Shown: positions 1 to 64,000 of the stretch, in pieces | Position numbering within the stretch: position 1 is the stretch's first letter | Layout of the letters: every line of letters starts with the position of its first letter | Source: an uncultured Candidatus Poseidoniales archaeon | GTDB taxonomy: Archaea > Thermoplasmatota > Poseidoniia > Poseidoniales > Poseidoniaceae | Direction of reading: 5' to 3' | DNA: 64,000 bases | Assembly (NCBI GenBank): GCA_905182715.1 | Contig: CAJJCP010000003.1 | Span: forward strand, 3,580-67,579 | Translations under genes and position numbers: made by a program | Notes under the pieces: generated by a model | The model's input: the letters and a program-made list of their open reading frames with translations, nothing else | Database searches by the model: none | Told to the model about the DNA's origin: nothing

Positions 1-313
1 AAGATGTCTTCCCGTCAGTTCCGGGAATGGGTGCTGCCTTTGCGACTCACTTCTTACTGTGTGCTTTCAGAGACAGTTCTGCCGACAATCCCTTTGGACG
101 ATACACCGTTCCTGCAAGCAAACCAATGGGTATTGGCGCTGCTGTAGTGCTTCTTCTTGCAGCGAGTGTCGAAGCTTCGTACCTCGCCTTTTCACCTGAG
201 CCTTCAGAATCTACGATGTCGCCGGAACATACAGCGTTTCGGCTAATTTTGAAACCATAGAATTCGATAACGGTGGAGAATACATTGCCGATGGCGATAC
301 GTTCACTCTTGAT

Positions 314-772
314 TTGTCGACTGATTCACTCACCAGCATCGATAATAGAAACATTGTTGGTGCAAAGATAGTGATGACCTATTCAGAAGATGAAAGTAGT
401 GCTGGAATCGGATGCCTTGCACCAGGGGCCGCAAATACAGAACCCGATACCATTACGGGAATGCTGATGCACAGTGGATTCAATAATTCTGCAAGTGGTC
501 AAAACCAAGACGGTGCTCCTGCTTCTCATGAAACGCTGGTTGAATGGTATAATGCTTCGATGATTGGGAATGTATCAGGTGTTTCAAAAGACGATATCAA
601 TGCTGGACTTAATTCAAACGGCGCTGGACTTGGTGATTACTCGATTGAAATTTCTGTTGATGTAGCCACTGGCGGTGGTGCTGGTTGCCAACACACCGAT
701 GATGGCGAAAACGTCGATTATACGATTGAACTCTTGATTTTGGATTATACCATAACGGAAGTCAAAGCGTGA
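314..772 (+). CDS. hypothetical protein (C-terminal part; coding signal continues upstream to ~200 with no start codon)
   Basis: ORF track 314..772 (TTG start). The same frame stays open back to a stop at 197-199 and reads protein-like (TYSVSANFETIEFDNGGEYIADGDTF). No recognisable domain. ORF 27..260 in another frame supplies a hydrophobic N-terminus. Confidence 0.4.
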   Translation: MSTDSLTSIDNRNIVGAKIVMTYSEDESSAGIGCLAPGAANTEPDTITGMLMHSGFNNSASGQNQDGAPASHETLVEWYNASMIGNVSGVSKDDINAGLNSNGAGLGDYSIEISVDVATGGGAGCQHTDDGENVDYTIELLILDYTITEVKA

Positions 773-1607
773 AACGTTGTCCTTGATGAACAACACCCCA
801 ACCAAGTTGGCTTACTTGCTTCATCTGTTCACTGTCTTGATCGTATAATGGATTTGTATGATTCAAATGCGTAAAGAAAATCTCTGGGTCTCCATCTTCC
901 CGCTCACCAAGCATGTTCAGGGTTTGAAGAACCGGTGGATGGGGTACTTTGGATTGGTCACGGCCACCCAGTTCGTCTTCTGACCAAAATGTTCCATCGA
1001 TGAGTGCGATATCAATACGCATGGCTGAAAGCCATTGGCGCAGGGTTGAACATTTGTGAACGGTGAGGGTTTCATCCCACGTGTCGTGGTCGGGGAGAAA
1101 CAGCAGTGATTTGTTTGGACCTCGTATGATGAACGCGTGCATATCTGAAAGTTCATCCCGATGCGGTATTCGAATGGGTTCAATGGTCAATTCGCCTTTG
1201 TTATACAGCGCAGCATCAACAGCAAAGGTTTGAATTTCAAAGACCCCTTGTTGAACCATCAAGTTCCATTGTGGTGTTTGGTCGACAAGATGATACATTT
1301 CTTCTGAGACATGGAGGTGAATCCCTTGTGCTGAAAGCGTTTCACGGCCAAACAAACCAAGCCCGTCAACGTGACCAAAGTGGGCGTGTGTGAGCAGAAG
1401 GTGGTCGACATGAGTTTGTCCCCAGAGCGTGAATTGATCTCCGAGATGTCGTGTTGCTTCGATGAGAATATTGGTTCCTTCATCACTGCGAATCCCCAAC
1501 GAGACCGGATAGTGGTGTTCGGTTAAATTGGCACAACAGGGACGGAGGCACCCTGGTTGCGGGTGGCCTCCGTCCTGTGCAATACCGAGCACTGTGACCT
1601 CGACCAT
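762..1607 (-). CDS. MBL-fold metallo-hydrolase, PqqB-like
   Basis: 281-aa ORF with the metallo-beta-lactamase His motif THAHFGHVDG and downstream PDHDTW / HLNHTNP segments. Overall layout resembles PqqB-type proteins. Confidence 0.65.
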   Translation of the reverse strand: MVEVTVLGIAQDGGHPQPGCLRPCCANLTEHHYPVSLGIRSDEGTNILIEATRHLGDQFTLWGQTHVDHLLLTHAHFGHVDGLGLFGRETLSAQGIHLHVSEEMYHLVDQTPQWNLMVQQGVFEIQTFAVDAALYNKGELTIEPIRIPHRDELSDMHAFIIRGPNKSLLFLPDHDTWDETLTVHKCSTLRQWLSAMRIDIALIDGTFWSEDELGGRDQSKVPHPPVLQTLNMLGEREDGDPEIFFTHLNHTNPLYDQDSEQMKQVSQLGWGVVHQGQRFTL

Positions 1608-1649
1608 GTGGTGGCCAAGGAAGCGTATATCATCAATCCATCAGTTCAT

Positions 1650-3149
1650 TCACTGGACATAGACATCTGCTTTTGCAGCTCTTTGGGGTGGAGCATAAGG
1701 TGCGACTCGGTATGCCATACCTCGGCGTTCCATGACATCTTTCAGTGAAGCGAGGAGGTGTTCTTTTCCAATCTTACTTTTATCTTGGCTAAACGCTAAG
1801 ATAAGGCTGTCTTGAACGATGGCTCGAATCCAGGCACCTGTGAGGCCCTCAGTACTCTTTGCGAGTTTCTCCTTGACCTCAAGCGTGACGTTTCGGGCAA
1901 TGTCGAGTTTCTTCAACAAGTGATGGAAGATGTGGAAGCGCTGGTCCTTTCCAGGGAGTCCGACTTCGATGATTCGGTCGAAACGCCCAGGCCGGTCAGC
2001 AATAGCGGGGTCGATTTTGTTCGAGTGGTTTGTTGTAGCAAGCGTGATGACGCCGTGGTTTGGAACAATGCCATCCATGGATTGCAAAAATTCACCCAAG
2101 AGTGGGTGGTCAGATGCGCGACGGTCAAGCGCTCCTGCTGTGTCGATATCTTCGATGATAAGCAAAGTTGGTGAAAGTTTGCGAGCCATTTCAAAGCAGG
2201 ACTTGATATCATTCCGCCCCGTAATCATTTCAGCAGAAATCAGAACGCATGTAATGTCTGAGTGAGCTGCAAGCCACTTCGCAATCATGGTTTTACCAGT
2301 ACCGGGCGGTCCTGCGAGAATGACGCCGCGTGAATTAGGCACGCCACATTCGAGAAGTTTCGGCATGGCCTTTTGAAATCCGATGATGTCTTTCCAAAGT
2401 GCTTCCTTGACGTCCTCGTCCCAAGCAATCAATTCGTCAATGTCCTTGTCTCGAGCGATAAAGTTGAATCGTAAATCAAAGAAGGCTCCTTTGAGCACCC
2501 CGCTTTGATAGAAATCAGATTCGATTTGGGAAATCAATTCATTTGCGTTTTCTCCTTTCACCAGAACGGTTGATTCGGCAGGAGAGTATACTGAAAGGCG
2601 CTGGTCGCCGTCATGGTCAACACTTGATACAGTGACAAACAAGTGTTCTGGATTGGTTTTTGATTTGTAAAAGCGAGTGCCTACGGCCAAGAACCGTTGA
2701 CGTTGCTTTTCATGCATCTCAACGGTTTCATAAACAGCTGCTCTGATTTTTCCATGGTCAATCAGGAATTCCTCGACAACTTCGTATTCTTCTTCGAGGT
2801 ATTCATCGAAATGTATCTTCATCATAGCTCCGAGTTTACCGCCCCAATATCGTGAGTCGCGCTTGTGTTTTCCGCCAAGAAACCCGTGCATCATTTGGTC
2901 GCCAATTGGCATCGATGATGCTTTTTTACGAGTTGCGGCTACTGTTGATTTGATATTGTCATACTGCTTCATATCGATTGAAACCGGACCGAGAGGCGTT
3001 TGAATTTCAAGCACTGTAGAAGCCTGTTCGCCTGAAGTGCTTTCTGCCTCCAATTCTTTTTCATAGTGTGGTTCCATCGTAAATTCTTCTTCCAATTGAT
3101 ATTCATCCGCCATATTCATGCCTCTTTTTGCGTGAAGGAAGATTTTCAA
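1650..3149 (-). CDS. AAA+ family ATPase with a ~250-aa unassigned N-terminal domain
   Basis: Walker A GPPGTGKT, Walker B LLIIEDID, second region of homology ATTNHSNKIDPAIADRPGRFDR. Alternative starts at 3119 or 3113 (MNMADEY). Confidence 0.85.
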   Translation of the reverse strand: MKIFLHAKRGMNMADEYQLEEEFTMEPHYEKELEAESTSGEQASTVLEIQTPLGPVSIDMKQYDNIKSTVAATRKKASSMPIGDQMMHGFLGGKHKRDSRYWGGKLGAMMKIHFDEYLEEEYEVVEEFLIDHGKIRAAVYETVEMHEKQRQRFLAVGTRFYKSKTNPEHLFVTVSSVDHDGDQRLSVYSPAESTVLVKGENANELISQIESDFYQSGVLKGAFFDLRFNFIARDKDIDELIAWDEDVKEALWKDIIGFQKAMPKLLECGVPNSRGVILAGPPGTGKTMIAKWLAAHSDITCVLISAEMITGRNDIKSCFEMARKLSPTLLIIEDIDTAGALDRRASDHPLLGEFLQSMDGIVPNHGVITLATTNHSNKIDPAIADRPGRFDRIIEVGLPGKDQRFHIFHHLLKKLDIARNVTLEVKEKLAKSTEGLTGAWIRAIVQDSLILAFSQDKSKIGKEHLLASLKDVMERRGMAYRVAPYAPPQRAAKADVYVQ

Positions 3150-3262
3150 TACACAAGGTGTAATGCATTCTTCTCCGCCGCATTCTATTATGAAATCAAG
3201 AGTATATGAAGGCGCGAAGGTCTCAAACGAGAGGGGCTTTTAGGCAGGTATGAGGGGAATAA

Positions 3263-5017
3263 ATGGCAGGTCCATCAAAAGTAGAATTCCCCGGGCAAAA
3301 AAAGCAGCGTATTCGTATGCGAGGCACCAAGCATGCCAACGAAGCAACTGCCAATAAACTCAAGCGCGAACTTGCAAAGTTGTTGGAGAATCCAAGAGCG
3401 CACCTCCCCGTCATGACGTGGAAGGGTAAACTCAGTTGGGGCCGTACTGATCCTGTGACAAAGACCATGAGGGCTCTCGAAACTATTGTTCGCAAGAAGG
3501 ATAACGTTACTTGGCTGGGTAAGCGAATGATGTCGAAGCGGGGCGATGATGTGGCCAAGGCATTTGCAGGTTCTCTTCATGCAGCCCATGATGAAGAAAT
3601 TACCATGGTTGGGAAATTCAGTTCAGGGTCTTTTGGTTCTGCCTCTTTTATCCGGCGCGGGGATGGAAAGCAAGGTTACCTTGCTGGCTTGCAGAATTAC
3701 TCAAACCTCACTTTGCGAATGTTACCATGGGAAGACCATGCAAAACGCGGAATGTATTTTTTCACTTGGAAAGGCGGATTTGTGTGTACTGGCCCAAACC
3801 CTACGCCTCCAGACGAATGGCTTGATGATGTCTTGCAACGCTCACGGTTTTCTTTTACCAAGCACAACGATTTATCGGTCCCGATTTGGGTTACTGGAGA
3901 TATTGATGCTCAATCGGTTCTTGATTTCAAACCAAGTGGTAGCGGCTATATTCGATTCTCATTCAAGCACGGCCCTGTTCTTGCTATCAGCTTTGAGGAT
4001 TTATCAAAAACCGAAAAGAAGGAGTCTTCATTCATTCACCACCTTGCGCTTTCGATGTTGCCGCCGTTCCTCCCTTCAATTCTCACCATTGATGCAAATT
4101 GGGCTCCAAAAGGATGGGATAAAGATACGCCTCTCCCCGATGCAGCATCGGATGGAATGGACAAAATAATCGATGCTTGGCAAGGCTTAACCATGAATGA
4201 AGGCGTCATTGCCCTTGCAATTCGAAGAGCGGTTTTAGATTCGGTTGATACTGGATTAGTCGTTGGAGAATCGTGGATCACTGGTGCTGATTTTGATGCG
4301 ATTGAAGAGGCGTTACAATCCCATCCCGGCTCCTCAGATGAACGCCATCTTACTGCACATATGTTGTATGCTTCAATGCAAGAAGGATCCGTAGATGGAG
4401 AAGGTTTGCGCATCACTCCGAAGGGAGATGTTTCTGAAAGAAAGGCGGAGGCTTTGGAAGTCATGGAAGGCACCAGTTGTGGAAATATCCTCGGTGCTCT
4501 TTGGGAAAAGTGGGGCATGAAAGGTCTCGAAGGCCTTGGAATTACGGGCGCTGAAGCCGAAGAAATTTGGAAAAAGCAACAGAAAAAGCCTCAACCGTTT
4601 GGAACTTTCCTCAAAAGTTTAGATTCTACACGAGCGTTAGCGCAAAAGGTAGCCCGATTCCCAACCCGTGGCGACGCTTTGCCTGGGGCAACCGGAGCAG
4701 TTCATGATTTGATTCTTCAAGGACTCTTAGAAGGGGACGGGAAGGCAGAACGTGCGGCAACTCAACGGCACGACTCAATCGTTTCTGCTGCCGCTGCATG
4801 GGCATGGTTGCTGGCTTCAGGCCGTTCTGCTGGACAAGAATGGCATTTCGAAATGAACGCCAGAGACCGCGGTGGTGCTTGGCAAGCCGCAACCAAGCAA
4901 TTACTCGAAGCAGGAAAAGCCCTGTACAATTGTGAGAACGAAGATGTCGAACGTGAAACTGAAGGTTGGATGGAAGCATTTTCGGCTCTCAAAACCGTAA
5001 CCGGTGAAGCAAACTAA
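3263..5017 (+). CDS. hypothetical 584-aa soluble protein, no recognised domain
   Basis: Long uninterrupted ORF with a basic N-terminus and no TM segments. Divergent from the AAA+ ATPase across a ~115-140 nt spacer. Confidence 0.6.
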   Translation: MAGPSKVEFPGQKKQRIRMRGTKHANEATANKLKRELAKLLENPRAHLPVMTWKGKLSWGRTDPVTKTMRALETIVRKKDNVTWLGKRMMSKRGDDVAKAFAGSLHAAHDEEITMVGKFSSGSFGSASFIRRGDGKQGYLAGLQNYSNLTLRMLPWEDHAKRGMYFFTWKGGFVCTGPNPTPPDEWLDDVLQRSRFSFTKHNDLSVPIWVTGDIDAQSVLDFKPSGSGYIRFSFKHGPVLAISFEDLSKTEKKESSFIHHLALSMLPPFLPSILTIDANWAPKGWDKDTPLPDAASDGMDKIIDAWQGLTMNEGVIALAIRRAVLDSVDTGLVVGESWITGADFDAIEEALQSHPGSSDERHLTAHMLYASMQEGSVDGEGLRITPKGDVSERKAEALEVMEGTSCGNILGALWEKWGMKGLEGLGITGAEAEEIWKKQQKKPQPFGTFLKSLDSTRALAQKVARFPTRGDALPGATGAVHDLILQGLLEGDGKAERAATQRHDSIVSAAAAWAWLLASGRSAGQEWHFEMNARDRGGAWQAATKQLLEAGKALYNCENEDVERETEGWMEAFSALKTVTGEAN

Positions 5018-5019
5018 AC

Positions 5020-6204
5020 TCAAATATTGGCGAATCCTCTTTCGAGGTCCGCCCACAAATCTTCGACGTCTTCGATACCAATGCTGATTCGAACATAGCC
5101 TGGAAGAAGGCCTGCGGCATGACGGATGTCTTCTGGAATCATCATGTGGCTTGAATTAAAGGGACATTCTACCAATGATTCAACACCACCAAGACTTGTT
5201 GCTTCGTAAATCATTTCAAGGCCGCGCATGAATTTCAAAGCAGCAGCATCGCCGCCTTTAACGACAAAGCCGATCATTCCAGTACCCTTCGGCATGATTC
5301 GTTGTGCAACTTCATAATCGTCATGGGATTTGAGAGTTGGGTGATTCACCTTCTCAATCATGGGGTGGGCTTCAAGTCGCTTTGCTAATTCTGCTGCACT
5401 GGCACATAGCACTGGCATGCGGACATGGAGAGTTCGCATTCCTCGCTCAAGTAAGTAACAATTATGCGGGTCAGGACTGGCGCCAAAGTGTACCTTACGA
5501 GGGAAGATTTGAGCAATTAATTCCTTTGAACCGACGACGGCTCCTCCGATGATATCTGAATGGCCTCCGAGATATTTTGTTGTCGAGTGGATGACTAGAT
5601 CGACGCCCATTGAAAGCGGTTGGCACGCCCACGGTGATGTGAACGTGTTGTCAATAATGCAAAGCAGGTTATGCCGTTGAGCAATTTCAACCATTGCAGG
5701 AATATCACAGACCTTGAGAACTGGATTTGTGAGCGTCTCGATATAGAGAATCTTCGTATTCGGCTGGATTGCTGCCTCATATGCTGCAGGATCTCGCATA
5801 TCAGTCATCGTCGTTTCAATTCCGAAACGTGGAAGTTCTTCTGTGAGCAAACCGTAGGTTCCGCCGTAAACATCTGGTGAAGCGACGATGTGGTCTCCTG
5901 CAGAGAGGAAGGACATCAGGGTCGTAGAAATTGCCGCCATGCCTGAAGCAAAAACTTCTGCATCCTCGCCGCCTTCAAGTGCGGTCAATTTTTGCGCTAC
6001 TGCGTCGGAATTTACCGAAGAAAGACGAGCATAGAGAAGAGTATGTTGTGCCCCAGCTGCCCAGCCCGCATAGCGCTCATCAGTCAGTTTGTAGGTAGAG
6101 GATTGAAAAATTGGAGTGTTGACTGCATCGCCCACATGGTTTGTTCCGCTGTGAACTGCCTTACTTCCAAATCCATTCAAATCAAGTTTTTTATCTGCTG
6201 ACAT
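5020..6204 (-). CDS. PLP-dependent trans-sulfuration enzyme (cystathionine gamma-synthase/beta-lyase / methionine gamma-lyase family)
   Basis: PLP-lysine region HSTTKYLGGHSDIIGG and C-terminal YVRISIGIED, both typical of the Cys/Met metabolism PLP family. Confidence 0.85.
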   Translation of the reverse strand: MSADKKLDLNGFGSKAVHSGTNHVGDAVNTPIFQSSTYKLTDERYAGWAAGAQHTLLYARLSSVNSDAVAQKLTALEGGEDAEVFASGMAAISTTLMSFLSAGDHIVASPDVYGGTYGLLTEELPRFGIETTMTDMRDPAAYEAAIQPNTKILYIETLTNPVLKVCDIPAMVEIAQRHNLLCIIDNTFTSPWACQPLSMGVDLVIHSTTKYLGGHSDIIGGAVVGSKELIAQIFPRKVHFGASPDPHNCYLLERGMRTLHVRMPVLCASAAELAKRLEAHPMIEKVNHPTLKSHDDYEVAQRIMPKGTGMIGFVVKGGDAAALKFMRGLEMIYEATSLGGVESLVECPFNSSHMMIPEDIRHAAGLLPGYVRISIGIEDVEDLWADLERGFANI

Positions 6205-6240
6205 AGAATCCCTCTTTTACTTCGAAACGGTGTCCGTCAT

Positions 6241-7272
6241 TTACTCTTCCTCATCGGCACTTGTGAAGACTTCAACGACAATATTTCCAACAAACAATGC
6301 CCCGCCGCCAACGAGAATCCATCCACTCCAGTGATCAAGACCTAAACTCAAACCGTAAAAAGTAGCCCAAACCGGCTCAAATGCATAGATAATGGCTGCT
6401 TGTATTGGATGTAAAAAGCGTTGGAAGAGGTTGAGTAAAAGCAAACAAAATAATGACCCACCAATTCCAAGGCAGAGGACTTGAAGAAATACTCCGTCTT
6501 TGAAGACCAAGTCCCATTGTGAAATTGAACTGCCACCTCCAATCAATAACAAGAGGAGGAAAGCGCCCACGGTGACCACGATAAAAGAGGTCTGAGTTAC
6601 GCCGATTGGTTCGAGTTGTTGTGTGATTTTTTGTGTGTAGATGATGTGCAAAGCGAAAAAGACCGCACAAATGACGGTGAGGATTTCTCCGAGACCCCAT
6701 GTTAGATGGGGAGGGCCTTGAATGAAACCCGCACCAAACGTGGCAAGAAGAACACCCAAAATCAAGGCTCGGGAAGGTCGAGACTTCGTGAAAATCACGG
6801 TAATTAATGCAGTAAAAACGACATAGAGAGAGGTCAAGAAGGCAGAGACTGAAGGGCTAATATCTTCCAACCCTATCATTTGTGTTACAAATCCAACAAG
6901 CATGATTCCCCCAAGGATCAGTCCCCCGCGCCATTGCTCAGGATGCCTGAGTGCAGCTCTCGCTTTTGGAAAGAGGAAGAGCATAGCAATCGCCGCTACA
7001 GCAAATCGAGCAGCGACGAGAATCGCCACGACTTGGAAGCGGCCAATGTCGACGATTTCTGGCTCAAGGGCATTGAGTGCCTGTTTCATCCAAATGAAGG
7101 TCGCCCCCCATACCGAAGTAACAACCAGCAGTGCAATCAAGGCTTTCTTGCGTTGAAGGGGCGTTGCAGGGCCGGCTTCCAAACCGTTACCGGGTTGCGA
7201 GAGAGGTTCGCCCATATTCCATGGCCGGAGTGACGCCGAATGAGTATAACGGTCAAGAGCGGTGATTTCCAA
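6241..7272 (-). CDS. EamA/DMT-family transporter
   Basis: About 10 predicted TM helices in two halves. N-terminal helix ALLVVTSVWGATFIWMK is typical of EamA. Start could be 7215. Confidence 0.7.
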   Translation of the reverse strand: MEITALDRYTHSASLRPWNMGEPLSQPGNGLEAGPATPLQRKKALIALLVVTSVWGATFIWMKQALNALEPEIVDIGRFQVVAILVAARFAVAAIAMLFLFPKARAALRHPEQWRGGLILGGIMLVGFVTQMIGLEDISPSVSAFLTSLYVVFTALITVIFTKSRPSRALILGVLLATFGAGFIQGPPHLTWGLGEILTVICAVFFALHIIYTQKITQQLEPIGVTQTSFIVVTVGAFLLLLLIGGGSSISQWDLVFKDGVFLQVLCLGIGGSLFCLLLLNLFQRFLHPIQAAIIYAFEPVWATFYGLSLGLDHWSGWILVGGGALFVGNIVVEVFTSADEEE

Positions 7273-7319
7273 GCGCTTGAACGCTAAGACTCAAGGAGTG
7301 AATCGGTTGAGTAGCGAAC

Positions 7320-8699
7320 ATGACGGCGGACACCGACTCTGTAGTGCGCTCATGGGAACACCCCATTGAGACAGGCGAAATGCCGGAAAGCGGTACAGAA
7401 TTCGATGCAATCATTGTTGGCGGAGGCCCTGGTGGCGCAGCAGCGGCTGGCTATTTGGCGAAATCCGGCGCCCGTGTCCTGATGATCGAAAAAGAAGTCT
7501 GGCCACGCGACAAGGTTTGTGGCGACGCAGTCGGTGGGAAATCTCTTTCTCACGTCAGTGAACTCGGTGTCAAAGCGGATATTGAAGCGACGCCTCATTT
7601 CAGAGTCACTGGAATTGTTTTCTCTTCTCCAAAGGGCAACACGGTTCGCGTACCGTTGCCTGAAGAAGATGTTGAGAGAATGGAAGCGGGTTATGCATTG
7701 CCTCGCGCCCAATTCGATTCATTGCTGTTCGACCGTTGCCAGGCGTTAGTGCGTGGAGCAGGTGGCTCAATTATCCAAGGCGGAGATGTCCGTACTGTTC
7801 TGTTTGATGATGGCGCAGGAGGAGAAGACCCTGGCGAAGGGAGCGGAGATGCCCGACATGCAGCCGGAATTGTTGTTCAAATCGGAGGGAGAAAAGGCGA
7901 AGAGCGAACATTCTACTCCCGTGAATTAGTTGGTGCAGCAGGTTATCGATGTCCAGTCGCTCGCTCAGTAGTCGAGTCCTCATACAGTGAAGTCATGGTG
8001 GATCGTGACCACTATTGTGGTGGATACCGCGAATATTGGAGAAATGTCAAAGGATGCGAATCAAGCGTTGGCGATATTGAAATTCATTTTGTTGACTCGG
8101 TTATCCCAGGATACTTCTGGCTCTTCCCGGTCTCGGAAAACGTAGTGAATGTCGGCATTGGAATGGTCATGGGACTTTTGGATAAACAGAAAAAGAAACT
8201 GAAGGCGCTTCAAGCAGATGTTATTGCAAATCACCCAATGTTCAAAGAGCGGTTTGCTGAAGCAGAATTGGTTCCTGGCTCGGCAAAAGGTTGGCAACTT
8301 CCTTTCGGCTCCCCTCGTAAGAAAAGCAGTAACCAGCCCCGTCGTTCAAGCATGAATGGTATTCGGTTGGTTGGCGATGCTGCGTCTTTGATAGACCCGT
8401 TTTCGGGTGAAGGTGTCGGAAATGCATTGGTGACTGGAGAGATGGCTGCTCGGCACATTATGGAAAAAAGACCTTTCCTCGAATATCAAGATGAGGTGTG
8501 GAAGGTGCTTGGCCCTGAACTCATCAATTCCTATCGAATGCAAAAACTCAGCAGAAAGTCCTGGCTTCTCAACTGGTTTGTCGGAAAGGCGGAGAAAAAA
8601 CCTGTTCTGCAAGAAATGATGACTGAAATGATTGCCAGTAAAGAAGCCCAAGAGAATTTACATTCACCTTGGTTTATGATGAAGACACTGTTGTTTTGA
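7320..8699 (+). CDS. geranylgeranyl reductase family FAD-dependent oxidoreductase
   Basis: FAD Rossmann motif FDAIIVGGGPGGAAAAGYLAKSGARVLMIEK followed by KVCGDAV, and GDAASLIDPFSGEGV near the C-terminal part. Confidence 0.8.
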   Translation: MTADTDSVVRSWEHPIETGEMPESGTEFDAIIVGGGPGGAAAAGYLAKSGARVLMIEKEVWPRDKVCGDAVGGKSLSHVSELGVKADIEATPHFRVTGIVFSSPKGNTVRVPLPEEDVERMEAGYALPRAQFDSLLFDRCQALVRGAGGSIIQGGDVRTVLFDDGAGGEDPGEGSGDARHAAGIVVQIGGRKGEERTFYSRELVGAAGYRCPVARSVVESSYSEVMVDRDHYCGGYREYWRNVKGCESSVGDIEIHFVDSVIPGYFWLFPVSENVVNVGIGMVMGLLDKQKKKLKALQADVIANHPMFKERFAEAELVPGSAKGWQLPFGSPRKKSSNQPRRSSMNGIRLVGDAASLIDPFSGEGVGNALVTGEMAARHIMEKRPFLEYQDEVWKVLGPELINSYRMQKLSRKSWLLNWFVGKAEKKPVLQEMMTEMIASKEAQENLHSPWFMMKTLLF

Positions 8700-8708
8700 G
8701 GTGAAGAA

Positions 8709-9497
8709 ATGGATGCACAGCTCGACGGAATTGATGCGATATTTCTTGATTTGGACGGTACCATTTACCTTGGCAGTAACCTGATTGAAGGGGCTCTCGA
8801 GTTTCTCAACCGGTGTGACGAACGCGGGGTTAAGCGGTATTTTCTATCCAACAATTCCAGTCGTTCAGTCAAGCAATATGTGAAGAAGTTACATGCATTT
8901 GGCATCCCTGCGGATGAAGATGACGTCTTACTTTCTACTCACGATTTATTAGCTTGGCTCAAATCCAACTCAATCACAAAAACGTGGCTCATTGGAACCG
9001 AGGGTATGCGAGAAATGCTTGAAGAAAAGGGCATTGAAACCCAGAGTGAAACTCCTGAATATGTGGTTCTTGGCTATGACACGGAAATCAATTATGAAAA
9101 ACTCTCCAAAGCGAGTATTTTCCTTCATGCAGGCATACCACTGGTAGCGAGCCACCCCGACATGGTGTGCCCTTCGCCCGATGGCGGATTACCTGATGTT
9201 GGCGCGTATCTTGCCTTACTCAAAACCACAACTGGAATCGACCCTGTTCATATCACTGGGAAGCCAAATGCTGGTATGATTTTGCATAAGATTGAGGCTT
9301 TGGGTCTCGACCCTGCTCGCTGTGCAATGGTTGGTGACCGGCTGTATACCGATTTGGCTATGGCGACACGAGCAGGTTGTGTTGGCGTATTGGTGCTCTC
9401 TGGTGAAGCGACAATGGCTGATGTTTCGGAACTCGAAGTAGGGGCCGAGCAACAACCTACTGTCATCGTTCAAAGCGTTGACCAATTGTTACGGTGA
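8709..9497 (+). CDS. HAD-superfamily hydrolase, subfamily IIA (NagD-like phosphatase)
   Basis: HAD motifs DLDGT (I), LSNNSS (II), GKPN and GDRLYTD (III/IV). Confidence 0.85.
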   Translation: MDAQLDGIDAIFLDLDGTIYLGSNLIEGALEFLNRCDERGVKRYFLSNNSSRSVKQYVKKLHAFGIPADEDDVLLSTHDLLAWLKSNSITKTWLIGTEGMREMLEEKGIETQSETPEYVVLGYDTEINYEKLSKASIFLHAGIPLVASHPDMVCPSPDGGLPDVGAYLALLKTTTGIDPVHITGKPNAGMILHKIEALGLDPARCAMVGDRLYTDLAMATRAGCVGVLVLSGEATMADVSELEVGAEQQPTVIVQSVDQLLR

Positions 9498-9506
9498 TGT
9501 ATTTCT

Positions 9507-10418
9507 ATGACAATGAGTGTTCGTTGGAAATGGTGGCGTTCTCGGCGCTTGAAGCACCCTCCGGATGACATCCACCGCGCTGGCGACCTTGCCGAAATGC
9601 GGCTGTGTAAGTTATCAAGGGCGGCTGGACGAGAAAACGGTTGGAAGATTTTTGAATCGGTTCGAATTCCCGACCCGGATGGTGGACGAAGAGAAATTGA
9701 CATGGTCGTCATCGGAGGCAATACCATGCTGGTGGTTGAACAAAAGCACTGGGCTGGTTCATTTGTCATCACCAATGAGCATCATTTTGTTCAAAACCGG
9801 AACAATGGAACGCAACACAATCACGATGGCGTTGCAGATCGTATTGCACGAAAGGCGAAAATCTTGAATGCGTTACATGAAGAGCGGCTCTCACTTTCAA
9901 AAGATAAAGCGCTGGAGATGCAAGTTCTTGTGGCCATGACGCATCAGCGACTTGAATGGCCAAAAATTCCGAAGAATTTAGCGGCTGAAATGGTTGATGA
10001 AGCAGGCTTCATAAAAATTCTCGAAACGACGAGCCCGGGAGAAATGAATCCTGATTTGGTAGAGACTTTGGAAGGGTTCAACACGTGGGATGAAGTTCAT
10101 CTGCATGGGGGATTGATGTTGAAAGGAGATGTGTTTGGCCTGGGACTCGGCGATCATTTGCGTTCGTGGTTCGCCGACCGAAAAAGTCCTGTTCAGGCTA
10201 CTGCAGAACATAAGCGTTCAATGTTTTCTTTCTTCAGCAACAACCCAAGTGAAGTCACATTGAATACCGGCGGAAAAAACATCGTTGCCAAAATACCGTA
10301 TGGCCTTACCCTCGATATGCATGTTGTTGGTGAGAAAACGCCAAGAAAAGTCGAGTGGGCAACAATCACACACATCAGTGTGTCAAAGCCTCCAGCGGAC
10401 TGGGCCAAGAACGTTTGA
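9507..10418 (+). CDS. NERD (nuclease-related) domain protein
   Basis: N-terminal AGDLAEMRL...REIDMVVIGGNTMLVVEQKHWAGS matches the NERD pattern (E..D..vi...viE.K..G). The ~180-aa C-terminal region is unassigned. Confidence 0.6.
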   Translation: MTMSVRWKWWRSRRLKHPPDDIHRAGDLAEMRLCKLSRAAGRENGWKIFESVRIPDPDGGRREIDMVVIGGNTMLVVEQKHWAGSFVITNEHHFVQNRNNGTQHNHDGVADRIARKAKILNALHEERLSLSKDKALEMQVLVAMTHQRLEWPKIPKNLAAEMVDEAGFIKILETTSPGEMNPDLVETLEGFNTWDEVHLHGGLMLKGDVFGLGLGDHLRSWFADRKSPVQATAEHKRSMFSFFSNNPSEVTLNTGGKNIVAKIPYGLTLDMHVVGEKTPRKVEWATITHISVSKPPADWAKNV

Positions 10419-10430
10419 TGTTCGCGAAGT

Positions 10431-10754
10431 TTGATGTGTGTTGGTCCAACGGCTATGGCTATGGCTGCTGTTTGGATTGAGGCAATTGGTTTACTCGCTG
10501 GCGTCATCGGAATTTTTGCTTGGATTCCTCAAATCATCCAAGTGTGGGTCCACAAACGCCATGATGGAATCTCGCTGACGACGTTTGCAGTTGTTTCTTT
10601 TGCACTGGGTTTGTGGCTAGTCTATGGAATTCTTGTCGATTCCTTTGCCATGATCGCCGCCAATATCATGACCTTAACGGTCATCGGCGCCGTCATTATT
10701 GGCGTTCTTAAAGTTCGTAAAAACGAGTTGCAATCTGAAGAAAATCAGTTGTAA
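10431..10754 (+). CDS. SemiSWEET / PQ-loop family transporter
   Basis: About 100 aa with 3 TM helices and a PQ motif in helix 1 (FAWIPQIIQVW). Confidence 0.75.
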   Translation: MMCVGPTAMAMAAVWIEAIGLLAGVIGIFAWIPQIIQVWVHKRHDGISLTTFAVVSFALGLWLVYGILVDSFAMIAANIMTLTVIGAVIIGVLKVRKNELQSEENQL

Positions 10755-11758
10755 GAAGCCTTGGTCGTTGAAATAATCACTGCCCCAATCTTGTAGGGGT
10801 CTCCGTTTGATGCTGGTCGTCGGTCTTCGAGACGTCCAACCCAACCATCTTCAGGAACTGTAATTGGGATTCGAATCGAGGCTCCACGGTCTGAAACGCC
10901 GTAGGAGAATTGGTCAATCGATTGAGTTTCATGCAAACCGGTTAGACGTTGATCGTTGAATTCTCCGTAGACGTCCATGTGCTTCTTGACGTTCTTGCCG
11001 AATTCTTCGCAAATCTTTGTGAATAATTCTTCCCCACCCACATCGCGCATTTTTCCATCAGAGAAATTAGCGTGCATTCCTGAACCGTTCCAATCTCCTT
11101 TAACCGGTTTTGGATGGTATTCAATATAGCAACCGTAGCTTTCAGTGAGGCGGTCCAGTAAGTAACGGGCCAGCCACAATTCATCGCCGGCTTTCTTTGC
11201 ACCCTTGGCAAAGATTTGGAACTCCCATTGTCCACAGGCTACTTCTTGGTTGATTCCTTCGAAATTTATTCCAGCATCTAAGCACATATCTGCGTGCTCT
11301 TCAACCAATGAGCGGCCGTGGGTATTCCTTCCACCAACTGAACAGTAGTACATTCCTTGAGGCCCTGGGAATCCTCCTACAGGGAATCCAAGAGGGAGTT
11401 GTGTTTCAGTATCCATGATAAAATATTCTTGCTCAAAACCAAACCAAAAATCTTCGTCGTCGTCTTCAATTGTGGCTCGGCCGTTGCTCGAATGCGGAGT
11501 GCCGTCGGCATTCATAACTTCACACATAACAAGGAAACCATTGAACCGTTGAGGGTCCGGATATATTGCAACTGGTTTGAGAAGGCAGTCTGAAGAGTTT
11601 CCAACAGCTTGTTTTGTTGAAGAACCATCAAAATTCCACATATCGCATTCTTCAAGGGTTCCAGTGAAGTCTTGCTTCACGATTGTCTTGCTACGCATGT
11701 TCTGCGTCGGGTAATATCCATCGAGCCAAATGTACTCTAATTTTGCTTTATCCATCAT
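10745..11758 (-). CDS. glnA: glutamine synthetase, type II (eukaryote-like GSII)
   Basis: GSII signatures FDGSST, GINQEVACGQWEFQI, KPVKGDWNGSGMHANFS, RLTGLHET, SDRGASIRIP, LEDRRPASNGDPY. Length of ~337 aa fits GSII, not GSI. Confidence 0.9.
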   Translation of the reverse strand: MMDKAKLEYIWLDGYYPTQNMRSKTIVKQDFTGTLEECDMWNFDGSSTKQAVGNSSDCLLKPVAIYPDPQRFNGFLVMCEVMNADGTPHSSNGRATIEDDDEDFWFGFEQEYFIMDTETQLPLGFPVGGFPGPQGMYYCSVGGRNTHGRSLVEEHADMCLDAGINFEGINQEVACGQWEFQIFAKGAKKAGDELWLARYLLDRLTESYGCYIEYHPKPVKGDWNGSGMHANFSDGKMRDVGGEELFTKICEEFGKNVKKHMDVYGEFNDQRLTGLHETQSIDQFSYGVSDRGASIRIPITVPEDGWVGRLEDRRPASNGDPYKIGAVIISTTKASYN

Positions 11759-11926
11759 CGGTATCGATTCTGTGCTTGCAAAGACGGTATATCAACCATA
11801 CGCTCATCTTTTATCCGTTTTAATTTGTCAAATGCTTATTATTTTAACTTACTTCTAAACTATTGACTACTTATATTGCGTATCGTAGCGTTCTTTTCTA
11901 TTCATTTGTTTGCCTCACTAGAAAAT

Positions 11927-11943
11927 ATTTGAACATTTGAACA
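11927..11943. promoter_or_regulatory. tandem direct repeat ATTTGAAC x2 in the glnA / HTH-CBS divergent spacer (candidate operator)
   Basis: Sequence atttgaacatttgaaca lies within the 266-nt AT-rich intergenic region 11759-12024. Confidence 0.25.
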
Positions 11944-12024
11944 GAGTGTCGTAATTGATGAATTCGGACATAAAAATGAATGCCGACCGGTGAACTCATT
12001 GGTAGTGGGCCCCACGGGTAAACA

Positions 12025-12588
12025 ATGGAAATTCCAACCGGGGGATATTTGCGACAGTGGCGCAAATCTTTGGGGCTCACGCAGTCTTTGTTAGCTGAGC
12101 GTTCAGGATTGACGCAATCCGTCATTGCGAAAGTCGAGACCGGTTCTGTTGACCCACGTGCTTCGACACTTCGGAAAATGGTTGGAGCGCTTAAGCGAGA
12201 AGAGCAACCTGACCAAGCCCATACGGTGGGCGACATCATGATCTCTGAAGTCACGACATTAACCCGGACGGACACCGTTCAGTCCGCAATCGACAAAATG
12301 GTTTTTGGCGGTATTAGCCAGTTACCGGTACTCAGTGAAACAGGGTCTGTGGTCGGCTTGGTATCGGAATCAAGTCTCTTGAAGGGGGATGTTGGTCGAA
12401 GTGCTTGTGTCGATGAAGTCATGCGAGTTAACTTCTCGATGGTTGATGTTGATATCTCAATTGGTGAAGCACGACGCTTGCTTGGAGAAGAAGAAGTGTT
12501 GCTGGTCAATCGGCGAGGGGTGTTGGTCGGCCTTGTTGGCCGCATTGACATGGTCCGTGCATTACGTGATACGAGTAACAATTACTGA
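12025..12588 (+). CDS. transcriptional regulator, XRE-type HTH fused to a CBS domain pair
   Basis: HTH LRQWRKSLGLTQSLLAERSGLTQSVIAKVETG, followed by two CBS-like modules (IMISEVTTL...GISQLPVL, VMRVNFSMV...). Confidence 0.8.
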   Translation: MEIPTGGYLRQWRKSLGLTQSLLAERSGLTQSVIAKVETGSVDPRASTLRKMVGALKREEQPDQAHTVGDIMISEVTTLTRTDTVQSAIDKMVFGGISQLPVLSETGSVVGLVSESSLLKGDVGRSACVDEVMRVNFSMVDVDISIGEARRLLGEEEVLLVNRRGVLVGLVGRIDMVRALRDTSNNY

Positions 12589-12636
12589 TTATTGGCTGCG
12601 TCTTCACCTTGAGGTGTGATGAGTACGTTGCTTCCA

Positions 12637-14364
12637 TCACGATCGATATGCGGCACGGAAAGAACGCCCTCCGTTCACTGTAATAGGGCACAAGACTCCG
12701 CAAGCCGGAGCAAGGTAGTCCTCTCCTGTTTCTGTTAGCACAAGGCGAATACCGTGCCCTGCTGGTAGAAGAGCGTCAATAGCTTGGAATTCCATGAGCA
12801 TGGTAAGACTTTGACCTGGGAGAACAGTGGTCGGGTCGCTACCGCCTTGATGGTAGCGAATGTCCATGGTTGCATGGCCGATTCGAAGGTTGGTTTCTGC
12901 ATCTTGAATCTCGACAAAGATTTGTCCTCCATCCATAGCAGCTTGTACTTCGAGGTGAAGTGTTGTGAGTCCTGAAATGTGGATGTCTGTGTCACTGCTG
13001 AGTGCGTCGCATTCAATCACCACGCCACTCACACTTCCGCCAGACCCAGAAACTCCTTGCACTCGAGTCCCGGTTTGAACGCAGGTATCGAGTGGAACTT
13101 CAGTTGAGGTTCGGTCAAGCGGTGGCCAGGTTTCTTCGATTCGCCATTGCCCGTCGTTGCGTTGAATTTGAGCGTGGAGTTCTGGCTTCTCTCCGATTCC
13201 TTTCAAGTAATACTCGAACCATTCAAACAAATCTTGGCCCCAATCCCAGCGCGTCATGTTTTCAATCGCTTCTCCACCGTATCCGCTTTCTTGCGCGTTA
13301 TGCTTCGACCATTGGTCTGGATAGTTGTGTTCCCATTGACCGAGCATGCCTCGAACATCGAAACCTGCGTCGATAAACATCTGATACCACGGGAAAACTT
13401 GGTGCGGGTCAACGTTCCAATCTTGCATTCCTTGAACCCAGTAAACACTGCCGTTATAGTTGGTAAGTGCTTTCGAAATATGTTCTCTTTCTTCGTAATA
13501 GTTTGCCATGTAAGGATCTAATTCACCCATACCGTACGTCACTGGGCCTGCGAAGAGGCCTTCGATTATATCGGGGCAAATGTTGTCTAGATCTTCGCCG
13601 TTATAATCAACAGTGCTTCCAAAATAATTCATGTGCATCACTTGACTACGAGCTTCGGCACTTCCATTCTTGTAGAGAAGTGGATGGAGGCCTGTTGTGC
13701 CTGAAATTGGAACGATGGTTGCAAGGTGTTCACTGCCATGGACGGCTGCTTCCCATTGTGTTGCGCCTTCGTAGGACTTCCCATACAGTCCGACTTTCCC
13801 ATTGGACCAGTTTTGTGTGCCCAGCCATTCAACTGCTTGGTGAATCCCCCAGCCTTCTCCTTCGCCGCGATAATCGAAACATCCTGAAGACTCTTCAGTT
13901 CCAAATACAGAGACTTGTGCAAATGCATAGCCGTGAGGAATGTAATTATCGTAAATAAATTCGCCACGGCCACCGCCAACGACATTGGTTGCGCCAGATT
14001 CATCACCTGGTTGGCCAAACGAAAAGTACGGGCTCACTACGGCGATGACAGGGACTGTTTCTCCCATTTCTGTGTTCGATGGAAGCCAATATGAAAGATG
14101 GACGTTAGCTGTAGCGGGCCCAGTTTCCCAAACATCGGATGTGTCTACCTCAAAGGTCGCTTCTTGAACTTCAAGAGCCGTATAAGGGCCAGGCTGTAAG
14201 ACATAGGAGTAGCTATCTGTCCAATTCCAATCAAGGGTATGGCGCTCCCATTCTGTGGGGTATTGTGTTGATTCACTCTCCTCCACTTGTGAAGACTCGA
14301 CCCCAAAACAGCCTGAAAGCGGGCCGAGGAGAATCAACATCGACAGGAAGACAGCGAGACGCAT
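12637..14364 (-). CDS. X-Pro dipeptidyl-peptidase (S15) / CocE-NonD family hydrolase, exported lipobox protein
   Basis: Nucleophile elbow GLYGKSYEG. Signal peptide MRLAVFLSMLILLGPLSGCFG. The ORF track extends to 14421, but the start at 14364 gives a canonical signal peptide. Confidence 0.8.
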   Translation of the reverse strand: MRLAVFLSMLILLGPLSGCFGVESSQVEESESTQYPTEWERHTLDWNWTDSYSYVLQPGPYTALEVQEATFEVDTSDVWETGPATANVHLSYWLPSNTEMGETVPVIAVVSPYFSFGQPGDESGATNVVGGGRGEFIYDNYIPHGYAFAQVSVFGTEESSGCFDYRGEGEGWGIHQAVEWLGTQNWSNGKVGLYGKSYEGATQWEAAVHGSEHLATIVPISGTTGLHPLLYKNGSAEARSQVMHMNYFGSTVDYNGEDLDNICPDIIEGLFAGPVTYGMGELDPYMANYYEEREHISKALTNYNGSVYWVQGMQDWNVDPHQVFPWYQMFIDAGFDVRGMLGQWEHNYPDQWSKHNAQESGYGGEAIENMTRWDWGQDLFEWFEYYLKGIGEKPELHAQIQRNDGQWRIEETWPPLDRTSTEVPLDTCVQTGTRVQGVSGSGGSVSGVVIECDALSSDTDIHISGLTTLHLEVQAAMDGGQIFVEIQDAETNLRIGHATMDIRYHQGGSDPTTVLPGQSLTMLMEFQAIDALLPAGHGIRLVLTETGEDYLAPACGVLCPITVNGGRSFRAAYRS

Positions 14365-14445
14365 TGGTTGAGGCATGGAGTGGGGTGGCATCAATGTGAT
14401 GTTTGGAGAACGATACATCAAGAAGGCGCGACTCTTCGCTTTGAC

Positions 14446-15460
14446 ATGGGCGTTCTGGTAACTGGTGCTGCAGGCTTTATTGGCTCACATGTGGTTCATC
14501 TCTTGTTAGAAAAAGGCTACAAGGTTCGTGCAACTGCTCGAAATCCCCAAAATGCGAGTTTCCTCGAAGCATTTCCGAAACACAAAGGTGCAACGCTTGA
14601 AATTCTTCAAATGGATCTGTTCAACACTGAAGAAGTCGATGCTGCGGTGAAGGGGTGCGAAGTTGTAATTCACTGTGCTGCAGCATTGATGGTTGGAGTG
14701 CGTGACGCTCAGCGCGATGTCGTCGATCCTTCGGTTCTGGGAACTGAAAACCTTTGCAGCGCTCTACAAAAAGCAGGTTGTGTCCGGGCCATAGTGCACA
14801 CTTCATCAGTGGCGGCAATTCGAAGGACCCATAGTAAAAATGGGCAAATATTCACGTCCTCGGATTGGTGCGATGATGCTTCAGTCACATCGAACCCTTA
14901 CGGTATGGCAAAGGCAGAAGCTGAACGCGTTATGCGAAATTATGTCGAGCAGTTCACTGATGAACAACGACCAAGGCTCGTGACAATACACCCGTCAATT
15001 GTGTTTGGGCCGGTGTTTCAAAAACGCCACACACAAGGCTCGATGGCTTATCTCAAGCATTTTACTGGCCGATTACCGTTTGTTCTTCACACCCATCTGA
15101 ATTTTGTCGATGTCCGAGACGTAGCAGAAGCGCATGTTGCGGCCATTGAGGGTGGGAAGGATGGTGGCAGATATATCTTGCACAAAGAAGGAATGTGGAT
15201 GCGAGATATAGGGCGCAATCTGCGTCAGTTCGCTCCTGGAAATAAATGGGCCACATTCTGTCTACCTTCTCCTTTGGCTACCAGTAATGGCCGTATTCCA
15301 TCCAAAACTCACTGTTCGTCAAGTTCGCTCATCACTCGGCAGACATGTTAGCTATGACATCGAATCAACGGAAGAAGAATTAGGAATCTCACTCCATTCA
15401 ACAGAGAAAACACTCGTCGATTCTGTTGAGTCTTTGTTAGTACTAAGCCGTAAGGTATGA
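14446..15460 (+). pseudogene. NAD-dependent epimerase/dehydratase (DFR / cinnamoyl-CoA-reductase-like), disrupted as sequenced by a +1 frame change near 15265-15275
   Basis: MGVLVTGAAGFIGSHVV Rossmann start at 14446. The track frame ends in a non-conserved tail at 15351. The next frame reads the expected C-terminus LWLPVMAVFHPKLTVRQVRSSLGRHVSYDIESTEEELGI...VDSVESLL up to TGA 15458-15460. Span is 1015 nt (3n+1). Confidence 0.75.
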
Positions 15461-15484
15461 GTGACGAGACGCTTTGGGACAACC

Positions 15485-16288
15485 ATGCAGGCGAACGAGT
15501 CATGGGGCCGTCGTTGGAGTGAAAACTCACTTGCAATGGCTCGCACCTATATGGAAGTGGCTTGCCGAAAACAAAGTTTGGTTTGTCTCGCAGCGGATCG
15601 TTCTACGATGGCGGAACTGAATCAATTAATCGATGAAGTAGGGCCCTATCTTGCAGCACTCAAAACACATGTCGACTTGGTTGATGATTGGACTCCGGAA
15701 GCGTGGTCTGCATTTTGTGACAAGGCTTCTGCGGCAGATTTGTTGGTATTCGAAGACCGGAAGTTTGCAGATATTGGTGGCATCAGCCGTAAGCAGATGT
15801 CGGGTATTTACGACATTCGTTCTTGGGCTGACTTAGTCACAGCACACCTCATTTCCGGACCTGATATCGTCGACGGTCTACAAGCAGGGTGGGCCGATAT
15901 TGGAAGAGAAGGTGGCGTCCTTCTGTTGGCTCAGATGTCGAGTCGGGGTAATTTACTCGACCCAGACTATACGGAAAAAGTCGTCTCATTAGGCAAATCT
16001 CACCCCGGTGTTTTCGGGTTTATTGGAAACGGTTCTCGACCTGATGATTTGAAATTATTACGCCAAGCAGTTGGTGATGGTAAACTGATTTGGACTCCTG
16101 GTGTCAACCTTGCAGTTGGCGATGGAGAGATGGGGCAACGCTATGGTGACCCGCGCGAAGCGGTACTTGCAGGTTCGGATTGCATCATTGTAGGTTCTGG
16201 AATTCACAAGGCAGCAGACCCAGCACAACAAGCAGAGGCATATGCTAAGGCATCGTGGAATGCTCTGCTTGAACGGAAGCAACAGTAG
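15485..16288 (+). CDS. pyrF: orotidine 5'-phosphate decarboxylase (URA3-like type)
   Basis: KTHVDLV, FEDRKFADIG and LLLAQMSS motifs. ATG at 15485 chosen over the GTG at 15461 given in the track. Confidence 0.9.
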   Translation: MQANESWGRRWSENSLAMARTYMEVACRKQSLVCLAADRSTMAELNQLIDEVGPYLAALKTHVDLVDDWTPEAWSAFCDKASAADLLVFEDRKFADIGGISRKQMSGIYDIRSWADLVTAHLISGPDIVDGLQAGWADIGREGGVLLLAQMSSRGNLLDPDYTEKVVSLGKSHPGVFGFIGNGSRPDDLKLLRQAVGDGKLIWTPGVNLAVGDGEMGQRYGDPREAVLAGSDCIIVGSGIHKAADPAQQAEAYAKASWNALLERKQQ

Positions 16289-16298
16289 GAATGGTACA

Positions 16299-16586
16299 AT
16301 GATTGGGACGTTCCTGTGGTTTTTGGCTGTGGGATTATTTGGCATCCCAATTTGGATTCTTTGGAAGGCAAGCAAGAAAGCTGCTTCGCTTGATTTTAGA
16401 CTCGCGCAAAATGATGCATCGCTGCTTGAAGACGACGGGGTTATCGTAACTCAAATGACTGGTTTACCGCTAGGCACAAACATTGTTCCAAATGCCTATG
16501 TTATGGTTGCGCCTGAACAGCCTCAACTTGAAATCCCACATGTGCACCAAGAAACAATATGGCCTGACAAAACTATTCAGAACTGA
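16299..16586 (+). CDS. small membrane protein, hypothetical
   Basis: ATG at 16299 follows the pyrF stop. One N-terminal TM helix (IGTFLWFLAVGLFGIPIWILW). Confidence 0.4.
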   Translation: MIGTFLWFLAVGLFGIPIWILWKASKKAASLDFRLAQNDASLLEDDGVIVTQMTGLPLGTNIVPNAYVMVAPEQPQLEIPHVHQETIWPDKTIQN

Positions 16587-17305
16587 TCTAAAAGTCCATT
16601 TTGGCTTGCATAAACCAAGGCCCCTATTCCAGCCAAGGTTAAGATGATTAATACCTTGAACATTCTTCGTTTTGGCTTCGGCGTATTTGCAGCAAGAAGT
16701 ACTGTTTCCAAATCGGGTAGTGGGTGTATCGAAACGCCAGGTAATGGCAAGGCTGGCATCCCAGGTAAAGGTGGAAGAGGCATGAGTCCTTCATCTGCTT
16801 GTGGTTTAATTCGATCATCTGGATAGAGTTGGTCAAGGTCCTCAAGCCCTGGAGCGTCCGGGATTGGGCCAAGAATTTGCTCCCAGCGTTCTTCGATTAC
16901 TGTGGATGAAATTGGCTTTTCAAGCCACGCAACTGCACCGGCAGAATGGCTTGCATCCTCTGCCAATTGCGCCTGTCTTCGTGAGGCGACAAATACAATA
17001 CGGCTTTCTCCGCCGTGTTCTCGCATTTCTAAAGCAGCAAGGTGTCCGTCGAGAGAAGGAAGGTCCAAAGCAATAACAACCAATTCCGGGTCAATTCGAA
17101 TGTATTCATCAACCGCTTGGTCACCATCTTCACATACTTCGACATTGAATTCACGGATTTTGAATATTTCTCGTAATCGCATCAACGACATTGGGTTGTT
17201 ATCCACAATGAGTACCGTTGGTGCGGTTTCTTCGGCAGTCGGTGTGACGTAAGCCATGTGAATCATCTCTCTGATATCGCCATTACACATGAAATAACCG
17301 CACAA
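16577..17305 (-). CDS. single-domain response-regulator receiver with Pro-rich linker and C-terminal TM anchor
   Basis: REC fold: VLIVDNNP, VVIALDLPSLDG (acceptor Asp), IVFVAS, LEKP. C-terminal helix VLIILTLAGIGALVYA. Start may be 17257. Confidence 0.7.
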   Translation of the reverse strand: MCGYFMCNGDIREMIHMAYVTPTAEETAPTVLIVDNNPMSLMRLREIFKIREFNVEVCEDGDQAVDEYIRIDPELVVIALDLPSLDGHLAALEMREHGGESRIVFVASRRQAQLAEDASHSAGAVAWLEKPISSTVIEERWEQILGPIPDAPGLEDLDQLYPDDRIKPQADEGLMPLPPLPGMPALPLPGVSIHPLPDLETVLLAANTPKPKRRMFKVLIILTLAGIGALVYASQNGLLDQF

Positions 17306-17311
17306 GAAAGG

Positions 17312-17689
17312 TCATTCTTCGCTGTCTTTGGTGCTACTGAGGTCTTCGACTGGTCCGTTTTGAGGATTCGTAAAGGCTTCACGAATCGTTTCGGATTGCG
17401 CAGCGTCGCTTTCTGCTTCACGGCGGCGCGCTGGGGCTTTGAGAAATTGGAATTGTAACTCGCTCACAATGCCTTTCAGCATTCGTTCTTCATGGTCGCT
17501 TAGATTTCCTTTGGTTTTCCCTTGGAGCATTCTCAGTAAATCGATTCCTGCTTTCGCTTCTCCGAGATTAAACATCATGTTTCCCTCTTGGTCTGGTAAA
17601 AGTCCCAAATGCAGCATAGCCGACCGTTGGAACATGTGAATCAATTGAAAGAACTCTTCCGTCTCTTCGTCTTTGAAGGTGCCCGCCAT
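17312..17689 (-). CDS. DUF1844 domain protein
   Basis: FFQLIHMFQRSAMLHLGLLPD...GIDLLRMLQGKTKGNLSDHEERML matches the DUF1844 core, including KTKGNL. Confidence 0.65.
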   Translation of the reverse strand: MAGTFKDEETEEFFQLIHMFQRSAMLHLGLLPDQEGNMMFNLGEAKAGIDLLRMLQGKTKGNLSDHEERMLKGIVSELQFQFLKAPARRREAESDAAQSETIREAFTNPQNGPVEDLSSTKDSEE

Positions 17690-17732
17690 GATGTTCGGAG
17701 GGGTTTGGGGTCTAAGTCCTCATCGCTTGGCA

Positions 17733-19163
17733 TCAGTCGAACATTTGCTCGAGAAGCCAGTCGGGGTCGAATTGTTTCAAATCATGATAGCCTTGGCCTA
17801 CGCCAGCGAAAACGATTGGTCTGCCGGTTGAAAAAGCAATAGAAAGCCCAGCACCACCTTTAGCATCTGTGTCGACTTTGGTCAGAACTGCCCCATCGAA
17901 CTTCATGATCTCTTGGAACATTCTGGCTTGTTCAACGGCATCGTTACCAGCAAGCGAATCACCGACGAATAAGGTGAGGTGCGGGTTTGCAACGCGTCGA
18001 ACCTTGTTGAGTTCGTTCATGAGATTGACTTTGTTTTGCATTCGACCTGCTGTATCGACAAGAACAACATCGATGTTTTTGGCTTTGGCTGATTCAATTG
18101 CATCACGAGCAATTGCTGCTGTGTCCCCGCCCCGTTGGCTGGAGATACATCGAATTCCGAGGTTGTCACAATGCGACTCGAGTTGTTGAATTGCACCAGC
18201 ACGGAACGTGTCTCCTGCTGCTGCGACTACGGTGAGGTTTTGGTCGAGAAGACGTTGTGCGATTTTCGCAGCTGTTGTTGTTTTTCCCGTACCGTTTACG
18301 CCGACAAGCATGATGACGACGGGAGTGTCTCCTGCATCGACGAATGATTTGACGGTTGCATCAAAATCCCAATACCCAGCGGCGAGGATGTTACGAAGGG
18401 CTCGCTTGAGGGCGGCTTCGAGGACTTTCGACAGGTCGGCTCCTTTTCGAAGTCGAGAACCGAGGAGGCTGACCCGTAATGCTTCGATTACTGCAGTTAC
18501 AGCGTCGCTTGAAATATCTGATTCAAGAAGGACCCATTCTAATTCTTCAAGGAGATTGTCGAGAGCACCACCAGCTTTGATCACTCTTCCGCCTTCAGAA
18601 ACAACACCGCCACCCAGTTCAACTTTGACTTTTGTACCGGCCTCAGTTTCAATTTCAGCCTCTTTAACTGAGCCTTTTGGGGCTGATTGAACGCTGACTA
18701 GTTGGCGACCAGTTGTCGTTCTCATCATCGAAAGGTCTACGTGTGAGCCTTTTGGGCGCGCTATTTCAACAGCGCCACGTTTCTTCATTTCTTTGTTTTT
18801 CTTGGATTTACGCTTTTCATCAGCACGGCGAAGCGTGTTAAGGCGCTTCTTTTCTTTACGAGATAATTCAGCCGGGAGTGCAATGTCTTCTTCTTCGTCG
18901 AAATCGTCCCATTCTTCATTCTGGACTTCGGGAAGTTCGGCCTCTTCTATTTCTTCAAGGTCTTCCCACTCCTCTTCGGCATCGTCAACGACGTGTTCGG
19001 TGGGTTGGGGTTCTTGGACGGAGGAAGTTTCGGATTGCAGGTTTTCAGCTGCGACAAGAGCCTCTTGTGCTTCTTGCGATGAAGCTTCGGCTGAAAGTTC
19101 ATCTGTATCGACTTCAGAGGCAACCTCGGTTACCCGTTTTCGGAAGCGGTCAAACAATCCCAT
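17733..19163 (-). CDS. ftsY: signal recognition particle receptor FtsY
   Basis: SRP GTPase motifs GVNGTGKTTT, DTAGR, TKVD, with an acidic N-terminal region. Confidence 0.95.
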   Translation of the reverse strand: MGLFDRFRKRVTEVASEVDTDELSAEASSQEAQEALVAAENLQSETSSVQEPQPTEHVVDDAEEEWEDLEEIEEAELPEVQNEEWDDFDEEEDIALPAELSRKEKKRLNTLRRADEKRKSKKNKEMKKRGAVEIARPKGSHVDLSMMRTTTGRQLVSVQSAPKGSVKEAEIETEAGTKVKVELGGGVVSEGGRVIKAGGALDNLLEELEWVLLESDISSDAVTAVIEALRVSLLGSRLRKGADLSKVLEAALKRALRNILAAGYWDFDATVKSFVDAGDTPVVIMLVGVNGTGKTTTAAKIAQRLLDQNLTVVAAAGDTFRAGAIQQLESHCDNLGIRCISSQRGGDTAAIARDAIESAKAKNIDVVLVDTAGRMQNKVNLMNELNKVRRVANPHLTLFVGDSLAGNDAVEQARMFQEIMKFDGAVLTKVDTDAKGGAGLSIAFSTGRPIVFAGVGQGYHDLKQFDPDWLLEQMFD

Positions 19164-19172
19164 TTGGCTCCC

Positions 19173-19775
19173 TCAGTCATCTAATGTCAATTCGTTTCCA
19201 AACCGGCTACCGCGTCGCTGTGGCCGACGGTTTTCTTTTTCTTCGGGTGAAGATTGTGGGGTTGAGGGTTTTGCGGCACTTGTTGGTTCGAAAGCAGGAG
19301 TTGTTGCTGGCTGAGAGGGTTGGAGTTGCTCGGCTGCTGCATTGAACTCTTGGGCTAAGAGGGTGATTTTCTCTTCTAAAGTTGTGGCTTGTTCAGAGAG
19401 ATCTTTGTGGAGTAATGTGATGCCCTCTTTTCGTTCTACGGTCATTGTGTATGCTTCAGACCATGGTTTTTCGCCAAAAACACCACTGCCTATATCGACG
19501 AGTGCTGTTCCTTCTTCTTTGCTTTCATGGATATAATTCAAGGTCACGCCAGAACCGATTGAAAGGCGAGCGCCAGTTTTGCCGGTTTTGCTCGACTCTT
19601 GGAGATGGTGAAGAATTCCCGAAGTAATCTGATGCTCATCAATAATGGCCGTCACTTGTTCAATCCGCCCGTGTAAGTCGTCGAGTTGTTTTCTATGCGC
19701 GTCAATAGTACGCGCCATTTTTTGTAACTCGCTTCGTTCAACCATGCGGCTCACGTAGTCCGAGGTGGTTGTCAT
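19173..19775 (-). CDS. pfdA: prefoldin alpha subunit with extended C-terminal tail
   Basis: Coiled coil, beta-hairpin region (SIGSGVTLNYI...ALVDIGSGVFGEK), coiled coil. Sits in the conserved archaeal position between rplX and ftsY. Confidence 0.8.
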   Translation of the reverse strand: MTTTSDYVSRMVERSELQKMARTIDAHRKQLDDLHGRIEQVTAIIDEHQITSGILHHLQESSKTGKTGARLSIGSGVTLNYIHESKEEGTALVDIGSGVFGEKPWSEAYTMTVERKEGITLLHKDLSEQATTLEEKITLLAQEFNAAAEQLQPSQPATTPAFEPTSAAKPSTPQSSPEEKENRRPQRRGSRFGNELTLDD

Positions 19776-19793
19776 TCAAGAAGGCCGCGAGGG

Positions 19794-20066
19794 TCACTCT
19801 TCTTCATTTGAAGAAGAGATTGGTCCGCCAGCAGCTGCGATTTCGTCACGGAAATGGTCTGTAACACGAGGTTCTGTGGAAATGCGAGGGTCAATTTCTT
19901 CGACTGAAACAATGTCGATGGAACGGCGGTTAGCCTTGTGCCGAGAGCCCATGATGGAATAGGTTCGGTGTTCTGCATCGTTAGCATCTGCAGCTGGCAA
20001 GTCTAAAGAAAATTGTTGACGCATGCTACCAAATGGTGCGACTCCTGTTACGCGATAGGCCTTCAT
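19794..20066 (-). CDS. rplX: 50S ribosomal protein LX (eL20 / L18Ae)
   Basis: 90-aa protein MKAYRVTG...FSLDL...EHRTYSIMGSRHK. Lies in the archaeal LX-pfdA-ftsY context. Confidence 0.75.
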   Translation of the reverse strand: MKAYRVTGVAPFGSMRQQFSLDLPAADANDAEHRTYSIMGSRHKANRRSIDIVSVEEIDPRISTEPRVTDHFRDEIAAAGGPISSSNEEE

Positions 20067-20166
20067 CGAAGTGGGCGACTCGCAAACCCGACTTAAACGC
20101 GCCGTCGCGCATTATCTGTCATAATTGACCACGAGATTGACAAAGTTTGAGGATTCAACACAATTC

Positions 20167-23100
20167 ATGCGACCCGCATTCTTTGTCACGATGCTGTTGT
20201 TGCTACCCTTAGCCCAGGGCCTTGGGCCGTCGTTGTTTCCGGAGGAGGTTTTGGGGGAAGAACGCGTATTGGTTCTCGAAGAAGGGGTATGGACACAGGA
20301 ATTGTGGGCATCGCTTTCCCATGTTGGTTACACTCCATTGCGGATGTTGAGTTCGACCGAGGTATTGGTTTGGGATTCATCTGAAGGGAATGGAATATTG
20401 GGCGTTCATGTGAATGAAGCACCGGATGTTCAATTCAAAGGTGAGTTTGAGCACTTCTCTGGATATGGATCATTCCGATTCGTGTTCGAACCAAATCTTC
20501 CCTCTGAAGCTGTACATCAAGTAGTCACGGTATTCGCTCAATTTGGAATCAAACTTAATTCGGAGGTTGAACGCTATTCCTCAGCGATTCCTCACGTCGA
20601 AGTTGTTGAGTGGAGTGCTGGTTTTTCGGCTCTTACCTCAATGGATGGTTTACTCTGGGTTGAGCCGGTTTTACCCACTTCAGCGCGTAACGAGCAGGTT
20701 GGCTCGCTGCTTCAACATGGCTTGACAACCGGAAACCCAGCCTGGGAGTTAGGACTTAATGGTGAAGGGGTAGTTGTCGCTGTGGCTGATTCTGGACTCG
20801 ATGCTGACCATGCCTGTTTCCGGAATGCAACTGCTGCAGGCGAACTTGGTTCAGTTGGTGAGAATTTATCTGACGGAGTTGGAGTTCCTGGTTTTGATCA
20901 CCGTAAGGTTTTGTTACTCAACCATTCGATTGATTCTGGAGATACTTCTGGTCATTCCGATTATCGGCACGGGACACATGTTGCAGGAACGTTGTCATGC
21001 TACAATGTCTATGATATGCGTTCGAATACAATGCCTCAAAATGGCTCTTCACTTTCCTATGCAACGAAACTTATTTTCCAAGATATTGTTTCTGAAGAGG
21101 GATGGGTTCCGCCAGATGTTGATGCTTTACTCGTTGAGGCGGGGTTGGACGGCGCTACACTCCATTCAAATTCTTGGGGTGATGATACGACTGCATACAC
21201 TGTGCGTACTGGAGATTTTGATGCTTGGGCTGCCGAGATGCCTTGGTCTCTTGCGTTCATTGCACCGGGCAACAATGGAGGACAACTCTTGGAGCCGGCA
21301 AATGGGAGAAATGTCGTCGCTGTTGGCGCATCAATAAAGGCGGAATCTTCGAACCGATGGAGTGCTTCTTCGATCGGCCCTACCGAAAGTGGAACGAACG
21401 GAATCTTCGCCCTTGCCATCGGCTCTTCTGTTCAATCTGCACGAGCAGATGGCTTGAGTGATTCTTACAATGATGGTCTGCGTTCTTCATCGGGCACGAG
21501 TATGGCAACACCTGCAGCGGCAAGCGCCGCAGCAATCATTCAGCAAATGGTTGAGCAAGGTTGGATTTCTGGAAAAGAAAATCGAACACTTCAGTCAGTG
21601 AGTGATTTGCGTCCTGAATGGGTTGAGGGTGAGAAGAATATGACAAACAACCTCAGCCTTGCTGTTGGTTTTTCACCTTCGGGGGCATTGCTTCGAACGT
21701 TACTTTCACTCGCAACTACGCCTCTTCCTTCGGACGTAAGAAATGGGGAAAACGGCGGAGCTGATTTACAAAATCATTACGATGGTTGGGGACAACTTAC
21801 CCTTTCAGAATTAATAGACTTCGCTGAAATCGAAACTGCATTGCATCGAGGAGATGTCTCGCCTACGGAAGATCTTTGGATTCACGATTCCTTCCGCCTC
21901 TTCGATCAAAGCCCACAAGCATGGCTCCAACAAAGGCAAGGAGATTCTGAAGCCTTAGAAAACTTAGTTGCCATGCCCTGGAATGGTACGGGGGCTGCGG
22001 GCCCGTTTTTGAAAAGTGGAGATGTGTTTGTAGAACGGTTTAGTCTTTCGAACGGGTCTTTTGATGCTCGATTAGCGTGGGCAGCAGCGCCCGAGCCCCA
22101 CCTCGTCGATGATTTACAACTCATTGTCCGACTTTCTGACGGGCGAATTGCCGTTGCGAATGAATATCAAAACGATGGAGATTCGAAACTCTACCATTCC
22201 CACTTGGTTGATTTCTCAAACACGACGACATTCCCAATGACGAACGAAACAACCCTCGCCGTTTCACTTTCTGAAGTAGACCTCGATGGAGTGGAATGGG
22301 TCGAAGTTGAAGTCCGTGCCCGCTATGTATCTCCTGGTAATCAAAATAATTCAGTTGGTATTGATGGGAATCGTGTTGGGTTTGCTTTAGCTGTTCAAGG
22401 AGTTCTACGCGATTCGAATTCATGGGAGGATGGAGATGGGGACGGAGTTGCAAACGGTATTGATGATTGCCCGAACCAAAACGCCACCGAATGGGATTTG
22501 GATGCCGATGGATGCATCGATGATTCTGATGGAGATTCTATTCTCGACAACATCGATGATTGCCCAAGTGAAAACTCAACTGCATACGACAGTGATTCAA
22601 ATGGATGCATTGACGATTCAGACAGTGATGGAATCTATGATAATCTGGATGTATGTTTTACTGTTGTCGTTTCAACATTTTGGCCGGTCGATGCATTCGG
22701 TTGTAGGCCAGTCGATTCACTCCCTTCGATTGATTTTGTTTTATCGCCGGAAGATGGAGGTGAATGGTACGATGCTCTTCTTGTCCAATGGAGTGTTGAA
22801 GATGATGAAGGGGATGCGTTTGATACGGGTGCTGAAATCCATGTTCTCAATTCTTCAAGTTCCGGTGGCTCGTACTCAATCTCTTCTTGCATAAAGCAAA
22901 ATGTCGTGAATGGCACTTTTTCTTGCACATGGTATATTCCAAACGATTTGCCTGTGTGGGATATTCGAGGCGAGTACTTACAAATCGAGGTATATGCTCA
23001 AAGTCGAAACCTTTCACCTGAAGGGAAGAATGACATGGTGCTTCTTCGAGACGATGTTACTTTTACGAGCAATTGGAACAATCCTTTGCTTGAAAATTCG

Positions 23101-23316
23101 GAAGAAGGTTCTCAGTCAGAGGAAGTGGTTGCTTCTCAGAACCTCCGCATTGCGGGGGCGTTTGCATGGGGGGCGATCGGTATTCTTGCTGGCTTAGGAT
23201 TGATGTACCAGTTAAATTGGCGCGTTAAGCGCGAATATGAGGGTGAAAAGGTTCCAATGGCTTTTGAAGATGGTGTGGGTTACCGCGTTGCAGAGAGTTT
23301 GCATGAAAACGAATGA
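20167..23316 (+). CDS. exported subtilisin-like serine protease (S8) with thrombospondin type-3-like Ca-binding repeats and C-terminal TM anchor
   Basis: Catalytic triad contexts VAVADSGLD, HGTHVAGT, GTSMATP. Signal peptide MRPAFFVTMLLLLPLAQG (ATG 20167; the track starts at TTG 20125). C-terminal helix AFAWGAIGILAGLGLMY. Confidence 0.9.
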   Translation: MRPAFFVTMLLLLPLAQGLGPSLFPEEVLGEERVLVLEEGVWTQELWASLSHVGYTPLRMLSSTEVLVWDSSEGNGILGVHVNEAPDVQFKGEFEHFSGYGSFRFVFEPNLPSEAVHQVVTVFAQFGIKLNSEVERYSSAIPHVEVVEWSAGFSALTSMDGLLWVEPVLPTSARNEQVGSLLQHGLTTGNPAWELGLNGEGVVVAVADSGLDADHACFRNATAAGELGSVGENLSDGVGVPGFDHRKVLLLNHSIDSGDTSGHSDYRHGTHVAGTLSCYNVYDMRSNTMPQNGSSLSYATKLIFQDIVSEEGWVPPDVDALLVEAGLDGATLHSNSWGDDTTAYTVRTGDFDAWAAEMPWSLAFIAPGNNGGQLLEPANGRNVVAVGASIKAESSNRWSASSIGPTESGTNGIFALAIGSSVQSARADGLSDSYNDGLRSSSGTSMATPAAASAAAIIQQMVEQGWISGKENRTLQSVSDLRPEWVEGEKNMTNNLSLAVGFSPSGALLRTLLSLATTPLPSDVRNGENGGADLQNHYDGWGQLTLSELIDFAEIETALHRGDVSPTEDLWIHDSFRLFDQSPQAWLQQRQGDSEALENLVAMPWNGTGAAGPFLKSGDVFVERFSLSNGSFDARLAWAAAPEPHLVDDLQLIVRLSDGRIAVANEYQNDGDSKLYHSHLVDFSNTTTFPMTNETTLAVSLSEVDLDGVEWVEVEVRARYVSPGNQNNSVGIDGNRVGFALAVQGVLRDSNSWEDGDGDGVANGIDDCPNQNATEWDLDADGCIDDSDGDSILDNIDDCPSENSTAYDSDSNGCIDDSDSDGIYDNLDVCFTVVVSTFWPVDAFGCRPVDSLPSIDFVLSPEDGGEWYDALLVQWSVEDDEGDAFDTGAEIHVLNSSSSGGSYSISSCIKQNVVNGTFSCTWYIPNDLPVWDIRGEYLQIEVYAQSRNLSPEGKNDMVLLRDDVTFTSNWNNPLLENSEEGSQSEEVVASQNLRIAGAFAWGAIGILAGLGLMYQLNWRVKREYEGEKVPMAFEDGVGYRVAESLHENE
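22429..22656 (+). repeat. coding tandem Asp-rich repeats (DDCPxxNxTxxDxDxxGCIDDSD x2, TSP3-like)
   Basis: DGDGDGVANGIDDCPNQNATEWDLDADGCIDDSDGDSILDNIDDCPSENSTAYDSDSNGCIDDSDSDGIYDNLDVC. Confidence 0.7.
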
Positions 23317-23415
23317 CGTCGGGCCAAAAGTCTGCTAATTTTTGTTCAAAGAAGCAAGGAATGTAAAGGTGAACCTTGAAGGGTGGTGGCATCCTCGCCG
23401 ATACATCCGCAATGC

Positions 23416-23420
23416 GGAGG
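23416..23420 (+). promoter_or_regulatory. Shine-Dalgarno-like GGAGG upstream of the actin-like gene
   Basis: ggagggtgaagaaaaATG, with 10 nt between GGAGG and ATG 23431. Confidence 0.4.
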
Positions 23421-23430
23421 GTGAAGAAAA

Positions 23431-24435
23431 ATGAGTGACCGTCTATATGTTGGAATCGATCTAGGTACCTATCAATCTACTATTGCATCAAGTGCTGGCA
23501 TCAGCCACACAATCGAAACTGTTGTCGGGCGTCCTAAGGACCCTGTTGCACGAAACTTCCTCGGACGAGACGTCTTGTTTGGAAGCGATGCTCTCAAGAA
23601 CAAACTCGCATGTAACCTCTACCGGCCTATGGCTGCTGGAGTTGCACAAGACGATGAAGGTAATTTGGCCGCTGCTAAGGCGTTTGTCTCTCACCTTTTG
23701 GAAACTGTAGACCCTGAAGAATTCGATGAAGTATTCGGAGTTATCTGCTCTCCAAGCCACGTTTCATTCACTGACAAGTCCAACCTCGTTGCTACGCTAC
23801 GTGGACAAGTTAACGCCATCATGGTCGTTACAGAACCTTTTGCTACTGCTTTTGGTATCGGTGAAATTGCAAGTTCAATTGTTGTTGATATCGGTGCAGG
23901 AACTACCGATATTGCACGAATCTACGGTACTTTCCCAACAGACGAAGACCAAGTCACTATCCAAGAAGCTGGAGACTGGCTCGACAACGAACTCATGGAA
24001 CTGATCCGAAAGAAGTACACCGGCGCTCAAGTTACAAAAGACATGGTTCGCAAGTGGAAGGAAGAAGTTTCCTACGTCGGAAGCGAAGACCGTCAAGCAA
24101 TGGTTGAATTGTCCGTTGAAGGAAAGAAGCAAGTCGTCGATATTGGCGACCTTGTCAACCAAGCGTGTGAAATGATTATTCCTAAGATCGGAAACGCAAT
24201 CAAGCGAATCGTCGCTGGCGCAGACCCTGAATACCAACCTATACTCCGAAACAACATCATCCTCTCCGGTGGCGGCTCCTTGATTGAAGGCGTTGCTGCA
24301 CGAATGGCTGATGAAATCTCCGACATCGGAGACGTCAATGTTTGGTGTGTCGAAGACCCAATCAACGCAGTTGCTACCGGCGCTCTTCAACTCGCTGGTG
24401 AAATGCCAGATGACATGTTCACTGCAATCAACTGA
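23431..24435 (+). CDS. actin-family ATPase, MamK-like
   Basis: Actin-fold motifs GIDLGT (phosphate 1), VVDIGAGTTDI (phosphate 2), ILSGGGS (adenosine). Also TVVGRPKD, VVTEPF, GTFPTDEDQVTIQEAG, PEYQPILRNNI. From memory, these track MamK rather than MreB (MreB has DIGGGTTEV). Confidence 0.8.
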   Translation: MSDRLYVGIDLGTYQSTIASSAGISHTIETVVGRPKDPVARNFLGRDVLFGSDALKNKLACNLYRPMAAGVAQDDEGNLAAAKAFVSHLLETVDPEEFDEVFGVICSPSHVSFTDKSNLVATLRGQVNAIMVVTEPFATAFGIGEIASSIVVDIGAGTTDIARIYGTFPTDEDQVTIQEAGDWLDNELMELIRKKYTGAQVTKDMVRKWKEEVSYVGSEDRQAMVELSVEGKKQVVDIGDLVNQACEMIIPKIGNAIKRIVAGADPEYQPILRNNIILSGGGSLIEGVAARMADEISDIGDVNVWCVEDPINAVATGALQLAGEMPDDMFTAIN

Positions 24436-24529
24436 TTGTCGGGCTCATTCAAAGGGTAGAAAACCAGCCGTCTAAGGCTTGTTTCAATGGAGAAAGTTCA
24501 AGTGTGGTTGAGCGGCGATAGTCGCTTGT

Positions 24530-25795
24530 ATGACGCTCGACTCTTCCGGAACAAGTGGTATCAATCGAATTGGTGACGCAACAGGCGACGAACGTGCTGC
24601 TCTGGAAGGCATGCTCAAAGGATACCCTGTTGAGCAACTGGTTGAAGAAGTTCTCATCGCTTGGAATGAGCTTGCCGCTCGCAATGAAGAAATGGTTTCT
24701 GTAAAGCAACGGCTACGCGTTCTCGAACTCGATCTTGCTGAACGCGAAGACATGGTCGCACCAGAAGTTGCAAGGCTTGCAGAGTCTGATGCTGCTTTGG
24801 AAAACAGTGAATCAAAAGTTATTCATCTGGAACGGTTGCTCGGCGATCTCCGTGAAGAGTTATCTTCACAACAATCCTCACTTTCACACGAAGAACGTGA
24901 ATCAATGGCTACCGAAGTTGGTCAGTTACGAACTTTGACCACGCAACAAGACGAGGTCATAGGAGAAATGGAAGGTCGAATCGGACAGATGGTCGAAGCT
25001 CTTGAACGGGCTGCTGATGCTGGGCTCACGTCCGTTACCGCTGAGGAGGTTCGAAGTTTGAAAGCACAACTCGATACGGCAATTGCACAAAACGATGCTG
25101 AGCAAGCAGCCAATAAAGCGCTCGAAGAAGAGCGACAAAGACTCCGAGATATCGCCGACCGGTTGCGAGGCCTTCTCGATGCTCGAGATGGTCGCCTCGG
25201 CGAACTCGAAGAACAACTTGAGCGAGTGATGCAAGGGCCTCGGTCCGTTTCAGCAGAACACGACTACTTGGTTGAACAAATCGACGAACTCAAGCGCCGA
25301 TTACTTGAACGAAACCGAGAATATGATTCGCTCCGTCGTCGAGAACGACGACTTCACAACGATGTGTTTGAACGCGACGAGCGTATCCAACAAATCACCC
25401 TTACACTTACTGACATGGAAGCGGCTTTGCAAGACAGAACCGCTGAACTTCGTGAGCTCGAAGGGCAGCGTGAAACTATGGTGCACGAACTGGATTCTGT
25501 TCGCCGTGGTGAGCGTACTCGTGAAGTGGTTGGAAGAGTCTTTGCCGATTCACTGTCACTGGTTCGCACGCATGATGCTCGTGAAGCAAAACGTGATGCA
25601 TACAGTAATGCCCCTGATGTGAAGCGAACATTGTCAACACCTGAAACTGGCGACATGACAACATTGGCAGAAGGCGGCCGTGTTCATCTTGAAGTCAATG
25701 AAAGTGAAATTGAGCAGGGTATCGATGTTGATGGTGCTCGGCCTCCATCACCGGGTGGCTCTGGCGACCCTGTTGTCTTTGACGATGAAGATTGA
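24530..25795 (+). CDS. long coiled-coil protein with acidic C-terminal tail, hypothetical
   Basis: 421 aa, E/R/L/Q-rich heptad-like sequence over ~300 aa (LRVLELDLAERED...LRELEGQRETMVHELD), ending in VVFDDED. Same strand as the actin-like gene and 94 nt downstream of it. Confidence 0.65.
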   Translation: MTLDSSGTSGINRIGDATGDERAALEGMLKGYPVEQLVEEVLIAWNELAARNEEMVSVKQRLRVLELDLAEREDMVAPEVARLAESDAALENSESKVIHLERLLGDLREELSSQQSSLSHEERESMATEVGQLRTLTTQQDEVIGEMEGRIGQMVEALERAADAGLTSVTAEEVRSLKAQLDTAIAQNDAEQAANKALEEERQRLRDIADRLRGLLDARDGRLGELEEQLERVMQGPRSVSAEHDYLVEQIDELKRRLLERNREYDSLRRRERRLHNDVFERDERIQQITLTLTDMEAALQDRTAELRELEGQRETMVHELDSVRRGERTREVVGRVFADSLSLVRTHDAREAKRDAYSNAPDVKRTLSTPETGDMTTLAEGGRVHLEVNESEIEQGIDVDGARPPSPGGSGDPVVFDDED

Positions 25796-26608
25796 TCAGG
25801 CATTCAATGCTGCGGTAATGCCGCTGATTCTTTGACGGAGTTCTTCTAAATCAGCCGCGTCTTCAGTGAGCGTTCCCGTTACAATCCAATCTGCGCCTGC
25901 TTGCGCAGCAAGAGCTGCTTGCTCTGGAGTTCGTATCCCGCCGCCGACAACAATCGTGAGATTCTCAACGGTACGAGCGCTTTCCACCAGCTGGGGATGT
26001 ACTTGGGTATCGGCTCCACTCCCTGCTTCAAGATAGAGTATTTTGAAGCCGAACATGCGCGCCGTTAGGGCATAAGCATGAACTAATTCAGATTCATCTG
26101 GTTGGATAAGTTCAGCTTCTCCGACTTCTCCAACCCGGCCTCCCGGCGCACATACAAGATACCCAGTAGGTAATGCCTCAACACCGAATTTTTCGAGATA
26201 CGGTGCTCCACGAATTTGCTCACCGATCAAAAATCTGCGAGTGTTTGAGTTCATCAGCATCATGAAGGTGATTGCATCTGCTGCAGGAGAGAGTGCGTGA
26301 GCGCCCCCTGGAAACAAGACTACAGGGATTTGCCATTGGGCTTCGTCAGATTCAGGGTCTTGACTTGCCGCAAAAGCTCGTAATTCAAAGGCTTCCTGGA
26401 TGGCTTGGCAGGTAGCATGGACTACTGCATCTGGAGTGTCCGTAGAGCCGCCTACAAAAATCATGCTGCTTCCGCATTCAACGGCAACCATTGCACGGTT
26501 TGCAGCGGTGTTTGAGTCTTGTTTTGCCGGGTCGATGAGGGTGATATGCCGTGTGTTTTGGCTTTTGGAAGTCACATATTCCAGTGTTGTAGCGTCGGCC
26601 CTTCTCAT
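25796..26608 (-). CDS. geranylgeranylglyceryl phosphate synthase (GGGPS/PcrB family)
   Basis: HITLIDPAKQ, IFVGGST, ILYLEAGSG, VGGGIRTPEQA. The track ORF extends to 26656; the Met at 26608 gives the usual length. Confidence 0.8.
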   Translation of the reverse strand: MRRADATTLEYVTSKSQNTRHITLIDPAKQDSNTAANRAMVAVECGSSMIFVGGSTDTPDAVVHATCQAIQEAFELRAFAASQDPESDEAQWQIPVVLFPGGAHALSPAADAITFMMLMNSNTRRFLIGEQIRGAPYLEKFGVEALPTGYLVCAPGGRVGEVGEAELIQPDESELVHAYALTARMFGFKILYLEAGSGADTQVHPQLVESARTVENLTIVVGGGIRTPEQAALAAQAGADWIVTGTLTEDAADLEELRQRISGITAALNA

Positions 26609-26715
26609 GTCATCCCCAACTGTCCGTTTGATGGCCACAGCATAGGCGTTACGCACAAAAGTCGATTGAAGGCGCCAGACATAGAGTTCTCATACCTCTT
26701 CGCAGACGACCGGGT

Positions 26716-28488
26716 ATGTCGGATGTAGGGCCTTTCAAGCGACTTCTTGTCTACATGCGTTCTCACCGAGGCACCATACGACTTGCTTCTGCGTGTTCTG
26801 TTATCAACAAGGTATGGGATTTAGCACCACCTTTGTTGATTGGATTAGCAGTCGACGTTGTTGTTTTGAAGGAGGATTCGTTACTCGCTTCGCTCGGTTT
26901 AGTTGATCCTTGGCATCAATTGGTATTACTCTCCATACTCACATTTGCGATTTGGGGGCTCGAATCTTTGTTCGAATACTTTTACGGTATACTCTGGAGA
27001 AATTTGGCTCAAACTGTTCAACATGAGTTACGACTCGATACGTTTAATCACGTCCAAAAACAAGGGATGGGGTGGTTCGATGAGCGGCAAAAGGGAGATA
27101 TTTTAGCAATACTCAACGATGATGTCAATCAACTCGAACGGTTTTTGGACAAAGGGGCGAACGATTTTCTCCAAGTCAGCACCACTGTCATTGTAGTTGG
27201 TGGCGTCTTTTTGTTTATTTCCTGGAAGGTTGCTTTGTTTGCAGTCCTTCCAATTCCTGTCATCATATGGGGGTCGTTTCGATATCAAAAAAGTCTCGAA
27301 CCGAGGTATGCAGAAGTTCGGAAATCTGCAGGGGCAATGAATGCTCTGCTCGAGAACGATTTATCCGGAATGTCAACAATTCAATCCTTCACTGCTGAAG
27401 AGCGTGAAATGAAGCGGGTAGAGGTGTTGAGTAACCAATACCGAGATGCAAATCGAGAAGCAATTCGCTTGTCTGCCGCATTTACTCCACTTATTCGCAT
27501 GGCAATCTTGTGTGGCTTTACCGCAACTCTCCTTCTCGGAGGATGGATGACATTGGAGGGTACGTTGGCGGTCGGAGCGTATTCCGTACTTGTGTTCATG
27601 ACGCAGAGATTGCTTTGGCCATTGACTCGCCTCGGTGAAACTTTTGACCTGTACCAAAGGGCAATGGCGTCTTCGACGCGCGTGCTTGATGTGCTTACTT
27701 CACCGACTGAAATCAAGCAAGGTGCGTATGCTCCTCCACTCGAAGATATCGAAGCATCGTCAATTGTGTTTTCAGATGTTGATTTTTCATACCCGGGGCG
27801 AGACCCCGTGTTTTCGAACCTGAATTTAGAATTGCGTTCGGGAGAGACTGTTGGCGTGGTCGGTTCAACCGGCGCAGGTAAAACCACATTGATCCGCTTG
27901 CTGTTACGATTTGCAGAACCTACTGAAGGAACAATTGAATGGGCAGGTAAACCTCTCGATCAATGGCGTCTAGAACGATTGCGTTCATCTATGGCTTTGG
28001 TCGACCAGCACATCACTCTGTTCCCTACGACGATTACAGAAAACATCCGCTACGGCAATCCTGATGCTGAGGACGAGTCGGTTTATGAAGCGGCTCGGCT
28101 GGCTGAGGTATCGGACTTTGTTGAGGACTTGCCGGACCAATGGAACACTTTGGTTGGCGAGGGGGGTCATCGTCTTTCTGGCGGTCAAAGGCAACGTTTG
28201 GCCATAGCGAGGGCAGTGCTCAAGGATGCGCCTCTCCTCATTCTCGATGAGGCAACCTCGGCTGTCGATAACGAAACCGAAGCTGCACTCCAACGCTCAA
28301 TCAACAAACTCTCACAAGATCGTACTGCAGTTATTATTGCTCATCGCCTTTCTACCGTCCGGAATGCCGACCGAATACTGGTGCTCGACCAAGGAAAGAT
28401 TGTCGAAGATGGCGCGCATGAAGATTTAGTTGAAAAGGGCGGGATTTACACTCGCATGTGGGCCGTTCAAACGGGTCAAAGCGAGTGA
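26716..28488 (+). CDS. ABC exporter, fused permease/ATPase (MsbA/MdlB type)
   Basis: Six-TM N-terminal half. Walker A GSTGAGKTT, signature LSGGQRQR, Walker B LILDEATSAVD. Confidence 0.9.
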   Translation: MSDVGPFKRLLVYMRSHRGTIRLASACSVINKVWDLAPPLLIGLAVDVVVLKEDSLLASLGLVDPWHQLVLLSILTFAIWGLESLFEYFYGILWRNLAQTVQHELRLDTFNHVQKQGMGWFDERQKGDILAILNDDVNQLERFLDKGANDFLQVSTTVIVVGGVFLFISWKVALFAVLPIPVIIWGSFRYQKSLEPRYAEVRKSAGAMNALLENDLSGMSTIQSFTAEEREMKRVEVLSNQYRDANREAIRLSAAFTPLIRMAILCGFTATLLLGGWMTLEGTLAVGAYSVLVFMTQRLLWPLTRLGETFDLYQRAMASSTRVLDVLTSPTEIKQGAYAPPLEDIEASSIVFSDVDFSYPGRDPVFSNLNLELRSGETVGVVGSTGAGKTTLIRLLLRFAEPTEGTIEWAGKPLDQWRLERLRSSMALVDQHITLFPTTITENIRYGNPDAEDESVYEAARLAEVSDFVEDLPDQWNTLVGEGGHRLSGGQRQRLAIARAVLKDAPLLILDEATSAVDNETEAALQRSINKLSQDRTAVIIAHRLSTVRNADRILVLDQGKIVEDGAHEDLVEKGGIYTRMWAVQTGQSE

Positions 28489-28537
28489 TTGCTACGCATT
28501 CGTTAGCAAAATATGGCTTCTATGGTAATTTACAGCC

Positions 28538-28545
28538 TATTATAA
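28538..28545 (+). promoter_or_regulatory. TATA-box-like element upstream of the rhodopsin gene
   Basis: tattataa lies ~30 nt upstream of ATG 28576. This spacing would give a very short or absent leader. Confidence 0.25.
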
Positions 28546-28575
28546 GGCCCGGGCCAAAAATAGTTTTTGAGTGAT

Positions 28576-29433
28576 ATGATAAATCAACGATTTTCAAAAA
28601 CCACGAGCCTGCTGTTAGTTGCCACATTCGCCCTTGCTTTCGCAGGAACGGTCAGCGCTGCTGACCCACTTCCAGTTGGAAAAAATGGACTGCCTGAATT
28701 CCTCGAAGGTGATACGCTAGCCACAATGACTTTCTTCTTGTTCTTTATTGGATACATCTCAATGGGTGCTGCATTCGTGTTCTTCATGAGTGAGCGAGGA
28801 AACGTTGCACCTCAGTACCGTACAACAATGACAATCTCAGCACTGATTGTCGGTATTGCCGCATTCCATTACTACTACATGCGTGGAGTCTACGCCGATT
28901 ACGGGGAAGTTTCAATTGAATACCGTTACATGGACTGGATTATTACAGTTCCATTGATGGCTCTCAAATTCCCTTCCCTCATCGGCAAGGGTGCAATCAC
29001 TGACACAAAGGTCGCTGGTCTTGGATTCACTGGAATCTGTTTCACTGGTGCTCTCATCATGATTGGATTCGGATATGCTGGCGAAGCTGGTTTAATGAAC
29101 GGCATGGCTGCATTGGTACTTGGTGGAGCAGGTTGGGCTATGATTATCGTAGCAACTGGAACCCCATGGACCTCTGGCCTTGGTGTCGACAACAGTAAAA
29201 TCGCACCTGAACTCATGTGGAGCGCAAACGCACTTCGCTGGTTCATCGTCGTCGGATGGATCATCTACCCTCTCGGCTACCTCTTTAGCCCTCAAGTTGA
29301 TTTGCTCGATGGTAACCAAGAAGCTATGGCTGTTGCTTACAATATTGCAGACATCATCAACAAGATCGGTTTCGGTGTTGTTGCATGGATGGGTGCTAAG
29401 AAAGCAACCGAAGCTCTTGCTGCTTCAGAGTGA
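28576..29433 (+). CDS. proteorhodopsin-family microbial rhodopsin (DTK motif, Met at tuning site 105)
   Basis: Helix C RYMDWIITVPLMALKF aligns with green PR RYIDWLLTVPLLICEF. His75 context AFHYYYMRG. Helix G retinal lysine in YNIADIINKIGFG. Signal peptide MINQRFSKTTSLLLVATFALAFAGTVSA. Confidence 0.9.
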   Translation: MINQRFSKTTSLLLVATFALAFAGTVSAADPLPVGKNGLPEFLEGDTLATMTFFLFFIGYISMGAAFVFFMSERGNVAPQYRTTMTISALIVGIAAFHYYYMRGVYADYGEVSIEYRYMDWIITVPLMALKFPSLIGKGAITDTKVAGLGFTGICFTGALIMIGFGYAGEAGLMNGMAALVLGGAGWAMIIVATGTPWTSGLGVDNSKIAPELMWSANALRWFIVVGWIIYPLGYLFSPQVDLLDGNQEAMAVAYNIADIINKIGFGVVAWMGAKKATEALAASE

Positions 29434-30462
29434 TTTTCGAATCCTCTTGAGTATTGTCTCGAAGTTGACGTGCGGCCATTGCTTCAGCCACAAGGCTGAA
29501 ACTGGTATCCATGCCAACGTGTAGAGTAAGACAGCTACTGCAGATGTCTCTAACCCCCATTGGTGAATGGTATCAAAATCATTCATCAGTGACAGGGGAA
29601 TGAAGTGGACAAGGTAAATGGTCAGCGAAATTTGACCTGTGCTGCTGAGAAAAGGCAACTCATACCGTTGTATGAATGTCCAGATCAGCAGCACACCTGT
29701 CGTTGCTGCAACAATGAATGCTGGATTTGCAGGAAAGAAAGTCAAGTAGGCATCCTCGGTCGGATGTGCCCATAGAGTGTTTTCGATGTTTGAATATACG
29801 AAAGTCGAGAGGCAGAATACCAATCCGAGGACGAGTGCAGATTTTGTGAACCTATTCTGTTGAAGTGTTTGGCTTGAATTCGAATGTGCCTCGGAGATTG
29901 TAGCGCCGAGTAATGCGAATACAATCCAAGGGAAAAGCGGATACGTACCGGTCAAAAATAAATTTGAGCCGATCGTGTACGCAGAATCATCACTCACTCG
30001 GTCAGACCATCCGCCTACACCTTGGATTTCTGGGAAAAAAAACTGTATTGTGAAAATCAGCGCTATTGTACTTGCAAGCGGTTGAATACTCAACAGCTTC
30101 ATTCGAGTTACGACGAATGGCAAAAGGAGAGTTAAAAGCCCCATAAGAGAAAGTACGCCTGGTGTGAGTGGATTAAACAAATGAGGCGAAGTAAAGTTCA
30201 CCAAAATCTGTGCTGTAAAAAGAAAAAGCGCTTGAAATGTTCTTGCTTTTATCGATAAGTGGCTGCGAACGATACCCCATCCAAATAAAGTCACGAAGAG
30301 GGGGGCTGCAAGCCCTCCAAGTCCTGAAACTACATAGGCTAAAACTGACGTTTGTGTGTCTTGAAATGGATTCCATGTAGCAGCTGCATGGACCATGACC
30401 ATCAAAAGTACTGCTGCTCCTCGAAGGCTGTCAATATGGGTGATGCGTTTTGTTTGTGACAT
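29425..30462 (-). CDS. polytopic membrane acyltransferase-like protein (DUF1624 / HGSNAT-like)
   Basis: N-terminal RITHIDSLRGAAVLLMVMVHA motif and ~10 TM helices. Start 30462 avoids overlap with purQ. The 3' end overlaps the rhodopsin stop by 9 nt (convergent). Confidence 0.55.
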   Translation of the reverse strand: MSQTKRITHIDSLRGAAVLLMVMVHAAATWNPFQDTQTSVLAYVVSGLGGLAAPLFVTLFGWGIVRSHLSIKARTFQALFLFTAQILVNFTSPHLFNPLTPGVLSLMGLLTLLLPFVVTRMKLLSIQPLASTIALIFTIQFFFPEIQGVGGWSDRVSDDSAYTIGSNLFLTGTYPLFPWIVFALLGATISEAHSNSSQTLQQNRFTKSALVLGLVFCLSTFVYSNIENTLWAHPTEDAYLTFFPANPAFIVAATTGVLLIWTFIQRYELPFLSSTGQISLTIYLVHFIPLSLMNDFDTIHQWGLETSAVAVLLYTLAWIPVSALWLKQWPHVNFETILKRIRKSL

Positions 30463-30466
30463 CGTA

Positions 30467-31321
30467 TCAACGGTTCCCCAAAACATATTCCACTGCATTA
30501 CGGAATATTTGGAGGCCTTCACCTTCCCATTCTCCGAGTGCCTCGCTGGTAAGTGGACCTGGTGCGCTGTTACGCGTATGGTCGGGGTGAAGCCATTTGG
30601 CATAGACTGCTTCAGGATGCGGCATAAGTCCGAATACCAAACCTGTTGCGTCACAAATTCCTGCAATGTTCCTCATACTCCCATTCGGAGAAAGGGGGAA
30701 GGGAAGTGGTTGATCTGTCATACCTTTGCCAACTGGAGTTGATGGGTCGACATAGCGTACTGTGAGTTGGTTATTTGCTGCAAGGGCGTCAAAGTCTGTT
30801 GCCGATGGCATGACAAATTTGCCTTCACCGTGACGTACTGGGCAGTCAATTCGCTGAATGTCTTTGGTCCAAATGCATGGGCTTTCTGCATCGAATTCAA
30901 GAGTGACCCAACGATCTTCGTATCTTCCTGAATCATTGAGTGTGAGACTCGCTCTTTGAACAAAATCAGGAAGGGGTGTTTGTGCACCGGGCCCTGGGAG
31001 GAGGCCTGTTTTGACAAGTACTTGGAAACCGTTACAGATTCCGATGATTGGTTTTCCTGCTGCGACAAACGCGTGTAATTGTTCTCGAAGTGCAAAACGC
31101 ATTCTGTTCCCCATCAAGCGGCCACTACCGAGGTGGTCTCCAAAAGAAAACCCTCCCGGGACTGCAAGAATTTCGAAGTCTTCGAGACTGCGATTGCCGG
31201 AAACGAAATTGTTTACGTGGACTCGTTCGGCATCTCCCCCGACTAAATTGAATACGGCTGCGGTTTCATGGTCGCAGTTAATACCGAAACCAAACAATAC
31301 TGCAACTTTAGGTGCGGCCAT
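30467..31321 (-). CDS. purQ: phosphoribosylformylglycinamidine synthase I, glutamine amidotransferase subunit
   Basis: VAVLFGFGINCDHE, nucleophile GICNGFQ, HPE. The ATG overlaps the purL stop (TAATG). Confidence 0.9.
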   Translation of the reverse strand: MAAPKVAVLFGFGINCDHETAAVFNLVGGDAERVHVNNFVSGNRSLEDFEILAVPGGFSFGDHLGSGRLMGNRMRFALREQLHAFVAAGKPIIGICNGFQVLVKTGLLPGPGAQTPLPDFVQRASLTLNDSGRYEDRWVTLEFDAESPCIWTKDIQRIDCPVRHGEGKFVMPSATDFDALAANNQLTVRYVDPSTPVGKGMTDQPLPFPLSPNGSMRNIAGICDATGLVFGLMPHPEAVYAKWLHPDHTRNSAPGPLTSEALGEWEGEGLQIFRNAVEYVLGNR

Positions 31322-34300
31322 TAAGCAACACCTCCAGTCATGTCAAGTGTCTTTTGCCACGCCTCGACCATTGAAGTCGTTTCAACGTCGATAAGAACAT
31401 CATAGCCATCTGAAATGGTGAGGTTTTCTGAATCGGTAACTGTGCCGAGCATTGTGATTGGATGGCCTGCCATCCATTTGATAAAAGCAGCTTCGTTTTC
31501 TGGTTGAACCCCAACCAAGAATCGGCCAAGTGATTCGCCCCAAAGGCGTGACCAGACACTTGCATTGCCCGTGCCATCAATGTCGATCTCCGCACCGACT
31601 CTTCCACCGATACACATTTCGGCCGCTGCAACTGCAACGCCGCCTTCTGAACAATCGTGTGCGGTTTGAATGAGGCCGGATTGGATAGCAGTCGAAAGCG
31701 CTCGATATGTTGTGATGTTGATTTCGGGGTGAAGCAGCAGTGGAACTTGCCCTCCAATGCCGTTTGCCTCTCCACTGTCTCGAAGCATGAAGGAGATTTC
31801 TGATGCCCCTAATTCTTCTTTTGATACGCCAACAAGATACACTTTTTCACCAGGGTTCTTGAAATCGCTGGTGGCGGTAAATCGTACATCAGGTTGGTCA
31901 CCAAAGACTGAATAAAGCAGCGTTGGAGGGATTGAAATTTTCTTTTCGCCTGTACCGTAATCGTTCTTCATCGAATCTTTTCCAGATACGCAAGGAAGCC
32001 TGTAGGCTCTACACACTCGTTCAAGTTCCCGATTTGCCCGGACTAATTGTGCGAGTTTGAATTTACCATCGGGAGTTTTGACAGATTCGATTGAGTCTGG
32101 CCAACAGAAGTTGTCTAAGCCGGCCATTTTGTCAACGTTGATTCCAGCGCATACTGCGTTACGGACTGCTTCGTCGATTGATGCTGCTGCCATTGCTCCA
32201 GCATCGAGGTCAGAATATCTCGGGGCAATTCCGCATGAAATTACCAGGCCGTGTGGGTCTCCATGGATTGGGGCAATAACGCCAGCATCGCCGGGACCGT
32301 CGCGTTCGACTCCGACGAATGGTTTGATTACTGTTTGAGCAATCACCTCATGGTCATATTGACGGACCCATGATTCTTTAGAAGCAATATTTGGTTGGGC
32401 CAACATTCGCAAAAGAAGGTTGGAGTGGCCAGCCTTTTCAGGTAAGGAAATTGTCTCGGGGGTGAAGAGTTCGGGGGTGGGGGTACGCCATTCGGATTCG
32501 AGTTGAAGTTGTGGGACCCCGTCATGGAGGAATTCAATCGAAAGGTAAGCCACGGTTTCATCTTCGTATTTGACGTGGAACATTCCGGTATTGGTGAAGG
32601 TTGCAACTGGTGTTGCTTCGACCTCGTGGAGTTGTGCCATTGCGTCAAATGCAGCACAGTCTTCTGGTTTGACTGCAATAGTCATGCGCTCTTGGCTCTC
32701 TGATACGAGAATTTCCCAAGCGGAAAGTCCCGGTTGCTTCAGTGGAACTTTGGCGAGATCAATTTCACACCCATCGGTGTAAGTTGCCATTTCTCCAATC
32801 GAGGATGAAAGTCCGCCAGCCCCGTTATCTGTGATGCATGAGATTAATCCGGCATCTCTCGCTTCAAGAACCATATCAAGCATTTTCTTTTGTGTGATTG
32901 GGTCTCCAATCTGTACTGCGCTCGAAGGGGATTCTTCTGTGAGTTCAAGTGATGAAAATGTTGCACCATGGATGCCGTCGTACCCGACTCTGCCTCCAAC
33001 CATGTAGACGATGTCGCCTGCAGTTGGTGTTTTGATATGGGATTCGCGGCCATCTGGGAGTTTTCGAGGCATAATTCCAACGGTTCCACAGTAAACAAGT
33101 GGTTTTCCAATATAGCGGTCATCGAAGACGATGGCCCCGTTTACTGTTGGAATGCCAGATTCGTTACCGCCAACACGCACTCCTGCGTGAACGCCTCGGA
33201 AAACGCGTGATGGGTGGAAGAGGTTGTCCGGTAAGTCGCCTTCCCAGTTTGGAGGGCCAAAGCAGAACACGTCCGTGTTAGCGATTGGTCGAGCCCCAAG
33301 CCCGGTTCCAAGAATATCCCGATTTACACCCACGATGCCCGTCATCGCCCCACCGTAGGGGTCAAGGGCTGAAGGGGAGTTGTGGGTTTCTGCCTTCATG
33401 CATACACTCCAATCGTCATTCCAAGCAATGACGCCAGAATTGTCGTGGAATACTGAAAGAAGCCAATCGACTTCTTTTTGCATATCGTGGGTTGGTTTCA
33501 TGATGTGGGTTTTGAAAATTGAATCAACATAGGAATCCTCTCCGGTCTCCAGGTCGATGTGATGTATCTTTGATGCGAATATTTTGTGTTTACAGTGTTC
33601 ACTCCATGTTTGGGCAAGACATTCGAGCTCGACATCTGTTGGCGCATCGGCAACAATGCCTACTGCTGCACGTGACTGACGAATGGCCTCATCGCGGTAA
33701 TGGGCCTGGATTGTTTGCATTTCTTCGAGGTTCAAAGCAAGAAGTCCTGTTTCAGAAAGAGAGAGAAGTTCTTCATCAGAAATTTCAAGATCCATTCTTT
33801 GTGGTGGAGTAAGTGTTTGCGGTGGTTTTTCGGGATAGTCTATTGCCGGCCACTGGGCGTTTGAACATCCTGCTGCATCTGCCGTCACGGCACGTTGAAT
33901 GAGATTATTATGCAGGGTGGAGGCAAGCCATTCGGGGGTTACCTCTTCGGGTAAACCGAAAAATGCATACGTGTGGTAGGTTGAAATTGATGCGCCAATT
34001 TGGTGGTCGTGGTGTGGGAAGATAGTTTTGAATCCATCAAAAGCTGCACTACCGGGGTTGTCAGTTACACCTGGTTTGAATCCGATTGTGATTGCAGCGT
34101 CGGGAGAAGTTGGAAAATGCTCTGAAGATGAAAGAAACAGTGTATCGGTAAGTACGTCCTCAATAATTGGGTCTGAGAACAGATCGTTGACGCGTTCTGC
34201 AATTTCGGACTTGTTAATGCTTGATTTAATCAAAAAACCGTTGATTGACCGGACTTCTTCAACCTTGATATTGTGGTCCGCCATCAATTGTCGTCGGACA

Positions 34301-34368
34301 ACGTCGCCGCGTACGTCTCGCATTCCTTCGCCTTGTTTCGGCGTCACCTCTACTCGTGTTACAGCCAT
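31321..34368 (-). CDS. purL: phosphoribosylformylglycinamidine synthase II with fused N-terminal PurS-like domain
   Basis: PurL core motifs (ETHNSPSALDPYGGA, DVTGGGL-type regions). N-terminal ~85 aa (VTRVEVTPKQGEGMRDVRGDVV...VEEVRSINGFLI) is PurS-like. Start at 34368; the track start 34518 would overlap uvrA. Confidence 0.9.
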   Translation of the reverse strand: MAVTRVEVTPKQGEGMRDVRGDVVRRQLMADHNIKVEEVRSINGFLIKSSINKSEIAERVNDLFSDPIIEDVLTDTLFLSSSEHFPTSPDAAITIGFKPGVTDNPGSAAFDGFKTIFPHHDHQIGASISTYHTYAFFGLPEEVTPEWLASTLHNNLIQRAVTADAAGCSNAQWPAIDYPEKPPQTLTPPQRMDLEISDEELLSLSETGLLALNLEEMQTIQAHYRDEAIRQSRAAVGIVADAPTDVELECLAQTWSEHCKHKIFASKIHHIDLETGEDSYVDSIFKTHIMKPTHDMQKEVDWLLSVFHDNSGVIAWNDDWSVCMKAETHNSPSALDPYGGAMTGIVGVNRDILGTGLGARPIANTDVFCFGPPNWEGDLPDNLFHPSRVFRGVHAGVRVGGNESGIPTVNGAIVFDDRYIGKPLVYCGTVGIMPRKLPDGRESHIKTPTAGDIVYMVGGRVGYDGIHGATFSSLELTEESPSSAVQIGDPITQKKMLDMVLEARDAGLISCITDNGAGGLSSSIGEMATYTDGCEIDLAKVPLKQPGLSAWEILVSESQERMTIAVKPEDCAAFDAMAQLHEVEATPVATFTNTGMFHVKYEDETVAYLSIEFLHDGVPQLQLESEWRTPTPELFTPETISLPEKAGHSNLLLRMLAQPNIASKESWVRQYDHEVIAQTVIKPFVGVERDGPGDAGVIAPIHGDPHGLVISCGIAPRYSDLDAGAMAAASIDEAVRNAVCAGINVDKMAGLDNFCWPDSIESVKTPDGKFKLAQLVRANRELERVCRAYRLPCVSGKDSMKNDYGTGEKKISIPPTLLYSVFGDQPDVRFTATSDFKNPGEKVYLVGVSKEELGASEISFMLRDSGEANGIGGQVPLLLHPEINITTYRALSTAIQSGLIQTAHDCSEGGVAVAAAEMCIGGRVGAEIDIDGTGNASVWSRLWGESLGRFLVGVQPENEAAFIKWMAGHPITMLGTVTDSENLTISDGYDVLIDVETTSMVEAWQKTLDMTGGVA

Positions 34369-34438
34369 GAAGTACACCCGCCCCCTACGGGGGCGTATAG
34401 AACGCCGTTGACTACGCTCTTTGAACAATACGGAAGGT

Positions 34439-37411
34439 TCAACTGAGAAGTTTAGCCAAATATTGGCCTGTAAAGCTCTCTTGATTTGCCGCAATATCCT
34501 CTGGAGTTCCTTGTGCAAGTATCATTCCGCCGCGTTCTCCACCCTCTGGTCCGAGGTCAATGACCCAATCTGCGGATTTGATAACATCGAGGTGGTGTTC
34601 AATGACAATTACGCTGTGTCCCTTCGCCCTTAATTCCAAAAGGACATTAATCAGTAATTCAACATCTGAAAAGGAAAGCCCAGTGGTTGGCTCGTCAAGG
34701 ATGTAGACGGTGTGTTTGTTTGGTGGGCGGCGTAATTCGCTTGCGAGTTTGACTCTTTGCGCTTCGCCGCCAGAGAGCGTTGTTGCTGGTTGGCCGAGTC
34801 GGACGTAAGAAAGCCCGACTGCACGAAGAGTGTCGAGGGTTCTGAAAATCTTACGATGGTTTTCGAAAAAGATGACCGCTTCACCGATTGGCATCTGAAG
34901 TATGTCGTTGATGTTCTTTCCCTTCCAGGTGACTTCCAGACATTCTCGGGTATATCGAAGGCCTTGACAAACATCACATGTGATCCAGACATCTGGCAGA
35001 AAGTTCATTTCTAATTTTATTGAGCCTGCGCCTTTACAGGATTCACAACGTCCACCTTTCACGTTGAAACTGAAGTGGCCGGGTGTATAACCGCGCTCTT
35101 TGGCGAGTGTTGTTTTCGAAAACAGAATACGAATTTCATCGAACACTTTAGTGTAGGTTGCAGGATTTGAACGCGGTGTTCGTCCGATGGGTGATTGGTC
35201 GATAATGATGGCTTTATCGACGTGCTCAAGACCCTTCATGCTTGTGTGCTTTCCAGCAATCGTATCGGCATTATGGAGGTGGCGTTGGAGGGCTGGAGCT
35301 AAAATCCCAGAAACGAGAGATGATTTTCCTGAGCCTGAAACACCAGTAATTGCAGTCATACAACCGATTGGGAATTTTGCATGAATGGATTGAAGGTTAT
35401 TGTGTTGGGCGCCTTTAATTGAAATCCATTTTTTGCTTGGTTTTCTTCGCTCTTCAGGGGTTGCTATTGAGCGCCTTCCGCTCAAAAATGCACCTGTGAC
35501 AGAATCTTCGGCTTGCATTGCAACCTCAGGTGGACCGTTTGCAACAACCATTCCCCCTTCCAATCCAGCACCGGGGCCCAAGTCACAGAGCCAGTCCGCT
35601 TGACGAAGGGTGTCTTCATCGTGTTCGACAACAATGAGGGTATTTCCAAGATCGCTGAGTTCGCGAAGTGTTGCAAGGAGTCGAGCGTTGTCCCGTTGGT
35701 GGAGGCCAATTGATGGTTCGTCGAGCACATACATGACTCCAGTAAGTCTGCTGCCGATTTGTGTAGCAAGGCGTATCCGTTGGCTTTCACCACCTGAAAG
35801 CGTGTTTGCTTTACGGTCAAGAGTGAGGTAGTCAAGGCCAACGCTGTCGAGGAAACCGAGTCGGTTTTCGATTTCTTTGAGAATGTCTTTGCCGATAAAA
35901 AGACTGCGTTCATCGAGAACTTCAAGGACGTCGGCGAAATTTTCAGGGGCACCTTCACCGTTAGGTTGCCATGCGCGAATCAATGCGAGAGAGTCGTGTA
36001 CTGAGCAACGGCTAACTTCGGGCAAACGTATGCCGCCAACAGAAACATATCGAGCTGCCGCATTGAGTTTCTCTCCACCACATTCGGAACAATCAAGGTC
36101 GGTCATGCAGCTGATGAGGCGGCTGCGGGTTCGCTCAGATGTCGTTTCTGTGTAGGTCTTTTGTAGACGAGCAATGATGCCTTCCCATGGCCGATTCATC
36201 TTGTAAACCGAGCCGTTATCGGATTCGAAATGGAAGTTGATGATGGTTGAACCTGACCCGTTAAGAAGTATGTCTTTGTCATCATCATCGAGTAATTCAA
36301 AGGGAGTGTTTCTTGAAATCCCATAATGCTGCGACACTTGTTCGAGCAATCGGCGATACCAAGATGGAGACATTGATTGACGCCATGGGCGTACGCACCC
36401 ATTGGCCACAGTGAGGGTACCATCGATGATGAGTTCGACATTAAATTGGCGTTCAACACCCAGCCCCTGGCACACACCGCATGCACCCAATGGCGAGTTG
36501 AATGAAAAGACTCGTGGAGAGAGTTCAGGCATGAAGGCGCCGTGGTCGGGGCAGGCGAAATCTTCAGACCAAGCAACCGTCTCGCCGACTTTTGTGAAAT
36601 GTGAACGTGTTCCTTCCGAGAGTTTTTCATCTTCGGCCGGGGCTTCCATGCTTTCGATAGCGACGGTCCCCCCTCCCAATTTTAGTGCGCCTTCAACTGA
36701 CTCAGTAAGGCGTTGGCGGCGGTCTTTTGTGCAGCGAAGGCGATCGATTCTCACATCGATATCGTGGCGGAAGTTTTTGTCTAATTCAGGAGGGTTTTCA
36801 AATCCAACTTCGTGTCCATTGACTTTACCATGGAGGTACCCTTGTTCGACAAGTTGCCGGAAAAGGTCGGCGTGTGTGCCTTTTCGGGCTCGAACAGCAG
36901 GAGCCCAGAGAATGATGGCGTGGCCTTCTGTATTCCACACGATGTCATCGACAATTTCTTGGACGGTTCGGCGAGCAACTTCTCTACCACAAGTTGGACA
37001 GTGTGGCTTACCGATTCGCGCCCATAGCAATCGAAAGTAATCTTGGATTTCGGTAACGGTTGCTACCGTCGACCTTGGATTGTGAGAGCCTTGTTTTTGG
37101 TCGATAGAAATTGCTGGTGAAAGGCCTTCGATGCCGTCGCAATCGGCTTTCTTCATTTGGCCTATGAACTGGCGAGCGTATGAGGAAAGGCTCTCAACAT
37201 AACGGCGTTGTCCTTCAGCATAGAGGGTATCGAAAGCCAGGCTAGATTTCCCAGAACCCGATACGCCTGATATTACAACGAACTTTCCCCGTGGAAGTTG
37301 TACAGTGATGTCTTGGAGGTTGTGCGTGCGAGCGCCGCGGACCTCTATCCAACCATGGTCGTGCCCCTCATTCACCATGCTATCATCCTCTTGCGCTGGC
37401 CGATAGTTCAA
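34439..37411 (-). CDS. uvrA: excinuclease ABC subunit A
   Basis: Two ABC modules (GVSGSGKSSL twice, LSGGESQR / LSGGEAQR) plus zinc-finger Cys clusters. Confidence 0.95.
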   Translation of the reverse strand: MNYRPAQEDDSMVNEGHDHGWIEVRGARTHNLQDITVQLPRGKFVVISGVSGSGKSSLAFDTLYAEGQRRYVESLSSYARQFIGQMKKADCDGIEGLSPAISIDQKQGSHNPRSTVATVTEIQDYFRLLWARIGKPHCPTCGREVARRTVQEIVDDIVWNTEGHAIILWAPAVRARKGTHADLFRQLVEQGYLHGKVNGHEVGFENPPELDKNFRHDIDVRIDRLRCTKDRRQRLTESVEGALKLGGGTVAIESMEAPAEDEKLSEGTRSHFTKVGETVAWSEDFACPDHGAFMPELSPRVFSFNSPLGACGVCQGLGVERQFNVELIIDGTLTVANGCVRPWRQSMSPSWYRRLLEQVSQHYGISRNTPFELLDDDDKDILLNGSGSTIINFHFESDNGSVYKMNRPWEGIIARLQKTYTETTSERTRSRLISCMTDLDCSECGGEKLNAAARYVSVGGIRLPEVSRCSVHDSLALIRAWQPNGEGAPENFADVLEVLDERSLFIGKDILKEIENRLGFLDSVGLDYLTLDRKANTLSGGESQRIRLATQIGSRLTGVMYVLDEPSIGLHQRDNARLLATLRELSDLGNTLIVVEHDEDTLRQADWLCDLGPGAGLEGGMVVANGPPEVAMQAEDSVTGAFLSGRRSIATPEERRKPSKKWISIKGAQHNNLQSIHAKFPIGCMTAITGVSGSGKSSLVSGILAPALQRHLHNADTIAGKHTSMKGLEHVDKAIIIDQSPIGRTPRSNPATYTKVFDEIRILFSKTTLAKERGYTPGHFSFNVKGGRCESCKGAGSIKLEMNFLPDVWITCDVCQGLRYTRECLEVTWKGKNINDILQMPIGEAVIFFENHRKIFRTLDTLRAVGLSYVRLGQPATTLSGGEAQRVKLASELRRPPNKHTVYILDEPTTGLSFSDVELLINVLLELRAKGHSVIVIEHHLDVIKSADWVIDLGPEGGERGGMILAQGTPEDIAANQESFTGQYLAKLLS

Positions 37412-37631
37412 GAAGTCTTGGAATTATCTTCGGCCTCCTATGGTTGAGAACATGTTGTTTGAGTTGGTTTCGTAAAAAAGTTGTTTTAAATTGGTAAATC
37501 TTCTTCTACCTCTTCATCGCTCCTTTCTAGGGCTAACGGTAAGTTTAGATATGATATGTATTGATTTTCCTCTCTAATACATCTCGTAGTCGATTCCGAG
37601 GTGCGTGGGATTGATTTGGGAGAGCGTCTTC

Positions 37632-38511
37632 TTATTGAAACGGTATATCTGAGGAGAATCGAACCGGTTCGTCCGTCTCTGGATGAAGGAATTCGAGAGC
37701 TGAGGCGTGAAGGCATACTCGGTTGAAAGCATTGGATTCTGCTCCATGTAATTCATCACCGACAACTGGGCATCCGAGGGAACGCATTGCCATACGTATC
37801 TGATGTCGCCGGCCTGTTTCGATACTAATTTGGACAAGTGAAGTGTGGTTATCAGTATCCGTAATTTCCCAGTGTGTAATGGCTTCTTTGGAGCCGTGGA
37901 ATGTTGATTTAACCCGCTTAACAAAGAGGTTTTTATCTTCGACAAGCCATTCTCTTGGCTGTTCCTTGCATTTCCTTTGGTCTGCCTTCAATCTAAGCGT
38001 GGTATGTGCGATGGACGGCACGTTCGGCAAATTGGGATTGGATGTATTCTTTGTGCCGTTGATGAAGCGCGAAAACCATCACACCGGATGTATCTCGGTC
38101 AAGTCGATGAACAATATAGCACCAATTTTTCTCATCTTTTTGTCGAACATAGTCAACACATCGGCCGTGTAAAGTATCAATTTCCATTTTATCAGTGGCG
38201 ATGGAAAGAAGGCCTGCTGGCTTTTCAACCACAAGAATGGCTTCATCTTCCCAAAGAACTTTCAGGTCTATTTTCTTCTGTTTTACAACTGGTGGAGGTG
38301 TGATTTCATGCGCTTTGACGCGACTCAGTAATTCAATTATCATGCCTTCTGTGATTTCGAATTTCGCTTTGTGTTGAATCGTTCCGTCGACTTGTACTCG
38401 ACCTTCAGTCAACATCGTTCGCAATTTAGTGCGCGAGGTATTATCCATAAAACCGCCGAGTATATCGAGTAAAGTTCCTGTTTTTTCTGCTATAAATTTC
38501 ATATGATTCAC
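37632..38511 (-). pseudogene. RluA-family pseudouridine synthase with N-terminal S4 domain, disrupted as sequenced (in-frame TAG at 37993-37995 plus a +1 frame change near 37950)
   Basis: Fragment 37993..38511 has HRLDRDTSGV and FAERAVHRTYHA, then TAG. The same frame continues IEGRPKEMQGT. Fragment 37632..38030 carries GSKEAITHWEI...ETGRRHQIRMAM...GDELHG. Span is 880 nt (3n+1). Confidence 0.75.
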
Positions 38512-39727
38512 CTACAAAAGAAGAGCGTCGCACCATGTGCCTTTCTCTCCACTGTGCCCTGGTTCAAGAAGTGTGAGTGCGTCAGCGAGAACCAAACTAT
38601 TGAGGTTCCCTGAGCCTTGGTATCCTGTTGAATATGCTCGTAATTGGTCGCCTGAGGCATCCACCTTGATTCTACGCAATACGAGGAAATTTCTCATCGG
38701 ATTTGAACGATTCTGCAAGCTGAACTCGGACGCGTCGTTCTTGAATCCCACCGCCTCCAGTTGATGCGCGAAGATACGGTGCAACGAGCATTCGGAACAC
38801 TACGTGGCTGCTTGCCGGGTTGCCTGGTAATCCAAATATTGGGACTGCCTTTCCAATAACCGAACAAAGGAGGGGAGCCCGGGCGAATCTTCACTCTCCA
38901 AAACTTGATGTCCCCTTCTTCTTCCATTATTTTCCGAACCAAATCCCAGTCGCCCATTGAAACGCCGCCTGATGTTAAGATTAGGTCGCATTCTTCCGCA
39001 GCCTTGTCGAGACTTTTTCGTAATATGTCGATTGAGTCTACGACTGAATCATATCTCTTTGCTGTATGCCCGGACCATTTTACGAGGCCGACTAGCCCAA
39101 AGGAATTAGATTCATAGATTTCACTCTCATTCAGTTCTGTCCCGGGAAGTTGAAGTTCGTCACCAGTGGAAAGAATACCTATTGTTGCTTGTTGGAAGAC
39201 TGGAATTTGTGGATGGCCCATTGTAGCGCAGAGCCCGACAGAAGAAGGAGTGAGTTGTGCGCCTTTGTTCAACGCTATCTGTCCTTTTGACAAGTTTTCA
39301 CCTTGTTTTCGAATAAAGTGTTTCTTTCCTTCTTCGTTGAGAAGGAGTGTTGAATTTTCCTCATCGACTTCGCATCGTTCGATTGGTAGAATGGCGTTCG
39401 CACCCTCTAGGTATTGGCGCGCCGGTCATTATTCGAACGGCTTGGCCTTTCTCAACAGAGAGAGAAGAGTGTTGGGCACCTGCTTGGATGGTATGAACAA
39501 TAGAAAGATGGTTTGGTGGGGTGAGTGAGTCTTCATACCGAAAAGCAAATCCGTCCATCGAGGAATTATCAAAACGGGGATCGTCAACTTTCGATTCAAG
39601 GTCGTGCGATAATATTCGGTTGTGTGCTTCATCCAACGGTACAACTTCTGTAGAGAGGGGGAGGAGGTTGACTTTCGAGAATCTTTATCGCTTCAGGGTA
39701 TGAAACGAAGTATGGGGTCTCGGGCAT
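38512..39727 (-). pseudogene. moeA: molybdopterin molybdenumtransferase MoeA, split over four frame segments as sequenced
   Basis: N-terminal MPETPYFVSYPEAIKILESQ (ATG 39727). Then DEAHNRILSHDL...DNSSMDGFAFR...IMTGAPIP (39361..39636). Then EGANAILPIERCEV...LTSGGVSMGDWD (to 38694). Then the C-terminal domain (38512..38784). First shift is at a C5 run (G5 on the plus strand, 39657-39661). Confidence 0.8.
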
Positions 39728-39772
39728 GGTTACACCATCGGTTCAGTTGGTTTGAGGTTCACGGTGCCGGAT

Positions 39773-40540
39773 TTAGAAGAATAATTCTGATATTCGTTTT
39801 ATTGAAGCGAGTAGGAGTACCGCAACAAGGAGGTTTCGAACCGTTGATTGTTTGGCATGATTCGAGCCATAGCGAGAGCCAATCAGGCCTCCAAGAAGAA
39901 CAGCTGAGATAAACGGAAGGAGCGTTTTTGATTGTAAAACAAGCTGGTTCGATGCCGCTGCACCAAGTAGCCCGGAAGCAGAGTTTACCCAAATGAACAA
40001 GGCTGCTGTTGCTGCTGCTGCTTTAGGGGTGGCCCATTGTTTGAGAAGAAGAATAGGGGAAAGGAAGATTCCCCCGCCCACCCCTATAATTCCACTGAAA
40101 AACCCAATACCGGCGCCAAATGCGTAAGCTTGGGCTTTTTCGGGGTTGGTGATCTGAGAGATGTCGGATTCTCCTTTCACAGAAAGAAGACGGAACGCAG
40201 CATAAAGTAACGTGATGGAAAGGAGGGTGTCGTAGATGGTCCCGTCGACTTTCAGATAACCTCCAATAAATGCAAATGGAATGCTAGCAACGATAAATGG
40301 AAGAGATTTTGTCTGGGAATGGTGTCCTGCTTTTGAATAATGAAGAAACGCTAATCCTGCAACAACAAGGTTGAGCACCCAGACGTGTTGTTTTAGCCAC
40401 GCACTTTGCATTTCACCATACGCTGTTAACGAGAGAAGGGCGATGTACCCTGACGCTCCCCCGTGGCCAACACTTGAATAAAGAATTGAAATTAAAAAAA
40501 GCCCACTGCATATTGCAAAAAGGGCAAAACCCTGATCCAT
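39773..40540 (-). CDS. TauE/SafE (DUF81) family anion exporter
   Basis: About 8 TM helices. GHGGASGYIALL and GVGGGIFLSPILLL motifs. Confidence 0.75.
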   Translation of the reverse strand: MDQGFALFAICSGLFLISILYSSVGHGGASGYIALLSLTAYGEMQSAWLKQHVWVLNLVVAGLAFLHYSKAGHHSQTKSLPFIVASIPFAFIGGYLKVDGTIYDTLLSITLLYAAFRLLSVKGESDISQITNPEKAQAYAFGAGIGFFSGIIGVGGGIFLSPILLLKQWATPKAAAATAALFIWVNSASGLLGAAASNQLVLQSKTLLPFISAVLLGGLIGSRYGSNHAKQSTVRNLLVAVLLLASIKRISELFF

Positions 40541-40558
40541 GCTTTCGCCTCAGACAAC

Positions 40559-40852
40559 TCATTCGAAATTCATGACAAAGCCGCATTCTGCATAAGCACA
40601 GGTCACGGTGTAACGAGATCTTTTCGGTTTAGGGATTTTAAGCATGGAACCACATTGTTCGCACTGTACTTTGAGTGTTTCTGCTGCAGCGGGTGCAGGT
40701 GCATCACCAAGAGTTCGGCCAACATCTTGTGACCAGCCGAGTGAATCCGTATACTTGTCAGACTTCGTACTCAACTTCTTTTGTTTCAAAGATAAACGCA
40801 TCTTGCGCTTTTTCTTTTTGGGTTGGGAGCCTTTAGGTGCCTTTGCTGCCAT
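40559..40852 (-). CDS. small Lys-rich protein with C-terminal zinc ribbon, hypothetical
   Basis: Basic N-terminus (KKKKRKMRLSLKQKK). CEQCG...CAYAECG cysteine pairs. Confidence 0.45.
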   Translation of the reverse strand: MAAKAPKGSQPKKKKRKMRLSLKQKKLSTKSDKYTDSLGWSQDVGRTLGDAPAPAAAETLKVQCEQCGSMLKIPKPKRSRYTVTCAYAECGFVMNFE

Positions 40853-40883
40853 GGGTATCAACTACCGCTTACCGTCGTTGTAT

Positions 40884-42227
40884 TCAATTACTTCGGCTGT
40901 ATTCTTCACCAAGATACTCAGAAATACCGTTCACTGGGTTATGAACAATATGTCCATTTTTCTCTAACGCTTCTACGAGTGGGGGTCGGGCGTTGTTTGG
41001 GTCTGTGTGGTAAACGATTACTTCCTCCGCGTCACATGCAGCTGCAAAGTCTACAATCTCTTTATGCCCAGCATGTGTTGAAAACGAATAGGACTTCCAT
41101 TCTAACGGTATATCAGTTTCATTTCCAAAGATGTTAATTTTTCCTTCGTCCTGGAGTTTTCTTCCACCTGTATTCGATGCCTGGTATCCAGTAAAAAGAA
41201 TAGCGTTCGCTGGGTCATGGCGAAGGCGGTTCAGGTACCAAATCGATGGTCCGCCTTGTAACATTCCTGATGTTGAAACAATTACGTCTGCTTCAAGTGC
41301 TTTTTTGCGATCTGATTTACTTGAAACTCTACGGCTCCAAGCCCACGCAGTCTTGAAAGCATCAGGGTCTCGAAGTGTTTCGGGGTGGTTCATCTGCATA
41401 CCTGCAATTCTTTTACCCATCCCATCTACATGTACATCCAGATGTGGAAGATATTTGTGAAGCCGCATAACAACATCTTGTGTTCGTCCATTGGCGAATG
41501 CTGGAATCAAAACCTTTCCACCTCGATCGATAATACGTTGCACATGGGTAACGAACTTCTGTTCTTCTTCAATAAGAGGTGGATGTTCTCTCCCACCGTA
41601 TGTTCCTTCAACAAAGAGCGTGTCGGTTTTTACCGGTTGAGCTCCTTTGGTTAAAGGGGAATCTCGGGTATCAAAATCACCTGAAAGAAGAATTTTGCGT
41701 TGTGGAGTTTCGATATTGAGCATAGCAGCACCAGGGATGTGTCCTGCTCGTTGTAATTCGAGTTTCCAATCTTCATGCATCCATGGATCGTTAAACTTGT
41801 GAATATTCCATGAGTCGAGGGCTGTATCGATGTCTCTTTTATCCCACGCAAGGGGGTATTTCTCAATTGAACTTACCTTGTGGCAGTCATGCCACATTAG
41901 TTCAGATATTTGTGCAGTAAGGGCTGTTCCATGAAGTCTTGTTCGATGATTTGAACAAAGCCATGGTGCCATTCCGAGATGGTCAACGTGTGAATGGGTA
42001 ATGACAGCATCTCGAACTTCTGGTGCCTCTGATGGATAACGGGGTGGACTCGTTGGGGCCAGGCCATAATCGAGAAGTAAGCGGGTTTTTTTTGCATCTT
42101 CAAGAACAATTCCGACATTACCAACCTCATCGCCTCCGCCAAGACAGTGGTAGCGAATGCCTTTCTCTGGGGGATCTTCAGGGTAAGTTGTCGTACGTCC
42201 GGGTGAATAGAATACCATGTGAATCAT
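40884..42227 (-). CDS. beta-CASP MBL-fold ribonuclease (aCPSF2-like, no KH domains)
   Basis: MBL motif THSHVDHLG. Beta-CASP C-terminal His motif FSTHAGHKE. Length of ~445 aa. Confidence 0.8.
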   Translation of the reverse strand: MIHMVFYSPGRTTTYPEDPPEKGIRYHCLGGGDEVGNVGIVLEDAKKTRLLLDYGLAPTSPPRYPSEAPEVRDAVITHSHVDHLGMAPWLCSNHRTRLHGTALTAQISELMWHDCHKVSSIEKYPLAWDKRDIDTALDSWNIHKFNDPWMHEDWKLELQRAGHIPGAAMLNIETPQRKILLSGDFDTRDSPLTKGAQPVKTDTLFVEGTYGGREHPPLIEEEQKFVTHVQRIIDRGGKVLIPAFANGRTQDVVMRLHKYLPHLDVHVDGMGKRIAGMQMNHPETLRDPDAFKTAWAWSRRVSSKSDRKKALEADVIVSTSGMLQGGPSIWYLNRLRHDPANAILFTGYQASNTGGRKLQDEGKINIFGNETDIPLEWKSYSFSTHAGHKEIVDFAAACDAEEVIVYHTDPNNARPPLVEALEKNGHIVHNPVNGISEYLGEEYSRSN

Positions 42228-42661
42228 TCTTTGCTAGTGGCGATATGTATTCAAGTTGATTCTTTTATACAACCTACACCCCTTTGTTTCCATTGGAATT
42301 CTTTTTCTCATAAAAACTAGAATTTCCATAGTGTATTGTGTTGTTAAGTTAAGTGCTTGTCGCGACCATATACTTCAGGGCATACTCTCGTTTCCTTCCA
42401 TCCCTTCCTTCAGCATACTCTCTTTGAAAATTCACATTCTCCTCCACCGGAAATGAAGGGGTCTACCTCCATTCGTTTCTTTTAGAACTGATAGAAGACA
42501 AATTCTTTCTTTTGGAATGAAGAAGAAGTCAATTCTTGTTCAGGTAAATACAACTCGATTACCCAATAAATACACTCCGCTAAAACAAATGACCAGTCGA
42601 AACTCAAATTCACTTCACTCGAAAGCGAAGGTGAGATGAACCCCAACTTCATCGACAATAC

Positions 42662-42868
42662 ATGGCACGGCAAGAAGGTCATCAGTTTCTTGTTGATGAT
42701 GACCGCTGTTTCGGTTGTGGGGCCTGCATAGCTCTTTGTCCAGTTAACGTACTTACACTCGTTGATCGTTTAGCTGTTGTCGATGAAGAAAACTGCTCAC
42801 ACTGTGAACTTTGTATTCCATCATGTCCAGTCTTTGCTCTCGATATCATTCCAAAAAAGGGTGCATGA
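42662..42868 (+). CDS. 2x[4Fe-4S] ferredoxin
   Basis: CFGCGACIALCP and CSHCELCIPSCP cluster motifs in 68 aa. Confidence 0.85.
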   Translation: MARQEGHQFLVDDDRCFGCGACIALCPVNVLTLVDRLAVVDEENCSHCELCIPSCPVFALDIIPKKGA

Positions 42869-42869
42869 G

Positions 42870-43591
42870 ATGAAATCGACTGTTTTACTTGGTGGAACAT
42901 TCTCCAACCTCATTACTGCTATTGAACTCTCACCTTCCCACCATGTCACCATCATCGAACTGAATGCTGAAATTGGTCTGCCATCAATATCACCTGGTCA
43001 CATACGCGACCAGGAACTTCTCACATCACTATCTTTCATCGGAACAAATTAAGTTTCTACAACTTCATCCATTCGATGAAGGCTTTACTCTACGTTCAGA
43101 ATGGGGTTTGAAACACCTTGCAGTCCATGCTGCAGAAAAAGGAGTGGAAATTTTAACCCGCACCAGAATTACCCATTGTGTTGAAACGGAAGATGGCTTT
43201 TCAATTGAGTTTCAAGGTGGCGGATCGAACAGTTCTGACACGATTCAATCTCACTTTCTCGTTAATGATATTCAATGGACCTATCAGGCACCGGGCGCGA
43301 AACACCATGCATTACCAAATTCAAAAAAAGTACATGTCCCAGACTTTCGGTATATTTGGACCGATGTATGGCGGTACGGCACTCAAGAGTGATTGCCAAA
43401 ACATTCCAGATGACATTACCACTTTACCTCGTTTCGAAGGATTAACCGAGGTCTGGCAAGCTTTAGAAATTTGGAAACCAGAACGAGGGTGGATAGAAAT
43501 CATCGAATGTTCGCTCCCTAACCTCATTGAAAAACGCTGTATAGACGCTCAAATTATCGAAGGCCGTCGCATTTCAAACCTCTTAAAATAA
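42870..43591 (+). pseudogene. small GGR/FixC-like flavoprotein-like protein, spread over three frames as sequenced
   Basis: Fragments: MKSTVLLGGTFSNLITAIEL...VTIIELNAEIG (degenerate dinucleotide fold); HLAVHAAEKGVEILTRTRITHCVETEDGFSIEF; then 43178..43591. Frames step 0>1>2. Span is 722 nt (3n+2). Confidence 0.4.
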
Positions 43592-43647
43592 AGAAATGTA
43601 GTGTTGCTGAACACACCACCTTAAAACCCCCAACTGTCGCCCAATAG

Positions 43648-44758
43648 ATGAAGAGAACGTCTTCAGGGGGGCAAATTATGGCAGAACATCCATTAGCAGA
43701 TTTACGAAAAAAACTAAAAGAGGAAAATCTTCTCGACAAACCTACAAGTAAATCGTGGACCAAAGTCATTATTCTTTTTGTAATTGTTTTCGCACTCTGC
43801 ACCATCCACCTCTTCCTCCCACTCGTATTCGGACTCCTCCTCATTCCGATCACAGCACTCTTTGCAACAACTCTTGCAATGACTGGTCACGAAGGAGTTC
43901 ATTCGTCAGCTTGCCGCTCTAAACTTGGCAATATTTCCTTAGCAGCTGTTGTCTTCCCACTTTTCGCTGGCTTTTCAATGGAATATTGGCGAGAAAAGCA
44001 CAACATGAAACACCACGCTCAACCCAACGTTGTCAACAAGGATCCTGATATTCATTCATGGCCATTCACCTTTAGTCAAGAAGAATACATCACCAGCGGT
44101 CCGGTTCGCCGCTTCTTCCAAAGGAACCTCCAAGGCTGGACTTTCTGGCCCATTTCCCTTCTTGTCGGCCACCTCATGCGCCTTGATGGTTTGAAATACA
44201 TTGCTCTAAAGCCTTTCAAATCAAAGAAAAACAAGAGAATCACCAAAGTATGGCTTCTCGATACAAGTCTTATCCTCGTGCACTTTGCTTTGTGGATTGC
44301 TCTCCCAATTTTTGCAGGCCTTTCTTGGCAAATCACACTCGGGTTTTACGCACTTCTATGGGGCCTTGTTGGAACTTTCCTTACTGCTATCTTCATTGTA
44401 GGCCACGCAGGACGTCCAATCATTAGCGAATACGACCAAAATTGGCGACTTCAAATAGAGACGGCGCGACGAATTAAATTCGGACCAATTCGGTTCATTC
44501 TTTTTCGTTGGACTCGACTACCAGATCGAACACCACATGCTCCCAGCCCTCTCACACTTCAACCTCCCAAAGGCAGCACCACTCGTCAAAGAGTACGCTG
44601 AAGAGCGAGGCTGGCAGTACCAGGAGACTGGGCTTCTTACAGAGCGCTCTGGGAGTCAACGGTTCGCCTTACACTACGCTTGGAAGACCCCCTCTCTCGT
44701 CCTCAACGAAGATGGTGAACTCAGCGATCCACTTCAAACTGAAAACACAACTGCGTGA
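43648..44758 (+). pseudogene. membrane fatty-acid desaturase family protein, +1 frame change near 44460-44490 as sequenced
   Basis: His boxes HEGVH and HNMKHH are in frame 1. The third box, GLDYQIEHHMLP, with its C-terminus is in the next frame (ORF 44537..44758). Span is 1111 nt (3n+1). Confidence 0.75.
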
Positions 44759-44785
44759 AAACCTCTTCAAAGGGAACTTCCACCA

Positions 44786-45556
44786 TTGGATGTGGCAACC
44801 GAACGTCTTTACCTCCAAAGTATCAAATCAGGATATTTCACTGAATTTAATGCCACAGTATCTTCCGTAGACGGGGATAAAATTTCACTTGACCGAACCT
44901 TGTTTTACCCTCTCGGGGGTGGACAAAATTGGGACCTTGGTACACTTGAAGGTCCAAACGGCCGCTTATCTGTTCACGAAGTTCGAGGACGGGGAGATAT
45001 TCTCCACACCCTTGACCCTGAACACCAACTTGAAGTTGGAGACGAAGTGAAGGGGTCAATCGATTGGCAAAGACGCCATGCACACATGCGAATGCACACC
45101 GCCCAACATCTTGTGTCAGGGGTTGTATACGAGGCGTTTAACGGTGCAAGAACTGTTGGCAACCAAATTCATGATGACCGGTCTCGGATTGATTTTAACC
45201 CCATTTCGTTTACCGATGAAATGCTTGAGGAAACCACCCGACAGGTGAACATACTCATTGATGCGGATCATGAAGTAACAGACTCGACCATGACACGCGA
45301 AGAAGTCAATTCCGAAATGCCGCCTGAACGGACAAACATGGACCTCTTACCATCATCCGTCAAAGAACTTCGAGTAGTAAAAATAGGCGATAATTTAGAT
45401 TTGTGTCCGTGTGCTGGAACCCACGTCCAACAACTTGGCGAGATAGGACACATCGCGATAACAGGGAAGAAATCAAAGGGGAAAGGGACCCAACGAATAA
45501 CCTATGAATTACATATTCCCGAAATAATTCCAACCCCACTTACCGAAAGAATTTGA
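44786..45556 (+). CDS. alaX: alanyl-tRNA editing protein AlaX (AlaX-M type)
   Basis: Zinc motifs HTAQHLVSG and CPCAGTHV. N-terminal FYPLGGGQ. Confidence 0.85.
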   Translation: MDVATERLYLQSIKSGYFTEFNATVSSVDGDKISLDRTLFYPLGGGQNWDLGTLEGPNGRLSVHEVRGRGDILHTLDPEHQLEVGDEVKGSIDWQRRHAHMRMHTAQHLVSGVVYEAFNGARTVGNQIHDDRSRIDFNPISFTDEMLEETTRQVNILIDADHEVTDSTMTREEVNSEMPPERTNMDLLPSSVKELRVVKIGDNLDLCPCAGTHVQQLGEIGHIAITGKKSKGKGTQRITYELHIPEIIPTPLTERI

Positions 45557-45625
45557 AATTAAAGAAGAGATATATGGGCCATCACTTTACCCATAAAAAA
45601 TTAATGCTATTTGGAAAACAAATAA

Positions 45626-46336
45626 TCAGTCTTCAATATTGTCGGGTTTTTCAGGACCGTCAAGTAAATCATCGACTTCAGCAAGAACACTTTTCCATTC
45701 CTTACGCTGTTTTTGGATTTCTTCAAAATTCTCTTTTACGGCCTGCTCTTTTTCCTTAACAGGTACTTTCTTTACATTCGCAGCAGCTTGAAGACGGTCA
45801 GTGAGGGCTAAATCTTCACCACTACGTTCACTCCTGTCAACCTGTTGAATTTGACGAGAAGGAATTGTCCTTGCACCGTAATCTGAATGGTCTTTTTCCC
45901 TAAACATCCCGAGCATTTCTCTTCTTTCATCTTCTGACGGGGCAGTATCTACCCATTGATTTTGATTCGCAACATCCCGAACGATATTTGCCTTTTTACG
46001 GTTTTTTTGCTGTTCAAATATGGCTTCTATATCTTCAACAGTTGGCTGTAGTACGGGTTCAGAAAGTCCCGCTGCAAGGTGCTGCTGTTCAATGAGAACC
46101 TCGCCATGCACTTCATCGTGATCGTATCGGTGAGGAGCTGCTGCCATCATTAACATCTCTTTTGCAAATTGCGTAAACGGGTCATCGTGCGATATGGCGG
46201 CAATTTGGTCGCGGATAGAGGTGTGGCGAGAAATACAACGTTTACATCGTGCCGATGCAGCGACATCGGCGGCATCACAACGCAGACAACAGGCTTGAAA
46301 ACCCATTTCTTTCATTGCACGCCTCGGCATCGACAT
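45626..46336 (-). CDS. hypothetical protein with N-terminal zinc ribbon and acidic charged tail
   Basis: CLRCD...CKRC near the preferred start (MSMPRR, 46336). The track start 46531 would overlap the divergent protease gene. Confidence 0.45.
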   Translation of the reverse strand: MSMPRRAMKEMGFQACCLRCDAADVAASARCKRCISRHTSIRDQIAAISHDDPFTQFAKEMLMMAAAPHRYDHDEVHGEVLIEQQHLAAGLSEPVLQPTVEDIEAIFEQQKNRKKANIVRDVANQNQWVDTAPSEDERREMLGMFREKDHSDYGARTIPSRQIQQVDRSERSGEDLALTDRLQAAANVKKVPVKEKEQAVKENFEEIQKQRKEWKSVLAEVDDLLDGPEKPDNIED

Positions 46337-46576
46337 GGTTGGCCCCCTTGATGTGCGGTGCGGCTGACCCATCAAACTTCGGATGCGAGGCTTCAAATCC
46401 AACGCCGAGAAACATTCGGCATGGCAGGAAGAGATTCTCGAGCAGACATACTCGCCGATGACCCCTTTCGAAATCAAAAACCCCGCGTCCATCGCGTCCA
46501 TGCTCGTCAATCTCAAGACGGAACCATTCATTTTGACACAGGGTCAAGTACGCGAGTTAATCCATTATTCGCACAA

Positions 46577-47353
46577 ATGATGGGGGTGTCGAAACAACAA
46601 CCTGCTCAAATGCACAAGGGGAAAATTTGGCATTTTAGCGACGAAGAAAAGAAACACCTCCGACTTGCAACAGCAGCCTTTACCGTAGCTTTGGGATTCA
46701 TGGCAGTTGGTGGGATCTGGGGTATCAAATCCCTCGGCCCTACTCTCTGGGTCATTCAACTTCTACTTTCGATGCCAGTCCTTCTCCTTGCTGTTGGGCC
46801 TGCTTTTCTCTTGCATGAAATTGGACATAAAATCGTAGCGAAGAAGAACGGTTGTTGGGCAGAGTTTCGAGCAGATCCAGGCGGCTTAAGGTTCGGGATA
46901 TTCCTTTCTTTTTTCATTGGAATCCTCTTCATGGCGCCAGGGGCAGTGATGGTTGCTGGACTTGTCACTCGTCGCCAAAACGGACACATAGCAATCGCAG
47001 GCCCACTCGTTAACTTTGGATTGTTCTTGATTGGAATTCCACTCTGGGGAATCATTCTCGGATTGACAGGTGCCTTTGATGCAGCCATGCCCGGAGCCGG
47101 TTATATCCTCGGTGGCCAACTTATTTGGCAAAATATGCTCATCGACGCTGGAGTTTATTGGATTGGAGCCAATTTAATTCTCGGTCTTTTCAACATGCTT
47201 CCCTTTGGACCACTCGATGGAAACAAGGTCAAAGATTGGAATGAAAACGCATTCTACATCACGATCTCTGTATTTGCACTCCTTGTCATCACTATGTTTT
47301 TAGGAACTTGGTCACCTACTACAGTCCTCAAATCCATCGCAAGTCTCTTTTGA
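46577..47353 (+). CDS. site-2 protease family (M50) membrane metalloprotease
   Basis: HEIGH in a TM helix and NMLPFGPLDG second motif. ATG 46577 preferred over track start 46358. Confidence 0.8.
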   Translation: MMGVSKQQPAQMHKGKIWHFSDEEKKHLRLATAAFTVALGFMAVGGIWGIKSLGPTLWVIQLLLSMPVLLLAVGPAFLLHEIGHKIVAKKNGCWAEFRADPGGLRFGIFLSFFIGILFMAPGAVMVAGLVTRRQNGHIAIAGPLVNFGLFLIGIPLWGIILGLTGAFDAAMPGAGYILGGQLIWQNMLIDAGVYWIGANLILGLFNMLPFGPLDGNKVKDWNENAFYITISVFALLVITMFLGTWSPTTVLKSIASLF

Positions 47354-47423
47354 GAGATACACAGTAAACGTTCACAACACGTTTTGCATATTTTTAAAAG
47401 TTTCTTCGAGCACAGTGTAACGT

Positions 47424-49148
47424 TCACAGATAAGCGTTGAGAACAGGCTTCTCATCCAAGTGGAAAAACGAATATGCTGCCCACCATGTGATAATATCAA
47501 GGCTATCAACGAGGTTCGAAACACCTGAATGTTCTTCACCGTAGTCTTTACCTGTCGTATCCATCCAAATTTCCATTTCCTCGAGTGTATCGCACGTCTG
47601 ATGGTAACACCAGTATCCATCGACAAGGCCGCCGAATCCAATCGTCACGGTGCCTAAGTTGTCTTGGAAACTTGCATGGTCTGAACGTGCAGTGACGTCT
47701 TCATACACAATAATTTCTGGTTTGCCTCTTTCGAGCCAGTCGTCAACCTTCCACGTATCTTCTCCAAAACCTTCACCGATGAGGACACTTTGTTGTTGTT
47801 CAACACCAATTGCATCAGCACCAATCCACAAGGTAAGCCCAACCATTTCCGGTTGATTGATAACATCATGATCGAGTGACGGGCCGAGATAAACACGCAT
47901 TGGCCAGACTTCCTCATCCTTCGGATAACCATCTGGATCAACGGTTGTTGCAGGATCTCCGTGTGGTGCACCGCCGCCACCAGGCCAGTTCACTCCAGCC
48001 ATATCGAGATTGATATAATTGGTAACGGTAACATCAGGATTGTCCTCTTTGACATAATAATCAGTCCAGTAATCACTTCCACGCTTCCCACCTTCTTCAC
48101 CTGACCAGAAACAGAACGCCATGGTCCGTCGAGTATCAAAATCGGACATTGCCCCAGCCACAGTGAGCACCATACTTGTTCCAGCAGAGTTGTCATAGGC
48201 TCCAACGCCAGTTCCATAGGTTCTGACACCGGTGACGTGAGGATCGGCCAGTAAGAGATTTGCTGGGGGGGCAACATCAAAGTGAGCTCCGAAAACCATC
48301 CATTCATTCGGAACTTCATTTCCATACCTAAACCCACAGATGTTGTATGATTCTGGGTTTTGGTTTCCAAACACATCAGTGAACTCATAGCGCTGGGTGA
48401 CAACCGTCAAGCCATACGATTCAAGTTCATCAATAAGATAGACTGCAGCATCTTCGTAAGCGGTGTTTGCTTGACCGGCCCAACGATTGAGGTACCCAAC
48501 AGCACCGTCTGCAAGATCCAGTGGGTTGGGGGTCTCATCTGTGAGATGGTGAAGATAATTGTACGTTGTGCGTCCATTCACCAGCCCGGTTGAATGCCGC
48601 CCACCTTCATCACTCGAATACGCAGGAGCCATGTCTCTCACTATCATGAGCGGATAAGCAACGGCCGGCCCACCTGAATCCAGGCTTGCATTCAAGCTAA
48701 CATTTTCACCAGCAAGGCGCTCAATAGCCCCGCCGTTTGCAGCAAGATGCCCATTGTCAGTATACCAGGTCGCCCACGATTCATTCGCATCCCTTATAGG
48801 CCAATTATCTCGGCCAAAAGAACCAACGAGGATGATGGCAGTGTCAGCGCGTGGTGGAGCGAGAACAGAGAGCTGAACGGACTGACCCGCCTCCAAATCA
48901 ACGACTGTCGAATTCATAACAAACCCAGATTCGGCATCTTTAATCAAGTAGGGGATAAAGGCGGAAAGAGACTTTTCTGCGGTAATTGTCACGCCCTGAA
49001 ATACACCAGCAGTCCATGTTTTTGGAGTGATATCAACATCGTCCTCAGTGATACCAACAGACTCATTTTCACCGAAACAACCTGACAAAGGAGCCAAAGC
49101 CATCAACAGAACAAGCGTCAATGCCTGCATTCCCTTTGCGCCGCCCAT
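47424..49148 (-). CDS. exported M28-family aminopeptidase, lipobox signal
   Basis: FGAHFDV, GAYDNSAGTS, FWSGEEGGKRGS, INLDMAG. Signal peptide LMALAPLSGCFGE. Confidence 0.8.
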   Translation of the reverse strand: MGGAKGMQALTLVLLMALAPLSGCFGENESVGITEDDVDITPKTWTAGVFQGVTITAEKSLSAFIPYLIKDAESGFVMNSTVVDLEAGQSVQLSVLAPPRADTAIILVGSFGRDNWPIRDANESWATWYTDNGHLAANGGAIERLAGENVSLNASLDSGGPAVAYPLMIVRDMAPAYSSDEGGRHSTGLVNGRTTYNYLHHLTDETPNPLDLADGAVGYLNRWAGQANTAYEDAAVYLIDELESYGLTVVTQRYEFTDVFGNQNPESYNICGFRYGNEVPNEWMVFGAHFDVAPPANLLLADPHVTGVRTYGTGVGAYDNSAGTSMVLTVAGAMSDFDTRRTMAFCFWSGEEGGKRGSDYWTDYYVKEDNPDVTVTNYINLDMAGVNWPGGGGAPHGDPATTVDPDGYPKDEEVWPMRVYLGPSLDHDVINQPEMVGLTLWIGADAIGVEQQQSVLIGEGFGEDTWKVDDWLERGKPEIIVYEDVTARSDHASFQDNLGTVTIGFGGLVDGYWCYHQTCDTLEEMEIWMDTTGKDYGEEHSGVSNLVDSLDIITWWAAYSFFHLDEKPVLNAYL

Positions 49149-49521
49149 GAATACGCCTCTCGCCTCGCCTTTCTCAAACCTGCGCTTGAATGTGAACTCT
49201 CATGAAGAAGTAAGGCCTACATATTCTAACAATTAAAACCGTCTAAAGAGGCTAAAACGCCCGAATGTAGATTTACTTTACGGTAAAGCGGAAAAAAGAC
49301 TGAAAACCATTGGAGAATGCCAATTGTTTGATATAGGTCATATGACAATAACCAAGTGATAACATGACTGCAAATGAAGAATACTCCTTTGATATCCTCT
49401 TTATCACTCGAGAATTAGGAGAAAAAACCACCAAAAATTCAATCCGAACAAAGTACCTTTGGGCAAACTACAGTGATCATTGATGATGGAGACGAACGCT
49501 GCCCCCTCATCGAAGGCTAAC

Positions 49522-50205
49522 TTATTCTGATTCTTGGGTCACTTCGATAGATTCGGGACCGTCCCGGTTTGCCCGATCGTTACGGATGCTAATGGCGAGC
49601 ATGAAAATCCCCAGTGCAGCAAACACCATGACGGCATAGAGGGTGTTTTCTGTTGTTATGAGGACTGTTCTACCTGTTCATCTTCACTCACTGCCTCGTC
49701 ACATCCAGCGCCGAAACAATCACCAATACTTGGTTGGCCTGGCTCTTCATGAATATCCTGGTGAACAATAACGGAATGATTCCATACATCAGTTGTTGAA
49801 TTGTTAACAACTCGTTCGACTTGATAGGCATATGTCCCTGCAGAGGAGTTTCCAAAAACAATGCATGCGATACTGCACATGATTCATCTTCCAATGTGCC
49901 GTTTTCATCAAGTGTACATGAACGAGTTAACCATACAGACATATTATCACCGTCACCCCCAAAAACCCCATCTTGATTGAGGTCAATTCGAATTTGCATT
50001 GATGCATTTTCTGTAGAGTCTCGCATACGGAACACGATTCCATTCCCTTCAACAAATGCTGTATCGGTAACGTTCCCAGGTCGAATTTCATCACTCAACA
50101 AGAATAACATTGAGCGTTTCTTGTTCGTGCGCTGATGCCGAAGGCACTAAGGAAAAACAGAGTAAAGAAAACAACGAGCACCTTCAACCAGCGACTCCGC
50201 CCCAT
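49522..50205 (-). pseudogene. small exported protein with C-terminal TM anchor, spread over four frame segments as sequenced
   Basis: Signal peptide MGRSRWLKVLVVFFTLFFLSAFGISA (ATG 50205). Then ORF 49688..50110, ORF 49656..49880, then TLYAVMVFAALGIFMLAISIRNDR... to TAA 49522-49524. Frame classes 0>1>2>0, total 684 nt (3n). Confidence 0.5.
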
Positions 50206-50263
50206 ACTTTCCCCTTCACAACCTTACATAAAGACAAAACGGAAGAGTGTACCGTCGAGGATT

Positions 50264-52072
50264 ATGGGAGCGAAGGAAGTAGGCCTCGGCATTTTCATTG
50301 TCGCGCTTCTTGGCTCAGCTAGCATCCTTACCTTCGGCCTTTCTTCTTCATCTGAAGAGTCCGCTAAAACAATGGAAAATTCGGAAGATCCGTTGTTCCA
50401 AGGCGAAGGCCACGACCACTCAAACGCATCACAGCATATTGCTGGAACCGATAATATGGAACTCCTGGATTATAATTCTCTCACAACAACAGGAAATGCG
50501 GAGGTGCAAGTAGCCACAACGCCCGATGGCGATACCTACGCCTATCTCGCAGGCTGGAACGACATGCACATCGTCGATGTTACCGATCCAAACAACACGA
50601 CAGTGACGGGTGTTTACAACGATCCAAACACACAAGTTCTCGATGTCAAATATCTCGAATACAACGGCCGGGAATACATTCTTCAACAAAACCAACTCAT
50701 CGACCCGGGCAATTCCGACCCCAACATTGGTGAATGGAGCGACCCCGCACAAGTTTCTGTCAACCTTATCGACGTTACCGATAAGACCAATCCAACTTGG
50801 ATTGATTCTTGGTATGATGTGGACCACCCAAGCGGTCCACACAATATTTACACGCAAATGATCGATGGTGAATGGTACGTATTTATTGCTAATCCTGAGT
50901 ATGAAGAATGCAATGATGCAATCGGAGAGGCTTGCGGCGGCGTTACAATCGCACACCTCAATCTCGACGGTTCAGCATCCCGGAACCTACCCGGGGTTCC
51001 AGCATCCGGAATTGGCCACACCATCATCAAAGTCGGCGAATATGAAGTTGCATGGGAGGCAACGAACGGTGGCTGGATTTACATCCACGATATGACGGTT
51101 CAACTTTGGCCTGGCGAAGACCCGAACGACCCACGTTACGGTCACACCTTCATTTACGGAAGTTATTGGGAAGCAGGTTTGAGAATCGCCGATGTGACCA
51201 ATGTACCCCATCCAGTGAACTCTCCAGAAGAATATACTCTTCATGCCACATTGTGTAAAACAGGTGTTGGCAACCCACTCCAATGCCGATGGCGAGCCGA
51301 AGAAGTAGGTCAATGGATGGAGTTCCTCGATTTGGATGAAGACGGCAATCCAGATAGCGGAACAAATGGCAATGTAAACGGAGGCCGCGTCTCCTACATC
51401 CATTATGCTGAACCCTTCCCGACGATGGTTGATTTATCTCACGTCGGCTATTCTGATGAACCCGTTCACTTTGTCACAGCCGCAGTCGAAGTTCTCTCAA
51501 CAAACGTGGGAACAGGCATCATCTATCTCATCGATACAACAGATTACACCATGACTGATGGTCAGTTTAAATTCCAACCTAAATTAATCCGAGATTGGGA
51601 GATTCCGTGGGCAAGTGACCACTGTTATGGAGCAGATTGCGAAGCCTATCCGGATGCCGATGAATGGTTGTTATTCTCACCACACAATTTGGACAGCGCC
51701 TATTTTGAAACAAACGAAACGACCGACCAAAGCCATGGAGGGGGCTGGGATGGCCGCCTCTACATCTCTCATTACCACGCAGGTTTGTGGGTCATTGACG
51801 TTGAAACTTTGGTTGCACCGACCAATCCTGACGATCGAATCGCAACCCACTTCGAGGCAACAGTAGGGTGGTATTTACCTCACGGAGAAGATGGAACTCC
51901 ACTGGATTCGAGCTTCTATGATTTCGGTTGGGTGCCTTTCCTTTGGGCCGTTGAACATCATAACGGCATTACCTATGCTTCTTGTATTTCGACAGGACTG
52001 TACATCGTTCAACTCGAAACTGACATCGCCTATCTTGGGCAATTGAGTTTGAGGTATTATAATGAACAGTAA
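50264..52072 (+). CDS. exported LVIVD-repeat beta-propeller protein
   Basis: N-terminal TM/signal GLGIFIVALLGSASILTF. Repeated motifs HIVDVTDPNN, NLIDVTDKTNP, GLRIADVTNVPHP, GLWVIDVETL, GLYIVQLE. ATG 50264 preferred over 50135. Confidence 0.65.
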   Translation: MGAKEVGLGIFIVALLGSASILTFGLSSSSEESAKTMENSEDPLFQGEGHDHSNASQHIAGTDNMELLDYNSLTTTGNAEVQVATTPDGDTYAYLAGWNDMHIVDVTDPNNTTVTGVYNDPNTQVLDVKYLEYNGREYILQQNQLIDPGNSDPNIGEWSDPAQVSVNLIDVTDKTNPTWIDSWYDVDHPSGPHNIYTQMIDGEWYVFIANPEYEECNDAIGEACGGVTIAHLNLDGSASRNLPGVPASGIGHTIIKVGEYEVAWEATNGGWIYIHDMTVQLWPGEDPNDPRYGHTFIYGSYWEAGLRIADVTNVPHPVNSPEEYTLHATLCKTGVGNPLQCRWRAEEVGQWMEFLDLDEDGNPDSGTNGNVNGGRVSYIHYAEPFPTMVDLSHVGYSDEPVHFVTAAVEVLSTNVGTGIIYLIDTTDYTMTDGQFKFQPKLIRDWEIPWASDHCYGADCEAYPDADEWLLFSPHNLDSAYFETNETTDQSHGGGWDGRLYISHYHAGLWVIDVETLVAPTNPDDRIATHFEATVGWYLPHGEDGTPLDSSFYDFGWVPFLWAVEHHNGITYASCISTGLYIVQLETDIAYLGQLSLRYYNEQ

Positions 52073-52724
52073 AGTTGCTATGGCCGCCCTCCTTTCACTC
52101 ACACTCCTTTCTGCAGGATGCACTGGTGTTGAAAGTACCGCTCCTTTTCTCTACGGCGAAGACATCAATCCATCAATAGCGGTTGAAGATTTTACACTCG
52201 TCGATAGCACGGGTCAAGAATGGAACTACCATAACCAAACCGACGGCAAGGTCGTCGTCATTGCCTTTTTGTTCACGAATTGCATTGATATTTGCCCCAT
52301 TGTTACCGAAAACCTCCGCTGGGTTCACAGTCAATTGAGTGAGGAAGAACACAACCAAACTCAATTTTTGACCATCACGGTTGACCCGTGGAGAGACGAT
52401 ACAACAGCCCTCGCAGAATGGACGCAATACAGAAACGCTTCATGGCCACACGTTACCGCCAATTCTACTGAAGAAAGCTCGCCGATGTTCCAAACCATTC
52501 AGTCGGTTTGGGCAAACTTTGCCGTAGGGTTGGCCATTGAAGAAATTACAGAGAATGAAACCAACACCTCGGCAAGGCATCACCCAGATGCTTACAGCGT
52601 TAATCATTCAACGGGCACAGTTCTTGTTGACTCAAATGGAATGCAGCGGATTTGGTGGGGCGATAACGACTGGTTGATCGATTTGGTCTTGGCCGATATC
52701 CGAACGCTTCTCGAAGACGCTTAA
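52062..52724 (+). CDS. SCO1/SenC family copper chaperone (thioredoxin fold), lipobox signal
   Basis: CxxxC motif FTNCIDICP, TVDPWRD, conserved His in NHSTGTVLVD. Signal LLSAGCTG. Start overlaps the upstream gene by 11 nt. Confidence 0.8.
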   Translation: MNSKVAMAALLSLTLLSAGCTGVESTAPFLYGEDINPSIAVEDFTLVDSTGQEWNYHNQTDGKVVVIAFLFTNCIDICPIVTENLRWVHSQLSEEEHNQTQFLTITVDPWRDDTTALAEWTQYRNASWPHVTANSTEESSPMFQTIQSVWANFAVGLAIEEITENETNTSARHHPDAYSVNHSTGTVLVDSNGMQRIWWGDNDWLIDLVLADIRTLLEDA

Positions 52725-52843
52725 ACATAAACCAAATCTCTCCGGTGAAGCAAACTTTACCACTTACAATTATTGGATATTTTTTAGTGGAATGTAATTC
52801 TTAAAACGGTTCGAAACATAATTTTGATCAAAAATTAAAGTTT

Positions 52844-54799
52844 CTACGAATCAGTTCTCACCATCCAAACAGCCCAATTGGTTTCGAGATGTTCACTCCT
52901 CGAAATAGATATACAGCTTTCACTGGAGTCGCAAAGTAAATTTTGAGGAGTTTGTGAAAGAACACCAAACACTTCTGCTAACACAAGCTTCGAATCAGTC
53001 TCGTATATTTTGGAGATCGCTGTACTCTCTAATAGATTAAAATTAGAACCACTCTCTAACCAAATAAAATCTGCATAATGCTCCCCGCTACCGTTAATTT
53101 CAATGGTACTGTTTCGCCACCAATCAGACTGTTCAAGTCGAGCAGAATTAACTTCCCAAAGCCTCCCAGTGTAATCATTGGATGAAAATACTTTCACAGG
53201 TTCAATTGGAGAGCCGAACAAGAAGGTACTGTTGACGTCAATATCGTAACGGTATTGACTGTCTTGGGTGAATACATGACTGCCATCGAATTTGTTAATC
53301 GCCTGCAGCATCGGAAATTCTGGAGTTTCATAACGAAAGCAAGGCGTTTGGGAATGAAGGCCCATTGTGATATCTATCCCAGTAACGATTGTGGGTTGTT
53401 CATCAAATTCCAAACCAACTTCTCTGTAAATTTCAGACCAGTCGCTTCTTACATCATATAGGATTTTAGAACGCGGTTCCATTTCATCGATGACCTGAAT
53501 GATCGGATGGACAGATGTTAATATCAAGATGCTGATCAGAACAGACGGTATTCTCCATCGCCGAATCCGTTCACTAAATTCATCTTTTGAATGTACTATA
53601 GCTGCTGGAACACCTATGCAAAGAAGAGCTAACCAGGGAGTCGAATAACGCGGCCAGCCGAAATCGAGAATGTACCCGTGTAATATTAACGCAGGAAAAA
53701 TTAAGACCCAATAATTAAAAATAAATTCTTTTTCTCTTTTTGTAATTAAGGCAGTACCGTATAGAGCAATACACAGGAGAAGAACCGACCATTGTTCAAC
53801 ATAGTCTGTTAAGAAAACATTCGGCGTGTAGATGGCGCTGTTGGTTGCTATTGTACCAGTGCTGGCGACGGTACCTGAAATCTGTGACTGTAAAGGGCCG
53901 AGGATCCATCCAGTATGTAATTGGTTTTTCAATAAGAACAACCCGATGATTATGAAATAACCAATGGCGATATACCTGCTTTGTTCAGTTTTCTTTTTAA
54001 GAAGATATACGATAACTATCCATCCACCCAAGTAAAGATAAGGATATTTTGTCAATCCAATTATCGCTGCCAATAAACCGAGTAATACTAATTTGTAGCG
54101 CTCAGCCTCTGTGGTTAACTCAAGGTGATGAAAAACCGAAACAATCATCCCTGCGACAGCGATGTCGAGTAGCATTGTCCTACCATACATAATTGTAACT
54201 GGGAAGGTGCAAAACACGGCTCCGGCAATGAATCCATATTTCCAGTCGCTGAAATGCTCCGCGAGGTGTTGTATGGACCATGCCGACGAAACAAGGATGA
54301 GTGTTGGTACAACAAATACGGTCGCAGTTTGTCCCGTAAACCAGAGTTCTACCGCAGCAATTCCAGGAATGATTTCTGGTCTGAAGGAGTAACTCATGCC
54401 TTGATGTGTTGGCTGCCAATCCCACCGGTCTAGGATTCGATTCGAAATTTGTAAATGGTATGCTTGGTCGTAAAAGGCAGGCACGAGGTGATAATAAGTC
54501 AGAAAAGCAGTGCCCCAAATGATGCTTGGAAGTATAAGGAACCTGATATCTTTCCACTCGAACCGAAGATTCTTCATACTGAAAAACCAATACATAACCA
54601 ATGCTGACGTTGCCATGATGAGGACGAATGGAGGCAACCAAAAACTTGCCCCGAGCGACATTATTGCTCCAATGAGCATCAAAACAGGCAACAATTGCAT
54701 GGTTATTTGATGCCCAAGGCTCACATCATTACCCATGCATTTGGTTGGAAAGCCTTCCGTCTTTTTACCGCTTCTCTTAATTTCTATCCATGCCGCCAA
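52844..54799 (-). CDS. large polytopic membrane protein, GT-C-like glycosyltransferase candidate
   Basis: 651 aa: ~13 TM helices, then a ~220-aa soluble C-terminal domain. This architecture resembles ArnT/PMT-type GT-C enzymes. No diagnostic motif confirmed. Confidence 0.35.
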   Translation of the reverse strand: MAAWIEIKRSGKKTEGFPTKCMGNDVSLGHQITMQLLPVLMLIGAIMSLGASFWLPPFVLIMATSALVMYWFFSMKNLRFEWKDIRFLILPSIIWGTAFLTYYHLVPAFYDQAYHLQISNRILDRWDWQPTHQGMSYSFRPEIIPGIAAVELWFTGQTATVFVVPTLILVSSAWSIQHLAEHFSDWKYGFIAGAVFCTFPVTIMYGRTMLLDIAVAGMIVSVFHHLELTTEAERYKLVLLGLLAAIIGLTKYPYLYLGGWIVIVYLLKKKTEQSRYIAIGYFIIIGLFLLKNQLHTGWILGPLQSQISGTVASTGTIATNSAIYTPNVFLTDYVEQWSVLLLCIALYGTALITKREKEFIFNYWVLIFPALILHGYILDFGWPRYSTPWLALLCIGVPAAIVHSKDEFSERIRRWRIPSVLISILILTSVHPIIQVIDEMEPRSKILYDVRSDWSEIYREVGLEFDEQPTIVTGIDITMGLHSQTPCFRYETPEFPMLQAINKFDGSHVFTQDSQYRYDIDVNSTFLFGSPIEPVKVFSSNDYTGRLWEVNSARLEQSDWWRNSTIEINGSGEHYADFIWLESGSNFNLLESTAISKIYETDSKLVLAEVFGVLSQTPQNLLCDSSESCISISRSEHLETNWAVWMVRTDS

Positions 54800-54827
54800 T
54801 TCTTAAACTAACTACAGTTGGGAACTT

Positions 54828-55691
54828 TTGTTCACAATGAGGTCTATGTCGAGTGAAGAAACTGAAGAGGCCATAGACGAAGTTTTAGCCTGGTCTAGTA
54901 TTTTCAACCATCACATGACAATTGAGGGTGTGTTGCGGAATTTGCGTGTGAAATCTTCGATTAACGCCCTTCTTCAAGCGATTGAGAAATCGCCTCACTT
55001 GAGTATAGTAAATGATGTAGTCCTTTCAGAGAAATATACGATTAACTCAAACTTCAAGCATTCCCAAGAAATTGCAAAAGAACACCTTGACGAAACCAAA
55101 TCTGTTCTATCAATCCTCTCCTCCTGCACTCAAATTACAGGTCTTGCAATTACAGGATCTGTTGCAGCAGGCATGAATGCAGAAGACGGTGATGTTGATG
55201 TTTTGATAATCACTAAACCCGGGTGGGTATGGAGAGTGAGAGCTCTAGCAATTTATCTTGCACACAAACATCCCAATGGGGGCTTACTTTGCCCCAACAT
55301 GGTCATGTCGCAAGATTCATTAGAATTTGAAAAAAGTATTTACGGTGCTAGGGAGATGATGCAAATCATTCCAATTAAGGACTCAAATGGAATCAGTGAA
55401 CTATATTCCAAGAATACATGGGTGAACAAGGTTTTGCCAAATGCCAGTAAAAAGAAATTACTCGACCTCCCCCAGAAAAGAGATTATCCACGGTGGTGGA
55501 AGATAATGAAGATACCAATCCTTGGTTCGATCATTGAAAATTGGGAATCTTCAAGGCGGATTAAAGAATTGAATGCTTCATCAAAGTCCAAGGAAGCTGT
55601 TTATTCTAAATCTGTATGCAGGGGCCACGAGAATTCTCACAAAACTCGGATTGAATCGGAATATAATAGCGCCCTTGAGGCGATATCATGA
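54828..55691 (+). CDS. nucleotidyltransferase (Pol-beta superfamily) domain protein
   Basis: ITGSVAAGMNAEDGDVDVLII matches the GS-x(n)-DxD NTase motif. An ATG at 54837 is an alternative start. Confidence 0.5.
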   Translation: MFTMRSMSSEETEEAIDEVLAWSSIFNHHMTIEGVLRNLRVKSSINALLQAIEKSPHLSIVNDVVLSEKYTINSNFKHSQEIAKEHLDETKSVLSILSSCTQITGLAITGSVAAGMNAEDGDVDVLIITKPGWVWRVRALAIYLAHKHPNGGLLCPNMVMSQDSLEFEKSIYGAREMMQIIPIKDSNGISELYSKNTWVNKVLPNASKKKLLDLPQKRDYPRWWKIMKIPILGSIIENWESSRRIKELNASSKSKEAVYSKSVCRGHENSHKTRIESEYNSALEAIS

Positions 55692-56488
55692 ACATTGAGG
55701 AGTATCATAAATCTGTGGCCGATTACTACGACGAAGAGGCTGAAAGTTTCGAATCCCGTGCGAATGATAATCATGTACTGAAAACGTTGAGGGATACTTT
55801 CCGAACAATTGTCCTAAAGGGTGATGTTGGAAATGTATTGGAAATTGGTTACGGGCCTGGTCTTGACATGGTTTGGTTTGCCGGTGAAGAACGGGTAACA
55901 AAGGTCCACGGACTCGACATCACTCCTGAGTTTCATAAAATAGTCTTAGAGAAAGCGGAAAACCTGCCCAAAATGAATCCATTACTCGGGGGGCCTGAGG
56001 ATTGTTCAAAGAATTTTAAAGAAAACTCGATTGATACAATTTATGTATTCTTCGGCGCCTTGAATACATGCGCTGAATTAGAAAATGCAGTCTCTGAAAT
56101 GGCGAAAGTTCTCAAACCCGGTGGAAAAATTGTGGCGACTTTTGTCAATAAATGGTATGCATTCGACATCATTTGGAATGTACTAATGCTGAGGCCCAAA
56201 AAAGCAATTGCGCGTTTAAAGAAAATATGGGGTGGCTATTCCCCAACTCGCTTTTTAGCATCAAGATGCTATTCCGCCCGACAAATCCACGGTTTTTTCA
56301 AAACGAATCTCAAGAAAAAAACCAGCCATGGATACTGTATTGTCCACCCAGCATGGTACCGCCATCACTGGGCTCCGCACAACAGTTTGAGGAGTAAAAT
56401 TTTCTATAAAATAGATTCACTCCTCCAGTGGACTCCATTTTGGAATCTGGGTGAATACAGTCTTTACGTTTATGAAAAGTCCGAATAA
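55688..56488 (+). CDS. class I SAM-dependent methyltransferase
   Basis: Motif I VLEIGYGPGLD, post-I GLDITPE, LKPGGKIV. ATGA overlap with the upstream gene. Confidence 0.75.
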   Translation: MNIEEYHKSVADYYDEEAESFESRANDNHVLKTLRDTFRTIVLKGDVGNVLEIGYGPGLDMVWFAGEERVTKVHGLDITPEFHKIVLEKAENLPKMNPLLGGPEDCSKNFKENSIDTIYVFFGALNTCAELENAVSEMAKVLKPGGKIVATFVNKWYAFDIIWNVLMLRPKKAIARLKKIWGGYSPTRFLASRCYSARQIHGFFKTNLKKKTSHGYCIVHPAWYRHHWAPHNSLRSKIFYKIDSLLQWTPFWNLGEYSLYVYEKSE

Positions 56489-57348
56489 ATTTCTTCAACG
56501 ATAGCGATTAACCTTCTCTCAGCACCCTGATTTTCTGAAACCATACCCATACCATCGTCCAATTTTATCGAGGCAAGAACAGATTCTCGCATTTGCTTTT
56601 CCATCCTCATTCGTTTTATCCCCCCAATAGTGCGAGTTTGTTTTGATGTGATATTTTTAACGATATTTGCAAACTCTTTTTGTCTGCACCTATAGGTCAA
56701 CTCTGGATGGAGAACTCCACTTTTCGAAGATTCAACGACTTGCCACACATAGTCTGCTAAACCACCCACAGAAACCAACGACATCCATTGTTTCCCATCT
56801 TTTATTATTGGAACCCGGTTTGGCTTTAGATACATTAGAGAGAACCAAGAGCCCAGCCCTATGACCCACGGCGCTCGGATGATAGCAATTTCATGACCCG
56901 CTCTTAGAAACTCTCGAAATGGCTTTTCGGCAATCGAATAAGACCGTGCAAAACCAGTTGGATCTATAGTATCGCTGATTTTTACCAAATCCTCACCCCG
57001 ATGGCCGTAACTCAAACTACCGTTAACAGCTACGATAAATGGTTTAGATTCACTCTCGTGTACTGCTTGAGTCAAGTTAGCAAATGCCGACTGTGCTTCT
57101 TTGGAAACCTTACTACGGTCCACTTCAGTTTCAGCATTTGCGCGTGCTGCAACTATAATGCAGTCATATTGCATAACAATTTGTTGCCAATCAATCCCGG
57201 AATCGAGATAGTCAAATTGCTCGAGTTTAATGTGTTCGAACTCTGGTTTATTTTGATAATATGTTCCTGTTAATTCTATTGTTTCTGGAACCTTTGCAGC
57301 AATACTTCGGCCAATAAAGCCTGATGCACCAAGTAAGAGCACCCGCAT
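56470..57348 (-). CDS. NAD-dependent epimerase/dehydratase family protein
   Basis: MRVLLLGASGFIGRSI Rossmann start at 57348; the track starts at 57408. Confidence 0.65.
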   Translation of the reverse strand: MRVLLLGASGFIGRSIAAKVPETIELTGTYYQNKPEFEHIKLEQFDYLDSGIDWQQIVMQYDCIIVAARANAETEVDRSKVSKEAQSAFANLTQAVHESESKPFIVAVNGSLSYGHRGEDLVKISDTIDPTGFARSYSIAEKPFREFLRAGHEIAIIRAPWVIGLGSWFSLMYLKPNRVPIIKDGKQWMSLVSVGGLADYVWQVVESSKSGVLHPELTYRCRQKEFANIVKNITSKQTRTIGGIKRMRMEKQMRESVLASIKLDDGMGMVSENQGAERRLIAIVEEIYSDFS

Positions 57349-57400
57349 GTTCTTGCGAACAAGTTGTATGAATTGAATTTGCTGGCAAAAACGACTCCAA

Positions 57401-58096
57401 TTATTCAATACTCACTCGACATTCTTGACTTTGCCAAATGATACATGTCGAATCATTCGACACTTGTACAAGCCATTGATCCCAATACCCATATCCCTCT
57501 AAAGAAAGGTGTAATTCATCTTCTTGGTACAATGAACTGGGATTCCCAATGTCCTCAAACCCTTGGTATACATCGACAACATTGAGCGGAGCATTGAATT
57601 CATTTGCAAGGTTTACTGCAAAATCTTGAATGCGGCCATCATAATCTCTGTATTGGTCATGAAGTTCTGTAGTTCCGGGTTCCGGTTTCGTACCCATATA
57701 GGTCACTGAGGCACCGCTTCCGATTATTTTGTTAATCATAGCTTGAAAGTCATCAAAGGTTTCTTCGACAGTTCTATCCTCTGCTAGATCATTTTCTCCA
57801 CAAACGATGACAACATGAATTGGAGTGTATTGTTCTAAAACTTCATCGAGAGATGAAAGCGCATCACTGCATAAAGACCCTCCGTCACCAATGTTCGTTG
57901 AATTTACAAATTGTGAAGTATCCCATCCTTCAATATCAGAATCTCCAATAAATAACCAGTCGGGGGACTCTCGGTCTTCTTCTTGGCCAATACATCCAGT
58001 GAGGCTAGCAGTCATCATTAAGATGGCGAAGAGGAGTGCAAAGGTCGTGTTCATCGACCTCGGTCGTGGTTCTGAGTCGATTAACCCAGACGACAT
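57401..58096 (-). CDS. exported SGNH/GDSL hydrolase, lipobox signal
   Basis: Block I FIGDSDIEG, block III CGENDL, block V DELHLS. Signal LMMTASLTGCIG. Start is 58096 or 58054. Confidence 0.75.
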   Translation of the reverse strand: MSSGLIDSEPRPRSMNTTFALLFAILMMTASLTGCIGQEEDRESPDWLFIGDSDIEGWDTSQFVNSTNIGDGGSLCSDALSSLDEVLEQYTPIHVVIVCGENDLAEDRTVEETFDDFQAMINKIIGSGASVTYMGTKPEPGTTELHDQYRDYDGRIQDFAVNLANEFNAPLNVVDVYQGFEDIGNPSSLYQEDELHLSLEGYGYWDQWLVQVSNDSTCIIWQSQECRVSIE

Positions 58097-58125
58097 CCTT
58101 TCACCCCCAATGCTAAGAAGCAGAA

Positions 58126-59749
58126 TCACAACTCGTTTGGAACTGGAGTTTGGTCCATGTGCAAGAAAGCATAGACAGCCCACCATGTCACAATATCCCA
58201 GGAATGAACGAGATTGGATTCACCGGTTGCATTATCGGTGTTCATGTATTCTTCCATGGTCGTCAATTTATCACAGGTTTTGTGGTAGCATGGATAGCCA
58301 TCAACAACCCCGTTCCACCCTAACGTGGCCACACCAATCTGTTGGAATGAATCGTGGTCACTGCGTGCAGTTGGACTTTCGTAAATCGCCACAGTGTCTT
58401 GGTAATTGTTCTGCCACAAAGGACTCTCTCCACCAGCCGCCCATTCCTCTCGCCCTCGCTCAATTTGGTAAGAGAGGTCAAACGCATCTGCGCCAATCCA
58501 TTCCGCCAAATGATACATTCCGGCTTGGTCGATCACATCACCAGTGCCATCAGGGCCAAGGTACACAGACAGTGCGTAATTTCCAGGATAATTAATTCCA
58601 GCCATATCGAGATTGAGGTAATTGCTCACCGTAACGCCTGCTGGAAGGTCTCCTGCAAACGCACTTGATCCCCACAAGCCCTTCTTCTTCAGAAGACCAT
58701 AAGCAGAAAACCATCGTTCTCCGTGCATCAAAGTCGGCAAGAACCTTTGCGGTTGTGAGTACCATGGAAGAACCTGCAGCATTATCGTATGCTCCAGTAC
58801 GCGTACCATACCCTTGTTGTTCGGTCCCTGGGATGATTGCAGTTGGCGGAGTTGCGTAGGGTGCAACATCGAAGTGTGCTCCGAAAACCAACCACTCATC
58901 TGGAAATACAGTTCCTGTTTTGTATGCGCAAATATTGACTGCCCACAAGGTTCCACTTTGGAACCGATGAACTTCGACATCCAGCCCGTAACCAACCATG
59001 ACGCCTTCGAAGTAGGTAATCGCATCTTCATAGCCAGGATTTCCGTTTCCAATCCAACGGTCGAGGAAACCAACTGCGCCATCAGCAGGGTCGAGAGGGT
59101 CTGATGTTTCGTCGGTGATGAAATCAACCCACTCATAGACGTCTCGGCCATTGAGCCATCCACCGCTTGCACCAACTCCGTTTTCTTCAGAGAGATCAGA
59201 ACGTTGGTCTCGTATTGTTGTCAAATGCTTCACAACGACATCGCCGCCTGTTTCAGGCCCGGGAACAATCCATGGAAGAATTCCACCACCGTCTTCATTC
59301 ATTGAAACAGAGACTGCAGAACCCGTGTTCATCTCTTCACGCCACATCATCCAAGATTCGTCCGCAGCGCGTATTGGCCAGTTCATACGGCCGAATTCAC
59401 CAATGAGGAAAACAACATCATCGTTTCGTGGAGGGAAGAGAATATTCACGGTAATTTCTTGTCCACTTCGAAGGTCAAGAACGGTACCGTTCTGGGCTCG
59501 AAGAGACCCAGGGTCTTGAATAAAGTAAGGAATAAAAACACTCATATCCACATCTGCTTGAAAACTTGCAGAAATCCACTCCCCTCCGGGAATGGCCATT
59601 GAGTCATTTGATGAGCCCCCGACAACTTTGAACGTGAGGTCGTCAGAATCTGGCAATTCACCCCCACCATCTTCTCCGAAACAACCTGCAAATGTTGCCG
59701 AAAACATGAGGAAAACCAACATACCAGCACGAGAATAACTTGAGCGCAT
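58126..59749 (-). pseudogene. exported M28-family aminopeptidase (paralog of 47424..49148), +1 frame change near 58680 as sequenced
   Basis: Fragment 58592..59836 ends FCLWSSEEEGL, then goes out of frame. Fragment 58126..59175 continues WGSSAFAGDLPAGVTVSNYLNLDMAG, matching the paralog. Signal FSATFAGCFGE. Start at 59749. Confidence 0.8.
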
Positions 59750-59896
59750 GTTCGCCCCACCTCCACGGCATTGATGAACACAACGGTTGAAAGTTTGATA
59801 CAGGCATCCTACAACGCATTTCATCTTTCCAGTCACCGGAAACTCGCTTCCAATAAAAGGCGAAGCGTTAAGGGGGGCTGGGAATCCGGTTTACAC

Positions 59897-60705
59897 ATGG
59901 CAACGGTTCGATTGGACCAAAAGAACCGGGCGCTCACACGCGGAATCCCGGATACCTTCGACCGTGCATTAGCTAATTTTTTTGGTACAGGACCCACTGA
60001 TATAGCCTTGCAAAAGAACAACACCGAGCCTATAGACAAGCATTACTTGCTGCAGGAATCGAAGTTTCCGTTCTTCCAAGCGATGATAACCATCCAGATT
60101 GTACGTTCGTCGAAGATCAAGCAGTCGTCATCGACGGCCATGTTCTCCTCCCTGTTCCAGGCCATCCCTCAAGAGTGAATGAACAACCACCGATTTCAGA
60201 ATTCATCACCCGTCAACTTTCTGGGACCAAAATTTGCAGTATGCATGGTGATGCCCGTATGGATGGGGGAGACATTCTTCGTTTGGGAGATCTTTTCTTT
60301 GTCGGCCGCTCATCTCGAACCAACGATGCTGGAATTGAAGAACTTCGAGATCTTCTTACACATCTGGGCCATGAACTTCGCGCCATCGAAATCCCCGGCC
60401 ATGCCCTCCATCTCACAAGCATTAGTTCAACCCCTACCGATACTGTAATTATTGCACCCGAAGGTTTTCTTCCAAAGGATGCCTTTGGAGAACTTCCAGA
60501 AGGCTGTGAAGTAAAATGGATGCCCGCTGAAGAAGTCTATGGTTGCAACACAATCGGTTTGCCAAACGGACAAGTCCTGCTCGCTGAAGGATACCCAACG
60601 GTTTTGAAAGCCATTGAAGAAATGGGCCTTGAACCCGTTCTACTCGATATGAGTCAAATCCGGGAAGCCGACGGCTCTCTCACTTGCTGTTCACTCTTTT
60701 TCTAA
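59897..60705 (+). pseudogene. dimethylarginine dimethylaminohydrolase-like amidinotransferase-fold enzyme, -1 frame change at an A4 run (60012-60015) as sequenced
   Basis: N-terminal MATVRLDQKNRALTRGIP...TDIAL, then the next frame reads KEQHRAYRQALLAAGIEV...PDCTFVEDQAVV, continuing into ORF 60175..60705 (GGDIL, FVGRSSRTN, LHLTS, catalytic DGSLTCCS). Confidence 0.75.
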
Positions 60706-61104
60706 TCACTCAAAACGTGATTCTGGTGAATGTACAACTGAATACCATTGCTTCAATCGTACTACGGCATCTTGCTCATCAACGCAGTGATGTAGATTCC
60801 CCTCGAAGACACCAGTCGAAGCATTATCGGCAAACAATACTTCTTTCTCAGAAGGAATCAAATCGAGTACTTTTGCATGGTCAACATACAAACCAATCTC
60901 AAACCCAAGCCATACTTCACCTTGTTGTGCTAATTCTACAAACATCGGAGAGTAGAGAAAACTTGCTAAATCTTCAGCGGTATGGAATGAACAGAGCATC
61001 GATAAAGTCTCAAGCAAACCCTGTGACTTTTCGGAAAGTGCTGCTGGAGGTTCCCCAAGTGTCTGCGACTTCACCATTGTGAACATTGGCGTAACATCAT
61101 CCAT
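60706..61104 (-). CDS. hypothetical protein
   Basis: 132-aa ORF filling the gap between flanking genes. No recognised motif. Confidence 0.4.
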   Translation of the reverse strand: MDDVTPMFTMVKSQTLGEPPAALSEKSQGLLETLSMLCSFHTAEDLASFLYSPMFVELAQQGEVWLGFEIGLYVDHAKVLDLIPSEKEVLFADNASTGVFEGNLHHCVDEQDAVVRLKQWYSVVHSPESRFE

Positions 61105-61149
61105 GTTTCACCGAAGGGGCGAGTGGCAATAATCCTAACCGTGGCACAC

Positions 61150-61827
61150 TTACCAAGGCAACAGTTCTCCGTCGAATTGTACAAACTCTCCAGAATTTTC
61201 CAATGTTCGAGAAGTGAGAACTTGTCTCATTCCTGTAATGCTGTGTGGGATTTCAACAGGTGCCCGGTCGCCACCCATGTCCGTTTTCACCCAGCCAGGA
61301 TGGAGAATGACAAATGTAATATTATCCGCTACAGCTTCCTTTTTCATGGCGACAGTGAACATATTGAGTGCGGTTTTACTTGCTCTATACGCATAAGAAC
61401 GACCCATTTCACAGTCGTCAATCGAGGCCATGAGGCTGCTGATCATTGCAACTTTCGTGAGAGTAGTATGGTTCATTTTCTCATACAGTGCTTTCACGAC
61501 ACGAACGGGACCAAGTGCATTGATATCAATGACTTCGAGCGCCCAAGCATCGTCAATTTCAGAAAGATTTCTCCATCGTCCATCTGCCACGCCTGCATTG
61601 TTGACAAGAAGGTCGATATGTTCTGGCGCATGCTCTGCAAATGTTGCCACGGATTCGTTTGATTGGACGTCGAGTTGATGTGTTGTTAGGTTTGAACTTT
61701 CAAACGTAGTAAGGCGGCCAAGTTCGTTCCGGTATCCTGCAAACACAGTCCAACCATCATCAAGCAATTGACGCACCCATTCAGCACCTAATCCTCTGTT
61801 CGCTCCGGTGACTACTGCATTCGGCAT
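61150..61827 (-). CDS. short-chain dehydrogenase/reductase (C-factor-like SDR)
   Basis: VVTGANRGLG, NNAG, YRASKTALN. Confidence 0.85.
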   Translation of the reverse strand: MPNAVVTGANRGLGAEWVRQLLDDGWTVFAGYRNELGRLTTFESSNLTTHQLDVQSNESVATFAEHAPEHIDLLVNNAGVADGRWRNLSEIDDAWALEVIDINALGPVRVVKALYEKMNHTTLTKVAMISSLMASIDDCEMGRSYAYRASKTALNMFTVAMKKEAVADNITFVILHPGWVKTDMGGDRAPVEIPHSITGMRQVLTSRTLENSGEFVQFDGELLPW

Positions 61828-61887
61828 GAACGATGGTTCGTGCGGAAGCGAATAAACGTTTGAAGATGAAGATTGAACTTGAACGCT

Positions 61888-62955
61888 TCATTTTCCTCTT
61901 CGGCCGCCGCCTCGACGACCCCCGCCGCCACTCTTCCGTCGTGAACTGCCACCGCCTCGACTTGAACTACCGCCACTACTGCGGCTTGAACCGCCACTAC
62001 TGCGGCTTGAACCGCCACCACTACCGCGATTTGAACCCCCGCTACTGCTGCGAGATGGGCTACTGCCGCCAGATGGAGGTTGGTGATTTTGGACAGGTGC
62101 ATTGTTCCCATTTCCAATATAGTAGTTATTCTCTTGATATCCAACGTCATTGGGGTACCCGTACTGGTTGTTTCCCCAGCCGCCGTTGCGATTCCAACGG
62201 CCACCACTGCCGCCACCACCGCCACCACCGCCGCTGCGGGCTATACCAAATACAACCAAGCCTCCAATACCAAGGACTCCGAAGCAGCAAACGAGGGTAA
62301 TCAGACTTCCACCTGCTGTAGAGGAGGTAGAATCAGTATCTTGCCCATCGAGTGTCGGAGTTGTTGTAAAATCGGCAACTGGAGGATCGACCCATCCATC
62401 GTTTTCATACCAAAAATCATCTATACTCAAAGCCAAATCATCAACTAAGTAATACAGGGCATCAGTCCAGTTTCCAGCAGCCATATCATCATCCACAGAT
62501 TCAGGAATTCTGGCATCCCACTCTTCGAAAACATAACTATATTCTTCTTGCCAAAAGAATCCATATTCGTAGCTCCATTCCCAGGAGCCGGTTTGGTTTG
62601 TCGCAAGCACAATCAACACACCGTCCTGCCATTCCTGATTACCAACACCCCACTCCTCAAATAATTGAATAGTATATTGGGCAAGCGACATATTCGTGTC
62701 GTTTTCGGTTGTATAGTTGTTCGTTGACTCGATGAGCACGACAACAATATCTGTCCCCCACCCGTCAGACAAATCTATTGAAAGTTGTTCCAGTTCCCCT
62801 TCTTCTGTTGAGTTGAGAACACCGACATCGTCGATAATGAATGAGTTATCATCAACAGGGTATGTTATTTCGGCGGTAATTGTTGTAGAAAAAAGAAACA
62901 AACCGACAACAAAGGCAGTCATCAAAAGTCTAAGAGAACTTCGCTTGTAGGACAT
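61888..62955 (-). CDS. TPM-domain protein with TM segment and long Gly/Ser/Arg-rich cytoplasmic tail
   Basis: Signal/TM at the N-terminus. TPM-like core IIDDVGVLNSTEEGELEQL...GTDIVVVLIES. TM LITLVCCFGVLGIGGLVVFGI. Tail GGGGGGGGSGG...SSRSSGGSSRSSGGSSSRGGGSSRRKSGGGGRRGGGRRGK. Confidence 0.65.
   Translation of the reverse strand: MSYKRSSLRLLMTAFVVGLFLFSTTITAEITYPVDDNSFIIDDVGVLNSTEEGELEQLSIDLSDGWGTDIVVVLIESTNNYTTENDTNMSLAQYTIQLFEEWGVGNQEWQDGVLIVLATNQTGSWEWSYEYGFFWQEEYSYVFEEWDARIPESVDDDMAAGNWTDALYYLVDDLALSIDDFWYENDGWVDPPVADFTTTPTLDGQDTDSTSSTAGGSLITLVCCFGVLGIGGLVVFGIARSGGGGGGGGSGGRWNRNGGWGNNQYGYPNDVGYQENNYYIGNGNNAPVQNHQPPSGGSSPSRSSSGGSNRGSGGGSSRSSGGSSRSSGGSSSRGGGSSRRKSGGGGRRGGGRRGK
61941..62054 (-). 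repeat. coding tandem repeat, ~21-24 nt units (cttgaaccgccactactgcgg) encoding SSRSSGG
   Basis: Four to five successive near-identical units visible directly in the sequence, inside the TPM-protein tail. Confidence 0.8.
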
Positions 62956-63037
62956 AGGTGCACCGGAACTCCCTATCTCATAGTGCGTTTAAAATTGAGT
63001 GGGAAAAACACCACTTTTGGCATCTTTTCGATTCTTT

Positions 63038-63892
63038 TTACAATGTGGCGTAGAAGGCTTCGACCTCAACCAATACGTCTGCTTCATGAGCATATTGGTT
63101 CGAAGGCACCTCAATCATGACAGCGTTAGGGATTCGCGCTGTGATGCTCCTTGCAGCATCCATAGCGTGTAATTTATCAGATTGGGCAGCAAGAATTCCA
63201 CAGGGTACGGTGATGTTTGAGAGATCCTTAGGTAGGGAGTAAGCAATCAGGCTGCGGGCAGATGCACGCCAACGAACGAGTTCTTGTTCCCGAACAGCCC
63301 GCCTGTAACGAATGCGTTGCCCTTCTTCCTTTACCTTTTTTTCAATTGCCCGTAAAGTGATGCTTCTCATCAATTTTAGCGCAAGAATTGGTAATGGTAA
63401 TTTTATAGTGATTCGAGCCCAAAGCGGGAGCTTGAAATGTACATTCGGAGCCACAAAGAGAGAACTCTTCGCATCAATTTCTTGCCTCTGTAAGGAATCA
63501 ATGAGCAGGGTTGAGCCGAGAGACGAAGAAAAAAGGTGGAATTCGTTTTTGAGTTGATAGTGGGAAAGCACTTCTGTGATATCTTTGGAAAATCGTTCAA
63601 TTGTGAAATCCTTCGTCAAAATTTTCTTACTGTTAAAGCGGGCACTTGGCTTTTCTCGTGTTTCAATATACAGGACTCGGCGGCGAGTGGCCCATTCGGC
63701 AACCAGAGGCGCCCATCCTTCGAACAGTGAGCCCCACCCAGGAATCATGACAACAGGTTCAAGTTGTCGAAGTGCTTCATCGAATGGTGTCCAAGTAAGA
63801 ACCCGTAGTGAAACGGTATCTGAAACACGAACCCATTCCTCTGAACATTCCGTGCGTGGAAGTTCTACAGCCCCACTCCAATAGTTCTCCAT
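63038..63892 (-). CDS. alpha/beta-fold hydrolase
   Basis: VVMIPGWGS oxyanion region, nucleophile-elbow-like FSSSLGS, C-terminal His region NQYAHE. Confidence 0.6.
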   Translation of the reverse strand: MENYWSGAVELPRTECSEEWVRVSDTVSLRVLTWTPFDEALRQLEPVVMIPGWGSLFEGWAPLVAEWATRRRVLYIETREKPSARFNSKKILTKDFTIERFSKDITEVLSHYQLKNEFHLFSSSLGSTLLIDSLQRQEIDAKSSLFVAPNVHFKLPLWARITIKLPLPILALKLMRSITLRAIEKKVKEEGQRIRYRRAVREQELVRWRASARSLIAYSLPKDLSNITVPCGILAAQSDKLHAMDAARSITARIPNAVMIEVPSNQYAHEADVLVEVEAFYATL

Positions 63893-64000
63893 TCAAGATG
63901 AAATCAAGGTTAGAGAGACATAAGCGTTTAGCCGGTTTGTTTTTTCTTAGCTGAATATACTAAATTTTCTTTCCGCTGTTATATAGGGAGGGGGGCATTA

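Follow-up and report, generated by a model that had tools for sequence, protein, structure and literature searches.

The genome segment analysed here carries a real, previously undescribed member of the MamK/BeeR-like actins, and the gene of this 334-aa protein is followed on the same strand by that of a 421-aa coiled-coil protein, its putative partner. By sequence and by fold, MamK is the nearest characterised relative of the actin; the partnership of the two proteins is plausible, though unproven. In the window, i.e. the whole stretch of 64,000 nucleotides, both ORFs, the gap between them and the GGAGG site claimed by an earlier examination of the letters (the sequence-only reading) were all recovered, as was every motif it had quoted (Table 1). 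No published description of the Poseidoniales pair was found in the literature, as that reading had supposed.

Few archaea of the surface ocean are as abundant as those of Marine Group II; none of them has ever been grown in culture, and little has therefore been learnt of their cell biology. Poseidoniales possess two strongly conserved MamK-like actins, one of them encoded beside a conserved, lineage-specific coiled coil, and these proteins are concrete candidates for the study of that biology.

Table 1. Features of the actin/coiled-coil locus (coordinates in the window; aa, residues of the putative partner)
Feature	Position	Strand	Description
Ribosome-binding site	23416..23420	+	GGAGG, read in the sequence, 10 nt before the actin ATG
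MamK-like actin-fold ATPase (Poseidoniales paralogue A)	23431..24435	+	334-aa ORF; family, PDB and fold searches
Actin-partner spacer	24436..24529	+	94 nt; 91-102 nt in the 69 Poseidoniaceae loci measured
Conserved motif	24494..24508	+	AAGTTCAAGTGTGGT, -36 to -22 from the partner ATG
Coiled-coil protein (putative partner)	24530..25795	+	421-aa ORF; AlphaFold2, heptad periodicity
N-terminal conserved block, aa 21-79	24590..24766	+	ERAALEGMLKGY..QLVEEVL.AW.EL ... KQRLRVLELDLAERED..APE
Invariant block, aa 236-286	25235..25387	+	GPRSVSAEHDYLVEQI.ELKRRLLERNREY.SLRRRERRLHNDVFERDERI
Conserved block, aa 327-348	25508..25573	+	GERTREVVGRVFADSLSLVRTH, end of the last long helix
Disordered tail, aa 396-421	25715..25792	+	..RPPSPGGSGDPVVFDDED, Pro/Gly-rich then acidic; pLDDT <50

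The genomic context of the actin is a housekeeping one, its neighbours coding for an S8 protease, L18Ae, prefoldin, an SRP54-type GTPase (SRP54 or FtsY), GGGP synthase (GGGPS), an ABC exporter, a rhodopsin, PurL/Q and UvrA. The neighbours examined, which cover about 12.6-37.4 kb of the window, included no magnetosome-type gene, in agreement with what had been said of the window before, and no MreC, MreD or RodZ gene was present near the actin.

All the ATPase residues, namely D10, E135, D153, GAGTT and GGGS, are present in the actin, as established by alignment to MamK (PDB 5jyg) and by residue positions. The motifs comprise GIDLGT (aa 8-13, phosphate-1), TVVGRPKD (30-37), VVTEPF (132-137), VVDIGAGTTDI (151-161), GTFPTDEDQVTIQEAG (166-181), PEYQPILRNNIILSGGGS (266-283) and VWCVEDP (304-310). 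E135, within VVTEPF, corresponds to the catalytic E143 of MamK, D153, in DIGAGTTD (153-160), to MamK D161, and GGGS (280-283) is the adenosine motif. Each of the MamK blocks that the sequence-only reading had set beside them aligned with these motifs (HMMER alignment, PDB 5jyg). The protein possesses both the five nucleotide-binding motifs (phosphate-1, connect-1, phosphate-2, adenosine and connect-2) and the actin fold of ASKHA polymerising ATPases. Its AlphaFold2 model is only of moderate quality (pLDDT 68.5), with subdomain IB badly predicted.

As a whole, the family searches ranked MamK far above BeeR, BeeR far above MreB, and MreB far above salactin and ParM: the NCBIfam scores were 339.5, 212.3, 87.3, 31.2 and 23.2 bits, respectively, and the PDB sequence E-values were 1.8e-63 for MamK (5jyg), 1.2e-38 for BeeR and 4.6e-14 for MreB. 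The match to the MamK model (NF040964, E 1.8e-101) is full-length (5-332) but stays below the cutoff of 400 bits; in BLASTP, the two proteins are 35% identical from end to end, without large indels. MamK (5ljv) was also the top Foldseek match of the predicted fold (TM 0.80) in a search dominated by filament-forming actins, where MamK, BeeR, MreB and actin were all matched with a probability of 1.00. Concerning the other families, the scores fell short of the cutoffs for BeeR (NF053558, 530 bits), salactin (NF053533, 400 bits; Pfam Salactin PF25229, 24.8 vs. 27.1 bits), ParM (417 bits) and the specific MreB models PRK13927, TIGR00904 and PRK13929 (87.3, 76.8 and 72 bits vs. 293, 365.75 and 515), the latter by more than 200 bits each. 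The broad Pfam model MreB_Mbl was passed (92.7 vs. 27 bits). Hsp70, EutJ and butyrate kinase gave weak matches (15-20 bits, E 1e-3 to 1e-4), and for volactin only faint precomputed ones were found. The actin is thus clearly distinct from ordinary MreB, ParM, salactin and Hsp70 proteins, as the sequence-only reading had held for the first two.

The phylogeny proposed by that reading was computed by neighbour joining with bootstrap, a method that left the backbone of the MamK/BeeR-like radiation unresolved. In these trees, the Poseidoniales actin forms a separate clade (bootstrap 100), which groups with a second Poseidoniales MamK-like actin, paralogue B (96), and, together with it, with an N-terminally extended group (72). 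MamK and the AMB-1 MamK-like protein pair together elsewhere (70-76), BeeR-like sequences form their own clade (86), and MreB, as outgroup, is split from the entire MamK-like group at a bootstrap of 100, so that the actin nests in no MreB clade. The designation "MamK-type actin" is thus right as to the closest family, while the protein stands outside the magnetosome MamK clade. A magnetosome MamK orthologue was rejected because of the missed NCBIfam cutoff, the separate branch and the lack of a magnetosome gene cluster among the neighbours examined.

Paralogue B, which the earlier treatment of the actin as a single module had overlooked, is encoded at another locus of the genome, is 46% identical to paralogue A and is flanked by Zn-ribbon proteins. 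Both Poseidoniales actins are currently mislabelled as MreB, the public records for A reading "rod shape-determining protein MreB". MamK-related actins of non-magnetotactic organisms were already known from BeeR (PMC11929497), and database names place MamK-like actins in Nitrospira, Verrucomicrobiota, Acidobacteriota, Gemmatimonadota and ANME-2. The MamK/BeeR-like radiation takes in many non-magnetotactic bacteria as well as ANME-2 archaea, and the present sequences lend further support to a view of MamK as a single specialised branch within a much wider family, the functions of which have been little explored. A scan of viral contigs found no relatives.

The order of the two genes is conserved in Poseidoniales, a point that the sequence-only reading had wished to see checked. 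The coiled-coil gene lies downstream of the actin in 80/80 GTDB species loci (the best 80 of a genome-contig scan, all Poseidoniaceae), and in all those that reach far enough among four loci of a further lineage. The L082 group keeps this order, and so do 46 loci from metagenomes, which represent more divergent lineages, wherever the contig extends far enough, even where the coiled-coil protein is only 47-55% identical. No locus with the two genes decoupled was found among the best 80 GTDB loci and the divergent metagenome loci. One lineage has insertions of up to ~2.8 kb between actin and partner, with unrelated genes for two membrane proteins and a cupredoxin, and further genes inserted between partner and GGGPS.

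At the most divergent of the 80 GTDB loci, the identities are 86% for the actin, 72% for the coiled-coil protein, 67% for GGGPS, 77% for the ABC exporter and 43% for the S8 protease. No other gene of the neighbourhood is as conserved as the actin, which is 83-100% identical among closer relatives and 72-78% in the divergent metagenome lineages (72-75% against 51-55% for GGGPS); in intermediate lineages, the coiled-coil protein is more conserved than GGGPS. The actin is under very strong purifying selection, and its high conservation relative to its neighbours is what a polymer, with its many contact surfaces, would be expected to show. As evidence for a functional pair, the synteny cuts both ways: the downstream gene is adjacent, co-oriented and conserved in relatives, but the S8 protease and GGGPS genes hold their positions as faithfully and insertions occur. 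Since the whole block S8-actin-partner-GGGPS keeps its order, adjacency is not specific to the pair.

The downstream protein is indeed a coiled coil with an acidic tail, as had been read from its translation. It is rich in E, L and R (14.5, 11.6 and 11.4%) and strongly acidic (net charge -39), and a hydrophobic periodicity of ~3.5 residues dominates most 42-residue windows, roughly from residue 57 to 350. AlphaFold2 predicts helices at residues 19-29, 34-117, 120-163, 171-235 and 240-342; after them come a small C-terminal region and the disordered acidic tail. Conservation along the protein is uneven. In block 21-79, the window shares 44/59 residues with the most divergent lineage, and block 236-286 retains 46/51 identical residues (90%) in a lineage where the whole protein is at ~50% and GGGP synthase at ~51%. 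For a coiled coil, such constancy over 51 residues is out of the ordinary; it suggests that whatever binds there is itself conserved, and the block is a candidate binding interface. In block 327-348, ERTREVVG, F338, DSL, R346 and H348 are invariant in 9/9 aligned lineages, and in the tail the PGG motif and the acidic end are kept in all aligned lineages, the rest being variable.

No known family could be assigned to the coiled-coil protein: no Pfam model reached its cutoff (PUMA_CC, 16.7 bits, being the only match), NCBIfam SMC/Rad50 models gave 18-29 bits vs. cutoffs above 500, PADLOC JetC gave at most 23 bits (sub-threshold), the PDB profile search was empty and Foldseek had no match at E <2. 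The SMC, Rad50, JetC and PUMA_CC matches, far below cutoffs and confined to coiled-coil segments, were dismissed as coiled-coil noise. Nor did these searches (Pfam, NCBIfam, PADLOC, PDB, Foldseek) reveal homology to any adaptor family known so far. Among the N-terminally extended MamK-like proteins, the helical N-domain was also rejected as a homologue of the partner (hhalign probability 0.7%).

Within the spacer, the core of AAGTTCAAGTGTGGT is kept in 13 aligned loci, reaching a lineage whose partner is 71% identical, and the motif has a single exact match in the 64-kb window. Its position and conservation make it a candidate promoter element of a short-leader or leaderless partner transcript. 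It follows from such a promoter-like motif that actin and partner need not be co-transcribed. AAGTTCAAGWGTGGT has only one exact match in the window, and 11 matches with up to three mismatches vs. 5.7 expected; it does not seem to be a promoter motif in general use there. Terminator-like sites were found after the S8 gene and just beyond the partner stop, and none within the actin-partner spacer.

Coiled-coil genes were also found beside MamK-like actins of other phyla: in ANME-2, the actin gene is followed after 26 nt by that of a 1940-aa coiled coil, and in marine Gemmatimonadota after 71 nt by that of a coiled coil of 178 aa. By one crude metric, 3/163 long ORFs examined are coiled-coil-like, and all three directly follow a MamK-like actin gene. 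No coiled-coil neighbour was present at the sampled MamK-like actins of Acidobacteriota, Planctomycetota and Nitrosomonadaceae, at locus L091, at the fusion-group loci L081 and L146, or at paralogue B. Homology with the Poseidoniales protein was rejected for the ANME-2 giant, which has an Arch_fla_DE N-domain (hhalign 0.3%, despite the likeness of ALEGMLKGY to ELEGLLDRY), and for the Gemmatimonadota protein (8%, over 8 columns only). A transferred S8+actin block in Gemmatimonadota was likewise discarded, the S8 likeness being that of generic catalytic domains (25% identity, E 0.004). This S8 adjacency is a coincidence, and no support was found for the earlier suggestion that the module positions neighbouring exoenzymes.

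We tentatively favour, with somewhat less than even confidence, a housekeeping system composed of an ATP-hydrolysing, filament-forming actin of the MamK/BeeR branch and a coiled-coil rod that would bind its filaments; the pair is probably a small internal skeleton of Marine Group II cells. Polymerisation is assumed from family membership and very high conservation, and the physical interaction of the two proteins and their cellular role are likewise inferences. A and B would be paralogues that arose by an ancient duplication and belong to the core gene set of Poseidoniales (Marine Group II), and the actin filaments would most likely serve cell shape or the positioning of the division site or of cargo, with no tie to magnetosomes. 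The rod, presumably a dimer, would most likely contact the filaments along their length or at their ends through patches 21-79, 236-286 and 327-348, and would stabilise, bundle or tether them, comparable with MamJ, McaA/B and the Mad coiled coils on MamK or arcadin-2 on crenactin. A bolder version, which we consider rather unlikely, is a dedicated two-actin cytoskeleton with A and B in separate or mixed filaments, in the manner of MamK and Mad28, and the coiled coil as a specific filament-binding ruler or tether acting via 236-286; "MamK-like actin + coiled coil" would then be a recurrent cytoskeletal module that had escaped notice, independently assembled in Marine Group II, ANME-2 and marine Gemmatimonadota, and magnetosome MamK one specialised offshoot of a larger housekeeping family.

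It is quite possible, if short of probable, that the actin forms filaments and acts by itself, jointly with paralogue B or with the products of other loci, and that the coiled-coil gene is a mere syntenic neighbour, serving another partner or forming its own SMC-like or intermediate-filament-like scaffold, of which haloarchaeal Sph proteins and bacterial coiled-coil-rich proteins are examples. The block-level synteny shared with unrelated S8 and GGGPS genes, the insertions in one lineage, the conserved motif upstream of the partner, the Zn-ribbon neighbours of paralogue B and the lack of a coiled-coil neighbour at most other sampled MamK-like lineages all argue for mere neighbourhood. So does the finding that coiled-coil SMC-like proteins alter archaeal cell shape without actin adjacency (PMC10869688). 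Against it speak the independent recurrence of the adjacency in ANME-2 and Gemmatimonadota, the lack of any other coiled-coil ORF in the ~160 ORFs examined, the failure to find a decoupled locus, and the invariant patches, which imply a highly conserved ligand, the adjacent actin being better conserved than any other protein nearby.

Three other readings were weighed. To our knowledge, archaea of this group have no peptidoglycan machinery for an MreB to steer, so that the database label of a rod-shape determinant guiding envelope synthesis, backed by MreB_Mbl and the public records, is very improbable in view also of the specific model scores, the bootstrap of 100 and the lack of MreC, MreD and RodZ among the neighbours examined. 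A non-polymerising ASKHA enzyme or chaperone (a sugar kinase or Hsp70-like protein), as the weak Hsp70, EutJ and butyrate-kinase matches might hint, is hardly credible: those matches compare with 340 bits for MamK, filament-forming actins dominate the Foldseek search, and extreme conservation is typical of polymers. A DNA-segregation machine of ParM, AlfA or salactin type, in which the actin would move chromosomes and the coiled coil serve as DNA adaptor, is improbable. The two-gene arrangement is the classic one of ParMRC and AlfAB, the partner yields SMC/Rad50/JetC-type matches, and salactin, to which MamK is reported as the nearest family, affects chromosome partitioning in Halobacterium (PMC10746226). 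However, the actin is not ParM-like by its ParM and salactin scores, no centromere-like repeats occur in 23250-25900, the viral contigs carry no copies, and the partner has no recognisable DNA-binding domain, its negative charge and noise-level SMC-type matches also counting against such an adaptor.

Comparison with known systems places the pair beside several of them. The sequence-only reading had likened it to filament-plus-adaptor pairs; the conserved adjacency upholds this likeness, whereas the partner shows no homology to known adaptors. Crenactin/arcadin-2 (Pyrobaculum; PMC5173319), ParM/ParR and AlfA/AlfB share with it an actin gene and adjacent, lineage-specific regulator or adaptor genes, but crenactin and ParM are both distant from the Poseidoniales actin, and neither a DNA-binding adaptor nor centromere repeats were found here. 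Salactin and volactin (PMC10746226, PMC10869688) are likewise euryarchaeal actin homologues, with dynamic filaments and non-MreB roles, but no adjacent coiled-coil gene has been described for either. MamK and Mad28 of Desulfovibrio magneticus RS-1 polymerise both singly and with each other, and two-hybrid assays showed each of them to interact with Mad25, a coiled-coil protein (PMC12748827). These two MamK-type paralogues, with the interacting coiled coils Mad20/23/25/26, are the nearest analogy for how the Poseidoniales system might work; the genes of those proteins, however, belong to magnetosome gene clusters, and their role is to organise magnetosomes.

BeeR of Opitutus terrae (a three-stranded tubular actin; PDB 8r2n), second-best by HMM, sequence and fold, is also a MamK-related actin of a non-magnetotactic host. 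Its hallmark, a disordered N-terminus of 30-50 residues (PMC11929497), is absent from the Poseidoniales actin, in which the first beta-strand of the model begins only 3 residues after the protein start. As for MamK (Magnetospirillum; PDB 5jyg, 5ljv, 5ljw), it resembles the Poseidoniales actin in length, in the lack of an N-terminal extension and in the nucleotide-binding and catalytic residues, and differs in its clade, the Poseidoniales host being archaeal; MamJ and the partner are unrelated, as far as absent family matches can tell. The Poseidoniales actin also carries a Pro at the position of MamK A278.

The two genes under study lie in the window exactly where the sequence-only reading had placed them, on the same strand and 94 nt apart, and the GGAGG site claimed for the actin gene is present as well. 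A longer reading frame for the coiled-coil partner is excluded, because an in-frame TGA lies shortly before its ATG. Upstream, the interval from 12.6 to 16.3 kb of the window carries genes for an S15 peptidase, an NAD-dependent epimerase and an OMP decarboxylase, followed, nearer the actin gene, by a response regulator, an SRP54-type GTPase, a prefoldin, a short ORF likened to ribosomal protein L18Ae (the Pfam match being carried by its counterpart in locus L082) and an S8 subtilase. Downstream of the partner are found a convergent GGGP synthase (PcrB), an ABC exporter, a rhodopsin, an acyltransferase, PurQ/PurL and UvrA. The source is a Marine Group II archaeon, as shown by GGGP synthase together with rhodopsin and by proteins 100% identical to those on Poseidoniaceae MAG contigs. 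None of the neighbours examined, which span about 12.6-37.4 kb, is a magnetosome-type gene; the same reading had stated their absence for the whole window.

Coordinates of the features discussed, in the window and in comparison loci
Feature	Sequence	Position	Strand	Remarks
S8 subtilase	window	20125-23316		1063 aa
Looser look-alike CTTGAAGGGTGGTGG	window	about 23375-23389		5' of actin gene
GGAGG	window	23416-23420	+	10 nt 5' of actin ATG
Actin ORF (paralogue A)	window	23431-24435	+	334 aa, ATG start
Motif AAGTTCAAGWGTGGT (AAGTTCAAGTGTGGT)	window	24494-24508		-36 to -22 of partner ATG
In-frame TGA	window	24509-24511		
Partner ORF	window	24530-25795	+	421 aa, ATG start
Partner stop/GGGP synthase junction	window	25795/25796		GGGP synthase ORF from first possible start
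Terminator-like hairpin	window	25812-25824	+	within 3' end of GGGP synthase gene
Rhodopsin slot	window	28567-29433		3' of ABC exporter
Partner patch	partner protein	aa 21-79		44/59 identical to most divergent lineage
Partner patch	partner protein	164-177		AGLTSVTA.EVR
Partner patch	partner protein	aa 236-286		46/51 identical
Partner patch	partner protein	327-348		ERTREVVG..F.DSL
Partner patch	partner protein			PGG motif, then acidic end
MamK-like actin, ANME-2	L086	6001-7077		
1940-aa coiled coil, ANME-2	L086	7103-12925		26 nt after actin gene
MamK-like actin, Gemmatimonadota	L087	6001-7089		
178-aa coiled coil, Gemmatimonadota	L087	7161-7697		71 nt after actin gene
Genes inserted between actin and partner	L111	4390-6942		divergent lineage
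Genes inserted between partner and GGGP synthase	L111	8433-10472		divergent lineage
Paralogue B	L093	7001-8026		
Paralogue B	L095	7001-8023		
Fusion protein	L081	4864-8562		
Fusion protein	L146	10001-13036		

All the actin motifs quoted in the sequence-only reading are present in the 334-aa protein, and each aligns with the MamK block with which it had been paired (HMMER alignment, PDB 5jyg). The NCBIfam scores, with their cutoffs in brackets, are 339.5 (400) bits for MamK, 212.3 (530) for BeeR, 87.3 (293) for MreB, 31.2 (400) for Salactin and 23.2 (417) for ParM, while the PDB sequence E-values are 1.8e-63, 1.2e-38 and 4.6e-14 for MamK, BeeR and MreB, respectively. In a BLASTP alignment of 325 residues, with a single gap, the protein and MamK are 35% identical. 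Its AlphaFold2 model (pLDDT 68.5, pTM 0.71, subdomain IB weak) matched MamK 5ljv best, with a TM of 0.80, followed by BeeR (0.78); MreB (about 0.67) and eukaryotic actins come next. E135 and D153 are the equivalents of MamK E143 and D161. As far as nearest relatives go, the description as MamK-type rather than MreB-, ParM- or crenactin-type is thus right, and "rod shape-determining protein MreB", the annotation in public records, is too loose.

A homologue search over 1.84 billion cluster representatives provided the full-length hits for a neighbour-joining tree, to which MamK, BeeR and Thermotoga MreB were added from PDB alignments. An MreB-like reading, which that annotation would favour, is a minor one: MreB splits from all the other sequences with a bootstrap of 100. 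Within the MamK-like group, the backbone has bootstraps below 30; the solid clades are Poseidoniales (100), the BeeR-like proteins (86), the N-terminally extended proteins (98), and MamK with a Magnetospirillum "MamK-like" protein (70-76). The Poseidoniales actins fall outside the MamK clade, and on this sequence evidence a magnetosome MamK is excluded.

A second Poseidoniales actin, paralogue B (340-341 aa; loci L093-L096), came to light when one of two frameshifted fragments, both about 47-48% identical to the window's actin, served as search query. Its source records are Poseidoniaceae (P0482) and Thalassarchaeaceae (P0511). It lies outside the window, between a 338-aa protein that has Zn-ribbons at its ends and a membrane protein whose tail is a Zn-ribbon, and shares 46% identity with the window's actin. 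The two paralogues are sisters (bootstrap 96) and group with the N-terminally extended proteins at 72. At the site of MamK A278D, a change rendering MamK non-polymerising (PDB 5ljw), paralogue B has Asp and paralogue A has Pro270. The closest relatives outside Poseidoniales are fusion proteins of 523-1232 aa (P0243-P0256), in which a conserved helical N-domain of ~100 aa (KK[DE]RFREWTKSLG) is joined through a long acidic/Pro-rich linker and a basic motif to a MamK-like actin domain at the C-terminus. The fusion gene of L081 precedes genes for a second actin, three Roadblock/LC7 proteins and an Arf-like GTPase. The sole extended-protein locus with informative neighbours, L146, looks bacterial (Wzy, GH2, sulfatase).

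As for the partner, its description as an E/R/L-rich coiled coil with an acidic tail was borne out by its composition (E 14.5%, L 11.6%, R 11.4%), by a hydrophobic periodicity of 3.4-3.7 residues that dominates most windows from roughly residue 57 to 350, and by the AlphaFold2 helices (19-29, 34-117, 120-163, 171-235 and 240-342), beyond which come a small segment and an acidic tail that is disordered and rich in Pro and Gly. Its net charge is -39, but the entire proteome here is acidic (actin -23, S8 subtilase -106). No meaningful match to the partner was found in any library searched. Aligned across all recovered lineages, it is a fast-evolving rod with strongly conserved patches; since one block of 51 residues is 90% identical and the rest of the protein about 50%, this block points to a candidate conserved binding surface.

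The order of the two genes was retained in all loci long enough to be informative. The partner lies 3' of the actin gene in 80/80 GTDB species loci (actin identity 86-100%), with a spacer of 91-102 nt wherever its length was measured (69 loci), and a more distant group keeps the order at identities of 83% (actin), 71% (partner) and 60% (GGGP synthase). From a fragment of a divergent partner, used as seed for a scan of metagenomes, 46 loci were recovered: 45 have actin, partner and GGGP synthase identities of about 63-75, 46-57 and 51-59%, respectively, while the intermediate locus L145 has 78, 63 and 59%; the actin gene is upstream of the partner in each one of sufficient length. The actin is the most conserved protein of the neighbourhood in all lineages compared. 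The expected two-gene synteny therefore stands, but the S8 protease and the GGGP synthase hold their positions as faithfully as the pair, so that the conservation is that of a syntenic block.

The main rival explanation, in which the actin is real and its coiled-coil neighbour merely syntenic, is quite possible if somewhat doubtful. In one divergent Poseidoniales lineage (L111; also L108, L112 and L105), up to about 2.8 kb separates actin and partner, the insert consisting of two membrane-protein genes and a signal-peptide cupredoxin gene with a C-terminal anchor; in the same lineage, partner and GGGP synthase are separated by genes for a photolyase-like protein and a small membrane protein. 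Moreover, motif AAGTTCAAGWGTGGT, whose only exact match in the 64-kb window is this one and which is conserved across Poseidoniales lineages (13 aligned loci), may be a promoter element; it is compatible with a separate promoter and a short-leader partner transcript. A looser look-alike precedes the actin gene. On the other side, coiled-coil genes recur just 3' of MamK-like actin genes in two unrelated phyla: in ANME-2 (Methanosarcinales), one for a repetitive 1940-aa protein carrying at its N-terminus Arch_fla_DE (PF04659, ArlD/E of the archaellum; 38.8 bits, which exceeds the cutoff), and in marine Gemmatimonadota, one for a 178-aa protein. By a crude periodicity/charge metric applied to the long ORFs of the window and ten other loci, 3/163 were coiled-coil-like, all three directly 3' of a MamK-like actin gene; at this base rate, three hits in about nine lineages would have a chance probability well below 1%, by rough arithmetic on a small, non-random sample. 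No homology of these ANME-2 and Gemmatimonadota proteins to the window's partner was detectable, and the actin neighbours are not coiled coils in the loci sampled from Acidobacteriota, Planctomycetota and Nitrosomonadaceae, in the unassigned L091, in the fusion-group loci L081 and L146, or in the paralogue B loci. The Gemmatimonadota coiled coil has a hydrophobic N-terminus, and a large S8 peptidase lies divergently upstream in that locus, its similarity to the window's S8 being generic only.

To judge by its family and fold, its catalytic residues and a conservation like that of polymers, the 334-aa protein is probably an ATP-dependent filament former; an enzyme reading of the same fold is minor. 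A segregation reading is likewise minor. The actin gene is chromosomal, core and housekeeping, and the search for viral copies of the actin and for centromere repeats gave none. Under the proposed mechanism, the actin would assemble filaments with ATP, and the partner, a dimeric rod, would bind them through its invariant patches and stabilise, bundle or tether them. Desulfovibrio magneticus RS-1, with its MamK and Mad28 actins and coiled-coil Mad proteins, offers the nearest working analogy: there MamK and Mad28 form homo- and heteropolymers, and two-hybrid assays show the coiled-coil Mad25 interacting with each of the two (PMC12748827). This full statement, filament former plus coiled-coil partnership, is put forward tentatively, with chances a little short of even.

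The MamK-like representatives are named as Gemmatimonadota, Nitrospira, Verrucomicrobiota, Acidobacteriota, Planctomycetota, Nitrosomonadaceae, a deltaproteobacterium and ANME-2/Methanosarcinales archaea, a spread in agreement with the BeeR paper, where a MamK-related family in non-magnetotactic bacteria was previously described (PMC11929497). Archaeal actins related to MamK/MreB were also known (salactin, PMC10746226; volactin, PMC10869688). Full-text searches that paired Poseidoniales or Marine Group II with the terms actin, MreB or MamK turned up no description of these genes; new are the Poseidoniales actin clade, the duplication that gave its two paralogues, and a coiled-coil neighbour specific to the lineage. 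The significance is moderate for now, and would be greater if the partnership, or a wider pattern of MamK-like actin plus coiled coil, were confirmed.

Several minor observations concern the neighbourhood. Partner and GGGP synthase genes stand tail-to-tail with zero bases between them, and a terminator-like hairpin sits beyond the partner stop. The S8 subtilase, which combines a long repeat region rich in Asp (DxDxDGxxD-type) with a hydrophobic anchor at the C-terminus, is by far the fastest-evolving protein of the block (43-86% identity where actin has 86-100%). The rhodopsin slot holds two very different rhodopsins across Poseidoniaceae genomes, 73-95% vs. 30-35% identical to the window's (compared: L011, L024, L026, L036, L042, L053, L057, L067 and L077), the gene in L042 being on the opposite strand. 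Finally, locus L047 (DLTU01000102.1) has the full Poseidoniales order of S8, actin, partner and GGGP synthase, yet is filed under the bacterial MAG "Candidatus Microthrix sp. UBA7828", and the close homologue P0562 carries the label "[bacterium]"; both are probably binning or labelling errors.
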